This document shows positions 1 to 51,809 of a stretch of DNA of 51,809 nucleotides, one piece after another. The DNA is from an uncultured Candidatus Saccharibacteria bacterium (GTDB lineage Bacteria; Patescibacteriota; Minisyncoccia; Minisyncoccales; GWA2-38-27). The notes below the pieces were generated by a model. The model was not told the DNA's origin, ran no database searches, and was given only the letters and a program-made list of their open reading frames with translations. The stretch covers positions 1 through 51,809 of the forward strand of contig CAYXZK010000021.1 in the NCBI GenBank assembly GCA_964469955.1. The letters run 5' to 3'. Both the position numbers and the translations under genes were made by a program. Every line of letters starts with the position of its first letter. Position 1 is the stretch's first letter.

Positions 1-138
1 TCCCTCTGCTCTTCCAATTTTAGCTTCTCTGCTTGCAGCGCTCAAAGATACGTAGATAATTGAAGCCAATACTCCTATTATCGCGATAACGACCAATAAC
101 TCTATTAATGTAAACGCTTGTTCGTTTTTAATCTTCAT
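1..138 (-). CDS. Type IV pilin-like protein, N-terminal fragment (gene runs off the window start)
   Basis: Manual minus-strand translation from ATG at 138 gives MKIKNEQAFTLIELLVVIAIIGVLASIIYVSLSAASREAKIGRAEG. This is a prepilin-type N-terminal cleavage/methylation motif (FTLIELLVVIAIIG). The frame is open to the window edge. It is absent from the ORF track because fewer than 60 aa are visible. Confidence 0.75.
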   Translation of the reverse strand, partial: MKIKNEQAFTLIELLVVIAIIGVLASIIYVSLSAASREAKIGRAEG

Positions 139-193
139 TAATCATTTATTATTGATTACTGATTATTTATTGTTTAACAACGACTGTTCCGTT

Positions 194-1216
194 TTAGTTT
201 TTAAGCTTTGTCTTTGAAACTTTTACTTTTTTAAACCTTGCTCCTTTTTCCAATAATCCGTTTTTCGCCCCCCATTTTTTTAAACAAGAAGTAGCGTTTG
301 CTGTTCCTAATTGCATCGCATATTCTATATCCGCGTTTCTTCTAATAAAACCACTAATAAAACCCGAAGCATAAGAGTCCCCTGCTCCGGTTCTATCAAT
401 TATTTTTGATTTTAAAACTCCAGCCTGATAAATATTGTCCTCGCTCAACACTACAGACCCATTAGAACCTTTAGTTATTATGGCAATTCCAGAATACATT
501 TTTCTAATTTTAGAAAAAATCTTCTTTTCTTCCTGAAAAGAAACTTTAGTTAATAAAGACGCCTCCTCTTGATTTAAAATCAAAACATCAACCTGCTTAA
601 GGGTTTTTATTAACCTTAAAGGAAACATCGCAAGCTGTGAACTCCCAGGATTAAAAGCAACTTTAATTTTATTCCTATGAGCAAATTTAATTATTTCTTC
701 AGTCGCGCTAACGCAAAATTTTCCTGAAAGAGGAGCTATATAGAACCATCTTGCGTAAGCGGTTTTGTTTCTTTCGCAATCATTAAAACAAGATTGAATA
801 TCCTTTTTATTTAGAAGTCCTGCGGCCCCACGATAAACCAAAATAGTTCTATCTTTTTCGTATTTACTGAAAGGATTTAAGATAACAGAATGATTTGTGG
901 GCTTTTCTTTTGTTTTGAAAATAAATTTAGTTTCTATTCCGCTTTTATCTAATTCTTGAATTATTTCTCTGCCTGAGATATCGTCGCCTACTTTTCCGCA
1001 ATAAGCTGTTCTAAATCCCTGCTTTGAAAAGAAAACTGCTGTATTCGTACCACCTCCTCCCGAGGAAAAATAGACACTATCAACATCAACTTTTGATCCT
1101 AAGTTAAAACAAATTCCTTTTTTGCTTACAAATTTTTTTATTTTTGCTATTTGGAAATTCTTTGGCTTCATAAAAATATCCCAAGTAGCTGAACCAAAAG
1201 TTATAATATCAGACAT
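194..1216 (-). CDS. PfkB/ribokinase-family carbohydrate or nucleoside kinase
   Basis: 340-aa ORF with an N-terminal GG motif (SSGGGGTNTAVFFSK) and a C-terminal PfkB signature (DRTGAGDSYASGFISGF). Confidence 0.85.
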   Translation of the reverse strand: MSDIITFGSATWDIFMKPKNFQIAKIKKFVSKKGICFNLGSKVDVDSVYFSSGGGGTNTAVFFSKQGFRTAYCGKVGDDISGREIIQELDKSGIETKFIFKTKEKPTNHSVILNPFSKYEKDRTILVYRGAAGLLNKKDIQSCFNDCERNKTAYARWFYIAPLSGKFCVSATEEIIKFAHRNKIKVAFNPGSSQLAMFPLRLIKTLKQVDVLILNQEEASLLTKVSFQEEKKIFSKIRKMYSGIAIITKGSNGSVVLSEDNIYQAGVLKSKIIDRTGAGDSYASGFISGFIRRNADIEYAMQLGTANATSCLKKWGAKNGLLEKGARFKKVKVSKTKLKN

Positions 1217-1443
1217 AAAACTATTTTAATATATTAAAATTATTCATACTAACATTTGAATAAAAATTAAAATGATTATAAGTGACAAGCAATCTTTTTA
1301 AATAACTTTCGCAAGCGAATAAGCGGTTCCTGCTGTATAGCGGGATTAGTCGCCGAGAATGTAGATAATCAAACCGCGCAGGGGTTTGAACTAGCGGTAG
1401 CTGAAAAAATTGCTCGCCACGCTATAAAAATATTTTATAGTTC

Positions 1444-3873
1444 TTATTTTTTGGACTTTGATAAACTTAAAATCGTCTTAATAACCGTGTCAGAGTTTAA
1501 AGACATTGATTCTATCCCCTCTTCCATTACAAATTCCGCAAAATCCGGAAAATCGCTTGGAGCTTGTCCGCATATTCCCACATATTTTTTATGTTTCCTA
1601 CAAGCTTTAATCACTTTACGTATCTGTTCTTTAACTGCTTTATTTTGCTCATTCCCAATATAAGCAATTTTGCCATTATCTCTGTCTAAACCAAGCGTTA
1701 ATTGGGTCAAATCATTAGACCCAATACTCATGCCGTCAAAGGTTTTTAAAAATTCGTCTGCCAAAATAACGTTAGAAGGAATTTCACACATCACGTAAAC
1801 ATTAAGCCCGTCTTTCCCTTTCTCAAGACCAAATCTTTTCATTAAAGCAATAACTGCTTTGCCTTCTTCTATTGTTCGGCAAAATGGAATCATTATAGAA
1901 ATATTCTTTAAACCAAAAACATTTCTTACTCTTCTGATTGCTTGGCATTCCATATTAAAAGCATGCTGAAAGTCTTTGTCTAGGTATCTACAGGCCCCTC
2001 TAAAACCAAGCATTGGATTAGACTCGTCAGCTGTTTCAAACAAACTTCCTCCAATTAAATTCTTGTATTCGTTTGTCTTAAAGTCAGAAAATCTAACAAT
2101 TACTTTTTTAGGATAAAACGCAGCTGCTATTTCAGCAATTCCTTCGGCTAATTTTTGAACAAAAAATTCTTTTTTGTCTTTACTTTCAATAACTATCGCG
2201 TTAATTTTTTGCTTTAATTTTTTAATATCAACTTTTCGCTCTAAAGCAACTTGATTATATTTCTCAAGATTTTCAAAATAATAAAGGGCTAACGGATGAA
2301 TTTTAATTTTTTCCGCGATTATAAATTCCTCTCTTGCTAAACCAACTCCACTGTTTGGCAAAAAAGAATTTTTAAACGCCATTTCTGGGGCTCCAATGTT
2401 AAGCATTATTTTTGTCTTAAGTTCAGGGATTTTCTTTAAATCATATTCTTCAATTTTAAAAGGTATTTTGCCTTTAAAAATTCTTCCATTTAGCCCTTGA
2501 GTACAATCTGCCGTAATAAGTTCTCCGGTTTTTAAAATTTTAGTTCCTTTGCCAGTACCAACAATACAAGGAACGCCTAATTCTCTGCTTACGATAGAAG
2601 CGTGGCAAGTTTTCCCGCCTTCGTCCGTTATTATTGCCGCAGCCAAAGGAAATATGCTTACCCAATCAGGGTCAGTCATTTTTGTAACTAATATTTCGCC
2701 TTTTTTGAATTGATCAATTTTTGACACATCTGAAATTACCCTTACTTTGCCTATGCCAATTTTTTCCCCAACAGCTATACCATTTAAAATCGGTTTTTTC
2801 TTTGTTATTAATCTATACTCTCTATAAACATTCTCTCTAACAGGGGTATGCACGGTTTCAGGCCTTGATTGCACAATAAACAATTCCCCTGTCTTGCCAT
2901 CTTTGGCCCATTCTATATCTTGAGGCATACGCTTTTTGTATTTTCTTGAATAATGTTCTTCGATTAAAATGGCCCATTTGGATAATTTTAAAATTTCCGC
3001 GTCGGTTAAGGAAAATTTTAATTGTTTTTCCGCGCCTACTTTTTCCTCTTTAAGGCCACCGTTTGAAGCATAGGTATATTGAATTGACTTTCTGCCTAAT
3101 TTTCTAATAATAATAGGCTTAAATCCTTTTTTAAGGGTTGGTTTAAAAACATAGAATTCGTCTGGCGTTATTTTTCCTTTAACGATCATCTCTCCTATTC
3201 CCCAAATTGAATTAATTAAAATAACGCTTGGAAAACCTGTCTCCGTGTCTAATGTAAAAATTATTCCCGAAGACGCAAGATCGCTTCTAACCATTTTTAT
3301 AGCGCCAATAGAAAGAGCAAATTCTAACTGTGAAACTTTCTTTTCTTGACGATAAGAAATAACTCGATCATTAAACGCAGAAGCCAAACATTTTTTAATC
3401 GCGTCTAACAATTTTTTTTCTCCAGAGATATTTAAATAACTTTCAAATTGTCCCGCGAAAGACGCTTCCGGCATATCTTCAACAACTCCAGAAGATCTAA
3501 TCGCAAGTTCAAAGTTTTTACCATATTTTTTAACGAAAATATTGTAAGCGCTAATTATTTCTTTTTCTAAACCTATAGGGAATTTTGATTTTGAAAATAA
3601 GTTCCGGGATTTTTTACCTGTTTCCTGCAAACTTTTAATGCTTTTAGGATTAAATTTTTTAAATATTTCTTTTAGTTTTTTATCAATTCCATTAAACTTT
3701 AAAAATTCCCAATAAGCGTTAGTCGTGAAAACAAAACCATCCGGAACATTTATGCCTTTCCCTGAAAATTCTTTATGCATTTCCCCTAAAGAAGCGTTCT
3801 TCCCCCCTACTAAAGAAACATTTCCAAAGCTAACATCTTTCAACCATAGAATATTTTCTTTTGAATTTTTCAT
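1444..3873 (-). CDS. ppsA: Phosphoenolpyruvate synthase (pyruvate, water dikinase)
   Basis: 809 aa. N-terminal GGKNASLGEM, swivelling phosphohistidine domain (TDEGGKTCHASIVSRELGVPCIVG), and C-terminal PEP-utilising domain (GSNDLTQLTLGLDRD). Confidence 0.9.
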   Translation of the reverse strand: MKNSKENILWLKDVSFGNVSLVGGKNASLGEMHKEFSGKGINVPDGFVFTTNAYWEFLKFNGIDKKLKEIFKKFNPKSIKSLQETGKKSRNLFSKSKFPIGLEKEIISAYNIFVKKYGKNFELAIRSSGVVEDMPEASFAGQFESYLNISGEKKLLDAIKKCLASAFNDRVISYRQEKKVSQLEFALSIGAIKMVRSDLASSGIIFTLDTETGFPSVILINSIWGIGEMIVKGKITPDEFYVFKPTLKKGFKPIIIRKLGRKSIQYTYASNGGLKEEKVGAEKQLKFSLTDAEILKLSKWAILIEEHYSRKYKKRMPQDIEWAKDGKTGELFIVQSRPETVHTPVRENVYREYRLITKKKPILNGIAVGEKIGIGKVRVISDVSKIDQFKKGEILVTKMTDPDWVSIFPLAAAIITDEGGKTCHASIVSRELGVPCIVGTGKGTKILKTGELITADCTQGLNGRIFKGKIPFKIEEYDLKKIPELKTKIMLNIGAPEMAFKNSFLPNSGVGLAREEFIIAEKIKIHPLALYYFENLEKYNQVALERKVDIKKLKQKINAIVIESKDKKEFFVQKLAEGIAEIAAAFYPKKVIVRFSDFKTNEYKNLIGGSLFETADESNPMLGFRGACRYLDKDFQHAFNMECQAIRRVRNVFGLKNISIMIPFCRTIEEGKAVIALMKRFGLEKGKDGLNVYVMCEIPSNVILADEFLKTFDGMSIGSNDLTQLTLGLDRDNGKIAYIGNEQNKAVKEQIRKVIKACRKHKKYVGICGQAPSDFPDFAEFVMEEGIESMSLNSDTVIKTILSLSKSKK

Positions 3874-3895
3874 ATTTTTTAGCGTTTATTTTTTA

Positions 3896-4921
3896 TTATT
3901 TTATTATTTTTTTAGCGATTGCTAATTCTTCGTCTGATTTAATTGCTAAAACCTGAACTTTCTCTTTTTTTAAAATACTTAAATTATTAACAATTTTGTC
4001 TCTTATCTTGGTGGAACCAAAACCAATCGCGCCTGTAAAAATTAACAAATCACATCCTCCCAAAACAACTAAATAAGCCCCAATATATTTTTGAATTCTG
4101 TAAATAAATATTTCTAAAGCTAATTTTGCTTTTTGGTTGCCTCTTTTTATTTTTTCAAGAATCTTCAACATATCTCCTGTTCCGGCAATTGCTTTTAATC
4201 CTGATTTAGAGTTTAAAATCTCTTCTGTTTTTTCAGGGGAAAAATTTTTAGAAAGTTCCAAGACAATGCCAGGATCAATATCGCCTGAACGGGTCATCAT
4301 TACCAATCCCTGCATTGGAGTAAAACCCATTGAAGTATCGACCGCTTTTCCATTTTTTATAGCAGTTATACTTGCCCCTCCGCCTAAATGACAAGTGATA
4401 ATCTTTAATTTGTTGAATTGTTTTCTTATTTCTTTAGCTCCCGTTCGAGCAACATATTCATGAGAAATTCCATGAAATCCAAATCTACGCAGTTGGTATT
4501 TTTTTATTAATTTTTCTGGCAAAGGATAAATATATGCCTTTTCTGGCAAATCAGCGTAGAACTCTGTATCAAAAACAGCAATCTGCGAAGCAGATGGAAA
4601 AATTTTATTAGCGCTCTTGATGCCTAAAACATTAAAAGGATTATGTAAAGGCGCTAATTTATTATTTCTTTCTAATTCTTTTAGGTTGTTTTTATTGATT
4701 TTTAAAGGTTCTCTGAATTTTATTCCTCCATGCACAACTCTATGTCCAATCGTATCAATATTTTTAGAAAAAGATGCTATTTTCCCTAATTCTTTTTCTA
4801 AATCCACAGCAAAATCTTTGTTATTATAAATTTCTTTTTTCCCTTGTCCTATAACTTCTAAATCTTTATTAAAAACTTTCCATTTTATTGATTGACTACC
4901 ACAATTTAAAATAAGCATCAT
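3896..4921 (-). CDS. ackA: Acetate/propionate kinase (short form, 341 aa)
   Basis: Motifs LNCGSQSIKW, HRVVHGG, FGFHGISHEYV, and C-terminal SDEELAIA. It is about 55 aa shorter than typical AckA but both termini look native. Confidence 0.85.
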   Translation of the reverse strand: MMLILNCGSQSIKWKVFNKDLEVIGQGKKEIYNNKDFAVDLEKELGKIASFSKNIDTIGHRVVHGGIKFREPLKINKNNLKELERNNKLAPLHNPFNVLGIKSANKIFPSASQIAVFDTEFYADLPEKAYIYPLPEKLIKKYQLRRFGFHGISHEYVARTGAKEIRKQFNKLKIITCHLGGGASITAIKNGKAVDTSMGFTPMQGLVMMTRSGDIDPGIVLELSKNFSPEKTEEILNSKSGLKAIAGTGDMLKILEKIKRGNQKAKLALEIFIYRIQKYIGAYLVVLGGCDLLIFTGAIGFGSTKIRDKIVNNLSILKKEKVQVLAIKSDEELAIAKKIIK

Positions 4922-4989
4922 GCATCAGTGAACAATGAACAGTAAACAACAAACAAAAAAATAATTAAAATGTTGTTAGCTGTTTGTTG

Positions 4990-5565
4990 CTATTCATTGT
5001 TTAGTAAATAACCAAATGCTTCACAAGAAATCCCGGCTGCATTGCCTTCGTCTGTATCAATATGCATACAAAGCTTAAAATCTTTGTCTATTCTAACCTG
5101 AACATTTTTAAAAACTAAAGCTCTTTTGCCTTTTATTGCAATCGAAATAGATTTTCTGTTTTTGAGTTTCATTATTTGGGCTTCTTGAGGAGTACAATGA
5201 ATATGACGAGCAGGCACAATCAAACCTTCTTTAATTTTAATCTTTTTCTTTTTATTAATAAGAGTTGCCCCGGGCGTGCCCTGAAGATCTCCTGATTTTC
5301 TTATCTGGGCTTTTACTCCAAGCTTAATTGTATCTGTTAAGCTTAATTCAATTTGAGTTTTTTCTCTAATAGGTCCAACTATTCTTACTTTAGACAATAT
5401 CTTTTTGCCAACCTTAATATCCACAGTCTCTTTAGCTGCAAAATGATGAGGTTGGTAGAGTTCCTTTAATTTTTTCAGCTTATATCCTTTGCCAAACAAT
5501 GCTTCCAAGTCTTTTTGGTTTAAATGGATATGTCTTGCTGAAATTTGTACGAGTATCTTTCTCAT
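4990..5565 (-). CDS. pduL: PduL-type phosphate acyltransferase (phosphotransacetylase analogue)
   Basis: 191 aa with the duplicated PduL motif (ISARHIHL and VPARHIHC) and MHIDTDEGNAAG. It lies directly upstream of ackA on the same strand. Confidence 0.85.
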   Translation of the reverse strand: MRKILVQISARHIHLNQKDLEALFGKGYKLKKLKELYQPHHFAAKETVDIKVGKKILSKVRIVGPIREKTQIELSLTDTIKLGVKAQIRKSGDLQGTPGATLINKKKKIKIKEGLIVPARHIHCTPQEAQIMKLKNRKSISIAIKGKRALVFKNVQVRIDKDFKLCMHIDTDEGNAAGISCEAFGYLLNNE

Positions 5566-5631
5566 TTTTTTAGAATAATGTTTTTATTAAAATAATTATT
5601 TCTCTTATTATAACCTTTTTTAAGAAAGAAA

Positions 5632-5650
5632 AAAAGGTGAAAAACACCTT
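5632..5650 (-). terminator. Intrinsic terminator after gap
   Basis: AAAGGTG/CACCTTT form a 7-bp stem with a 5-nt loop. On the minus strand it is followed by TTTCTTTCTT. Confidence 0.6.
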
Positions 5651-5689
5651 TAATTCAAGTCAAATATCAAATCCTATAACATTTAACAT

Positions 5690-6700
5690 TTATAATTTTT
5701 TTCCGATAAATTCTGCTAATTCAGCTAATCTGCAGGAATATCCGAATTCATTGTCATACCAGCTAACTGTTTTAATTAAATTGCCATTAACCATTGTTTG
5801 AGACAAGTCAATAATAGAAGAATAGCTATCCCCTATATAATCGCTTGAAACCAATGGTTCTATTTCTGTTTTTAATATTCCTTTAAAATTTTTCTGTTTT
5901 TCTGCTTTTTTCAAAATTCTGTTCACCTCTTCTATCGTGGTAGATTTCTTAACTTTAACAACCAAATCTAAAAGAGAAACAATTGGTGTTGGAACTCTAA
6001 TTGCTATTCCGTCTATTTTATTATTAACCTCAGGAATTACTTTTCCTAATGCTTTAGCAGCTCCTGTGGTTGTAGGTACAATATTTATCGCAGCGCTTCT
6101 TGCTCTTCTTAAATCTTTATGCGGTAAATCCAGAATCCTTTGATCTGTTGTATAGCTATGTATAGTTGACATAAAACCTTTTTCTATTTTAAAACTATCA
6201 TTCAAAACTTTAACCAAAGGAGCAATACAATTTGTAGTACAAGAACCCATATCAATTATTTGATCTTTTTTGGGATTGAATTTGTTTTCATTAACTCCCA
6301 TCACATAGCTTGAAATAGCATTGCCTGATTTACTTGGAGCTGAAATTATCACTTTTTTGGCGCCTGCTTTAATATGTTTTCTTGCCCCGTCTAAGTCTCT
6401 AAAAATCCCAGTACACTCTAAAACAATATCAATTCCTAATTTCTTCCAAGGCAACTCCTCAGGATTTTTTTCTGCAAGAACAGGGAATTTCTTCTTAGCA
6501 ACAATAATATTTGATTTATCAAAACCTATTTCTTTTTCGTATTTTCCGTAAACTGAATCATGTTTTAATAAATGGGCAAGGGTTTTATTGTCGGTTAAAT
6601 CGTTAATCACCGCAACTTCCAAATTAGGATGATCCTCAATTATTCTTTTAAATGTTGAGCGGCCAATACGACCAAACCCATTAATAGCAATTTTAATCAT
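5690..6700 (-). CDS. gap: Glyceraldehyde-3-phosphate dehydrogenase, type I
   Basis: INGFGRIGR NAD-binding motif, catalytic SCTTNCIAP, and WYDNEFGYS near the C-terminus. Confidence 0.95.
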   Translation of the reverse strand: MIKIAINGFGRIGRSTFKRIIEDHPNLEVAVINDLTDNKTLAHLLKHDSVYGKYEKEIGFDKSNIIVAKKKFPVLAEKNPEELPWKKLGIDIVLECTGIFRDLDGARKHIKAGAKKVIISAPSKSGNAISSYVMGVNENKFNPKKDQIIDMGSCTTNCIAPLVKVLNDSFKIEKGFMSTIHSYTTDQRILDLPHKDLRRARSAAINIVPTTTGAAKALGKVIPEVNNKIDGIAIRVPTPIVSLLDLVVKVKKSTTIEEVNRILKKAEKQKNFKGILKTEIEPLVSSDYIGDSYSSIIDLSQTMVNGNLIKTVSWYDNEFGYSCRLAELAEFIGKKL

Positions 6701-6771
6701 AAATTTATTTAATTATCAATTAGCGCTAATCAATTAGCAATTAGCACTGATCAACAATCAATTATCAATAA

Positions 6772-7026
6772 TCAATGGTTATTGATCCCGAGCAATTCAC
6801 AAATTCTCTCTTTGTTAAAACCGACAACAATCTCTTTGTCTATTTCAATTATAGGCACTTGTTTCTCGCCCGACTTTTTAATTATTTCTTCTATGCCATC
6901 CTTGTTCTTAGAAATATTAACGCTTTCAAATTCAATATTATTTTCCCTCAAAAACTCTTCTAAAGTAAAACAATAAACGCAATCATCATTAACATAAATT
7001 TTAACTTTAACTTTAACTTTTTTCAT
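6772..7026 (-). CDS. Glutaredoxin/NrdH-like small redoxin
   Basis: 84 aa with a CVYC (CxxC) active site near the N-terminus and a VPIIEID...VVGF thioredoxin-fold pattern. Confidence 0.7.
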   Translation of the reverse strand: MKKVKVKVKIYVNDDCVYCFTLEEFLRENNIEFESVNISKNKDGIEEIIKKSGEKQVPIIEIDKEIVVGFNKERICELLGINNH

Positions 7027-7041
7027 AACAATCGCCCTATT

Positions 7042-8013
7042 TTACTCACAAGTCGCAGACCCTTTGCTTTCATAAGAACTGCTTAACTCCTGATTACACT
7101 CCTCGGGAGAAGTGATAAAAGCTGAACAAATCGCGTCTTTATATTCTTGAACAGATCTACCTTTATCATAGACCATATTATTAATAACTAAAGTAGGCGA
7201 ACCAGAAATAGTTATCTTTTCTTTATTATCGTGATTTTTTGGATCTTGGACCAAATATTCGGTTTGAGAAAGTCCAAATTCGTATGCTAACAAATCCTCC
7301 AATTCATTTTCAACGCAATCTTTTATTTTTTGAACATCAATATCTATATTAGTCGCTATCGCCTCCCATTTACTGTCAACGTTTTCATAGGTGCAATTTT
7401 CGTTTATTTGTTTAATAAAATCCCAAAACTTATCTTTCTCGTATTTATTAACGCAAAGCTCCCTAATCCCCTGATTAAACTCTTGCTCTCCGTGTAAAGA
7501 AGTGTATTCGCCTATCTCTGATTTGCTAAAAATATAATGAAGCTCTATGTTCGCTTTGTCACCTAAAAGTTCCTCAATCGGCATGATAATTTCTTCGGCT
7601 TCATTGCCATAAGGACAAAAAGCCATTACAAAAAGATTAACGCTGGGAACATCTGTTTTAGGAATTTCTTTTGCAACTGGAGGATCTAAATCAATCGCTG
7701 TTTCCTGTGGAAACAGAAATTTCCCATCAAGCGTTAGATAAGCTTCAACTTCTTGCCCTTCAATATTAAGTTTCATTTTATATAACCCATTCTCTTTATA
7801 GATTTCTTCCAAAGAAGCGTTTACTTCTCCTCCTAATATATCGTTTTTAATGAAGTCTAACGCTTTTTTACCCGCTTCCTCGCTAGACAAGATTCCTTGA
7901 TCTGTTGCGCCTTTTTCTTGATAGTTAAAATAAAAAAGCGTAGCAGAAATTAAAAGACCGGCAATAATTATCGCTATGCCAATTATTTTAGAATTAAAAA
8001 CCTTAGTATCCAT
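7042..8013 (-). CDS. Membrane-anchored thioredoxin-fold (DsbA-like) protein with degenerate active site
   Basis: 323 aa with an N-terminal TM helix (IIGIAIIIAGLLISATLFYF). A DsbA-like stretch (VNLFVMAFCPYGNEAE) has CPYG where CPYC is expected. The C-terminus is Cys-rich. The functional call is tentative. Confidence 0.5.
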   Translation of the reverse strand: MDTKVFNSKIIGIAIIIAGLLISATLFYFNYQEKGATDQGILSSEEAGKKALDFIKNDILGGEVNASLEEIYKENGLYKMKLNIEGQEVEAYLTLDGKFLFPQETAIDLDPPVAKEIPKTDVPSVNLFVMAFCPYGNEAEEIIMPIEELLGDKANIELHYIFSKSEIGEYTSLHGEQEFNQGIRELCVNKYEKDKFWDFIKQINENCTYENVDSKWEAIATNIDIDVQKIKDCVENELEDLLAYEFGLSQTEYLVQDPKNHDNKEKITISGSPTLVINNMVYDKGRSVQEYKDAICSAFITSPEECNQELSSSYESKGSATCE

Positions 8014-8102
8014 TTTTTGATTAGCAATGATTAGTCGTCAATGATAAATCAATGATTATCAATGACCAGCAATAAATGCTTAGTTATGAATTATTGTTAA
8101 CT

Positions 8103-8111
8103 ATTCTATCA
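8103..8111 (-). promoter_or_regulatory. Extended -10 promoter (TGATAGAAT) upstream of the thioredoxin-fold protein gene
   Basis: The minus strand reads TTTTGATAGAAT. It predicts an ~83-nt leader containing the TCATTGA word repeats. Confidence 0.45.
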
Positions 8112-8132
8112 AAATTTTTATTATTCCGCAAC

Positions 8133-8810
8133 TTAACTCTCTTTTTTATTTTTTAGCTTAAGAGATCTATCAAACTCGTATTCTCTTAACCCGCCGTAAG
8201 ATACTTCAAGCTTGGCTATTTCTTCGTCAGGTATTTTTTCAATATATTTTATAAGAGCTCTTAAAGAATTATGACTTGCGACAATCAAAACATTTTTCTC
8301 TTTTTTTAAGTCTCTTTCGACGTACTTACGATAAAAAGGAACCGCTCTTTTAAAAGTATCTTCTAAGCTTTCTCCAAAAGGAGGACGATTTTTAAAACCT
8401 CTACGCCAAAGATGAATTTTCTCTTCTCCATATTCTTTAATCATTTGAGCTTTATCCTTACCCTGAAGTTTACCATAATACCTTTCGTTTAAATTTTCAG
8501 AGATATAAACTGGCGCATAGTTTTTATTTATTTCTTCGAAATGCCCCCTTGTTTTCATTCTACCCCTATCAAGATATTTAAATATAGGATATTTTAGGTT
8601 TGAATATTTTAAGATCTCGACAACGCTGTTTTGGTTCCTAAATAAAGGAGAAGAATAAATAACATCAATCTTAGAATCAAATATTTTTTTAGAAATTAAC
8701 TTAGCTTTATTCCCTTGATTTTTAGCCAAAGGAACATCCACCCAGCCGGTAAATCTGTTTTCTAAATTCCATTGTGATTTAAAATGCCTTAATAAAATTA
8801 ATTTAGCCAT
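8133..8810 (-). CDS. gpmA: 2,3-bisphosphoglycerate-dependent phosphoglycerate mutase / histidine phosphatase family
   Basis: LLRHFKSQWN (RHGxxxWN-type catalytic His motif) and a second His motif (ASHNSLRALIKY). Confidence 0.85.
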   Translation of the reverse strand: MAKLILLRHFKSQWNLENRFTGWVDVPLAKNQGNKAKLISKKIFDSKIDVIYSSPLFRNQNSVVEILKYSNLKYPIFKYLDRGRMKTRGHFEEINKNYAPVYISENLNERYYGKLQGKDKAQMIKEYGEEKIHLWRRGFKNRPPFGESLEDTFKRAVPFYRKYVERDLKKEKNVLIVASHNSLRALIKYIEKIPDEEIAKLEVSYGGLREYEFDRSLKLKNKKES

Positions 8811-8903
8811 AGTAATAAATAATCATCCTCTCCTTCCCGAAGACAGTCCTCCACAGAATGTGGAGGTCTGTCCTCTATTGTAATAACTAATAATTAATAA
8901 TAA

Positions 8904-8945
8904 ATGATCAATGATCAATGATCAATGATCAGTGATCAGTGATTG
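8904..8945. repeat. Tandem heptanucleotide repeat (ATGATCA x4, GTGATCA, GTGATTG)
   Basis: Read directly from the sequence. It contains five GATC / TGATCA palindromes and overlaps the last 3 codons and stop of eno. Confidence 0.9.
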
Positions 8946-10228
8946 TTTAGTTCGCGTTCTATTTTTAAAAGACGATTATATTTTGATATCCTTTCCCCTC
9001 TTGCCGGAGCTCCTGATTTAATAAAATCAGCGTTAACCCCAACCGCTAAATCAGAAATGAAATTATCACAAGTATCTCCAGACCGATGCGAAACTACAAT
9101 TCTTAAATTAGAATCTTGCGCTGTCTTAACCGCTTGAATGGTTTCCGTAACAGTCCCAATTTGATTCGGTTTAATAATCACACCCCCTACACATCTCTTT
9201 TTTATAGCTTTCTCTATTCTTGTTTTATTTGTTACGGTTAGATCATCGCCGACTAAAAATATTTTTTTAGCCTTGGTTCCAATTTTTTGATTGAATAACC
9301 CCCACGCTTGCCAATCTTGTTCCGCAAATAAGTCTTCTAAAAAAACAATTGGATATTTCTTCAGAATATCTTGATAAAAATTAAAAAGTTTTTCTCTAGT
9401 CATAAGTTTCCTGTCTATTTGATATTTTTCGTTTTTATAAAATTGAGAAGCAGCACAGTCCAGGCCAATTTTAACCTTGTTTTCATATCCAACTTTTCTG
9501 ATTGCTTTAATTATTAAGTTTAGAGCATCTTTGGTTTTTGTTAATAAAGGAGCAAATCCGCCTTCAGCGCCCACATTAGTTGCTTGGCTACCAATTTCGT
9601 CTTCTAGAATTTTCTTTAAAGTATGATAGATTTCAGTCGCTGTTTCCAAGTTTTTTGAGAAATTCTTAAAGTTTGGCACTATCATAAATTCTTGGATGTC
9701 TAAACCATTTCCAGCATGCGCTCCACCATTAATAATATTAAAACAAGGCAAAGGAATTTTAAATTTTGAGTTTGTGTTTAAAATTGAGGAAAGTTTATTT
9801 TCTTTGTTTTGTTCTACGATATTTTTAATATATTGATATAAAGGTAATTTTTCCGCGAACGCGCCTGCGCGACAAACTGCCACAGAAACCGCTAAAAGCG
9901 CGTTAGCGCCTAACTTTGATTTATCTATTGTGCCATCTAATTCAAGCATTAATTGGTCTATCTCTTTTTGCTTAATAGGATTCTTGCCGTTAAGCCGAGG
10001 CGCAATAATTTCATTAATATTTTTACTCGCTTTTAAAACTCCTTTTCCAAAATATCTTTTTTGGTTATCTCTTAATTCTTTAGCTTCATATTTTCCTTTT
10101 GAAGCACCAGAAGGAACCGAAGCCCTAAAAACTCCTAAATTTGTTTTCAATTCAGCTTCAACAGTAGGTTCTCCTCTGGAATCTAAAATTTCTTTTCCTT
10201 GAATGGATTTAATTTTAGAAAAAGCCAT
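8936..10228 (-). CDS. eno: Enolase
   Basis: 430 aa. N-terminal ILDSRGEPTVE and SHRSGDT, with enolase layout over the full length. The stop TGA at 8936-8938 was verified by hand. Confidence 0.95.
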   Translation of the reverse strand: MAFSKIKSIQGKEILDSRGEPTVEAELKTNLGVFRASVPSGASKGKYEAKELRDNQKRYFGKGVLKASKNINEIIAPRLNGKNPIKQKEIDQLMLELDGTIDKSKLGANALLAVSVAVCRAGAFAEKLPLYQYIKNIVEQNKENKLSSILNTNSKFKIPLPCFNIINGGAHAGNGLDIQEFMIVPNFKNFSKNLETATEIYHTLKKILEDEIGSQATNVGAEGGFAPLLTKTKDALNLIIKAIRKVGYENKVKIGLDCAASQFYKNEKYQIDRKLMTREKLFNFYQDILKKYPIVFLEDLFAEQDWQAWGLFNQKIGTKAKKIFLVGDDLTVTNKTRIEKAIKKRCVGGVIIKPNQIGTVTETIQAVKTAQDSNLRIVVSHRSGDTCDNFISDLAVGVNADFIKSGAPARGERISKYNRLLKIERELNNH

Positions 10229-10270
10229 GGTTAGAATATATTGATTATTACCAAAATTCTTTTTTACGAA

Positions 10271-11200
10271 TTATTGTTTTCTAATATAATTGTAAGCAGA
10301 CAGAGCTGCTTTGGCTCCTTCGCCACAAGCAGTAATAATTTGTTTATATTGGCCTATATTCGCATCGCCTGCCACGAATAAACCCGGGGTTTTAGTTTCA
10401 TAGGTTTCGAATTTAACCTTTATTTCATTTTGCTTATTGAATTCTACTAAATCTCGGACAAAAGAAGTCCGCGCGCTTCTACCTATTTCTACAAAAACAC
10501 CATTAACTGGTATGGTTTTTTGCCGATTGTTAATAACATTTTCGTAAGTTATAGATTCTACAAATTCTTTTCCATTAATTCTCTTTAAAGCAACATTGGT
10601 AATTATTTTGGCTTTATTTGCCTTCTTTAAAATTTGCTGATTTATCTTATCCGCTTTAACTTCAGAGCCGTATTCTAAGATATAAATTTTTTCAACATAA
10701 TTTGATAAAAGTATAGCTGATTCAAAACCAGCGTTTCCACCGCCAATAACAGCCACGCTTTTGTTCACAAATAAAATTCCATCGCACACAGCGCAATAGC
10801 TCACACCTTTACCTAAAAATTCTTTTTCACCCGGAATTTCTAAAGAACGATTCTCGGCGCCCGAAGCAATAATTACTGTTTTGGCTTGGATTGTTTTTTC
10901 GTTTTTAATGGTAACTAAAAACAAGTTAGTATTTTTTGTTATTCCTATGACCTCATCAAATTTAATCTCAACTTTCTGTTTTCTAAGATGATTCTCAAAT
11001 TTTTCAATCAAATCTTTTCCTAAAATTTCTTCGAACCCAGGATAATTTTCAATAGCAACAGCTTTTCCCGCAACTTGTCCGCCAAAAGATTTTGTAATCA
11101 AAAGAATTTTGGAATTTTGCCTCGCTCCATAAATACCAGCTGAAATACCTGCAGGCCCGCCACCAATAATAACAATATCGTAGATTATATTTTTTACCAT
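10271..11200 (-). CDS. trxB: Thioredoxin-disulfide reductase
   Basis: GGGPAG FAD motif, redox-active CAVCDG, GGGNAG NADPH motif, and C-terminal GDANIGQYKQ. Confidence 0.9.
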   Translation of the reverse strand: MVKNIIYDIVIIGGGPAGISAGIYGARQNSKILLITKSFGGQVAGKAVAIENYPGFEEILGKDLIEKFENHLRKQKVEIKFDEVIGITKNTNLFLVTIKNEKTIQAKTVIIASGAENRSLEIPGEKEFLGKGVSYCAVCDGILFVNKSVAVIGGGNAGFESAILLSNYVEKIYILEYGSEVKADKINQQILKKANKAKIITNVALKRINGKEFVESITYENVINNRQKTIPVNGVFVEIGRSARTSFVRDLVEFNKQNEIKVKFETYETKTPGLFVAGDANIGQYKQIITACGEGAKAALSAYNYIRKQ

Positions 11201-11264
11201 TTTATATTATTCTTTAAATATTTTCTATTAAATAAAATATCATTTCAATTATTTTTCAATTTTT

Positions 11265-11273
11265 ATTATATCA
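11265..11273 (-). promoter_or_regulatory. Extended -10 promoter (TGATATAAT) upstream of trxB
   Basis: The minus strand reads TGTGATATAAT. It predicts an ~58-nt AU-rich leader without an SD. Confidence 0.45.
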
Positions 11274-11310
11274 CAAAAACAAATAAAAAAAATCCTATGT
11301 AAAATAAAAT

Positions 11311-11338
11311 CCCCAAATAGCATTATTGCCATTTGGGG
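11311..11338 (-). terminator. Intrinsic terminator after the tandem-repeat protein gene
   Basis: CCCCAAAT/ATTTGGGG form an 8-bp stem. On the minus strand it is followed by TTTTATTTT. Confidence 0.7.
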
Positions 11339-11360
11339 ATAAAAATCAGGGATTATTATC

Positions 11361-11865
11361 TTATTCTGGCGGATTAACTTCATACACCTCCCTCATCCTC
11401 GCTTCAATTATTTCCCTGGGCTTGCTCTCAAAGGGAGCTTTGGTCCAAAGTTCCATCAGTTGGTAAGGGTTAAAGATTTCAGCATACACCTCTCTCATCC
11501 TCGCTTCAATTATTTCCCTAAGCTTGCTCTTAGGAGCGTCTATCCAAAGTATCATTAATTGATAGGGGTTAAAAATTTCAGCATACACCTCTCTCATCCT
11601 CGCTTCAATTATTTTCTCGGGCTTTCTCTCAAAGGGAGCTTTTGTCCAAAGTTCCATTAGTTGATAAGGGTTAAAAATTTCAGCATACACTTCCCTCATC
11701 CTCGCTTCAATTATTTCCCTAAGCTTGCTCTTAGGAGCGTCTATCCAGAGTTCTATTAGTTGATAAGGGTTAAAAATTTCAGCATACACCTCCCTCATCC
11801 TCGCTTCAATTATTTCCCTGAATTTGCTCTCAAAAGGAGTGTCTATCCAGAGTTCCGTTAATTGC
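11361..11865 (-). repeat. In-frame tandem DNA repeat, alternating 99- and 102-nt units (about 5 copies)
   Basis: The string 'cctcgcttcaattatttcc' recurs at about 11398, 11500, 11599, 11701 and 11800. Units are about 90% identical by eye. Confidence 0.85.
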
Positions 11866-11921
11866 TTAAGACTAAATTTTAGTATATGCTCCCGCGTTTT
11901 TAAAAATTTAAACTTGCCCAT
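11361..11921 (-). CDS. Tandem-repeat protein of unknown function (alternating 33/34-aa units)
   Basis: 186 aa made almost entirely of REIIEARMREVYAEIFNPYQL(I/M)ELW(IDAPKSKL/TKAPFESKP) units. It has its own TTGACA-17-TATTAT promoter and a downstream terminator. Confidence 0.7.
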   Translation of the reverse strand: MGKFKFLKTREHILKFSLKQLTELWIDTPFESKFREIIEARMREVYAEIFNPYQLIELWIDAPKSKLREIIEARMREVYAEIFNPYQLMELWTKAPFERKPEKIIEARMREVYAEIFNPYQLMILWIDAPKSKLREIIEARMREVYAEIFNPYQLMELWTKAPFESKPREIIEARMREVYEVNPPE

Positions 11922-12030
11922 TTTCTTTTCCCCTTTCTTTTTTTCTAAAAATTAATTATACTAACGCACCTTTGTTTCTAAATTCTTTTCATCTCCTTTT
12001 TAATTTTTAATGTTCTATTATTATATTCAT

Positions 12031-12059
12031 ATAATAATATACTTTTATGCTTTTGTCAA
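12031..12059 (-). promoter_or_regulatory. Sigma70-like promoter for the tandem-repeat protein gene
   Basis: Minus strand TTGACA (12059-12054), a 17-nt spacer, then TATTAT (12036-12031). Predicts an ~100-nt leader. Confidence 0.6.
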
Positions 12060-12134
12060 GTTTAAAATAAATACATTCAACCTATTAACATAACATTTTA
12101 CAAATTATAGATATTTTTAATTTCAAAATAAAAA

Positions 12135-12158
12135 GAGCCATGTTTATAGACTTGGCTC
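12135..12158 (-). terminator. Intrinsic terminator after the 67-aa ORF
   Basis: GAGCCA/TGGCTC stem. On the minus strand it is followed by TTTTTATTTT. Confidence 0.6.
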
Positions 12159-12267
12159 AAAGTCTTTATTTCAGCATACGCTCCTAAGCTCAGAGCTGGC
12201 TGATATAACTACCTCTGCAAAATTATCTCCTTTTTTATAGTTTTTATTTGAAAGACATTAGTTAAAC

Positions 12268-12471
12268 CTATCTAGAAGAATTTATGCTTTCAACAAATTC
12301 TCTAACTGTATCGTTTGCTATTTTAATATGGTTATCAACCCAGCGTTGCGCTCTACTTCTGGAAAAGCCAAAGTCATTAATCAGCTCCTGTGTAAATTCG
12401 TTTCTTTCTTTCTCTACATCTTGCCCTAGAAATTTTGATAAATTTCTGTTATTGATAGATTGTTTTTTCAT
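12268..12471 (-). CDS. Small hypothetical protein (67 aa)
   Basis: Strong SD (AAAAGGAGGATTAAGAG-ATG), own promoter (CTGACA-17-TATACT), and a terminator at 12135-12158. No recognisable family. Confidence 0.55.
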   Translation of the reverse strand: MKKQSINNRNLSKFLGQDVEKERNEFTQELINDFGFSRSRAQRWVDNHIKIANDTVREFVESINSSR

Positions 12472-12576
12472 CTCTTAATCCTCCTTTTTTCGTTTTAATT
12501 AAAATTAATTCATCCTTTCCCTTAAAATCTTTTCACCTCCTTTTTTTATTTTTAATGTTCTGTTTTTACTATCCGT

Positions 12577-12605
12577 AGTATAGTATACTTCTGTAATTTT
12601 GTCAG
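12577..12605 (-). promoter_or_regulatory. Sigma70-like promoter for the 67-aa ORF
   Basis: Minus strand CTGACA (12605-12600), a 17-nt spacer, then TATACT (12582-12577). Predicts an ~100-nt leader. Confidence 0.55.
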
Positions 12606-12703
12606 GTAAAAGTTTAAAGTAATTAATATAGACAGAAAATATAAACAATATTTAAAAGCCGAGAGTAAAATCTCGACTTTTTTATAGGTTTCGTTAAAAA
12701 TAA

Positions 12704-13585
12704 TTATAAAACCTTCAGTTGTTTTAGGTATTTTTTTAAATCAGGGCCATAATAAGGGTGATTTAAAGAAAGATAAAGGTTGGATTTCAGCCAATTTAAT
12801 TTAGTTCCACATTCAAGCCATTCACCCTCAAATTCATAACCATAAATAGCTTTTCCTTCTGTTAACATTTGATTTAAAGCATTAGCTAAAATTATTTCTT
12901 GAGGTTTTTTCTTTTTTTCTTTTCCCAGATAATCAAAAACTTCAGGCGTTAAAATATATTTACCGACAATCGCAAAATCAGACGGGATTTTTTCAAGGGA
13001 GGGTTTTTCTATAATTTTTTTAATTTTATAAAAACGATTAGCTATTTTTTCAACCGCGACGACTCCATAAGAAGAAAGTTTTTCTTTGGGCAAACGATGA
13101 AGGGCAATTACTGGTTTTTCGCAAGTTTTAAAAACATTTTTTAATTGTAAGATACAAGGCGTTTTTGAATATACAATATCGTCTGAAAACAAACAAGCTA
13201 TCGGTTCTTCTCCTCCAAGTTTCAATGCTTGTAAAATAGCATGCCCGTCACCCAAAGAATCTTTTTGCAAGACATAATTAAAAGAAATATTCTTAAAAAT
13301 ATCTTCAAAGTTTTTAAGCTCCTCCAAGACAGAATCTTTTTTTCTTTCCTTTAGAACCTTATTCAGCTTAGTAGAAGGTTTTAAATAATCCGCAATAATT
13401 TTCTTATTTTCGGATTTAACAATAAAAATTACCTCTTGAATCCCAGAATTTAGGGCTTCTTTAATGATATGTTGAATCATTGGAACATCCACTAATGGCC
13501 AAAATTCTTTTGGTACCACCTTAGACAGAGGCAAAAACCTTGTGCCCAATCCAGCAATAGGAATAATAACCTTTTTTATATCCAT
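12704..13585 (-). CDS. galU: UTP--glucose-1-phosphate uridylyltransferase
   Basis: MDIKKVIIPIAGLGTRFLPLSKVVPKEFWP is a canonical GalU N-terminus. The ORF track extends to 13606, but the ATG at 13585 (M8) matches the family start better. Confidence 0.88.
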   Translation of the reverse strand: MDIKKVIIPIAGLGTRFLPLSKVVPKEFWPLVDVPMIQHIIKEALNSGIQEVIFIVKSENKKIIADYLKPSTKLNKVLKERKKDSVLEELKNFEDIFKNISFNYVLQKDSLGDGHAILQALKLGGEEPIACLFSDDIVYSKTPCILQLKNVFKTCEKPVIALHRLPKEKLSSYGVVAVEKIANRFYKIKKIIEKPSLEKIPSDFAIVGKYILTPEVFDYLGKEKKKKPQEIILANALNQMLTEGKAIYGYEFEGEWLECGTKLNWLKSNLYLSLNHPYYGPDLKKYLKQLKVL

Positions 13586-13660
13586 ACACTGATAAACAAC
13601 GAACAATAATGATTACTAATCAATAACTACTCGTTGCTTTTTCGTCGCGATTTATCGCAT

Positions 13661-15610
13661 TTATATTTGTTCTTTTTTCCTTCTGAAAATAGCGGGCGTT
13701 TCCCAGACTTCTTCTTTTTTCAATATTTCTTTTTCTTCTTCTTCGGTTGCTTCTCTGACTTGCAAACCGCTCCGTCTAACTTTTCTGCTTTCGATTTCTG
13801 TTAATTCAATTAAGCTCTTTTTCTTCTCTTCTTCTGTTAAGGCATATCTTGTCTTTGGTAAAATAGTTTTTGTTTCAGGATTATCTTTTTTTTCAGAGAC
13901 TACTTCTTTATTTAAATCAGATTTTGGTTTACTGTTTTGCTTTGTTTCTTTTTCTAATTTCTTGGGTAAAACTTCACTTTTCTTGATTGCTGGCAATTTC
14001 TTAATTTTAACTTTTTGTTTTTGGTTTCCTTCCGGTTCTTCAATTCGCTCATGTTTGATTATATCTTTCTCTTTTAAAGGAATTTTAACAATTTTAATTT
14101 CGCTAGAACTATCTTTAACAATATTAATTTTTTTATTACGTTTATTTTTTTTCTTTGGTTTTTTCTTTTTAACAATAATTTTATCATTATCAGTTTTAAC
14201 TTCTGTTGAATCTTTTTTAAGATTACAACCAACCGCAAGCAATGTTATTTTGATTCTGTTTTTGAGTTTTTCGTTTTGGTTTATTCCAAAAATAATTTTA
14301 GCTTTTTTATTTATCAGTTCAGAAATTGCTTCTGATATTAAAGAAACTTCCAAGAGTTGAAGCGCTTTATCGCTGGATATGTTATATAAAATCCCTTTCG
14401 CTCCTTTAATATCATAAGGATATAGTTCGCTAAAAATTAATTTTTTAATAATTCCCGTTTCCGTATTTATTTGTGAAGAGAAAGTAGAAATAGTATCGTT
14501 TGTTCTTGTTGTATGGTTTTCAAAATTATAAAAGGAATCGTTCTCAGGAATCTTAGAGTCCTTAAAATCATTTCCGTTATTAGCTCTAATGTTATTAAGT
14601 GTCTGAGCTTCCACCGTATTAAGATAAACTAATTTTCCTTTTCCAGATAAGATTGTTTTTAAATCGGCGAAATCAATATTAATCAAACCGGACGAATATA
14701 TCATTTCGATTAATCCTTGTAAATTTTCAGTCAATCTTCTGTTAATTGAAGAGAGAGCGGTCTTCAAAGGAGCGTTTTTATCAACAATTCTAAAAATTCT
14801 TTCATTGGGAATAATAGAATAAGCGTTAAGATTTTGTTTTACTTGTTCAAGAGATTCTCTACTAATGTCCATTTTCTTTTCCCCTTCAAATTCAAACGGC
14901 AAAGTAAAAATTCCATAAGTAATACAATTTAAGTTTTTAGAAATCCTAGAGAAAACAGGTAGAGCCCCAGAGCCAGTTCCGCCTCCCAAAGAAGCAATTA
15001 AAATACAAACGTCTTGACCTTCAAAAAGTTTCTTAATTTCTTCTTTTTTATTCTCCGCAGCCAATTTGCCTATTTCGGGATTCATTCCAGCTCCAAAGCC
15101 ATCAGTCAAATCTTGTCCGAATTGAAATTTCTTAATCTTTTTTGGGGCTTTTTTAAGGGCTTGAACATCAGTATTAGCAACCACAAAATCTAATTTATTC
15201 ATTTTAAGGGCAAGTTCAGAAACGATCGAGCCTCCACCGCCTCCAATACCAATTAACCTAATCTTTGTCTTGTGAAAATCATCCTTAAAAACACTGTTTT
15301 TATTTAACTTTCTTTTTTGAATAGTTTCATTCTTTAGAATCTTTTTTGGAGTTTTCGTTCTTCTATCTACTGACATCTTACTTGTCTTTTTTACTGGATT
15401 TCTCTTTATAATTTTTTTAATTTTTCCGGTTTTCTTAATTTTCTTTATGTTTTTAACTTTCTTAGCTCTCTCAATTTTTTGAGAAAAATTCTTTTTTTGC
15501 ATTTCTTTCTTTTTACCTGAATATTTAACAGAATTTATTTTTCTAATCTTTTTCTTTTTAGATAAACGCGTGTTTAACTTCTTTAATTTTTTTAATTTTT
15601 TTGTAACCAT
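13661..15610 (-). CDS. ftsZ: FtsZ with Lys-rich N-terminal extension, internal insertion and long charged C-terminal linker
   Basis: GIGGGGGS, ANTD, GAGMNPEIG, tubulin signature GGGTGSG, and NIDFADL. The C-terminal peptide ETPAIFRRKK resembles the conserved FtsA-binding tail. 649 aa if ATG 15610 is used; alternative starts are at 15502 and 15376. Confidence 0.85.
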   Translation of the reverse strand: MVTKKLKKLKKLNTRLSKKKKIRKINSVKYSGKKKEMQKKNFSQKIERAKKVKNIKKIKKTGKIKKIIKRNPVKKTSKMSVDRRTKTPKKILKNETIQKRKLNKNSVFKDDFHKTKIRLIGIGGGGGSIVSELALKMNKLDFVVANTDVQALKKAPKKIKKFQFGQDLTDGFGAGMNPEIGKLAAENKKEEIKKLFEGQDVCILIASLGGGTGSGALPVFSRISKNLNCITYGIFTLPFEFEGEKKMDISRESLEQVKQNLNAYSIIPNERIFRIVDKNAPLKTALSSINRRLTENLQGLIEMIYSSGLINIDFADLKTILSGKGKLVYLNTVEAQTLNNIRANNGNDFKDSKIPENDSFYNFENHTTRTNDTISTFSSQINTETGIIKKLIFSELYPYDIKGAKGILYNISSDKALQLLEVSLISEAISELINKKAKIIFGINQNEKLKNRIKITLLAVGCNLKKDSTEVKTDNDKIIVKKKKPKKKNKRNKKINIVKDSSSEIKIVKIPLKEKDIIKHERIEEPEGNQKQKVKIKKLPAIKKSEVLPKKLEKETKQNSKPKSDLNKEVVSEKKDNPETKTILPKTRYALTEEEKKKSLIELTEIESRKVRRSGLQVREATEEEEKEILKKEEVWETPAIFRRKKEQI

Positions 15611-15701
15611 TAGACTAATTTAAGATTATTATATGTATATAATAACTTGTTTAAATCTCTAAATCAAGAGGTGCAGCATTTTATTCGGTCCGGATTATTT
15701 T

Positions 15702-15794
15702 GTTGGCCATGCATCATAGTTGGCCATGCGATGGCCAACCAGCGATGGCCGACCAGCGGCCAACCAGTGGCCAACAAGCACGATGGTCAACAGG
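15702..15794. repeat. REP-like palindrome cluster 1
   Basis: Perfect GTTGGCCATGCGATGGCCAAC at 15719-15739, plus half-sites (GTTGGCCATGC, ATGGCCGAC, GGCCAAC x2, ATGGTCAAC). It is a GC-rich island between ftsZ and the helicase gene. Confidence 0.9.
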
Positions 15795-15820
15795 TAATCA
15801 GCCAAAAACCAATTTAAAAA

Positions 15821-18793
15821 TTATTTAGCAAAATCACAAATATCTCTAAAATCGCAAAACTGACATTGCCAACCAGGATTTGGTTTAAAATCACTTTGCC
15901 TAATTTTTTCAATCTCTTTTAATATTTTTTCTTTTTGTTGTTTTTTCTCTTGAACGCTCCCCAAAAAAGAAACTATTTTTCCTTCTTCTAAATAATAGTA
16001 ACCAAGTTCTGTTGGTTTTAAGCCAAAAATATCTTCAAGCGCAATTTGGTAAATTAAAAGTTGTTGTTTGTCTTTTGGCAATAATTTTTCTTTAAAGGCG
16101 CCTGTTTTGTAATCAATAATTCTCGCGCCATTCTTTAATTTATCTATTCTATCTATTCTTCCAAAAAGAATGTATTTCCCTATTTTTAGTTTAAAAGGCA
16201 ACTCTAAAGCTATTTTTCCATTAACTTTTAAAATACTGGGCTTATCTTCTAAGAATTTTTCATAAAAATTTTTAAGTATTTTTTTTCCTAATTTATGGTA
16301 TTCTTTTTTTTGGCTTTGGGACTCGTACCATTCGTCAATCCACTCTTTTTCATATATTTCAATCAAATCTTCAAAACCGTAAGCGCTAAAAAGTTCCTTA
16401 GCGTTAATCTGCTTAATTTCTTTATTTTTTTCTTCCTTAAGTTTAAACAAATTATTCTGGTTTGTTTCTTTCTGTCCGTTAACTAATTTTAAAAATTCGT
16501 ATAAAGTATTATGAATTGTTTTTCCGAAAGAGAAAACTGCTTTCCCTTTGGTTGGCACTTTATAAATATATGCAAACTTATACTGCAAAGGACATTTTTC
16601 GAAAGCCGCTAATTGAGAAAAAGAAAAATGAGAAGGCAAGACTATTCCCTGTTTAGTTCTGTTTTTAATCAGATCATTCGCAGGTGTTAAGTTTTTAAAA
16701 ATTTCTTGTTGTTTACTCCTATTGTTTAATTTACTGCCTATTACTTCTTCTTTTTTAACAAAACCTGTTTCGACCAAAAACCTTGACGGTTTTTTATTTC
16801 TTAACCCACCATAATCATCAGCCGAAGTAAAGAATAATTTTTCTTGCGCTCTTGTCATTGCAACATAGAAAAGTCGCCTTTCTTCTTCTAAATAAACATC
16901 ACCTTTAGGGATAATTTCTTTTGTTAGCTCTAACGGGATCTCAATCGGTTCTTTGCGTTGAATGGTTGGAAACCTTTTATCAACTAAATTAACTAAAAAA
17001 ACATATTTAAATTCTAATCCTTTGGCAGAATGAATAGTCATAATCCTAATCATGTCAAGCCCTTGCTCAAGCTCAAATTTTAATTTACCCTGTTGGCCTG
17101 ATTCTATTTCTAAGTTTATTTGTTCTATAAAATTTTTAATAGTTGGGTAAATTACAGTTTCCTCAAATTCTTTTATTTTTTTATAGAATTGATTAATTAA
17201 ATCAAGTTTTTGTTGAGCATCTTTCTTAATTAAATAATTTAAATATCCAGAATCTTTTAAAAAGGAAATCAGGATTTCTGAAAGTTGTTTATGGCGCGTT
17301 AATTTAAGATGTTTTTCAATCAAACTTAAGATAAAAGAAATTTTACTCCGTGCTTTTTCGGAAACATCTTGAATTAAAGGAAGTTCCTCTAATCCTTGAT
17401 AGATTGTTTTTGTTTTTCGAGAACAATATTGGGTAATCTTCATTATATCGTTTGAACTAATTTCCAAAAAAGGCATATTTAAAATTCGATATACCGAAGA
17501 ACTCTCCTCATTATTGTCTAAAATTTTAAAGTAAGAAATAATATCTAAAATAATAGGTTTAGAATAAAGACCTTCAGAAGCTAAAAATTGATACGGGAAA
17601 CCAGCTCTCGTTAACGCTCCGATAAATGGGTTTGCGGTTTGATTTGCTCGAATCAAAATCGCGAAATCGCTAAAATTTGATTCAATGTTTTGTTCAAGAA
17701 TTTCAGCGATTTTATTAATCACTCCTTGAGCTTCTTCGTCAGAATCTTTAAAGCGAAGATATTCAATAACGCCTTTTTCTTTTTTAGAAGCAATTAGCTT
17801 TTTGTTAATTTTACTAATATATTCAAGCCGATTTGGATTATTGGCTTGAATAAATTCATAAGAAAGATCTAAAATATTCTGTGGAGAACGATAGTTTGTA
17901 ATCAAAGAGATCTCTTTTGTCTTGGGAAAATCTTTTTTGAATTGGATAATATTATTAAAAGACGCTCCTCTAAACTTATAAATGGATTGATCGTCATCAC
18001 TTGAAACCGTTAAATTATTTTTTGGAAAAGCTAAGATTTTTGCCAATTCGTATTGCGCCCAATTAGTATCTTGAAATTCATCAATTAAAATATGTTTAAA
18101 CTTTTCTCTATATTTTTTTAGAATCAATGGCCTCTTTTGAAAAAGTCTTAAAGTGTAATTGATTAAATCTCCAAAATCTAAAAAATTGTTTTCTAAAAGC
18201 AATTTTTGATAAATATGATATGCATTCGCGACCTCTTTAATTCTTTCTGCTTCCTGATTTTCCGGTAAATCCGTAAGATTGGTTTTTAGTCTATCGCTGT
18301 ATTCCAAATAATCTTCAGGAGATATATTTTGGTCTTTGCAACGAGAAAAATGAGAAATTAACGCGGATATAAATTTAGTTTGCCTTCCTAGTGGCCTGTA
18401 ATAATTAAATTGAAACTTATCTAGGTTTTGTTTAACAAAAAGCCACGCGCTTGTTTGGTCTAATAATTTAAAATCGGTTGACAATCCAATATCCAAGCCA
18501 TGTTCTTTTAGAATCCTTTCGCAAAAAGAATGGAAAGTAGAAATCCATAAATCCATATATCCATAATCCAAAAGACCATCTACCCTTTCTTCCATTTCTG
18601 TCGCGGCTTTATCGGTAAAAGTTAGAGCTAAAATTTCTTCTGCTGCAGCTCTTTTGTTTTTGATTAAATAAGCAATGCGTTCAGTAATAACCGCTGTTTT
18701 ACCAGTACCTGCGCCCGCAACAAGCAAAAGCGGCCCCTCTCCAAAAGTAACTGTTTGTTTTTGTTCTTCATTTAATCTTTTTTTAGCATCCAT
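15821..18793 (-). CDS. UvrD/PcrA-like superfamily 1 helicase fused to C-terminal PD-(D/E)XK (Cas4/AddB-type, Fe-S) nuclease
   Basis: Walker A (AGAGTGKT), motif II (LIDEFQDTNW), nuclease motif (GRIDRID...IIDYKTG), and cysteines C...CQFCDFRDIC (C-x2-C-x5-C). Confidence 0.85.
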   Translation of the reverse strand: MDAKKRLNEEQKQTVTFGEGPLLLVAGAGTGKTAVITERIAYLIKNKRAAAEEILALTFTDKAATEMEERVDGLLDYGYMDLWISTFHSFCERILKEHGLDIGLSTDFKLLDQTSAWLFVKQNLDKFQFNYYRPLGRQTKFISALISHFSRCKDQNISPEDYLEYSDRLKTNLTDLPENQEAERIKEVANAYHIYQKLLLENNFLDFGDLINYTLRLFQKRPLILKKYREKFKHILIDEFQDTNWAQYELAKILAFPKNNLTVSSDDDQSIYKFRGASFNNIIQFKKDFPKTKEISLITNYRSPQNILDLSYEFIQANNPNRLEYISKINKKLIASKKEKGVIEYLRFKDSDEEAQGVINKIAEILEQNIESNFSDFAILIRANQTANPFIGALTRAGFPYQFLASEGLYSKPIILDIISYFKILDNNEESSSVYRILNMPFLEISSNDIMKITQYCSRKTKTIYQGLEELPLIQDVSEKARSKISFILSLIEKHLKLTRHKQLSEILISFLKDSGYLNYLIKKDAQQKLDLINQFYKKIKEFEETVIYPTIKNFIEQINLEIESGQQGKLKFELEQGLDMIRIMTIHSAKGLEFKYVFLVNLVDKRFPTIQRKEPIEIPLELTKEIIPKGDVYLEEERRLFYVAMTRAQEKLFFTSADDYGGLRNKKPSRFLVETGFVKKEEVIGSKLNNRSKQQEIFKNLTPANDLIKNRTKQGIVLPSHFSFSQLAAFEKCPLQYKFAYIYKVPTKGKAVFSFGKTIHNTLYEFLKLVNGQKETNQNNLFKLKEEKNKEIKQINAKELFSAYGFEDLIEIYEKEWIDEWYESQSQKKEYHKLGKKILKNFYEKFLEDKPSILKVNGKIALELPFKLKIGKYILFGRIDRIDKLKNGARIIDYKTGAFKEKLLPKDKQQLLIYQIALEDIFGLKPTELGYYYLEEGKIVSFLGSVQEKKQQKEKILKEIEKIRQSDFKPNPGWQCQFCDFRDICDFAK

Positions 18794-18799
18794 TAAATC

Positions 18800-18808
18800 A
18801 TCTTATCA
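18800..18808 (-). promoter_or_regulatory. Extended -10 promoter (TGATAAGAT) for the helicase gene; predicts a leaderless mRNA
   Basis: The minus strand reads TTTGATAAGAT-GATTTA-ATG, leaving 6 nt between the -10 and the start codon. Confidence 0.5.
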
Positions 18809-18852
18809 AATTTCTTAAATAAGAAAAGCTAATTAACTTGGAAACCAAAAAA

Positions 18853-18976
18853 CATAGTCGGCCATGCATAGTTGGCCATGCGATGGCCAACCACCAACCG
18901 TTGGCCATGCATAGTCGGCCATGCGATGGCCAACCACCAACCTTCGGCCATACGATGGCCAACCATTTGGCCAATC
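18853..18976. repeat. REP-like palindrome cluster 2 (two ~43-nt higher-order units plus a third partial)
   Basis: Perfect palindrome at 18871-18891. Variants are GTCGGCCATGCGATGGCCAAC at 18914-18934 and CTTCGGCCATACGATGGCCAACC at 18942-18963. Confidence 0.9.
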
Positions 18977-18995
18977 ATTTTGACATATAAAAAGG

Positions 18996-19019
18996 AGGTT
19001 GGCTTTTTAAAGCCAACCT
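18996..19019 (-). terminator. Intrinsic terminator after the 84-aa ORF
   Basis: AGGTTGGCT/AGCCAACCT form a 9-bp stem with a 6-nt loop. On the minus strand this is followed by CCTTTTTAT. Confidence 0.6.
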
Positions 19020-19026
19020 TTGAATT

Positions 19027-19281
19027 TTAATTTACGAAAGCCCAGTGTCCAATGGGCGCTTCCCAAGATAGACACAAATCCTTATCTGTGTCAGTCTCAA
19101 GAATAAAATTTATCGTTAAGACGCCCCTCTTATTGAAATAAATCAAGAATCTCAATTTCCAATTTAATGGAAGTCCCCCTGTTTCCTCTTTGATTTGCTG
19201 GTAAATATAGTATATCTCTTCCCCCATAATTTCGATACCGTCTTTAACGTAATTAGACACCATTAGATTTTCTATGTTCAT
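19027..19281 (-). CDS. Small hypothetical protein (84 aa)
   Basis: Strong SD (AAAAGGAGGAGTGGC-ATG), an upstream TTGACA promoter, and a downstream terminator. No family recognised. Confidence 0.6.
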   Translation of the reverse strand: MNIENLMVSNYVKDGIEIMGEEIYYIYQQIKEETGGLPLNWKLRFLIYFNKRGVLTINFILETDTDKDLCLSWEAPIGHWAFVN

Positions 19282-19319
19282 GCCACTCCTCCTTTTATTG
19301 TTAATATGCTTTAAATAAT

Positions 19320-19347
19320 ACTTTATCTATTTTTTAGAATTTGTCAA
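19320..19347 (-). promoter_or_regulatory. Sigma70-like promoter for the 84-aa ORF
   Basis: Minus strand TTGACA (19347-19342), a 16-nt spacer, then TAAAGT. Confidence 0.45.
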
Positions 19348-19364
19348 AAAACCGTAGAAAAAAA

Positions 19365-19387
19365 CTGCGGAAGCTTAATTTCCGCAG
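19365..19387 (-). terminator. Intrinsic terminator after the UPF0182 gene
   Basis: CTGCGGAA/TTCCGCAG form an 8-bp stem with a 7-nt loop, followed on the minus strand by TTTTTTT. Confidence 0.75.
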
Positions 19388-19472
19388 TCTCTTGGTCTCC
19401 GTAGACCTTTCTTAATTTTTAGGAATTTAAAAAATTTAAAAAATATTTAAAAATCTAAAAGATTATTTTCTT

Positions 19473-22193
19473 TTATTTTAATTTTTCAAGAATTTTGCCT
19501 AATTCTTTGATTTTTTGGCCATAGAGAGCCCAATCGCCTTGTTGTTGCGCTTGCAATGCTTGCTCGTAATACCGATTTGCTTGAAGAATAAGCTCTTCTT
19601 TGTTTATAGAGGGAGTTTCTGCTTCTTGCTCTGGCTTATCTATTTCGTTTTCAAAAATTTTATTCAGAGCTTTTTCTAAAGTTTCTTCCATAGCAATCTG
19701 ATTTTCAGAAACCACTATAACTCTTTTAAGTTCTGGTATCTTGCCCCCTTCCGCTCTGATGTATAAAGGCCTAATATATAAAATAGATTCTTCTATAGGA
19801 ATAACTAATAATTGACCAAGGTTAACTTCCGAACCGCGTTGATCCCACAGAGAAATTTGTCTAGATATTTCTGGATCTTGATTAATCCTATTAATAATCT
19901 GATTAGGTCCAAAAACTAACTTTTGTTTTGGAAAGCGATAAACTGCAAGCTTGCCATAATTATTACCGTCTGAACGAGCCACCATCCATGCCGATAGATT
20001 ATTTTTACCTTGAGGAGTAAATGGAATCATTAAAATAAATTCTTCTTTTTTTTCTCCGGGTAATTTCATTATAATATGACGTTCAACAGGGTCTTCCAAG
20101 TTTTCGGCAATTTGCGGAATCTGCCATTTATCTTCCTTGTTATAGAAAATTTGAGGTTCTTCCATATGATAAATAGCATAAAGAGAAGTCTGATACGCAA
20201 AAATATCTTCAGGGTAACGCAAATGAACTTTCAAAGTATCAGGCATTTCATTAAGAGCTAAAAAAGTATTTTTAAAAATCTTAGAATAGGTTTGGATTAA
20301 GGGATCTTCTGGTTCGGAAACATAAAACTCCATCTTTCCGTCATAGGCATCAGTCACTATCTTGACTGAATTTCTAATATAATTTATCTGTTCTGAATTT
20401 CCAATTCCTTCAGAGTAAGGATATAAATTACTAAAAGTATATCCGTCATAAATCCATTTCAAACTACCTTCATCGGTAATTACCAAATAAGGATCTTTAT
20501 CAAGTTTTATAAATGGCAAAACTTTTTGAACTCTTTCTTTGATATTTCTATAATACATTATCCTGCTTTCAGAAGTTATATCATCTGACAATAAAAGTTT
20601 AAATTCTTTAAACCTAATCGTCATTAATAGTTTTTTAAAAAATGAATCTATGGGCACGCCCCCTTGTCCCTCATAGTTGCTAAATACATTTTCTTCACCC
20701 GCAGGATAGTCAAATTCTTTAGATTTAGTTTTAACAATAACATAATCTTGAGTAAGTTTTCCAAAATATATTTCCGGACGAGTTATATTTAATGACTCTA
20801 TTGTTGAAACTGGTGGTAAATCTTTAATAAATAAAACAGGCAAACCTTCTTCTGTTACTTCGTTAACCGGACTTAATGTCAACCCATAGCCATGAGTGAA
20901 AGACAACCGTTCATTTATAAAATTCTTATTGGGAAGATTAGCGGAATTTAATTCACGCGGAGATAAAAGCGTTTGACGGTATTCTCCATCAATCATATAA
21001 CGGTCATTGCTTATTGAATTAAAATCATAATAAGTTCTGATTTCCTGCAATTGCCCGAAAGTATCTAAAAGAGGTTCTCTGTCCCAAAGTCTAACATTTT
21101 TAATCGTTGTCTGATTATTCTCAATATCTTTCATTGTCAAAGCAGTCTCTCCTGACAAGTTTTTTTCTTCTATTTCGTTAAGCTTAAACGCTTTTTGAGT
21201 AAAGGCAATATTGTTAATAATATACGGAGTTTCTTTAACTAATTCATTTGGCTTAACTATAAATCCCTGAAGGATTATAGGGTAAATCCATAGTCCTAGA
21301 ACTAAAACGACAAAATATGTTGCCACTATCCCTATTAGCATACGATAAGTTTTTCTAAATATACTTACCAAGCATATTAAAGCTGCTACGGTTAAGATAA
21401 CACTTAGTGCTTTAAGAACCGGCAAAGACGCGTTAATGTCTGTAAAACTTGCTCCTGTAAAAGGGCCTGTGTTTGAGTAAAGAAGATCTGGAATGCTAAT
21501 AAAATACGTCTTGAAAGCAATTATTAAAAAGAAAAAGAAAAGCATTGACAGAAGATGCGTTTTGGGACCTTTTTTTATTTCTTGTTTAATAATTTTGCCT
21601 TCAGAAGAATAACGAATAGGCCTATTTTTTTGACTAAGCAAAGAAAGCTCGCCTTTGCTGGCATAAATTAAAATTGTCCCAATCAAAGAGACTATAACGA
21701 TCCAAAACAAAAAACCTATGACCATTTTTAAAAACGGCAAGGTGAAGAAATAAAAAGAGATATCTCTACTAAAAATTGGATCCAAGATTCCAAAAGAAAC
21801 CGCATTCAAATACTTAAGGACTATCTCCCAATTAACAGATCCTGCTAATCCTGTCGAAAATCCGATAGTCAAAGAAAATAATATTGCTAGTTTGTTTATA
21901 TGCTTATCTAATTTTATTGGCGCTGAATCTTCTCTAGTCTTAACTAAAATGGGTTTATGCCGCGTAATTCGCAAAGCTATCTTTAGATTTAGATAAACTA
22001 AAACAAAAGTAATAAGACTTGTTATTAAACCTAATTTAATTTTAGCACTTAAAATTGTTGTAAAAATATTTTCAAATCCAATCTCTTTAAACCAAAACCA
22101 GTCGGTAATTAAATTAATTAAATTAAAAAAAACAGTCAAGCCGATAAAGATTAAAGAGAATATGATTAATAAAATAAATTTTTTGCGGTTCAT
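19473..22193 (-). CDS. UPF0182-family large polytopic membrane protein
   Basis: 906 aa. The N-terminus (ITDWFWFKEIGFENIF) followed by multiple TM helices and a large soluble C-terminal region matches the UPF0182/COG1615 layout as I recall it. Confidence 0.75.
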   Translation of the reverse strand: MNRKKFILLIIFSLIFIGLTVFFNLINLITDWFWFKEIGFENIFTTILSAKIKLGLITSLITFVLVYLNLKIALRITRHKPILVKTREDSAPIKLDKHINKLAILFSLTIGFSTGLAGSVNWEIVLKYLNAVSFGILDPIFSRDISFYFFTLPFLKMVIGFLFWIVIVSLIGTILIYASKGELSLLSQKNRPIRYSSEGKIIKQEIKKGPKTHLLSMLFFFFLIIAFKTYFISIPDLLYSNTGPFTGASFTDINASLPVLKALSVILTVAALICLVSIFRKTYRMLIGIVATYFVVLVLGLWIYPIILQGFIVKPNELVKETPYIINNIAFTQKAFKLNEIEEKNLSGETALTMKDIENNQTTIKNVRLWDREPLLDTFGQLQEIRTYYDFNSISNDRYMIDGEYRQTLLSPRELNSANLPNKNFINERLSFTHGYGLTLSPVNEVTEEGLPVLFIKDLPPVSTIESLNITRPEIYFGKLTQDYVIVKTKSKEFDYPAGEENVFSNYEGQGGVPIDSFFKKLLMTIRFKEFKLLLSDDITSESRIMYYRNIKERVQKVLPFIKLDKDPYLVITDEGSLKWIYDGYTFSNLYPYSEGIGNSEQINYIRNSVKIVTDAYDGKMEFYVSEPEDPLIQTYSKIFKNTFLALNEMPDTLKVHLRYPEDIFAYQTSLYAIYHMEEPQIFYNKEDKWQIPQIAENLEDPVERHIIMKLPGEKKEEFILMIPFTPQGKNNLSAWMVARSDGNNYGKLAVYRFPKQKLVFGPNQIINRINQDPEISRQISLWDQRGSEVNLGQLLVIPIEESILYIRPLYIRAEGGKIPELKRVIVVSENQIAMEETLEKALNKIFENEIDKPEQEAETPSINKEELILQANRYYEQALQAQQQGDWALYGQKIKELGKILEKLK

Positions 22194-22199
22194 GGTTTT

Positions 22200-22208
22200 A
22201 TTATATCA
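22200..22208 (-). promoter_or_regulatory. Extended -10 promoter (TGATATAAT) for the UPF0182 gene; predicts a leaderless mRNA
   Basis: The minus strand reads TTTGATATAAT-AAAACC-ATG, leaving 6 nt between the -10 and the start codon. Confidence 0.55.
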
Positions 22209-22233
22209 AACATAACAATAAAAGAAATACAAC

Positions 22234-22258
22234 AGCCCGATTAATCAATAATCGGGCT
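22234..22258 (-). terminator. Hairpin terminator after the small-ORF islet
   Basis: AGCCCGATTA/TAATCGGGCT form a 10-bp stem with a 5-nt loop. The U-tract is perfect on the plus strand and imperfect on the minus strand. Confidence 0.55.
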
Positions 22259-22267
22259 TTTTGGTTA

Positions 22268-22465
22268 TTAAAACCTTTGTTTAAGAAAATCAGGTCTCGG
22301 CCTATACCAAATAGGTCTATGCATTTTTTTAATGATTTCGTGTTGTTTTCTGATAGGTTTGCTGCCACCCTCTTCTTGAGACACGATAGCCTCGGCTTTT
22401 AGAATGTCTTGTGTAATTTCCTCTTTACTCCTTTTCCCGTTTTTTTCGTTGATATAATACAGCAT
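22268..22465 (-). CDS. Small hypothetical protein (65 aa)
   Basis: Strong SD (AAAAGGAGGAGGAGA-ATG). No family recognised. Confidence 0.5.
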   Translation of the reverse strand: MLYYINEKNGKRSKEEITQDILKAEAIVSQEEGGSKPIRKQHEIIKKMHRPIWYRPRPDFLKQRF

Positions 22466-22498
22466 TCTCCTCCTCCTTTTATTTAAAAATATTTATCC

Positions 22499-22765
22499 CT
22501 ACATAGTTTGTATAAACCTTGCATGCCAGAAGTCAAGATAATCTTGCGCTTTTTTGGATTTTTCGCGAATTTCTTTTTCCGAAAATTTTCTTCTTGAATC
22601 TAAAATCATTTCTAGGACGTGAGAAATTTCTACCATACCCTCTGCTTTATACCACTTCTTGTCTTGGTATATTTTCCAACAAACATCGCAAAGTCCACTA
22701 GTCGCCTCTTCTTCATAGTTGTCATTACCAATTTCTGCTCCGCAATGAAGGCATCTTATGATCAT
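22499..22765 (-). CDS. Small zinc-ribbon-like hypothetical protein (88 aa)
   Basis: CLHCG...CDVCW gives two CxxC pairs. Strong SD (AAAGGAGGGGTGAAAA-ATG). Confidence 0.55.
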   Translation of the reverse strand: MIIRCLHCGAEIGNDNYEEEATSGLCDVCWKIYQDKKWYKAEGMVEISHVLEMILDSRRKFSEKEIREKSKKAQDYLDFWHARFIQTM

Positions 22766-22801
22766 TTTTCACCCCTCCTTTCTCTAGTTAAAATTAAAAA
22801 A

Positions 22802-23230
22802 TCATAAACTGTATCCGTCCAAAGCTCTTATTAGAATGTGTCTAAATCCTTTTTTTGTTTTTTTTGAAATATCCCTCCTTTCAAAACAATTTATTTTAGC
22901 GTTATATATAAAGAAATATACTTGGTCGCGCAGTATATAAACACAAGAGAACCTATTTGTTTCCAATGAAAATCCTATACAAGCAACAGTAATTTTATGA
23001 TCTAATCTTTGAAAAAAGGCCTTATACGCATTCTTACTCTGTTCTTTAGAAATTAGCTTCCAATCCTTAAGAATGTCCATTGGATCAACTATTCCATCAT
23101 ATGAATAATCGTAATATTTTGATTTATGTCTTGCTTCAAGAAAAAGCGTTGGTGATATATATGCAGAATACCCTAACACAAAAACAATTTCTAGCACTAA
23201 CAATATCTTTATCGCTTTATTTTTCTTCAT
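22802..23230 (-). CDS. Small membrane-anchored/secreted hypothetical protein (142 aa)
   Basis: N-terminal hydrophobic segment (AIKILLVLEIVFVLGYSAYI). Strong SD (AAAGGAGGTGAATAGAA-ATG). Confidence 0.6.
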   Translation of the reverse strand: MKKNKAIKILLVLEIVFVLGYSAYISPTLFLEARHKSKYYDYSYDGIVDPMDILKDWKLISKEQSKNAYKAFFQRLDHKITVACIGFSLETNRFSCVYILRDQVYFFIYNAKINCFERRDISKKTKKGFRHILIRALDGYSL

Positions 23231-23469
23231 TTCTATTCACCTCCTTTCTGTCCAAAAAAATTATTAAGGAACTATTAAAAAATTAAATTTGTAATTTATG
23301 ATATGCCTATCTATAGAAAGAACAAGTGAATAACTAAAATTTTACCAATCTTCTTAATCTATATCGGTCTATATCAGATCAGACCCGCACACAAATCAAA
23401 TCTGTACACGGGTTTGACCTATACACCCGAACGCGACCTAACATAGCTAACTAACACAACCTGACATAA

Positions 23470-24174
23470 TTAAAACCTACCCTTTAAGTATGTTTGTCTT
23501 TTGTTTTCAGTGAATTTTTCAATTGCGTATCTTAGCATTGTGCGTGGCATTTTTTTATAATATTTTTTTAAAAATTCTTCTTCTATTTTCTGATCTCGCT
23601 TGCCTATTTCTCGCAACATCCAACCAACCGCTTTATGAATTAAGTCCTGTTTATCGTCTAAAAGTAATTGAGAAATTTTTAAAGTATCTTTAAATTGATT
23701 GTTTTTTATAAATTCAGCTGTCGCGATAATCGCGATTCTTCTTTCCCACAAAATATTTGATTTTACTAATTTATATAAAATTGATTTATCTTTTTTAAAA
23801 AAATAATCACCTATAATCTTAGGAGCCGACAAATCTACTAAATCCCAATTATTGATATATTTTGTATTTTTAAGATAAAAATTAACTATTTTTTCTTTCT
23901 CTGTTTCATCTGCTTTTTCGTAATTATCTATTAATATAAATAAAGTAGTTAAACGTTCTTCATGTATTTTGCTTTTTAAAAGTTCTTGTAAAATTTTTAG
24001 ACCTGTTCCAAAATATTTTTTAGCAATCTGACGCTGCTTTGAAACAGAAATACCTAAAAAAATATCTCCTGCTCCATACTCTCCTTTGTTTGTTTTAAAA
24101 AACCCAGCTAAAATTTTGGCCTTAGCTGGATTTTTCAATTTATCTAAATCTTTTCTTATCCTATTCAAAACCAT
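23470..24174 (-). CDS. DNA alkylation repair protein (AlkD/AlkC-like HEAT-repeat family)
   Basis: 234 aa with NNWDLVD, LWERRIAIIAT and HKAVGWMLREIGK, which are characteristic of the DNA alkylation repair enzyme family. Confidence 0.75.
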   Translation of the reverse strand: MVLNRIRKDLDKLKNPAKAKILAGFFKTNKGEYGAGDIFLGISVSKQRQIAKKYFGTGLKILQELLKSKIHEERLTTLFILIDNYEKADETEKEKIVNFYLKNTKYINNWDLVDLSAPKIIGDYFFKKDKSILYKLVKSNILWERRIAIIATAEFIKNNQFKDTLKISQLLLDDKQDLIHKAVGWMLREIGKRDQKIEEEFLKKYYKKMPRTMLRYAIEKFTENKRQTYLKGRF

Positions 24175-24212
24175 AAAGCTTGTATTTGTATTTTGTGCAT
24201 TAGTTTTAAATT

Positions 24213-25106
24213 TTAAACCTTCATTCCTCTTAAAGCTCTTATTCGTTCTTCTACTGGAGGATGAGTCATAAACAATTTAGAAATTTTTTTACCTTTAAAG
24301 GGATTGGAAATATAAAGATGCGCCGTTGCTTTGTTAGCTATTTTAAGAGGAGTTTTATCTTGAGATATTTTTTCTAAAGCTCTTGCCAAACCCTCTGGAT
24401 AACGAGTTAAAAGAGCTCCGCTCGCGTCAGCTAAAAATTCTCTCTTGCGCGAAATAGACATCTGGATTAAAGCGCCTATCAGGGGAGATAAAATAGCCAA
24501 AGCAATTCCAATTATTAACATTATTAGCCCCAACTTCCCGTCATTGCGACTATTTCTGCTCCTACCCCCCCAAAAGCTAAAACGCAAAAACCAATCTGAT
24601 ATTAAGGCTACAAGACCAACCAAAACGACTACGACGGTCTGCAAAAGGATATCACGATTACCAATATGGCTTAATTCGTGGGCTAAAACGCCTTCTATCT
24701 CGGAACGGTCTAATTTTTCTAAAAGCCCTCTCGTGACAGCGACAACTGCGTGTTCTGGATCACGACCGGTAGCAAAAGCATTGGGAGACATTTCGTTAAT
24801 AATATAGATTCTAGGTAAAGGTAAACCAGCTGTAATGCAAAGATTTTCAACCAATCTATAAAGTTCTAAATTGTCCGCCTTATTAATTTCTTTGGCTTGA
24901 CTCATTCTTAGAACAATTTTATCTGAATACCAGTAAGAGGTAAAACTCATCAAAGAGCTAAAAATAACAGCAATAATTAGAATAATTGGACTGTTAAATT
25001 GATAGGAAAAAACCCAACCCAATCCAATAATAAAAAGTAAAAAAAAGCTTATCAAAAGCCAAGTTTTCCTGATATTTTGATCTTTGTGAGTATAGAGAGT
25101 CGCCAT
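24213..25106 (-). CDS. htpX: Zinc metalloprotease HtpX (M48)
   Basis: HELSHI (HExxH), four TM segments, and a C-terminal THPPVEERI motif. Confidence 0.9.
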   Translation of the reverse strand: MATLYTHKDQNIRKTWLLISFFLLFIIGLGWVFSYQFNSPIILIIAVIFSSLMSFTSYWYSDKIVLRMSQAKEINKADNLELYRLVENLCITAGLPLPRIYIINEMSPNAFATGRDPEHAVVAVTRGLLEKLDRSEIEGVLAHELSHIGNRDILLQTVVVVLVGLVALISDWFLRFSFWGGRSRNSRNDGKLGLIMLIIGIALAILSPLIGALIQMSISRKREFLADASGALLTRYPEGLARALEKISQDKTPLKIANKATAHLYISNPFKGKKISKLFMTHPPVEERIRALRGMKV

Positions 25107-25115
25107 TAAAATTCC

Positions 25116-25673
25116 CTAAAAATTAACTTCAACTGGTTCACGTTCAACTTGTTCTTGAATTTCAAAAAAATCTTTTTTCTTAAAACCAAGCATGCTTGCC
25201 ACTAAGTTTTCGGGGAATTTCTCAATTTTAATATTGAAATCTCTAACGTTTCCGTTATAGAAACGACGCGCTGCTTGAATTTTATTTTCAGTATCACTTA
25301 GTTCTCTTTGCAATTCCAAAAAATTTTGATTCGCTTTTAAGTCAGGATAGTTTTCCGCTACGGCAAACAATGATTTTAAGGCACCCGTCAAAACATTTTC
25401 AGTTTGAGCTTTTTCTGTGGCGTTTTGAGCTCCCATTGCGGCAGTACGAGCTTGAGTTACTTTTTCAAAAAGCTCCCTTTCGTGCTGAGCATAACCTTTA
25501 ACAGTTTCAATTAAATTCGGGATTAAATCATAACGCCTTTTCAATTGAACATCTATGTCTGACCAAGCTTCATTGGTTCTGTTTTTTAATTTAATTAAGC
25601 CGTTGTAAATAGCTATCATCCAAAACACAACAACAGCTATTAGCGCAACGACAATCCATAAAATTAGACTCAT
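25116..25673 (-). CDS. lemA: LemA family protein
   Basis: N-terminal TM helix, then YNGLIKLKNRTNEAWSDIDVQLKRRYDLIPNL, a typical LemA N-terminus. Adjacent to htpX. Confidence 0.85.
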   Translation of the reverse strand: MSLILWIVVALIAVVVFWMIAIYNGLIKLKNRTNEAWSDIDVQLKRRYDLIPNLIETVKGYAQHERELFEKVTQARTAAMGAQNATEKAQTENVLTGALKSLFAVAENYPDLKANQNFLELQRELSDTENKIQAARRFYNGNVRDFNIKIEKFPENLVASMLGFKKKDFFEIQEQVEREPVEVNF

Positions 25674-25768
25674 TTTTTAATAACCCTTATCTCCTGCTGA
25701 AATTTTTACCAGACAAGGCAAGTAAAAATTTGAACAAGAAATTCAGGCAAGGTTAGTTAGTGTTTATA

Positions 25769-25987
25769 TTATAATATTTCTATTGTTTTACGGCAAGAAG
25801 TGAAACCGGATATAATTCTAATCCCTGATTGAGGTTTTTCAAAATAATCAGCCAATGCTTTAATTATGGCTCTGTTTGCCATTCCTTTAATGGGTGGCTC
25901 TTTAACCAAAACTATAAAATGATTTTTATTAATTTTCTGAATACCCGGCTTTTTAGCATTCGGCTTAGCTTGAACAAAAATTTCCAT
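25769..25987 (-). CDS. DUF167/YggU-like small protein
   Basis: 72 aa with the pattern AKPNAKK...VKEPPIKGMANRAIIKALADYF...I.SG.TSCRKTIEI. Confidence 0.65.
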   Translation of the reverse strand: MEIFVQAKPNAKKPGIQKINKNHFIVLVKEPPIKGMANRAIIKALADYFEKPQSGIRIISGFTSCRKTIEIL

Positions 25988-26000
25988 AACTCTATCTTTC

Positions 26001-26645
26001 TTAGTCTTTTACGATCTTGATATTTTCAATAATAACACTTTCAACCGGACGGTCAGGGCCTTCAGTCGCCACATTTTCAATAACTCTGACAACCTCCATT
26101 CCTTCTATCACTTTGCCAAAAACAGTGTGTTTTGTGTCTAAAAAATTATTGTCATTCGTGTTAATAAAAAACTGGCTACCATTGGTATTTGGACCCGCGT
26201 TAGCCATAGCGATTGTGCCAATTATGTTTCTGTTATTAGAATGAATTTCATCTTCAAATACATAGTCTGGTCCACCTGTTCCCCACTTATCTTTTAAAGA
26301 ATCATCTTTACTCAAAGGATCTCCTGCTTGAATCATAAAACCTTTAATAACTCTATGAAACTTTACGCCAGTGTAAAATTCAGTTTCGGTCAACTTTACG
26401 AAATTTTCAACTGTCTTAGGAGCATCAGATTCAAAAAGTTCTATTTTAATTTCACCGAAATTTGTTTGCATTGTCGCGCTTATGTTGTTGTTAGGTAAAA
26501 TTATCTTATCGTTATTTTTTTCTTCCATGTTTTGTTTATCAATAGGTTGTTCTTTCTGTTCTTTTTGAAAAATAAGGAAATAACCACCTAAAATTAAAGC
26601 TATTAATACGACTAAAACTATTAAGAGAATATATGTTTTTTCCAT
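26001..26645 (-). CDS. Membrane-anchored cyclophilin-type peptidyl-prolyl isomerase
   Basis: N-terminal TM helix, then the cyclophilin motifs FHRVIKGFMIQAGDP and GTIAMANAGPNTNGSQFFI. Confidence 0.9.
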   Translation of the reverse strand: MEKTYILLIVLVVLIALILGGYFLIFQKEQKEQPIDKQNMEEKNNDKIILPNNNISATMQTNFGEIKIELFESDAPKTVENFVKLTETEFYTGVKFHRVIKGFMIQAGDPLSKDDSLKDKWGTGGPDYVFEDEIHSNNRNIIGTIAMANAGPNTNGSQFFINTNDNNFLDTKHTVFGKVIEGMEVVRVIENVATEGPDRPVESVIIENIKIVKD

Positions 26646-26676
26646 ATATTTTTATTATTTTATACCTTTTATATTA

Positions 26677-26705
26677 TTGACAAAAAATCGTTATTAAAAT
26701 ACAGT
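26677..26705 (+). promoter_or_regulatory. Sigma70-like promoter for the plus-strand 2-gene islet
   Basis: TTGACA (26677-26682), a 17-nt spacer, then TACAGT. Followed by SD AAGGAGGG and a GTG start at 26749. Confidence 0.5.
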
Positions 26706-26748
26706 ATAACACAGACAGCTTAACAATCAAACAAAAAGGAGGGAACCT

Positions 26749-27000
26749 GTGTTAAACATTATTCAATACTTAGCAGCAACCCTTGGAATGGCTGGAAGCC
26801 TTTTAGTCGCTCTAAAAAAAAGAAGCGGGTTTATGTGTTGGATAGTTGGAAATATTCTTTGGGTTATTTTTGGCTTCTTAATCCAAAAATGGGGAATTGT
26901 AGTTCAATTTATAGCCTTTGAAATAATAGCTATTTATGGTTATCATAATTGGAAAGGAGGCGAGATGAATGAAAAAAATAGAAGAAATAAAAAAATATGA
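26749..27000 (+). CDS. Small 3-TM membrane protein, PnuC-like half-size unit (alternatively holin-like)
   Basis: 83 aa with three hydrophobic helices. The pattern ALKKRSGFMCWIVGNILWVIFGF...VVQFIAFEIIAIYGYHNW resembles the PnuC N-terminal triple-helix repeat. Charged C-terminal tail and strong SD. Confidence 0.5.
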   Translation: MLNIIQYLAATLGMAGSLLVALKKRSGFMCWIVGNILWVIFGFLIQKWGIVVQFIAFEIIAIYGYHNWKGGEMNEKNRRNKKI

Positions 27001-27340
27001 TACACTTGAAAGGCGTATGAAAAAAGAGTTTATACTGGATTCAAAAAAAATATTTGATATCAATAATCTCGACAGAAAAATGAAAGAATTGATAAAAGAT
27101 TTAAAAGAAGTCAACTGGGATAACGTGGAGCATTTTGAAATAGGACCAAGTAAGGATATTTCTGATTCAGAAATTGACAAGCTGATTGAAAAGCACTACT
27201 CGCAAAAAGGATACCATGTCTCTCCTGAAAGAACAGGAATATTTATTGCCGAAAAAGAAAAAGATAGCTTACTTATAAATATTTCTAATCTCGGCAATAG
27301 AATTTCGGCAAACGTTGCAATCCTTTTTCCGGTTGCATAA
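26969..27340 (+). CDS. Hypothetical protein (123 aa)
   Basis: Overlaps the preceding ORF by 32 nt. SD is GGAAAGGAGGCGAGATGA-ATG. Followed by a terminator. No family recognised. Confidence 0.55.
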   Translation: MKKIEEIKKYDTLERRMKKEFILDSKKIFDINNLDRKMKELIKDLKEVNWDNVEHFEIGPSKDISDSEIDKLIEKHYSQKGYHVSPERTGIFIAEKEKDSLLINISNLGNRISANVAILFPVA

Positions 27341-27359
27341 TCTAATTTAACAATCAACG

Positions 27360-27383
27360 GCCTGCAATTTGAATTTTGCAGGC
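27360..27383 (+). terminator. Intrinsic terminator for the plus-strand islet (between convergent genes)
   Basis: GCCTGCAA/TTGCAGGC form an 8-bp stem, followed by TTTTTATTTT. Confidence 0.8.
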
Positions 27384-27386
27384 TTT

Positions 27387-28382
27387 TTATTTTCTTCTTT
27401 CCAAGAATTTTATAAAATATTCTTTTGGTTTAGAATATTTCTCTTTTTGTTTTAAGAATTCAATATTTGTTTCTGACACTCTTTTTAAATTTTTTCCATC
27501 TAAAAACAAAGGGTCAACTACCCGTGATTTAACTAAAACTTTTAAGTCGTAATCGTCTTGATTGCTGCTTTTATATTCAAATTTATTGTTAGCTCTGTCT
27601 ACTAGAAATTTTAAATTACTATCTTTTTCTGTTTCGGGTAATATTTTCGCCCAAACTTGTTTGTCAGTAGTAAACAAATCACTTTTATTTATTATGCCTT
27701 TTTCTATGGCATATTTAACCAAATCACTTGTTGTTTTAAACATCACGCCTGTTTCTAATCCTGACCAAAACCAATTATTTATCTTTAAAAATAAATAAGC
27801 GTATCTTTGAGCTATGTTTTTCTTTCTAAACACCCAAAAATTATTAATAATTATGAAATTATTTATTAAGCTATTAATCTCTTCCTGACTTGTTTTATTG
27901 GTTGCGTCTAACTCTCTTAGAAAATAGTCAATTCTGTCCGCGCATAAATCAGGCAGTTCTTTTTCTTTTAGTGGAAATTTTGAATCATCTATGACATCTC
28001 TATAATCAATATTATGTTTCTTAAGGATAGTTGGAATTTCCGACTTTTCAATAAATTCTTCCAAGCAATCGTCTTGAAAAGTATGTTTGGTTTCAGAGCC
28101 ATTGTGAAAAATGTAATCAGCAACATGAGAAAACGCAGTATGTGAGACATCGTGGAGCAAACCCGCGATTTGTTCCAGTAAAGGCGCTTTGAATTTTTTA
28201 AGTAATATAAACACCCCAACAGAATGTTCAAATCTGCTAAAAGCTGTTCCTGGAAAATATGGTTCGAAATAGCCATGCTGATCTATACCTTTCATTCTTT
28301 GCAAGCTTGGACATTTTATCAAATCTAAAATAATTGGCTCGTTTATTTCAGTCTCTCCATAAATTTTATCTTTGTATTTCAT
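27387..28382 (-). CDS. HD-domain metal-dependent phosphohydrolase (COG1078/SAMHD1-like class)
   Basis: FSRFEHSVGV and LLHDVSHTAFSH (H...HD motif), plus a later DRIDY motif. Confidence 0.8.
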   Translation of the reverse strand: MKYKDKIYGETEINEPIILDLIKCPSLQRMKGIDQHGYFEPYFPGTAFSRFEHSVGVFILLKKFKAPLLEQIAGLLHDVSHTAFSHVADYIFHNGSETKHTFQDDCLEEFIEKSEIPTILKKHNIDYRDVIDDSKFPLKEKELPDLCADRIDYFLRELDATNKTSQEEINSLINNFIIINNFWVFRKKNIAQRYAYLFLKINNWFWSGLETGVMFKTTSDLVKYAIEKGIINKSDLFTTDKQVWAKILPETEKDSNLKFLVDRANNKFEYKSSNQDDYDLKVLVKSRVVDPLFLDGKNLKRVSETNIEFLKQKEKYSKPKEYFIKFLERRK

Positions 28383-28390
28383 TTCTCGTT

Positions 28391-28420
28391 ATTTTATAAA
28401 AAAAATATTATTTTTGTCAA
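28391..28420 (-). promoter_or_regulatory. Sigma70-like promoter for the HD gene; near-leaderless
   Basis: Minus strand TTGACA (28420-28415), then 16 nt to TATAAA or 18 nt to TAAAAT. The -10 ends 8-10 nt before the ATG at 28382. Confidence 0.55.
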
Positions 28421-28455
28421 TTTAACCTTGGACAGATAGGCTTTTCTTCAAGGGG

Positions 28456-28485
28456 TTGACAAACAGGTTTAAATTAAGGTAAAAT
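28456..28485 (+). promoter_or_regulatory. Sigma70-like promoter for rnpB
   Basis: TTGACA (28456-28461), an 18-nt spacer, then TAAAAT (28480-28485). Divergent from the HD promoter. Confidence 0.6.
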
Positions 28486-28492
28486 ATAATCG

Positions 28493-28900
28493 TCCTAGTA
28501 AAATAAGTGATTACTCTATATTCCATTTTATGGATTATGGAGAGGAAAGTCCGAACACTCACTCCTTGTTTTTTAACAAGGGTTAAAAAGGTAGAGGGTA
28601 ATACCCTTCAGTCGCGAGACTAGAGGTGCGAACAGAGACGCAATAGATCGAAAGATCTAAAACCCTTTATATATTTTAGACTTGTTTCTGTGTTTTTTAA
28701 AAAATACGGAATTTTAAGATATGTACAGGGTCAGTCCTGCAGCAATGCAGGGGTGAAACGGCTAAATCCTTATCAGGGTGCAAGAACAAAGCAAAATTTT
28801 AGGAATACGACTTAAATTTTTGCAAAAGTAGTTCGCTTAGATAGATAATCACTCCAACTAATTTTGGTTGGACAAAATTCGGCTTATAGTTTTACTAGGA
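28493..28900 (+). ncRNA. rnpB: RNase P RNA, bacterial type A
   Basis: P1 pairing is TCCTAGTAAAA with TTTTACTAGGA. Universal blocks present: GGAGAGGAAAGTCCGAACAC (P4 5' side), GTGCGAACAGAGACGCAA, GGGTGAAACGGC, TTAGATAGATAATCACTCC, and ACAAAATTCGGCTTATAG (P4 3' side). Confidence 0.9.
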
Positions 28901-28907
28901 CAAAAAA

Positions 28908-28932
28908 AGAGCTTGCCGTTACGGTAAACTCT
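28908..28932. terminator. Bidirectional intrinsic terminator between convergent rnpB and rnhA
   Basis: AGAGcTTGCCG-tta-CGGTAAaCTCT hairpin, flanked by A7 on the left and T7 on the right. Confidence 0.75.
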
Positions 28933-28967
28933 TTTTTTGTTGGTTAAAATCTATTATAAGAATTAAA

Positions 28968-29411
28968 TTAAAAAAGCTTTTGAGAGCTTTTCTCGGCGTC
29001 AAGAGCTTGATTAACCAAACTGTCTGCTTCTTTGTTCCTTTCGCGCGGAATTGATTTGAATTTTAAAATTCCAAAATCAAATTTTAAATTCCAGACCTCT
29101 AAAAACAATGGTTGAATTTTTGAATCCAGAACTTTATATTTGCCATTTAGTTGTTTTACTAAAAATTCAGAATCAGACCTTAATTCTATTTCCGACTTTT
29201 TTGCTAATTCTTTGCCAAAAGTCTTTTTAAATTTTTTCAAAGCGATAATCACAGCCGAATACTCTGCCTGGTTATTTGTTAAATTATCTCCCAAATATTC
29301 AAAATATTTTTTAATAATTTGATCCTTTTCGTTGCAAAAAACAACGCCGGCTGCCGCAGAGCCCGGATTTCCACGCGAACCACCATCTGTATAGATAATT
29401 ATTTTTTTCAT
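28968..29411 (-). CDS. rnhA: Ribonuclease HI
   Basis: IYTDGGSRGNPG, NNQAEY, SDSEFLV and NKEADSLV carry the RNase H DEDD residues. Confidence 0.85.
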   Translation of the reverse strand: MKKIIIYTDGGSRGNPGSAAAGVVFCNEKDQIIKKYFEYLGDNLTNNQAEYSAVIIALKKFKKTFGKELAKKSEIELRSDSEFLVKQLNGKYKVLDSKIQPLFLEVWNLKFDFGILKFKSIPRERNKEADSLVNQALDAEKSSQKLF

Positions 29412-29423
29412 AATATTTTGTCT

Positions 29424-30563
29424 TTAGTTAAAGTAATTATTAAGACATTTTTTGAATTCTTCAAGGTGCTTATTTTCTACACTAAAACCAGCCGCAACAG
29501 GATGGCCTCCAAAAGTAATAAGATTTTCTGAGCAATTCTTCATTGCGTCAACAACGTTAAGGTCGTGCGGAGATCTGACTCCGCCCTTACTCTCTGTCTT
29601 GCCTTTCTTAAATAAAAAAACAGGCTTTCTTTCTTCTCTTACGATTATTGAAGCGACAATTCCAAGTAAAATTAAATCCCAATTCGGATCACCTTCAAAA
29701 ACAATAGGATCAAAAGGCTTCGCGGTTATCCTAATCCTAACTTCTTCTATTATCTCGCCTATTCTTTTTCTTTTTTTAATATTTTCTTGAACTAATTCAT
29801 TCGTTAATTTTTCCGCTTCTTTTAAGTTTGAACAAGTTAAAAGACGATAAGGAACAGGTAGGTTATTTTTAAAATCTCGAATATTCAAAAGAGAATTAAG
29901 CTTGCAAACGCGTTCAAATAAAGGTAAAGATTTAAAATTTTCTAAATTAAACAAAGCTTGAATCCCAGGACGCCAACTTGTTTCAAGATATCCTAACCCT
30001 TTTTCAACCATTTTTTTGTTTTCGTCTATCAGCGGCATCATATCGGCAATAGTTGCCATCGCGGTTAATTCTAAAAAATTTCTTTTGAGACTTTCAGACA
30101 TTTTATCTTTTAAAAGAATTTTTGCCAATCTATAAATAATACCTGCGTTGGCAAAAACTTTGAAAGGATAATCGTCTCCTTTTTGTTTAGGGTCTACAAT
30201 AATTGAAGCCGCGGGAAGTTTTTCTAATACTTCGTGGTGATCAATAACTATAATTTCAAACCCAAGCTTATTAGCTTCTTCTATTTCTTTAAAATTTGAT
30301 ATTCCGCAATCCATAGATATAAATAGAGCGGGAGCATATTTTTTTAAATCGTTCAAAGCTTTTAAACTAATACCATAACCATCTTCTCTGTCGGGAAAAG
30401 AAACCGCCTCAACCTCTCCTGTCAAATTTTCTATAGTTTCTTTTAAAATAATAACAGAAGAAGCTCCATCTAAATCAGAATCTCCAAAAAGAACTATTTT
30501 TTCTTTGGATTCTATCGCTTTTAAGATTCTATTCGCTGTTTTTTTTAAGTTTTTAATTTCCAT
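29424..30563 (-). CDS. DHH/DHHA1 phosphoesterase (RecJ/NrnA-like)
   Basis: GDSDLDGASS, VIDHHEV (DHH) and FGGHPVAAGF (DHHA1). The start was chosen at ATG 30563 (MEIKNLK), 2 nt after the pgk stop. The track ORF extends to 30617 inside pgk. Confidence 0.8.
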   Translation of the reverse strand: MEIKNLKKTANRILKAIESKEKIVLFGDSDLDGASSVIILKETIENLTGEVEAVSFPDREDGYGISLKALNDLKKYAPALFISMDCGISNFKEIEEANKLGFEIIVIDHHEVLEKLPAASIIVDPKQKGDDYPFKVFANAGIIYRLAKILLKDKMSESLKRNFLELTAMATIADMMPLIDENKKMVEKGLGYLETSWRPGIQALFNLENFKSLPLFERVCKLNSLLNIRDFKNNLPVPYRLLTCSNLKEAEKLTNELVQENIKKRKRIGEIIEEVRIRITAKPFDPIVFEGDPNWDLILLGIVASIIVREERKPVFLFKKGKTESKGGVRSPHDLNVVDAMKNCSENLITFGGHPVAAGFSVENKHLEEFKKCLNNYFN

Positions 30564-30565
30564 AA

Positions 30566-31846
30566 TTATTTTAACGATTTTTCTAAAGCCTTTATCCCGG
30601 GTAATTTTTCTTCGCACAGAAATTTTAGCATTGCTCCGCCACCGGTTGAAACATAATCAAATTTATTTTTAAATCCGAATTTATAGAGAGCAAAAACGGT
30701 CTGTCCGCCACCCGCAATTTTAAATGCTTTAGAGTTTTTAACAATTTCTTGAGCAATATTTTTAGTGCCATTTCCAAATAAAGAATTTTCAAAAAAACCC
30801 AAGGGACCTGCCCAAACAATTGTTTTGGCTTCTTTGATTATATCTGAGAATATTTTAATAGTCTCATTTCCTATATCTAAAACCAATTCATCCTTTTTAA
30901 CTTTCCCTAGCGCTGTTTCTCTAACATACTTGTCGCCTATTTTGTTAGGAGACACTATCGCGTCTATTGGAAGGTGCAGTTTAGTTGAGGTTAAGTTAAT
31001 TTTATTAATCTTATTCATTATTTTTGGGGAAAGATAAGGCTTTTTAACACAAATTCCTTGCGCAGACAGAATAGCGTTAGCTATTTTTCCGCCTATAAGC
31101 AAGTGGTCGGCTTTATTTAAAAATTTTCCAACAAAAACGCCTTTATTAGAAATTTTAGATCCTCCAATAATTACAATTAAAGGCCTTTTTAAAGAATCTT
31201 TTTTTAAGATATTTGAAAAGACTTTGATTTCTTTTTCAAACAGCAAGCCAGCACAAGCAGGTAAAAAAAGAGGAACTCCAATTATTGAGGCATGTCGCCT
31301 ATGCGAAACTCCAAAAGCGTCATTAACATAAATTTCAGCCAGCTTGGATAATTTTTTAGCAAAAACATTCTCGTTCTTTTCCTCTCCTTTGTAAAATCTT
31401 AAATTTTCTAAAAATAAAATTTCGCCTGTTTTCATTTTCGCGGATTCTCTCTCAATTTCTTTGCCAAGGCAATCATTTAAAAACTTTATCCCCTTAAATT
31501 TAATTGTTTTGTTTCGGATAAGTTTTGCGGAATTGAATTCTTTTTCCAATAATTCTTTTAATTTTAAATAAACAGGCTTTAGGCTAAGATTTTTTATTTT
31601 TTCCTCAAAATTGGCTTTTGAAAACTTTGAAGCATTATTTTGATCTATTAATTTTTGAGGATTGCCCAAATGACTAATTAAAATAATTTTATTTTCGTTT
31701 TCCAGCAAATATTTAATGGTGGGGATGGTCTGTTCGATCCTAAAACTATTTGTAACCTTTTGCCTGTTATCCAAAGGAGAATTAAGGTCGCACCTAACCA
31801 AAACTCTTTTGTTTTTAGGATTGATTTCTTTAAGAGTTTTAAACAT
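30566..31846 (-). CDS. pgk: Phosphoglycerate kinase
   Basis: 426 aa. N-terminal KRVLVRCDLNSP, SHLGNP, and C-terminal STGGGAMLKFL. Confidence 0.95.
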   Translation of the reverse strand: MFKTLKEINPKNKRVLVRCDLNSPLDNRQKVTNSFRIEQTIPTIKYLLENENKIILISHLGNPQKLIDQNNASKFSKANFEEKIKNLSLKPVYLKLKELLEKEFNSAKLIRNKTIKFKGIKFLNDCLGKEIERESAKMKTGEILFLENLRFYKGEEKNENVFAKKLSKLAEIYVNDAFGVSHRRHASIIGVPLFLPACAGLLFEKEIKVFSNILKKDSLKRPLIVIIGGSKISNKGVFVGKFLNKADHLLIGGKIANAILSAQGICVKKPYLSPKIMNKINKINLTSTKLHLPIDAIVSPNKIGDKYVRETALGKVKKDELVLDIGNETIKIFSDIIKEAKTIVWAGPLGFFENSLFGNGTKNIAQEIVKNSKAFKIAGGGQTVFALYKFGFKNKFDYVSTGGGAMLKFLCEEKLPGIKALEKSLK

Positions 31847-33473
31847 CTTCTTCTTGCTTAAATTTATTTAATGTTTCTTGCAAAGTTTCTTTTAATCCTT
31901 CTAAATCCACTGGTTTTCTTTTTTTTACTCTTGCTTTAGAAATAGCGTTTGATTCCCTAAAGGAAATCGGCTCCCTTTGGATTGCTTCTTCTAAGGAAAT
32001 TGATTCTTGGTTTTCTTTAACAGAATCTCTTTTGTCTGCTTCTTGCGTTGTTCTGCTTTTCTTCAAACAAGCTTTACAATAAACCGGTCTTTTGCCGTCA
32101 GGCAAAAATACTGTCTTTGTCGGTTTTCCGCAGACAGAACAAACAGCATCGTATAAAACAGGAGTTTTTTTGGTTTCAATTTTTGAATTTTCTTGTTCTG
32201 AAAAACCAGTCCATTTTATAATTTTTTCTTCTACTTTTTCGCGCAAAGTGGCATATCTTTCTCGAGAAGCTTTTATGATTTTTTCTCTATTTGAACCTTC
32301 AAGCAAATCAGGAAAAGGATTTAAAGTGTGAGCCGAAAAAGGTCTTCCGGCAATTCCATCAATCATTAGTTTTAAATAAATATCGTATTTCGCCAAGTTA
32401 ACAAGATCGGTTGCCATAAATTGAGGAAAAAATTCTTTTTCTAAGAATTCAGCGTCATCTGCTCCAACTCTAAACGAAACCAAGGTACCAACATTTCCAA
32501 ACACAGCGTCTCTAACCTGATCTTCCATTTGAGAAATATATTGATGGGCCAAAATTAAATCTAATCTGTATTTTCTTGCTTCAGACAAAATGTTCGCAAA
32601 AGATTCTGTGGCAAAATTTTGAAACTCATCAACATATAGAAAAAAATCTTGCCTGTCTTCCTCAAGAATATCAACTCTTGACATGGCCGCCAGTTGTATT
32701 TTGGTAATTAAAAGAGCTCCTAATAACATTGAATTGTCTTCTCCAATTCGTCCTTTTGATAAGTTTAAAATCAAAATCTTTTTTTCGTCCATTATATCTC
32801 TCATATTAATGGTAGATTTTACTTGTCCTATAATGTTTCGTATTAATGGAGCTGATACAAATTGGCCAACTTTGTTCTGGATAGCGGCGGTTGCTTCAGT
32901 TTCATATCTTTGATTGTAATTAGCAAACTCATTAACCCAGAAAGATTTAATAACCGGATCTGTGACTTTTTCCACTATCTGTTTGCGAAACTCCGCGTCT
33001 GAAAGCATTCGGTTCACCCCTAAAAGAGTAGAACCTGGATATTCTAAAAGAGCCAAAATAGTATTATTTAAAATATATTCCATCCGCGCTGACCAGACAT
33101 CAGGCCATATTTTTTTAAAAACTCCCATTAAACCACCGGCAACAAGATGGCGATGTTCCAGTTTAACTTTTTCCATAACATTAAAAGCGATCGGATAGTT
33201 TAAATCAGCTGGATTAAAATAAACAACATCATTGACCCTGTCTGATGGTATAAAATTCAACAATGCTTCTGCAACTTCTCCATGCGGATCAACAAAGCCA
33301 ACTCCTTTGCCTGCTTGGATATCCTGAATAGCCATGTTTTGAAGCATTGCCGTTTTACCCATACCTGTTTTTCCAACAACGTAAAAATGCCGACGTCTAT
33401 CGTCGATTTTAATGCCAAATTTTTTTAAATCGTTTCTATAGGTTGTTTCTGCAAAAAAGTTTATTTCACTCAT
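31839..33473 (-). CDS. VirD4/TraD/TraG-like (type IV coupling protein family) P-loop ATPase, soluble, with C-terminal CxxC-x17-CxxC zinc ribbon
   Basis: Walker A (VVGKTGMGKT), Walker B-like (FFLYVDEFQNFAT), and LAHQYISQ. No N-terminal TM. C-terminal CSVCGKPTKTVFLPDGKRPVYCKACLKK. The stop overlaps the pgk start (ATGTTTAA). Confidence 0.7.
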   Translation of the reverse strand: MSEINFFAETTYRNDLKKFGIKIDDRRRHFYVVGKTGMGKTAMLQNMAIQDIQAGKGVGFVDPHGEVAEALLNFIPSDRVNDVVYFNPADLNYPIAFNVMEKVKLEHRHLVAGGLMGVFKKIWPDVWSARMEYILNNTILALLEYPGSTLLGVNRMLSDAEFRKQIVEKVTDPVIKSFWVNEFANYNQRYETEATAAIQNKVGQFVSAPLIRNIIGQVKSTINMRDIMDEKKILILNLSKGRIGEDNSMLLGALLITKIQLAAMSRVDILEEDRQDFFLYVDEFQNFATESFANILSEARKYRLDLILAHQYISQMEDQVRDAVFGNVGTLVSFRVGADDAEFLEKEFFPQFMATDLVNLAKYDIYLKLMIDGIAGRPFSAHTLNPFPDLLEGSNREKIIKASRERYATLREKVEEKIIKWTGFSEQENSKIETKKTPVLYDAVCSVCGKPTKTVFLPDGKRPVYCKACLKKSRTTQEADKRDSVKENQESISLEEAIQREPISFRESNAISKARVKKRKPVDLEGLKETLQETLNKFKQEEDV

Positions 33474-33510
33474 AACCTAAAAATTTACTGTTATGTTGTT
33501 TTTCTCAAAA

Positions 33511-34857
33511 CTATAATTCTTCTGTAGGCAAACCAGCGGGTGGCTGACCTTTTTTAGCTTCAATCCGAGAAACAGAAGGGGCAGAAGAAACTTCTTGTCC
33601 TGAAAAATGAAACAATGTAGCCAATTCTTCGCTATTTAAGATAAAAGTTCCACCCGACCGAGGAAAATAAAGACTTACCCTTGATTTATATTTTCTGAAG
33701 ATAGCTCTTTTTCTTAAATAAATTCTTCTTTTCCTAACAAGGTTTATTGGCAAAAACAAACTTCTGTTAACTCTCGTCATAGAAGGATTTCCAACAGGCC
33801 TTAACCCATTAAGATTACGAGTGCTAAAAGAATTAAAAAAACCAAAGCCAAGCTTAAAATTAGGAGTGTAAAAAACGCTTCTTTTTCCGAGATAAATAAA
33901 CCTAATGTTGGTTATAAAACCCATTTTGGAAATTTTATCTTCTACTCCCGCGATAACATCCCTTTCCCCTGGGGTAAGTTTCATTTCAACCGGAATAGAA
34001 TCTTCTTTTTCTTCCTTGGCTTCTCCAGCTACTTTTCCGCTTATCAAAACATCAATGGCTTCTGAAATTATTGATTTCCGAGGAGCTGGTTTTTTTGTTC
34101 TTCTTGCCAATTCATCTCTTAGTTTTTTGCCTTCTTTTATCCAGTCATCTGTTTTTTCGGGACCTGCTGTAATTTGGACCCAAAATTGCTCGCCTGGTTT
34201 TATTTTTGCCATCCCTTCCAAAAGACCCGCCAAAGGATCAATTTTCTTTTCTTCTTTGGTTTCTTTTTCTGTTTCAAATTTCTTATATGTTTTGATTGGA
34301 TAGGCGTCTTCTTTAAGAAGTTGATAATCGCATCCCCAAAGATCCCAATCTTTATTCGGAATATCAGCAGGAACATGTTTGGTATAGTCGTCTACCACTG
34401 AAATTTCTACTTCAGGATATTGAGAATAAATAAGGGATTCAATCGGATCTTTCTTTTCTTTTGGAATTCTAAGGAAAAAATGGACATCTCCGCCAATTGA
34501 TGCTATTTCAAACGAACAAGAAAGTTGCAAAACTCCTGAAACCCATTTCTTCCAAGAATTGATTGGCTCAAAAAACACCTGATAAATACCTTCCATAACT
34601 GTTTCCATAGCCCTGATCGGCTTTAAAATTTCTTTTGGGATTTTAACTTCTAACAAAATTATTGTTTGTTTTCCAAACCAAACATCTATTCCTCTCCACC
34701 ACAGCCAAAGAAAAGAAAAAAACTTCCACAAAATAAAGGGAAGCGGTAGCCACCACCAGGATTTAATAAAACCCCAAATAGGTGAAAATATTTCAGAAAA
34801 AATAGGATTTAAAAAATTGAATAAGTCTAAAATTTGAGGAGGGAAAAAATCAACCAT
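33511..34857 (-). CDS. Membrane protein of unknown function, partner of the coupling-protein-like ATPase
   Basis: 448 aa. N-terminal Trp-rich TM hairpin (SWWWLPLPFILWKFFSFLWLWW), then a soluble domain. It ends 37 nt upstream of the ATPase gene. Confidence 0.65.
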   Translation of the reverse strand: MVDFFPPQILDLFNFLNPIFSEIFSPIWGFIKSWWWLPLPFILWKFFSFLWLWWRGIDVWFGKQTIILLEVKIPKEILKPIRAMETVMEGIYQVFFEPINSWKKWVSGVLQLSCSFEIASIGGDVHFFLRIPKEKKDPIESLIYSQYPEVEISVVDDYTKHVPADIPNKDWDLWGCDYQLLKEDAYPIKTYKKFETEKETKEEKKIDPLAGLLEGMAKIKPGEQFWVQITAGPEKTDDWIKEGKKLRDELARRTKKPAPRKSIISEAIDVLISGKVAGEAKEEKEDSIPVEMKLTPGERDVIAGVEDKISKMGFITNIRFIYLGKRSVFYTPNFKLGFGFFNSFSTRNLNGLRPVGNPSMTRVNRSLFLPINLVRKRRIYLRKRAIFRKYKSRVSLYFPRSGGTFILNSEELATLFHFSGQEVSSAPSVSRIEAKKGQPPAGLPTEEL

Positions 34858-34998
34858 ATGTCAACTAGCACTGAACAACGCGCGTTTAAAAAATTAATAG
34901 ACAGCGCGAAGCAAACAATGTTTGTCTGCAGAAACTATGTTTTTTAGTAAAATGTCTGCAGAAAAATTAATGTTAAAATGTTAAAATACTTAAATGCC

Positions 34999-36045
34999 TT
35001 ACGCTTCTCTCACCGTATACCTCCCTTTTGAATCTTTTAAAAAATATGCTTGGTTTTGTAAATTCAAAAAAATGGTGTTTTCCTTTACAATTCTTTGCTT
35101 TGAAACCTTTTCTACGATTTCTTCTTTTCCTAAGGGAAATTTTGATTCTTTTAGAACTTTCAAAATTATATCTTTAACCGTTCCAAGGTCATAGCCCCAT
35201 TCCCCTAACGCGTAAATGCCTCTACCAACTAAAACGAAACGGGGATCTTTTATCAATTCATTGTGAATTGTAGCCGTGTTTATTTCTTTTTTTTGCAAAA
35301 AAGAAGAATTTTTCATAAAATCAGCTATTTGACTGAAATGTAAAGGCTTGTTGTTTCTTTTTAAAACCAAGTAAGCTCTATCTTTTGCTCCATGCGGATT
35401 AATTTCTATCCAATCTTTTAAGCCAAATTTATTTTCAGAATTCATCTTGATCTCTTTCGAAATTTCTAAATAAGAATTAAAAATATCTTTATTTATTTTT
35501 TTGTTAGAAATTTTATAAACTTCCGGTTTTTGAATTTTAAAAAATTCATCTAACCCAAAAAGCGTTTTTTTTAATCTAAGCTTTTTAATGCTTGAATTTA
35601 CAATTTTCTTAGCAATTTCCACAGATTTCTTATCTCTAACCCAAAAAGAATGAAAAGTCTGATTTGTTGGAAATTTTTCAAAATCGCTCGCAATGGTTAA
35701 TAAGAAAAAAATATTATTTTGAAACTTTTTCCCACCCAAAAAACTGAGCAGACTATCCTCTTTTTTTATGTCTCCAAAAGATTTGAGAACGTCGTCAAAG
35801 TATTGAAAAACATCTTTATATTTTTTTGTATTCGCATGAATTTTAGAGAATCCCTCTTTTTCTATCTGGCGAACACGTTCTCTTGTGATACCGTAACTTT
35901 TACCAATAGATTCTAATGTTTCCCTCTCTCCGTTTTTTAGACCAAAACGTTTTTCAATAACATCAACTCCCCTCGTCGGTATACCTTCTAAAAGCTTTGA
36001 ACAAATTTTTTGGTAGTTAAATTTCATATTATTATATTTAAACAT
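34999..36045 (-). CDS. Sigma-70 region 4 HTH plus HARE-HTH domain DNA-binding protein
   Basis: N-terminal ETLESIGKSYGITRERVRQIEKEGFSKI (sigma region 4.2-like). C-terminal HFSQIADFM...IHNELIKDPRFVLVGRGIYALGEW (HARE-HTH-like). ATG 36027 (M7) is an alternative start. Confidence 0.7.
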   Translation of the reverse strand: MFKYNNMKFNYQKICSKLLEGIPTRGVDVIEKRFGLKNGERETLESIGKSYGITRERVRQIEKEGFSKIHANTKKYKDVFQYFDDVLKSFGDIKKEDSLLSFLGGKKFQNNIFFLLTIASDFEKFPTNQTFHSFWVRDKKSVEIAKKIVNSSIKKLRLKKTLFGLDEFFKIQKPEVYKISNKKINKDIFNSYLEISKEIKMNSENKFGLKDWIEINPHGAKDRAYLVLKRNNKPLHFSQIADFMKNSSFLQKKEINTATIHNELIKDPRFVLVGRGIYALGEWGYDLGTVKDIILKVLKESKFPLGKEEIVEKVSKQRIVKENTIFLNLQNQAYFLKDSKGRYTVREA

Positions 36046-36087
36046 TTTTTAATATCATTGTCAATCACAAATGGGGATAATTGGTTT

Positions 36088-36987
36088 CTACTTACGCCTT
36101 CTGTTTATTCTCTCAAACCAAGTCAAGAGAAGAGAGCTTGCTAAGAAAAAAGAAGAATAAGTTCCAGCGATAATACCTAAAGATAAAGCTAAAGCGAAAT
36201 ATTTAAGAGTTTCTCCTCCTAAGATAAAAATTGCCAAAACAACAAATAAAGTGGTCAAAGAAGTATTAATCTGACGCGCCAAAGTTTGATTCAAACTTTT
36301 ATTAATAACATCTTCGAAGATGCCAGCGCCTGTTGAAAGATTTTCCCTTATCCTATCAAAAACCACAACCGTGTTATTAACAGAATAACCTAAAACGGCT
36401 AAAAAAGCTGTTATAACAGGAATAGTAATTTGCACTCCATAAAATTTTCCCAAAACAGAAAAAATCCCTAAAGGAATAAGAATGTCATGGAAAAGAGCTA
36501 AAAGACTGACTATACCGTATTGCCATGACACTAAAGGTCTTTGAACTTTCCTAAAAGCGAAAGCAATATATAAAACTATTGAGAGCAAAACAAGAATTAC
36601 GACAATTTTCGTTTTTTCTTTGAGTTCTGTGCCAATTACGGGGCCAATTGATTCAAAACGTTTTTCCTCTACGCTTTCTGCTTTTTCCTGTCTAAGTTTT
36701 TCTAAAATTTCCTGGTGCTTTTCTTCGCTAATATTTTCAAATTTCAAAATAACCCCATTGTTATTAGTTGGTTGGACAGAAACATTAAACAATTCAATTT
36801 CATTTAATAAATTTAATATTTCCTGGTTTGAAGGCCTGTCTGCCTTATATTCTATCTCCAAAATACTACCACCAGTGAAATCAATTCCAAGGTTAAAGCC
36901 AAAGACAACAAAAGAAACAATGCTTGCCAAGATTAAAACACTAGAAAAGGTAAAATAAATTTTTCTATATTTTGTAAAAGAAATCAT
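36088..36987 (-). CDS. secF: Protein translocase subunit SecF
   Basis: 299 aa. GIDFTGGS motif and a 6-TM layout. Directly downstream of secD. Confidence 0.9.
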   Translation of the reverse strand: MISFTKYRKIYFTFSSVLILASIVSFVVFGFNLGIDFTGGSILEIEYKADRPSNQEILNLLNEIELFNVSVQPTNNNGVILKFENISEEKHQEILEKLRQEKAESVEEKRFESIGPVIGTELKEKTKIVVILVLLSIVLYIAFAFRKVQRPLVSWQYGIVSLLALFHDILIPLGIFSVLGKFYGVQITIPVITAFLAVLGYSVNNTVVVFDRIRENLSTGAGIFEDVINKSLNQTLARQINTSLTTLFVVLAIFILGGETLKYFALALSLGIIAGTYSSFFLASSLLLTWFERINRRRK

Positions 36988-37015
36988 ATAATTAATCGTT
37001 TTAACATTTAAATAT

Positions 37016-38416
37016 TTAACGCCAGAACCATTTTATTTTTTCAAATCTTGTGCCTGTAAAAATTAGCAAGAAACTTCTTGTAATTAAAATTGCCGACAAC
37101 ATACTTAATATAATTCCAATAAATAAGGTCAACGCGAATCCTTTAATAAAACTTGTTCCAAACAAAAACAAAATCAAAGCGACTACAAGCGTAGTAATGT
37201 TTCCGTCTCTAATAGAGGGCCAACTTCTCTTAAACCCTTCTTTAAGAGCTATGCTAAAAATTGCTTTTTCTTTTAGTTCTTCTCGCATCCTGGAAAAAAT
37301 TAAAATATTAGCGTCAACCGCCATTCCAATAGACAAAATAATTCCCCCTACTCCCGCCAAAGTTAATGTAATTGGAATCAATTTTACTAAGCTTAAAACA
37401 AAACTAATATATATAAATAAAGAGATAGATGCTAAAATTCCCGGAACTCTATAAAAAATTATTAGAAATAAAATTATCGCCAAAAACCCAAACATCCCCG
37501 CTATTAAGCTTTTATTTAAAGAGTCTTTTCCTAATGTCGCTCCAACCGTTTGTTGCGAAATTAATTCCACTGAAACGGGCAAGGCTCCCGCGTTAAGGTT
37601 TCTAACAAGTTCTTTGGCTTCGTCTAATGTAAAATTACCTGTAATTTGAGCTCTTCCGCCTGGAATTTTTTCTTGGACAATTGGAGTAGAAATAGGAAGA
37701 TTATCAATATAGATCGCCAATATCTTTCCAGTATTATTTGTTGTTAATTCTTCAAAAATTTCTGAACCCTCCTTGTTAAATTGCAAAGAAATTATAGGTT
37801 CATTGGTAGTTTGACTAAAACTCAATTGCGCTTCTTCCAAATATTGGCCTGTTAAAATTGTTGATTTAAAATACGGATCTTCGAGAGCTAATTGCCAATC
37901 TTCTATCACCTGTATTTCTTCAAAACTTTTCCCTTCGATCTCTTTTTGCTTATCAATAATTTTCTGGGTTTCTTCTTCTGTTTTTTGCTCTCTGAATTCC
38001 AAAAAAGGAGTTTCCCCAATCATTTTAATTGCTTGAGCGGGATCTTTTATTCCAGCTAATTCAATTATAAGCCTATAAGAATCTAAAGAACCTTGAACCT
38101 GAATTACAGGTTCTTCTACTCCAAAAAAATTGACACGTTTCTCAATTACATCTTTCAATCCTTGCATCGCTGAACCATAGTTCTCTTTTTTAATATTGGA
38201 TAAATCAGCTTCATAAACGAGATGAACCCCGCCTTGTAAATCCAGTCCTAATTTAAAAGGAACTTCCCAAAAATAAGGAACATGCGAATTTAGTTTCGCG
38301 TTTAAAAAATCAACACCTTGGTTAAAATACTTTGGATAGCTTAAATTTCCAGCTAAAAAAGCAAAAATTAAAACAAAAAATAAAATTATATAGGTTTTTT
38401 TCTTTTTCATTATCAT
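37016..38416 (-). CDS. secD: Protein translocase subunit SecD
   Basis: 466 aa. LGLDLQGGVHLVYE motif, a large periplasmic-type domain, and a C-terminal 5-TM bundle. Confidence 0.9.
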   Translation of the reverse strand: MIMKKKKTYIILFFVLIFAFLAGNLSYPKYFNQGVDFLNAKLNSHVPYFWEVPFKLGLDLQGGVHLVYEADLSNIKKENYGSAMQGLKDVIEKRVNFFGVEEPVIQVQGSLDSYRLIIELAGIKDPAQAIKMIGETPFLEFREQKTEEETQKIIDKQKEIEGKSFEEIQVIEDWQLALEDPYFKSTILTGQYLEEAQLSFSQTTNEPIISLQFNKEGSEIFEELTTNNTGKILAIYIDNLPISTPIVQEKIPGGRAQITGNFTLDEAKELVRNLNAGALPVSVELISQQTVGATLGKDSLNKSLIAGMFGFLAIILFLIIFYRVPGILASISLFIYISFVLSLVKLIPITLTLAGVGGIILSIGMAVDANILIFSRMREELKEKAIFSIALKEGFKRSWPSIRDGNITTLVVALILFLFGTSFIKGFALTLFIGIILSMLSAILITRSFLLIFTGTRFEKIKWFWR

Positions 38417-38554
38417 CGCGCTAATAGTTTGTAAGTTATTTTTTATTGGCCAAATCTTTTAAAATTGAACAAAATATTCAAAACTTTAAATTTGAAATAA
38501 TCGCATTAAGAAGGCGAAATCGCCAAATAATTTTTTACTTTAGCACAAATTTTC

Positions 38555-39199
38555 CTAAACGAGAAGAGCAGATATAATCCCTGTTAAAAATATTCCGTCG
38601 AAAACCCCTGCTCCTCCGATTGAAATCAACCCAGAATTCATTTTTCTAGCTTTGTTCAGATTTAAAAGATCGCCTCCAATTAAAATTCCTAAAACACCGG
38701 AGATAAAAGCGCAAGGCGCCATAAAACCTGGAGCCAAAATTACGGCAAACAGAATCGCAAAAAGAGGAGGAATAAAAGCATTCATTACGATTCCTTTACC
38801 TTGAACAGGTTTTGCTAAAATTTTAGAAACAATAATCATTAAAAAAATAGCGCTCAAAACAGGCGCTAAAGGAACTTTTGTTAGAAAGTAAAGAGAGATA
38901 AGGACTGGTATAATAGCTCCCCCCAAATTAACCGCTACCATTGAAACTCTTGGAGCGCGTTTTTTGAACAATCCAAAGAAATAGGATTTATCGACGTAAA
39001 CAATTTCTCTCTTTGTCAAAGGAATATTTATAACAGAACCCAAAAGTATTAAAAAAAGAATTAAAACAGTAGTATTCGCAGAAAAGCCCAAGTTTTCAAA
39101 GCCAAAAGCAATCAATTTTAAAAAAGCCAGTAAAAACAAAACAGGCAGGAATAGGACAAAAAGAATAAAAATTAAAATAGCAACCGGAATTGAAAGCAT
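38555..39199 (-). CDS. Polytopic membrane protein of unknown function
   Basis: 214 aa, almost entirely hydrophobic helices. I could not assign a family with confidence. Confidence 0.55.
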   Translation of the reverse strand: MLSIPVAILIFILFVLFLPVLFLLAFLKLIAFGFENLGFSANTTVLILFLILLGSVINIPLTKREIVYVDKSYFFGLFKKRAPRVSMVAVNLGGAIIPVLISLYFLTKVPLAPVLSAIFLMIIVSKILAKPVQGKGIVMNAFIPPLFAILFAVILAPGFMAPCAFISGVLGILIGGDLLNLNKARKMNSGLISIGGAGVFDGIFLTGIISALLV

Positions 39200-39217
39200 A
39201 AATTTATTCGTATTAAC

Positions 39218-39364
39218 AACCAGCCATTGTTAGCCAATAGCTGACCACCAATTGGCCATCGTCCCTGGTTGGCCATCCCTGGTTGGCCATCGCATGGCCA
39301 ACTATTTATTAATTACTAATCCCTAGTTGGCCATCCTGGTTGGCCATCGCATGGCCAACTAGCC
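39218..39364. repeat. REP-like palindrome cluster 3 (inverted orientation), overlapping the RAYT 3' end
   Basis: Perfect GTTGGCCATCGCATGGCCAAC at 39282-39302 and 39339-39359, each preceded by a GGTTGGCCATCC half-site. These form two ~45-nt composite units. Confidence 0.9.
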
Positions 39365-40007
39365 AGTTTGAAAAATGTTTTTTAAACGATTCTTGACTCG
39401 GAAGAAATAATTTATTAAATAATTCTTTGTTGATAATAAATATTAAATCATTTTTCCCAAGAATATTTAAATAACTTGACCAAGTATAGTCCTCCAAAAA
39501 TTTTTCTACTTTTTTAATATTTTTTATGCCGTCTTCTTTCCAATTTCTCTCTATTAATTTAACTGGATTTGAAAAAATATAATAAGGCAAATAAATAAAG
39601 TGATCTTCTTGTTTAATTGGAATTATTTTTGATCTGCCTTGAAATAAAACTCCGCTTCTTTCGTTTTTTAAATTAAAATACTGCGTATATCCACCACTTA
39701 TTTTTTTAGAAAATATACTCGCGCCACCATCAATCTTTTCTTGAACTAAAATATGATAATGGTTAGACATCAGACACCAGCACAAAACATCTACTAACTT
39801 TTTTTTGTTTGTTGGCCATTGATTGGTTGGCCATCGCATGGCCGACCAATCTTTAGGATTATGTCGCTTATTAAAAGGCATTACAGTATCATTTTGATCG
39901 TTAAAATCATAAAGATTATATGCAAAACGCAAATAGTCTTCTTTATTAAGAAATATATTTCTTTTTTCTACTCCTCTATTTAAAATATGAAAAAAATCTC
40001 CTTTCAT
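39309..40007 (-). CDS. rayT: REP-associated tyrosine transposase (RAYT) / IS200-like Y1 HUH transposase
   Basis: FHILNRG N-terminus, HUH motif (LMSNHYHILV), Tyr region (GGYTQYFNLKNERSGVLFQGRSK), and YIFSNPVK. No tnpB partner. Flanked by REP arrays in opposite orientations. Confidence 0.8.
   Translation of the reverse strand: MKGDFFHILNRGVEKRNIFLNKEDYLRFAYNLYDFNDQNDTVMPFNKRHNPKDWSAMRWPTNQWPTNKKKLVDVLCWCLMSNHYHILVQEKIDGGASIFSKKISGGYTQYFNLKNERSGVLFQGRSKIIPIKQEDHFIYLPYYIFSNPVKLIERNWKEDGIKNIKKVEKFLEDYTWSSYLNILGKNDLIFIINKELFNKLFLPSQESFKKHFSNWLVGHAMANQDGQLGISN
39811..39850. repeat. REP-like element embedded in-frame inside the RAYT coding sequence
   Basis: GTTGGCCATTGATTG plus GTTGGCCATCGCATGGCCGAC (39826-39846). 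It encodes ...DWSAMRWPTNQWPTN.... Confidence 0.85.
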
Positions 40008-40040
40008 ATCTCTTATTGTACTACATCTATTATACTACAT

Positions 40041-40170
40041 CGATTGGCCATGTTGGTTAGCCATGTTAGTTGGCCATGCGATGGCCAACTAACCTTATTA
40101 TATTACAACGGTTGGCCATGCGATGGCCAACCAACGATGGCCGACCAATGGCTAATTAATAACCGACCAA
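40041..40170. repeat. REP-like palindrome cluster 4 (upstream of RAYT, downstream of secA)
   Basis: Perfect GTTGGCCATGCGATGGCCAAC at 40069-40089 and 40111-40131, plus half-sites (ATTGGCCATG, GTTAGCCATG, ATGGCCGACC). Confidence 0.9.
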
Positions 40171-40175
40171 ATAAT

Positions 40176-42743
40176 TTAGCCGTATTTCGGCCAACAACAT
40201 TTCTTGTACTTTTTACCAGAACCACACGGACAAAGATCGTTTCGTCCCACTTTTTTGTATTTATTGATCAATGAATTGTTCGCGTTAGTTCCCTCTTCTT
40301 TAGTGTTCTGGTCCCTATATATAGACATAGGTTTTTGCGGTCTTTCTCTCTTCTCGTTTAAATTTTGGTTTTCTGGCGGATTAAATTTAATCTCTGCTTT
40401 AAAAACAGCGTTTGCGATTGTGTTCTCAACCGATTTAAGTAATTCTTGAAACATTTTATGGCCTTCTCTTTTATATTCAACCAAAGGATCTTGCTGACCG
40501 TAAGCTCTTAAGCGAACAGAATCTCTTAAACGCTCCATATCTTCTAAGTGCTCAACCCAAAAAGAGTCTAAAACCCTTAAACAAACAATCTTCTCAACTT
40601 GCCTCATATTTTCTTCTCCAACTTGTTTTTCTTTTTCTTGGTAATCAGATTCTGAATAACCTGCTTTTTTAATTATTTCTACAATGTAAGAACGCAAAGT
40701 TTTTTGCATTTGGCCTGTTTCTGTTTCTTCTGCTTTATTTGATTTTTCCTCAACATAATCCGCTTGGTTCAATATCTCTCTTCTTTTTCTATAAAAAACT
40801 TCTCTGTGTTTATTCATCACATCATCGTATTCCAAAACATGTTTTCTTAAATCAAAATTCATTCCTTCAATTTTTGTTTGCGCGGATTCAATTGCTTTTG
40901 AAATTATTTTTGCTTCAATCGGCTGATCTTCTGGAATTTTAAGCGTATCCATTAAAGACTTTATTCTTTCCCCTCCAAAAACCCTCACTAAATCATCTTC
41001 TAAAGAAATAAAAAATTGAGAAGAGCCAGGATCTCCCTGTCGCCCAGCTCTGCCTCTAAGCTGATTATCAATTCTACGCGCTTCGTGTCGTTCAGTTCCA
41101 ATGATATGCAGTCCTCCCAATTCAATAACTCTTTTTTGCTCTTCTTCGTTCAAAGGATTGCCGCCCAAAATTATATCAACTCCTCTCCCCGCCATATTGG
41201 TAGCTATCGTGACTGCGCCTATTTTGCCTGCTTGGGCAATTATTTCTCCTTCTTTCTGATGATTTTTAGCATTCAGGATTTTGTGTTCAACCCCTTCCCT
41301 ACTAAGCAATTTTTCTAAATACTCATTTTTTTCAATAGAAGTTGTTCCGACCAGAACTGGTCGTCCTTGCGCGTTCATTTCTTTTATTTCTTTTGCGAGC
41401 GCTTCAAATTTACCTTGTAAGGTTTTGTAAATCCTATCCGACAATTGTTTTCTTATCAAGGGCTTGTTAGTTGGAACAACTTTAACCTCCAAACCATAAA
41501 CTTTATCAAACTCTTCGGCGGAAGTGGTGGCTGTTCCAGTCATACCAGCTAATTTGCGATACATTCTAAAATAATTCTGAAAAGTAATGCTTGCCAAAGT
41601 TCTTGATTCTTTTTGAACCTCTATGCCTTCTTTAGCTTCAACTGCTTGATGGATCCCGCCCGACCATCTACGGCCCGGCATCAATCTTCCGGTAAATTCA
41701 TCAACAATTATAATTTGATTATCTTTAACAATATAATCTTTGTCTTTTTTAAATAAACTTTTTGCTTTCAATGCCGCTTCCAATTGATGCGTAGTGGCAA
41801 TGTTATTTTCGGCCCAAGGATCATATCCCAAAATCTTAACAATTTTGTCTTGTCCCGCGATCGTAAAAATAGCAGCTTTCATTTTTTCGTCTATCTCATA
41901 GTCTTGAGACTCTTTTAATTGAGCAACCACTTTCGCAAAACGATAATATTTTTCCGTGGACTCTTCTTCTGGAGCTGAAATAATCAAAGGCGTTCTCGCT
42001 TCATCAATAAGAATAGAATCCACCTCATCAATAATCGCGTAATGAAAACTTCTTTGAATTTCATTTTTTAAATCATAGACCATATTGTTCCTTAAGTAGT
42101 CAAAACCAAACTCATTATTGGTTCCATAAGTAATATCTGCTTGATAAGCTTCCTTGCGCGTAACGGGCTTTAAATAATCTTCAACAATTTTAAAGCTTCC
42201 CAGTATATCCCTAAGATTATCTTTTTCTTCTGTTGGTTTTTTATAATTAGCATCGTATAAAAAAGATTGCTCGTGGTTTATACATCCTACCGAGACTCCT
42301 AATATATTGTAAATCTGACCCATCCAAACAGTGTCTCTTCTCGCCAGATAATCATTAACAGTAACTAAATGAGCGCCCTTTCCTTCAAGAGCGTTTAGGT
42401 ATAACGGTAAGGTTGCTGAAAGTGTTTTACCTTCACCGGTTTTCATTTCGCTTATTTTCCCTTCATGCAAAATAATCCCGCAAATTAACTGGACATCAAA
42501 ATGCCTTTGCTTTAATGTTCTTTTGGCCGCTTCTCTTACTAAAGCAAAAGCTTCGGGCAAAATTACTTCTAAGCTTTCTTTAGCGTTTAACCTTGCTTTA
42601 AATTCAAAAGTTTTATCTTTTAATTGTTGCTCGGAAAATTTTTCAAATTCAGATTCAAAAGAATTTATTTTTACAATTATTGGTTGTAGTTTTTTAAAAT
42701 ATTTTTCTTCTGGATTTTTAAAAATTTTATTTAAAAATGACAT
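40176..42743 (-). CDS. secA: Preprotein translocase ATPase SecA
   Basis: 855 aa. MKTGEGKT Walker A, DEAD-like IIDEVDSILIDEARTPL, and a C-terminal zinc finger (CPCGSGKKYKKCC). Confidence 0.95.
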   Translation of the reverse strand: MSFLNKIFKNPEEKYFKKLQPIIVKINSFESEFEKFSEQQLKDKTFEFKARLNAKESLEVILPEAFALVREAAKRTLKQRHFDVQLICGIILHEGKISEMKTGEGKTLSATLPLYLNALEGKGAHLVTVNDYLARRDTVWMGQIYNILGVSVGCINHEQSFLYDANYKKPTEEKDNLRDILGSFKIVEDYLKPVTRKEAYQADITYGTNNEFGFDYLRNNMVYDLKNEIQRSFHYAIIDEVDSILIDEARTPLIISAPEEESTEKYYRFAKVVAQLKESQDYEIDEKMKAAIFTIAGQDKIVKILGYDPWAENNIATTHQLEAALKAKSLFKKDKDYIVKDNQIIIVDEFTGRLMPGRRWSGGIHQAVEAKEGIEVQKESRTLASITFQNYFRMYRKLAGMTGTATTSAEEFDKVYGLEVKVVPTNKPLIRKQLSDRIYKTLQGKFEALAKEIKEMNAQGRPVLVGTTSIEKNEYLEKLLSREGVEHKILNAKNHQKEGEIIAQAGKIGAVTIATNMAGRGVDIILGGNPLNEEEQKRVIELGGLHIIGTERHEARRIDNQLRGRAGRQGDPGSSQFFISLEDDLVRVFGGERIKSLMDTLKIPEDQPIEAKIISKAIESAQTKIEGMNFDLRKHVLEYDDVMNKHREVFYRKRREILNQADYVEEKSNKAEETETGQMQKTLRSYIVEIIKKAGYSESDYQEKEKQVGEENMRQVEKIVCLRVLDSFWVEHLEDMERLRDSVRLRAYGQQDPLVEYKREGHKMFQELLKSVENTIANAVFKAEIKFNPPENQNLNEKRERPQKPMSIYRDQNTKEEGTNANNSLINKYKKVGRNDLCPCGSGKKYKKCCWPKYG

Positions 42744-42901
42744 AATCTAATTGTTTTTCACAAATACCAAATAATAATTAACCAAATTAATAAATAGACG
42801 ACAAACTTGCTCGAACAAATGTTCAGCCAAGCAGACAACAAACAACCAATGATGATTTATAGCCAATAAACATTAAACAATCAATAGCTAACAATCAATA
42901 A

Positions 42902-43327
42902 CTACTTCTTTCTTTTGAACCTAGCTAAAGAAGAAAAATGAAAAAGATTTTTAAACCTGCGGGCTTTCCTTACTTTAATCGCTTTATTTCTTTCTTTGTA
43001 TTGTTTGATGGCTCTATAGAGTTGATTTTTAACTTCAACAATAGCTACCCTTAAATCGTCTTGAGTAGATTCTGCTCTAATTGTTTTTTTGGGCAAACGC
43101 ATTTGCGCTTCTGCTCTAAAAATTTTTCCTTTGGAATGATGGCTTGTTGTTTTTTCAATTTCTACCCAAACTTCTGTGCGCGCCTTCATTTTTTTGAAAA
43201 AACCTTCGCAACATTTTTTTTCTTTTAAAACATCAGCGAATTTTTTTAATTCTCCAATTTTAGCGTTTATGTATATTTTCAAAGCTTCGTTTAATTTAAT
43301 ATTTGTGGCTTTTATCGTAATTTTCAT
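42902..43327 (-). CDS. hpf: Ribosome hibernation promoting factor / RaiA family, with basic C-terminal tail
   Basis: MKITIKATNIKLNEALKIYINAKIGELKKF is a typical HPF/YfiA N-terminus. Confidence 0.8.
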   Translation of the reverse strand: MKITIKATNIKLNEALKIYINAKIGELKKFADVLKEKKCCEGFFKKMKARTEVWVEIEKTTSHHSKGKIFRAEAQMRLPKKTIRAESTQDDLRVAIVEVKNQLYRAIKQYKERNKAIKVRKARRFKNLFHFSSLARFKRKK

Positions 43328-43404
43328 AAATAAATTAATGGTTTATATTATTACTTAAAATCTTTGTTGACTCTATTTATAATAACAGATTTACGCAGAT
43401 AAGA

Positions 43405-43427
43405 AAACTCCGCCCATGGGGCGGAGT
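43405..43427 (-). terminator. Strong intrinsic terminator between the poly-Lys mini-ORF and hpf
   Basis: AACTCCGCCC/GGGCGGAGTT form a perfect 10-bp stem with a 3-nt loop. On the minus strand it is followed by TTCTTATC. Confidence 0.7.
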
Positions 43428-43466
43428 TAGAAAAAGTTTCTAATCATCATAAGAAGTTAGACTTCT

Positions 43467-43514
43467 CTACTTCTTCTTGGTTGTCTTTTTCTTAGCTTTC
43501 TTTTTTTTAACCAT
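43467..43514 (-). CDS. Candidate 15-codon poly-lysine mini-ORF (MVKKKKAKKKTTKKK)
   Basis: Manual translation: ATG GTT AAA AAA AAG AAA GCT AAG AAA AAG ACA ACC AAG AAG AAG TAG. It sits inside a promoter-to-terminator unit. There is no clear SD, so coding status is uncertain. Confidence 0.3.
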   Translation of the reverse strand: MVKKKKAKKKTTKKK

Positions 43515-43651
43515 TTGAATTTATTCAAATCGCAAAAATTTCGCGATTTTACTAAATTACTTTAAGTTTTGACAAATAGCCGACTATTCTATTTGTATGA
43601 AAAGCCTAAACAATTCCTGAAATTATTATAATTTAAAGATATTGTTATTAA

Positions 43652-43680
43652 ATTTTATATAATGCCAATAAAACGGTCAA
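43652..43680 (-). promoter_or_regulatory. Near-consensus sigma70-like promoter immediately after the murB stop
   Basis: Minus strand TTGACC (43680-43675), a 17-nt spacer, then TAAAAT (43657-43652). Confidence 0.6.
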
Positions 43681-43689
43681 GTGCAAAAC

Positions 43690-44646
43690 TCAAAGATAGA
43701 TTATTTCTTCTTCTAAGGTTATTTTAAATTTATGTCTAACTTTGTTTTTTGCTAACTCTATAAGAAAGAGAACATCTTTGGCTTTAGCGTTGCCTAAGTT
43801 AATAATAAAATTAGCATGTTTTTCCGAAATCTTCGCGTTCCCTTTTCTGGTTCCCTTAAGCCCGCTTTTATCTATTAAAAAAGCGGCTGGAATCATATTG
43901 TTTTTATTAAATTCTTCCAACTCTGGAAATTCTTTTATTAATTTTCTGTTTCTAATTTTAGTATTTTTGTTTTTAAACATACAGCCGGCCGAAGAAAATT
44001 TAAACGGCTGGTTTTCTTTTCTGTAATTTAAATACTTTTTAATTTTATTTTTTATTTCCGTTGTTTGCGGTTTTTTTTCTTTGTTTTGTAAATTTTTAAG
44101 AAAATCAAAATTGAAAATTGCGGAAAGTATTATTAATTCTTTTTTGTGTTTAAAAATACTTTCTTTATTAGAGAAGTGGCAATCTTTTTTTGAAAAATTT
44201 TTAACCTCTAAAGTTTTAGAGTTTAATACTTCAACGCTCTCAACCAAATCCGACATAGAAGATCCGAAAGCGCCCGCGTTTCCGTAAAGCGCTCCCCCAA
44301 TCGTGCCTGGAATCCCAGCCGCCCATTCCATGCCCTTAAAAGATTTCATCTCTGTTAATTTTACAAAATCTTTTAATTCGCTACCCGCCTGAAGAGTAAC
44401 TTTAAAATTTTCTACCATTGATCCAGATATCGCGTTTTTAATAACAAGACCTTTAAAGCCTTTAGAATTAATCAATAGATTACTGCCTCCGCCTAAAATA
44501 AAAAAAGGAATATTTTCCTTTTTGGCTAACTTAAGAGCTTCAATAAGATCTTCTTTTTTTTGAGCTATTAAAAAATATTTCGCAGGCCCTCCTATTCTAA
44601 ACGAAGTATAGTTCTTTAATAAAATATTTTTTTTAATCTTGATCAT
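43690..44646 (-). CDS. murB: UDP-N-acetylenolpyruvoylglucosamine reductase
   Basis: YTSFRIGGPAKYF, FILGGGSNLL, and the C-terminal domain motif KISEKHANFIIN. Confidence 0.9.
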   Translation of the reverse strand: MIKIKKNILLKNYTSFRIGGPAKYFLIAQKKEDLIEALKLAKKENIPFFILGGGSNLLINSKGFKGLVIKNAISGSMVENFKVTLQAGSELKDFVKLTEMKSFKGMEWAAGIPGTIGGALYGNAGAFGSSMSDLVESVEVLNSKTLEVKNFSKKDCHFSNKESIFKHKKELIILSAIFNFDFLKNLQNKEKKPQTTEIKNKIKKYLNYRKENQPFKFSSAGCMFKNKNTKIRNRKLIKEFPELEEFNKNNMIPAAFLIDKSGLKGTRKGNAKISEKHANFIINLGNAKAKDVLFLIELAKNKVRHKFKITLEEEIIYL

Positions 44647-44731
44647 TGTTTATTAAAGATTAATTAAAAAGGTCGGAAGAGTTACTCCAATTCTAAGTTT
44701 TTAGTGAGTGCTACCTTCCGACCCAATCTTT

Positions 44732-44760
44732 ATTATAAACTATTTAAAAAAGTAAATCAA
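44732..44760 (-). promoter_or_regulatory. Sigma70-like promoter upstream of murB
   Basis: Minus strand TTGATT (44760-44755), a 17-nt spacer, then TATAAT (44737-44732). Confidence 0.6.
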
Positions 44761-44801
44761 TTTCACTCCAAGGTATCTAAAAAATAATCTTAAGAAAACA
44801 A

Positions 44802-44858
44802 AAGACCTTGTTGAAACAAGGTCTTCTGCCAACTCAGATGAAGTCTGCCGAAGCAGAC
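44802..44858 (-). terminator. Terminator region after the metalloprotease gene (UUCG-tetraloop hairpin plus a U-tract hairpin)
   Basis: On the minus strand, GGTCTGC-TTCG-GCAGACT lies at 44843-44858. AAGACCTTG/CAAGGTCTT (44802-44825) follows, then TTGTTTTCTT. Confidence 0.7.
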
Positions 44859-44899
44859 CGCACTCACTGCTTGAATAATAGCAAATTTAAAACACTTTG

Positions 44900-46612
44900 T
44901 CAAATATTTTTATTTAAAATTTCATTAATTTTAGAGCGCGTCATCTTGCCAACAAAACCAGTTCCTTTTTCCAGATTTAAAGGATAAAGAACGTCCTCGG
45001 CATATTTTTCTTGAAATTCAATTACAGCTCTCTGTGTCAAAGAAAAAAAATTGCCAGTAACAAGGCCTTCTGGATAGATTTCTTTTTCATAAAATTTTAG
45101 AAAATTTTGTAAAAATTTTACTTCTGAATTATTAGTTAATCCAAAATAAAGGTCGCTTTTAATTTCTTGGAAAGAATTTTGATGTCTCTCTTCCAAAATA
45201 GTGTTTATTTTAGCCTGAACCTTAGCAATTTCTGCTTGAAGATAAGATATCTGCGCTAAAAGTTTTTCAATTAATTCTTGTTCCTGTTTTTGTTCTGCCG
45301 CGCTTTTAACTATTGAAACCTTAAACGTAAAAGGATAAGTTCCCTCATTTCCGTTAAACCCAATAGTTTTTGTTTGCAGAGAAGGCAAAATAAACAATGT
45401 CTTGTTTTCACTATTAAAATCTGGAATATAAATCTCGCCCAACTGGTTTTCATCAAGTTCCATAAATCCAATTGAATAATTTCCTTGTTCGTCTTGCGTC
45501 AAATAAGGAATTCTAAAATTAAGCCCAGCCAATCCTTCAAATTCTAATTTTAAAATGCCGCTTCCACCGATAAATTTTTGCCAATTACCCGACCAATTTT
45601 TAGTTAAATTCGTTACCGTTAAAGAGCTTTTTCCAGACAAAGGCAAAAAGTTAAGAGTAGGAACAATTTTTAAATCTTTTAAATTTTCGTTAAGATAACA
45701 ATATTTCTCACCCAACGAACAATCGTTTACCAAGACGGCAATTGTCCAATCAGTAAAAATTTGATGAAAATTTTCCTCAAATCCATTTTTTACCAATGCT
45801 TCGTTCAAACTCGGAATTCCAACTTCTCTTGATTTTAAAGAATCTGCCAAAATCTCAATTCCATAATGGTCAACTAAATATTGGATAAAAAGATTTAACG
45901 CCCCGTAATCGTATTTCTTTCCACGCCATTCCGTAATTGAATCAGATGGATTTTCTAAGAAAATATCTACCCTTGACTCTAAATTGCTGCCTTGATATTC
46001 AGAATCATAACCAATCAAAGTTGGAGCATATTCAGCGCGCGCTTCGTTTAGCCAAATTTCTTCGCTCACATTGTTAATCTTATCTTTTTGGTTAAAGGTT
46101 ATCAGATGGGTAAATTCATGCGCTACAAGAGCGCCTAATTTTGGGTTTCCAATATGGCTTGAAGAGACATAGAACATTTCTCTTTCGTTGGAATAAGGCG
46201 CTTGAAATTTTAGATACTCGTCCACATTGCGAAAATATCCTCCCACGCCTTCTTTCATTCTATGAAATAAAATGGTTATTTTTTCGTCCCCGTCAATTCC
46301 AGGCTTGCGTTCTTCTCCAAAGGTTGAGGTTAATTTAGGATAAATTTTATTTTCGAATTCTGCGGACAAATCGTCTAACATTTCAGAGATATTCGCTTTC
46401 TGGGAATAAGTTCTTGAATTCCACCAATCCGCTTCAATATAAAGATAAAGCTTTGAAGTTGTTTTTACGGAAACAGCTTCAAGGTTTTCTCTGGCTGAAA
46501 TATCGTAACTTGAATCAATGTTAAAAAGAATGCCTTTGGCAAGGATTGTTGTTGGGAAATAAGCTCCGACTAAAACCAAGGATAAAATTGCTAAAAAAAT
46601 TATTTTTTTCAT
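44900..46612 (-). CDS. Secreted zinc-metalloprotease-like protein with coiled coil and C-terminal peptidoglycan-binding domain
   Basis: Signal-like N-terminus (MKKIIFLAILSLVLVGAYF, start at 46612), HEFTHL (HExxH), and a C-terminal PG_binding_1-like stretch (LQNFLKFYEKEIYPEGLVTGNFFSLTQRAVIEFQEKY). The track ORF extends to 46678. Confidence 0.65.
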   Translation of the reverse strand: MKKIIFLAILSLVLVGAYFPTTILAKGILFNIDSSYDISARENLEAVSVKTTSKLYLYIEADWWNSRTYSQKANISEMLDDLSAEFENKIYPKLTSTFGEERKPGIDGDEKITILFHRMKEGVGGYFRNVDEYLKFQAPYSNEREMFYVSSSHIGNPKLGALVAHEFTHLITFNQKDKINNVSEEIWLNEARAEYAPTLIGYDSEYQGSNLESRVDIFLENPSDSITEWRGKKYDYGALNLFIQYLVDHYGIEILADSLKSREVGIPSLNEALVKNGFEENFHQIFTDWTIAVLVNDCSLGEKYCYLNENLKDLKIVPTLNFLPLSGKSSLTVTNLTKNWSGNWQKFIGGSGILKLEFEGLAGLNFRIPYLTQDEQGNYSIGFMELDENQLGEIYIPDFNSENKTLFILPSLQTKTIGFNGNEGTYPFTFKVSIVKSAAEQKQEQELIEKLLAQISYLQAEIAKVQAKINTILEERHQNSFQEIKSDLYFGLTNNSEVKFLQNFLKFYEKEIYPEGLVTGNFFSLTQRAVIEFQEKYAEDVLYPLNLEKGTGFVGKMTRSKINEILNKNI

Positions 46613-46731
46613 ATAATTTTTCTGGAAATGTTTCCAAGATAACATTTTAATTTTAACATAAAAAATAAATTCAAACAAAAAAACACAAGTTGGTCTTGCA
46701 CTAAATTAAACTTTTAAAACAATAGAGCGCT

Positions 46732-48594
46732 TTATTTATAAAAAGGAACAACTTTTTTAAGAAGCGCGATTATTTCTGATTGGCCGCTTTTCTCTAAAGC
46801 TAATTTCAGCTCTATTAAATCTTGTTCTAATTTTTCCTTATCAACTTGGGCTAATTTGGCTTTAAAAATTTTATGATGCTGTGTCGCCACAGTTCCTTCT
46901 TCAGCAGTTAAAATTTCTTCGAAAAATTTTTCTCCCGGGCGCGGTTGAGTAAAAACAATTGGAATATCTTTGTCAGGCTCAAAACCAGAAAAACGAATCA
47001 ATTCTTTCGCTAAATCAATTATCTTAATTGGTTTGCCCATATCTAAGACAAAAACTTCCCCGCCTTGTCCTATTTGCGCGGCTTGCATCACTAAAAGACA
47101 AGCCTCTGAAGTAACCATAAAATATCTTTTCATTTCAGGATGCGTAACTGTCACAGGTCCACCTTTTTTAATCTGTTCTTTAAAAATAGGGATTACACTT
47201 CCGCGACTATTCAATACATTTCCAAAACGAACTGAAATAAATTTAACTCCATTTCTTTGGTTTAGATACTGACAAATCATTTCTCCTGCCCTTTTTGTCG
47301 CTCCCATCACAGACACAGGATTAACCGCTTTGTCTGTAGATATAAGGATAAATTTTTCCGCGTTAAATTTTAATGCGGCCTTGGCAACAATTTCTGTTCC
47401 AAGAATGTTATTTTTGATAGCTTCGTCAGGATTTTCCTCCATTAAGGGCACATGCTTATAAGCAGCTGCGTGGAAAATAATATTTGGCATAAATTGTTGA
47501 AAAATTTTATTTATTTTATATTTGTCCCCAATATCCGCAATTATTGATTCAATCTTAAGATTAGGAAATTTTTCTTTTATTTCTCCTGATATATTAAAAA
47601 TACCTGTTTCGTCTTGATCTAAAAGTATTAGTTTTGAAGGACTAAATTTAGATACTTGTTTTGCCAATTCAGATCCAATTGAACCAGAAGCTCCGGTAAT
47701 TAAAATCTTTTTTGTTTTAATAAAGTCTTCTATTAGATTTGTATTCAGCGATACAGCTTCTCTTCCAAGCAAATCTTCTATTTCTATTTCTCGCAAATCT
47801 TTTGTTGAAATTTGCCCGTCTATTATTTCAGTTATAGACGGAATAATTTTAATATTCTTAACATCTGCCTTTCTGCCTAATTCAACAGCTTCTTTAATGG
47901 TTTGAGGGCTGGCAGAAGGAAGCGCGATAATCATTTGTTTCACATCTTTTTCTCTAATTATGTTCGGGATAGCGCTAATCTTACCCAAAACTTTAAGCCC
48001 ATGAATCGCAATCCCTTGTTTTATTAAATTATCATCAACAAAACCAACAGGTAAATAAAAATTATCCCTTGAAGCTAAAATACTTCTTAAAATCTGTTCG
48101 CCCGCATCGCCTGCTCCTATAATCAAAGTTTCTTCTTTGCCTTTTTTAATTCCTGTTACGAATAGTTGAAAATAAATTCTTTTAGCAAAACGGATCGCTC
48201 CACAGAAGACGAAAACTAAAAAATAAATTATGAAAAGAGTTGATCTTGGAAAATTTTGGAAAATAATCTTATCTTTAAAAATCAAAAATACAATTAGTGA
48301 AAGAGTGAAACTTATTATTACTGCCTTTGCCAAAGATATCAATTCGTCGGTGCTTACATAAGACCAAGAAAAAGAATAAAGCCGGAAAAAATAGAAAATA
48401 GGTAACGTGAGAAACAAAACCAAAATAATCAATGAAAAGATTATATCAAAATATTGACTTGGTATGTTTGCGTCAAAACGCAATAGAAAAGCTAAGAAAA
48501 CCGAAAAAACTATCAGTAGAATATCTAAAAAGAAAAAAAACAAAAATCTTGTTTTAGATGTTTTTTTAATATGTTTAAAAAATGGCAAAATCAT
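46732..48594 (-). CDS. Membrane-bound UDP-GlcNAc 4,6-dehydratase (PglF/CapD/WbpM family)
   Basis: 620 aa with four N-terminal TM helices and two Rossmann motifs (IIGAGDAG, ITGASGSIGSEL). SDR catalytic region AAAYKHV. Confidence 0.85.
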   Translation of the reverse strand: MILPFFKHIKKTSKTRFLFFFFLDILLIVFSVFLAFLLRFDANIPSQYFDIIFSLIILVLFLTLPIFYFFRLYSFSWSYVSTDELISLAKAVIISFTLSLIVFLIFKDKIIFQNFPRSTLFIIYFLVFVFCGAIRFAKRIYFQLFVTGIKKGKEETLIIGAGDAGEQILRSILASRDNFYLPVGFVDDNLIKQGIAIHGLKVLGKISAIPNIIREKDVKQMIIALPSASPQTIKEAVELGRKADVKNIKIIPSITEIIDGQISTKDLREIEIEDLLGREAVSLNTNLIEDFIKTKKILITGASGSIGSELAKQVSKFSPSKLILLDQDETGIFNISGEIKEKFPNLKIESIIADIGDKYKINKIFQQFMPNIIFHAAAYKHVPLMEENPDEAIKNNILGTEIVAKAALKFNAEKFILISTDKAVNPVSVMGATKRAGEMICQYLNQRNGVKFISVRFGNVLNSRGSVIPIFKEQIKKGGPVTVTHPEMKRYFMVTSEACLLVMQAAQIGQGGEVFVLDMGKPIKIIDLAKELIRFSGFEPDKDIPIVFTQPRPGEKFFEEILTAEEGTVATQHHKIFKAKLAQVDKEKLEQDLIELKLALEKSGQSEIIALLKKVVPFYK

Positions 48595-49715
48595 TTTAAT
48601 TCTTCAATTGTTTCTCTTAAACTTTCAACAACATAAATTATTTCCTCTTCTTTCAGGTTATTAAAAAAGGGCAAGGCAATGGTTCTTTGGCTAATCTTTT
48701 CTGTAATAGGAAAATCATTGTTTGTATAGCCAAACATTTCCCTATAAAATGGCTGAAGATGAATAGATTGAAAATAAAAACCACATTGAATATCTTTTTT
48801 ATTCATTTCTGCTATGACTATATTACGATCTTTTTCAGAAAAATTATCATTTAATATAATCACATAAACGAAAGGGCTTATTCTTTTGTCAAAAAAGAAA
48901 TTTGGAACCTTGATTTCTGAAATGTCTTTAAGTTTATTATTATAAGCTTCAGCAACTCTTTTTCTTTTATTTAAAATTTCTTCAACCCTTGATAATTGCG
49001 CTACTCCAAGAGCGCAACTCAATTCATCTAAACGATAGTTATAACCCAATCTTATATGCTCTAACCATTTACCATTTTCCACTCTCCTTCCTTGATTCGT
49101 CATACTATAACATTGAGTGGCAATCATTTTGTTGTTTGTCAAAACAACTCCACCCTCCCCAGTTGTAATCTGTTTATTTGGATAGAAAGCAAAAACACCA
49201 ACATCTCCAAAAGAACCACACCTCTTTCCATTATATGTTGACCCAAGAGCTTCGGCAGAGTCTTCAATTAAATGGAGGTCGTGTTTTATTGCTATGGATT
49301 TTAATTCATTCCAATCAGCTGGATTGCCAAACACATCAACCGCTAAAATTGCTTTGGTCTTTTCGTTTATTTTTTCTTCAATTTTTGAAACATCAATATT
49401 TAAAGTCTCAGAATTGATATCAACAAAAACAGGTTTTGCTTTTTCAAACAAAGCGCAGTTTGAAGAAGAAATAAAAGAAAACGGAGTAGTAATTATTTCA
49501 TCATTATCCTTAATATCTAAAGCTCTTATTATTAAATGCAAAGCGCTTGTCCCGCTATTTACCGCTATTGCATATTTTACTCCCGCGTATTTAGCAATTT
49601 TTTCTTCAAATTCTTTCAACTTAGGCCCTAAACTCAAACTTGAAGTTTCTAAAACTTCAAGAACTTTTTTCTTTTCTATATCTGTAATATCTGGTTTAGA
49701 TAAAGGTATTTTCAC
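48591..49715 (-). CDS. DegT/DnrJ/EryC1/StrS-family sugar aminotransferase (PglE-like)
   Basis: 374 aa with AVNSGTSALHL and a PLP-lysine region (FYPNKQITTGEGG). There is a 4-nt overlap with the dehydratase gene. Confidence 0.9.
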   Translation of the reverse strand: MKIPLSKPDITDIEKKKVLEVLETSSLSLGPKLKEFEEKIAKYAGVKYAIAVNSGTSALHLIIRALDIKDNDEIITTPFSFISSSNCALFEKAKPVFVDINSETLNIDVSKIEEKINEKTKAILAVDVFGNPADWNELKSIAIKHDLHLIEDSAEALGSTYNGKRCGSFGDVGVFAFYPNKQITTGEGGVVLTNNKMIATQCYSMTNQGRRVENGKWLEHIRLGYNYRLDELSCALGVAQLSRVEEILNKRKRVAEAYNNKLKDISEIKVPNFFFDKRISPFVYVIILNDNFSEKDRNIVIAEMNKKDIQCGFYFQSIHLQPFYREMFGYTNNDFPITEKISQRTIALPFFNNLKEEEIIYVVESLRETIEELK

Positions 49716-49721
49716 AAATTT

Positions 49722-50120
49722 CTATTTAATCTTTTTAATTACTTTCACTGGTATGCCGAAAGCCACAACATTCGCAGGAACATTTCTATTTACGAAACTG
49801 AAAGCCCCTATAATAGAATTTTCTCCAATTATTACTCCGGGCATAATCACGCTTTGAGCTCCTACTTTACAGTTCTTTTTTAATATTACCTGTCCTTCTT
49901 TTCCATCAATCGTTGATACGGAATAAATAGAACAATGCGATCCTATTTGAACATTGTTTTCAATAGTTATCCCGTTCTTGGCGTTAATATACGTAAAAGC
50001 GCCTATATCGGTTTTTTTGCCCAACTTAAGGCCTTTTTTATTTTGGACAAACCAATTATATTTGGTTAGCTTCCCTTCTTCAATTTTTGGGTATTCCCAA
50101 TTTTCAAATCTATTCTTCAT
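49722..50120 (-). CDS. Hexapeptide-repeat (left-handed beta-helix) acetyltransferase, short PglD/WbbJ-like
   Basis: 132 aa with repeated [LIV]-G-x4 hexapeptides (IGSHCSIYS, VGAQSVIMPGVIIGENSIIGAFSFV). Confidence 0.75.
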   Translation of the reverse strand: MKNRFENWEYPKIEEGKLTKYNWFVQNKKGLKLGKKTDIGAFTYINAKNGITIENNVQIGSHCSIYSVSTIDGKEGQVILKKNCKVGAQSVIMPGVIIGENSIIGAFSFVNRNVPANVVAFGIPVKVIKKIK

Positions 50121-50154
50121 AATATATTAGTAATAAATGATAAGTGATTAATGG

Positions 50155-50757
50155 TTAAAACGGATCATTGATTCCCTTTTCTCCGTAAACTCCTTTACCA
50201 GACAATACAACAAAAGGAGTAATAAACAAAATCTTAATATCTAACCAGAAAGACCAATTCTCAATATACCAAACATCGTATTTGATTCTTTCTTCCCAAG
50301 ACAAGAGATTACGTCCTTTAATTAAAACCAAATTAGTAATACCTGGTCTTACTGATAATCTTTTCCTTTGAAAATCATTATATTTTTCAACTTGATAGCT
50401 AAATGTTGGCCGAGGACCAACTAAGCTCATTTCTCCTTTAATCACATTAATTAATTGTGGCAATTCATCTATACCTGATCGCCTTAAAAATTTACCCATT
50501 TTAGTAATCCTGAAATCATCCTTTGAAACAGTATAACCTAAACCAGTCTCAATTGCTTTTCTTTTCATTGTTCTGAATTTAAAAGGTTTAAAAGATTTTC
50601 CACCTTTGCCAACTCTTTCAAATCTAAAAAAAACCGGACCAGAAGAATCGATTTTAATAAAAACGGCAACGACAAAGAATAGAGGCAAAAGCAAAATTAA
50701 ACTAATTACTGATACAAAAAAATCAAAAATTCTTTTAAAAATTAATTGATATTTCAT
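50155..50757 (-). CDS. Small monotopic phosphoglycosyl transferase (PglC/WbaP C-terminal type, bacterial sugar transferase)
   Basis: KRIFDFFVS...IKIDSSGPVFFRFERVGKGGKSFKPFKFRTM and DELPQLINVIKGEMSLVGPRP. Confidence 0.9.
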   Translation of the reverse strand: MKYQLIFKRIFDFFVSVISLILLLPLFFVVAVFIKIDSSGPVFFRFERVGKGGKSFKPFKFRTMKRKAIETGLGYTVSKDDFRITKMGKFLRRSGIDELPQLINVIKGEMSLVGPRPTFSYQVEKYNDFQRKRLSVRPGITNLVLIKGRNLLSWEERIKYDVWYIENWSFWLDIKILFITPFVVLSGKGVYGEKGINDPF

Positions 50758-51809
50758 TTCAATTTTTCTTTTACCAATCTCTCGTATTCTACCTTCATCC
50801 TACTAAAAATTATATTTTCGTCAAATTCTTTTAAGACTTTTTCTCTTCCCTGCTTACCCATCTCTCGCGCAATTTCTGGATTTTCAAGTAGATAAATTAT
50901 GGCTTGGGCTAGTTTCTCTGGATCTTTAACGGGAACCAAAATCCCTGTTTTATTATTGTCTACCGCTTCCCTGCAACCCCTAATATCTGTTGCTACAATA
51001 GGCCTTTCCATAGCAGACGCTTCAATAATAGAAATACCCAATCCTTCTCTATACGACGGGAGAACAAAAACATCCATCAAGGCATAAAGCTCATTTGTAT
51101 CTGTTCTTTCTCCTAAAAATATAACATTTTTTTCTATTCCGTAATCTTTAATAATATCGGGCTTAAATCTATCGTTTTTTTCGAGTTCTAATTGTCCGAT
51201 TATTAAAAGCATTGTGTTCGGAAAAACTTTTACAATTCTTTTAAACGCTTGGAATAAATCTAAATATCCTTTTTCTTTAACCAGTCTACCGACTATACCA
51301 ACAATTTTAAAATCTGGGTTTAATTTAAGCTTTATTCTTTTCTCGTAAATCCATTGATTGGGAAACCTTACTGGGTTAAATTTTTGAGTATCAATCCCTC
51401 CGCCAAAATATTTACTTATTTTGGAATCACAAATTTTTTCTTTAATGGCTGTTTCCATATCTTCCTTATTTACAAAAAAGATAAGATTAGAACATTTTGC
51501 AGCTATTTTTTCTATTAAAATATAAAATCTTCTTTTAAAAATAGAATCGTTTTTTTGAAAATAAAAACCATGTATTGTATTTATAATTATTGGAACACCA
51601 GCCATTCTTGCAGCCAATTGAGCAAGCAGACCAGGTTTTGGTGTATGCGTATGCACAATGTCAAATTTTTCTTTTCTAAAATAGAAATATAATTTAACAA
51701 TTGTCAATAAATCATAAAATGGACTAATTTTTCTTTTGAACTTAATGGTTTTAATTTTTATCCCTTGATTTTCTATCTCTTTCACAAATGCTCCCGGAGA
51801 ACAAACAAC
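50754..51809 (-). CDS. GT4-family (group 1) glycosyltransferase, 5' end beyond the window
   Basis: C-terminal EGLGISIIEASAMERPIVATDIRG (E-x7-E region). The frame stays open upstream of the track's GTG start to the window edge (VVCSPGAFVKEIE...). Confidence 0.8.
   Translation of the reverse strand, partial: VVCSPGAFVKEIENQGIKIKTIKFKRKISPFYDLLTIVKLYFYFRKEKFDIVHTHTPKPGLLAQLAARMAGVPIIINTIHGFYFQKNDSIFKRRFYILIEKIAAKCSNLIFFVNKEDMETAIKEKICDSKISKYFGGGIDTQKFNPVRFPNQWIYEKRIKLKLNPDFKIVGIVGRLVKEKGYLDLFQAFKRIVKVFPNTMLLIIGQLELEKNDRFKPDIIKDYGIEKNVIFLGERTDTNELYALMDVFVLPSYREGLGISIIEASAMERPIVATDIRGCREAVDNNKTGILVPVKDPEKLAQAIIYLLENPEIAREMGKQGREKVLKEFDENIIFSRMKVEYERLVKEKLK

Follow-up and report, generated by a model that had tools for sequence, protein, structure and literature searches.

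The window studied here, that is, the whole 52-kb stretch of DNA analysed, contains one gene of the family described below, an intact ORF for a 232-aa protein on the minus strand (39309..40007). It is located between secA (40176..42743, minus strand) and a DUF1614 gene (38555..39199, minus strand), beyond which secD and secF are found; all genes of the window lie on the minus strand. An initial annotation had placed this transposase-like ORF between secDF and secA without a TnpB partner, and its length, its position and all of the motifs quoted for it are indeed present. No tnpB-like gene is found beside the ORF, and no OrfB/TnpB gene adjoins any of the loci examined.

The cognate palindrome of the ORF is 21 nt long and has the form GTTGGCCAT-GCG-ATGGCCAAC (full 21-mer: GTTGGCCATGCGATGGCCAAC). 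Perfect copies with the loop GCG on the plus strand are found at 15719-15739, 18871-18891, 40069-40089 and 40111-40131, and perfect copies with the loop CGC on the plus strand at 39282-39302 and 39339-39359. Copies with one mismatch are located at 18914-18934 and 39826-39846, and a copy with three mismatches, described at first as near-perfect and as starting at 18942, is present at 18943-18963. The six perfect copies and the near-copies had been listed before, and all were recovered at the same positions or within 1 nt of them. No match of the 21-mer occurs in 100 dinucleotide-preserving shuffles, so that 0 copies are expected by chance and the over-representation of the palindrome is enormous. 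As had been noted, the copies form GC-rich islands in AT-rich DNA (45-56% GC vs 31.9% in the whole window), and the full copies are surrounded by many half-site arms of both kinds (GTTGGCCAT and ATGGCCAAC). The Rfam search of the window matched no RNA family.

Between the stop codon of secA and the transposase-like gene lies an upstream array (40042..40158, no strand), in which a 21-nt AT-rich spacer separates the full palindromes 40069-40089 and 40111-40131. With additional left arms at one side and additional right arms at the opposite side, the array as a whole is a symmetric composite hairpin, which folds as single-stranded DNA with -33.7 kcal/mol (z -6.65). A degenerate half-site (40187..40195, no strand) forms the last codons of secA (..CCWPKYG*). 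The downstream array (39218..39338, no strand) consists of the full palindrome 39282-39302, extra right arms and decayed half-sites; it extends nearly to the start of the DUF1614 gene and folds with -32.2 kcal/mol (z -5.05). Two copies are located within the gene itself, which the initial annotation had overlooked. The first of these (39811..39846, minus strand) comprises the full copy GTCGGCCATGCGATGGCCAAC at 39826-39846 and one extra arm at 39811-39819. Rather than being a distant copy, as it had been classed, it is in frame within the ORF and encodes WSAMRWPTNQWPT (WSAMRWPT at residues 54-61) in the linker that connects helix A with the strand preceding the HUH strand; the AlphaFold pLDDT of this linker is low (55-62). 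The second (39339..39359, minus strand) is part of the 3' end of the ORF, where it specifies GHAMAN in the C-terminal tail, which has a pLDDT below 50 in the AlphaFold model. The flanking copies do carry opposite loops, as first described, with GCG upstream and CGC at the 3' side, but the copy at 39339-39359 had been taken to be downstream of the gene. In eight further assemblies the same locus is 99.8-99.99% identical and has the same arrangement; no indels are found in the palindrome arrays across these assemblies, and there is thus no sign of ongoing activity.

Concerning the protein, the predicted active site consists of the HUH motif H83-Y-H85, the catalytic tyrosine Y143 and the metal ligand N147. 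An alignment of 21 close homologues gave an AlphaFold model with a pLDDT of 44.8, which was raised to 89.8 by an alignment of 103 sequences. The model contains an extra helical C-terminal domain of ~80 aa, and residues 150-232 have no Pfam match and no HTH (Bac_DnaA_C/HTH_23/HTH_28). The best PDB match in Foldseek is 4ER8 (E. coli TnpA_REP bound to a REP hairpin; E 4.7e-5), followed by 2A6M, 2VJV and 2XO6 (IS608 and ISDra2 TnpA), all four with a probability of 1.00. By sequence profile 4ER8 is also the best match, with an E of only 0.011 for the broad profile of the 103 relatives against the PDB sequences; a narrow profile of the close homologues had no match there. The profile alignment of the 103 relatives to 4ER8 places H83/H85/Y143/N147 on H59/H61/Y115/N119, which are the published active-site residues of this TnpA_REP; among the relatives, H85, Y143 and N147 do not vary, and the conservation of H83 is at least 90%. 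The tyrosine motif is Y---NP, present as YIFSNP in the window protein and as YIHLNP in the family consensus. REP_Tyr_transpos (NCBIfam, NF047646) is matched by 98 of the 103 relatives, with a best E of 2.6e-14 among the matches at E<=0.01, vs 6 of the 103 for IS200, and Pfam Y1_Tnp (PF01797) is matched by 96 of the 103 at E<=0.01. The window protein, P0001, is found under both cut-offs, with 25.5 vs 80 bits for the equivalog cut-off of REP_Tyr_transpos and 17.7 vs 23 bits for the gathering cut-off of PF01797. The Y---NP motif, the match to 4ER8 and the ratio of REP_Tyr_transpos to IS200 matches support the view, already put forward initially, that the ORF encodes a putative Y1 HUH enzyme of RAYT-like class 2 and not an IS200/IS605 TnpA, as judged from sequence and predicted structure.

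Within class 2, the motifs point to TnpA_Y1 subclass 2.1 (Quentin et al. 2018, PMC6006769), which corresponds to the TIRtron/TIRYT of Di Nocera et al. 2013 (PMC3733652) and to the Group 1 RAYTs of Bertels (PMC5581495). This subclass is characterised by NH[YF]H, FQ, Y[IV]HLNP and an SS tail, and its members have a median length of about 238 aa (PMC6006769). The window protein, with NHYH, LFQG, YIFSNP, WSS and 232 aa, has the subclass 2.1 signature of Table 1 of that paper, within a length range of about 230-240 aa. Based on its motifs, it is closest to subclass 2.1 (Group 1) and not to the REPIN-associated groups; the signature of RAYT Group 2 or 3 is not found in it. As in TIRtrons, short inverted repeats bracket the gene, the 3' one overlapping the stop codon, and the copy number of the repeats is low to moderate; some TIRs have been reported as self-complementary (PMC3733652). 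The nearest relative in a plasmid record, a Legionella gene of the 2.1 type (NHYH/FQG/YIVLNP/WSS), has a Bac_DnaA_C HTH and 26-nt TIRs, of which the 3' one overlaps the stop codon, and a search of viral contigs for relatives gave one remote match. Unlike TIRtron/2.1 proteins, the window protein has no C-terminal HTH (Bac_DnaA_C/HTH_23). The palindromes here are nearly perfect and 19-25 nt long, whereas TIRtrons have long TIRs with GGGGWSAS, which is absent here. An extra in-frame palindrome copy within the gene and the host group, Patescibacteria, are further differences; Patescibacteria are absent from the text of Quentin et al. (PMC6006769).

The locus shares with REPtrons (E. coli yafM, subclass 2.2; Pseudomonas Groups 2/3) the Y1 HUH fold with its Y---NP tyrosine helix and best match to 4ER8, and a single-copy gene flanked by co-evolving cognate palindromes, with intergenic clusters in addition. 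It differs from them in the low REP_Tyr_transpos score of P0001, in the extra C-terminal domain and in the foot of the repeat: the unpaired GT[AG]G of the canonical REP is absent, and the window palindrome begins with GTTG, which is base-paired. The corresponding tetranucleotides of the relatives are GTGG (L012, L023), GTAG (L024), GTCG, TTCG and TTGG, and the 3' end always mirrors them. This resembles the 'double foot' REPs of subclass 2.4 (Cyanobacteria/Bacteroidetes), in which the tetranucleotide of the 5' end recurs in mirrored form at the 3' end and of which GTGG..CCAC (L012/L023) and GTAG..CTAC (L024) are literal forms. Subclass 2.4 also has a cognate REP in frame within the transposase gene, but between HuH and Y, whereas the in-gene copy described here comes after helix A and before the HUH strand; the motifs of that subclass (NH[IFV]H, WQ, YIxNNP; PMC6006769) also differ from those of the window protein.

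Only two palindrome clusters are found away from the gene within the window, so that dispersal is modest. Cluster A (15702..15800, no strand) consists of the full palindrome 15719-15739 together with one left arm and four to five right arms, and sits between an ftsZ-like gene and a UvrD/PD-(D/E)XK helicase-nuclease gene. Cluster B (18857..18975, no strand), located upstream of the helicase-nuclease gene, is built of 2.2 direct tandem copies of a 43-bp period; its palindromes at 18871 and 18914 are full, whereas that at 18943 is decayed. The window has no clear REPIN doublets; the palindromes are nearly perfect, so that polarity can be read only from the loop and the flanking arms. The REPIN/RAYT architecture proposed in the initial annotation is retained as far as the RAYT-like gene, its cognate palindromes and the two clusters are concerned, but not in its canonical form, given the subclass 2.1 motifs, the lack of a GT[AG]G foot, the score of P0001 and the arrangement of cluster B as a direct tandem and not as an inverted doublet. 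A scan of the collections genome_contigs, metagenome_contigs and viral_contigs for the 21-mer gave three chance matches, none of them viral, in GC-rich DNA of unrelated organisms (the one inspected is coding sequence); the source genome is apparently outside these collections. In the relatives, the regions of ±10 kb around the gene are mostly without palindrome copies beyond the gene itself. The palindrome of the L012 paralogue is also dispersed, with an inverted doublet 7 kb off and an in-frame copy in ligA; inverted doublets are present in L014 as well.

The family comprises 377 clusters at 50% identity (E<=1e-30) in Patescibacteria, and the wider superfamily about 16,000 clusters at E<=1e-3. 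We examined 14 family genes, covering 11 other Patescibacteria lineages and two paralogues. Each has its own palindrome at fixed positions: in 14 of 14 genes it occurs upstream (-28 to -124) and again at the stop codon or directly behind it, in agreement with the expected co-occurrence of gene and palindrome family, and internally, at about nt +147 to +171, in 10 of the 14. In most loci the 3' copy and the ORF overlap, at the ORF's 3' end or its stop codon, and in the rest the copy comes just after the stop codon; upstream and 3' copies are mutually inverted in the window, L013, L017, L018, L019 and L022. Imperfections of the stem are copied faithfully among the sites of one gene, as seen for the stem mismatch of L018 and the imperfect inner stem of L020. 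Paralogues within one contig are ~30-38% identical, and unrelated palindromes are found in two such paralogues (L012 and L023). Across 12 lineages, double changes are found at 6 of the 9 stem pairs, with 95.4% of the cells paired, and none of 500 shuffles reached the observed covariation score. The core GG..T-nCG-A..CC is invariant across the family, while the other stem positions vary. A reading as a restriction-modification site (TGGCCA) was rejected, as the stems of the relatives have GGCTAT, GGACAT or GGACGT instead. A duplex site with two-fold symmetry, bound by a dimeric protein, would account for the stem covariation as well as a hairpin does. As computed from the coordinates, two clades translate the internal copy in different frames; its conservation is therefore at the DNA level, and an explanation at the peptide level was rejected for the same reason.

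These different, co-varying palindromes at the same positions in relatives and paralogues support a specific link between gene and palindrome, as far as sequence comparison can indicate it. They also bear on the idea that the palindromes are sites or terminators of an unrelated host factor, whose nearness to the ORF would be coincidental. Intergenic GC-rich hairpins are common terminator-like elements, and two hairpins of the window score as terminator-like on the plus strand. These plus-strand matches, however, face no gene because all window genes are on the minus strand, and each of the 14 genes, including two same-contig paralogue pairs, carries a distinct palindrome, shared by none but the three sites of that gene, which leaves this idea very improbable.

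Other observations fit an autonomous insertion sequence of the IS200 type, composed of palindrome, gene and palindrome, of which the hairpins would be the ends and the dispersed clusters scars or solo ends. In most relatives the palindromes are found only at the two ends of the gene, and the family occurs in several gene contexts (beside secA, beside ligA, between ileS and recO, and others). In L014 and L017 the 3' palindrome is directly followed by a diverged duplicate of the secA tail, which looks as though a cassette had been inserted into the end of secA, and L014 and L015 diverge abruptly just upstream of the 5' palindrome. Target-site duplications outside the palindromes were negative in seven of the nine loci; the two positives are the secA-tail duplicates, which may represent one ancestral event. 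IS200/IS605 TnpA (subclass 1.1) also has the HUH/Y1 fold and recognises subterminal hairpins on ssDNA. It is, however, an obligate dimer of about 150 aa per chain with Y---Q, present in multiple copies and often accompanied by tnpB, none of which is seen here, where a class-2 protein of 232 aa with Y---NP is encoded by the only copy in the window. The same-contig paralogues are too diverged to be recent copies, and the adjacency to secA is kept in four lineages by orthologues that are only 55-62% identical. Based on this conserved position the gene looks vertically inherited, and we regard a mobile unit of this kind as unlikely.

The positions of the palindromes relative to start and stop codons, fixed in 14 of 14 genes, would also be expected if they were mainly cis-regulatory, as operators or autoregulatory hairpins, as a terminator or insulator after secA, or as mRNA-stabilising stem-loops; the match between palindrome and protein would then be kept because the protein binds the palindromes to control its own expression, and the dispersed copies would be incidental. 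In the relatives the 5' copy is mostly located 28-50 nt before the ATG, between the stop codon of the upstream gene and the start codon, and the published E. coli TnpA_REP has been described as auto-inhibited and down-regulated. Regulation of this kind would leave unexplained the half-arm arrays, the tandem cluster B and the copies in unrelated intergenic regions and in ligA, and, in the sense direction of the gene, the hairpins are not followed by a T-run. As the chief role of the palindromes it is improbable, although it is compatible with the explanation that we prefer and does not exclude it.

That explanation, to which we assign a probability of about 0.7, is that the gene encodes a single-copy, vertically inherited class-2 Y1 HUH ssDNA nuclease/strand-transferase, with the 21-nt palindrome as its predicted cognate DNA and with copies made or homogenised around its own gene. 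The palindrome would extrude as a hairpin on transiently single-stranded DNA and would be bound by the protein, the invariant core through family-wide contacts and the variable stem positions through lineage-specific ones. With a metal held by HUH/Asn, Tyr143 would cleave the DNA next to the hairpin or inside it and become joined to it by a 5'-phosphotyrosyl link, and the ends would be rejoined by the protein. Acting mostly in cis, the enzyme would create copies around its own gene and keep homogenising them, namely those of the 5' array, the one placed in frame in the single permissive, disordered linker, and the one that overlaps the stop codon. The extra half-arms would be a further product of the enzyme, which may occasionally seed intergenic clusters such as A and B. 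The locus is a REPtron/TIRtron-like system which extends to Patescibacteria a system known from Proteobacteria; its cleavage and mobilisation activities are inferred. REP/RAYT and TIRtron systems have been characterised almost wholly in Proteobacteria, Cyanobacteria and Bacteroidetes, and here a large family of Patescibacteria is added. No paper that connects REP/RAYT with the candidate phyla radiation turned up in our literature search, which agrees with the novelty suggested in the initial annotation.

A more tentative and rather doubtful extension is that the in-frame internal hairpin is a functional part, through which the enzyme limits itself, either by binding to ssDNA or mRNA of its own gene or by cutting and rearranging the three sites reversibly, the family being in a low-copy proto-REP state. 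A functional internal site would explain the same placement, the re-matching of this copy to the flanking ones in 10 of the 14 genes and the two reading frames. If so, this Patescibacteria-wide family would show REP families arising from TIRtron-like units in minimal genomes. Repeats are scarce in ultra-small genomes, and the family may show both the birth of a REP family and its restraint. It is closest to subclass 2.1, the sole subclass reported as REP-less, Quentin et al. having seen no REP-like sequences next to its genes (PMC6006769), yet it has short cognate palindromes at fixed positions. These, together with the co-varying stem pairs across the 12 lineages, provide a clean natural data set on how Y1 HUH enzymes read hairpins.

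The hairpins reach into the ends of genes (those of secA, ligA and the ORFs of the family itself), a point that matters for the quality of metagenome-assembled genomes of Patescibacteria. The same applies to a contig joint: L018 is a mirror-image contig, and a palindrome is located at its fold-back joint.

Of the six perfect copies of the 21-mer GTTGGCCATGCGATGGCCAAC in the window, four (15719, 18871, 40069 and 40111) read GCG in the loop on the + strand and two (39282 and 39339) read CGC; copies with one mismatch are found at 18914 and 39826, and one with three mismatches at 18943. The copies reported in the initial annotation are thus present, and dinucleotide-preserving shuffles of the window contained no match. 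Two of them had been misplaced: the copy at 39339, described as downstream of the gene, lies within the 3' end of the ORF and codes for GHAMAN, and the one at 39826, listed as a distant variant, is in frame within the ORF and codes for WSAMRWPT. The full palindromes are surrounded by single arms, GTTGGCCAT or ATGGCCAAC, and the proposed GC-rich islands are borne out (45-56% GC against 31.9% for the whole window).

In the orientation that gives a GCG loop, the arrays run left arm(s), full palindrome, right arm(s). The upstream array consists of two left-full-right units, a symmetric composite about a 21-nt AT-rich spacer (fold -33.7 kcal/mol, z -6.65). Away from the transposase-like gene, cluster A (15702..15800) contains a single full unit and a run of right arms, and cluster B (18857..18975) is a 43-bp tandem repeat in direct orientation. 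Both have the loop GCG on the + strand, and they flank one gene (15821..18793, minus), whose 990-aa product joins a UvrD-type helicase to a PD-(D/E)XK nuclease. The ~490 nt from cluster B to the next gene (18985-19472) contain no ORF of at least 90 aa and no Rfam match. On direct reading of the arrays, left arms retain the GC of the loop and right arms retain (G)CG, which argues that arm duplications have their breakpoints within the loop or beside it. An assembly artefact as the origin of the arrays is ruled out, since eight further assemblies carry the locus at 99.8-99.99% identity with the arrays unchanged.

The ORF at 39309..40007 (minus, 232 aa) contains all of the motifs initially quoted for it. 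Its product matches Pfam Y1_Tnp (17.7 bits, cut-off 23) and NCBIfam REP_Tyr_transpos (25.5 bits, cut-off 80) only weakly; among 103 diverse relatives, 98 match REP_Tyr_transpos and only 6 match IS200. A word-indexed search returned 1435 homologues, of which nearly all the named ones are from genomes of Patescibacteria/Parcubacteria (among them Portnoybacteria and Nealsonbacteria), and an exhaustive profile search, counted in clusters of 50% identity, gave 377 at E<=1e-30 and 16,433 at E<=1e-3. The AlphaFold model, built with the 103 relatives, is confident (pLDDT 89.8, pTM 0.87), the only low-confidence regions being the linker, which holds the internal palindrome copy, and the C-terminal tail. 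Its top PDB match is E. coli TnpA_REP with bound REP hairpin (4ER8, E 4.7e-5), followed by the IS608, ISDra2 and IS200 transposases. In the family-profile alignment, NHxH and Y---NP fall on H59/H61, Y115 and N119 of 4ER8, which are its published active-site residues; none of the 103 relatives varies at H85, Y143 or N147, and at least 90% of them keep H83.

Concerning classification, Y---NP defines class 2 of Quentin et al. 2018 (PMC6006769), in which subclass 2.1, corresponding to Bertels Group 1 / TIRYT, has the signature NH[YF]H, FQ, Y[IV]HLNP, SS and a length of ~238 aa. The window family fits subclass 2.1 / TIRYT both in its motifs and in its bracket of inverted repeats, but neither the HTH nor the GGGGWSAS repeats are present; in place of the HTH, its C-terminal part is a helical domain of ~80 aa without annotation. 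The nearest relative among plasmid records, a Legionella "transposase" of 29% identity, has NHYH, FQG, YIVLNP and WSS, which fits a placement of the window family in subclass 2.1. It also carries a Bac_DnaA_C-like HTH; its terminal inverted repeats are 26 nt long, and the 3' repeat runs over the stop codon.

We compared the DNA of 14 genes: that of the window, those of 11 other lineages (52-78% identity) and two paralogues (33-38% identity). Every gene has its own palindrome both 28-124 nt upstream of the ATG and at the stop codon or shortly after it, and 10 of the 14 have an internal one at nt +147 to +171. The cognate palindrome is GTTGGCCAT-GCG-ATGGCCAAC in the window, GTCGGCTAT-CCG-ATAGCCGAC in L017 (78% identity), TTCGGCTAT-CCG-ATAGCCGAA in L013, GTGGACAT-GCG-ATGTCCAC in L012 and L023, TCGGACGT-GCG-ACGTCCGA in L025 and GTAGGCTAT-GCG-ATAGCCTAC in L024; the paralogues of L012 and L023 have TGTTTAACGT-TAA-AGGTTAAACA and TTTATCGAAGTC-G-GACTTCCATAAA, respectively. 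Across the 12 lineages, 95.4% of stem cells are paired (19-44% in slid registers), 6 of the 9 stem pairs have changes on both sides, and the covariation score of 0.593 (0.195 in shuffles) was reached by none of 500 shuffles. The invariant positions are G6, G7, T11, C13, G14, A15, C19 and C20; the palindrome is therefore a family-wide core, GG..T-nCG-A..CC, amid lineage-specific positions.

The sites belonging to one gene also share their imperfections: in L018 all copies have an identical stem mismatch (GCTAT..AAAGC), and the imperfect inner stem of L020 is common to all three, which indicates that the sites are homogenised copies of one sequence and not hairpins maintained independently. Based on coordinates, the internal copy is read as S-A-M/I-R-x-P in the window clade and in another frame, G-H-A-M-S, in the L012 clade, so conservation is at the DNA and not the peptide level. 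In P0029 and P0104, homologues without an internal copy, the linker is several residues shorter.

The window system works in the manner of a REPtron or TIRtron. It differs from the canonical REPIN-RAYT system in that the protein belongs to neither Group 2 nor Group 3 and the palindrome lacks an unpaired GT[AG]G foot. The arrays of the window offer no clear-cut case of a REPIN doublet. REP-like sequences were reported absent from subclass 2.1, and in-frame REPs within the transposase gene are described for subclass 2.4 only, between HuH and Y (PMC6006769). A literature search found no paper tying REP, RAYT or IS200-type elements with such features to Patescibacteria. In the best-supported reading, the Y1 HUH enzyme would recognise its cognate hairpin on ssDNA and cut and rejoin there, acting mainly in cis; binding, cleavage and mobility are all predicted. 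Action mainly in cis would account for the homogenised three-site layout, the half-arm arrays and the rare dispersed clusters. Its rivals are that gene and palindromes form an autonomous IS, that the palindromes are purely cis-regulatory hairpins, or that they are the site of an unrelated host factor.

As initially noted, the gene has no tnpB-like partner. It is the only family member in the window and has secA on one side, and on the other a DUF1614 gene and then secD and secF. Adjacency to secA is retained in the window, L013, L015 and L018, and a ligA-linked position is found in L012, L019 and L023. The adjacencies and the single copy fit a domesticated, vertically inherited gene that is occasionally relocated. 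The C-terminal zinc-finger tail of secA (40176-40200) ends in ..KKYKKCCWPKYG (CCWPKYG), and the final codons consist of a degenerate palindrome arm, GTTGGCCGA, so that an essential gene has had its end remodelled by the repeat. Directly after the gene's 3' palindrome, L014 (10652-10685) and L017 (~860-880) have a diverged duplicate of the secA 3' tail (a KKYKKC-coding stretch; alignment scores 29 vs a shuffle maximum of 21, and 25 vs 23), which resembles the remnant of an insertion into the end of secA. L014 and L015, two genomes of one study, have 0 mismatches over 10.7 kb starting 38 nt upstream of the 5' palindrome (break 9928/9929) and are unrelated upstream of this point, where one has a phage-type integrase context and the other secA; the break is either a rearrangement or a chimeric assembly at the tail of secA.

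Palindromes are also found elsewhere in the relatives' contigs. The 12,184-bp NCBI contig of L018 mirrors itself, and its fold-back joint (6067-6118) lies on two cognate palindrome copies, so a hairpin is the probable cause of a chimera in assembly or of an amplification artefact. The second family gene of L012 has the palindrome TGTTTAACGTTAAAGGTTAAACA, which is also present at 8015-8066 and 13745-13767; one of these further sites, with a type-II/IV secretion gene on either side, is an inverted doublet, and the other lies in frame in the gene for the NAD-dependent DNA ligase, within a variable loop (..CLTFNVKH..). In L014/L015, an intergenic inverted doublet (12905-12971, units 44 bp apart) of the unrelated 23-nt palindrome CTACGGACGT-ACG-ACGTCCGTAG is similar to the cognate palindrome of the homologue P0101 in L020. 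L019 has a different palindromic repeat (CCACATTTTAAACGATCGTCTAAAATGTGG-like) flanking a PaaX_M-domain gene (~12775-12800 and 13370-13400), and short GAAGTA/CGAAG tandem repeats close to 7985 and 8800.

In the window itself, a 99/201-bp tandem repeat at 11381-11864 (~4.8 copies of 99 bp, 83-90% matches) sits within a 186-aa ORF (11361..11921, minus); either the protein is repetitive or a coding repeat is expanding here. Every long ORF that no longer ORF overlaps is on the minus strand, and GC skew on the + strand stays negative over the whole length (-0.09 to -0.21), which places the window in a single replichore whose genes are co-oriented with replication. Of the GC-rich perfect hairpins unrelated to the palindrome, the largest, AACTCCGCCC-ATG-GGGCGGAGTT (43406-43428), lies between murB-like and S30AE genes and is probably a terminator.
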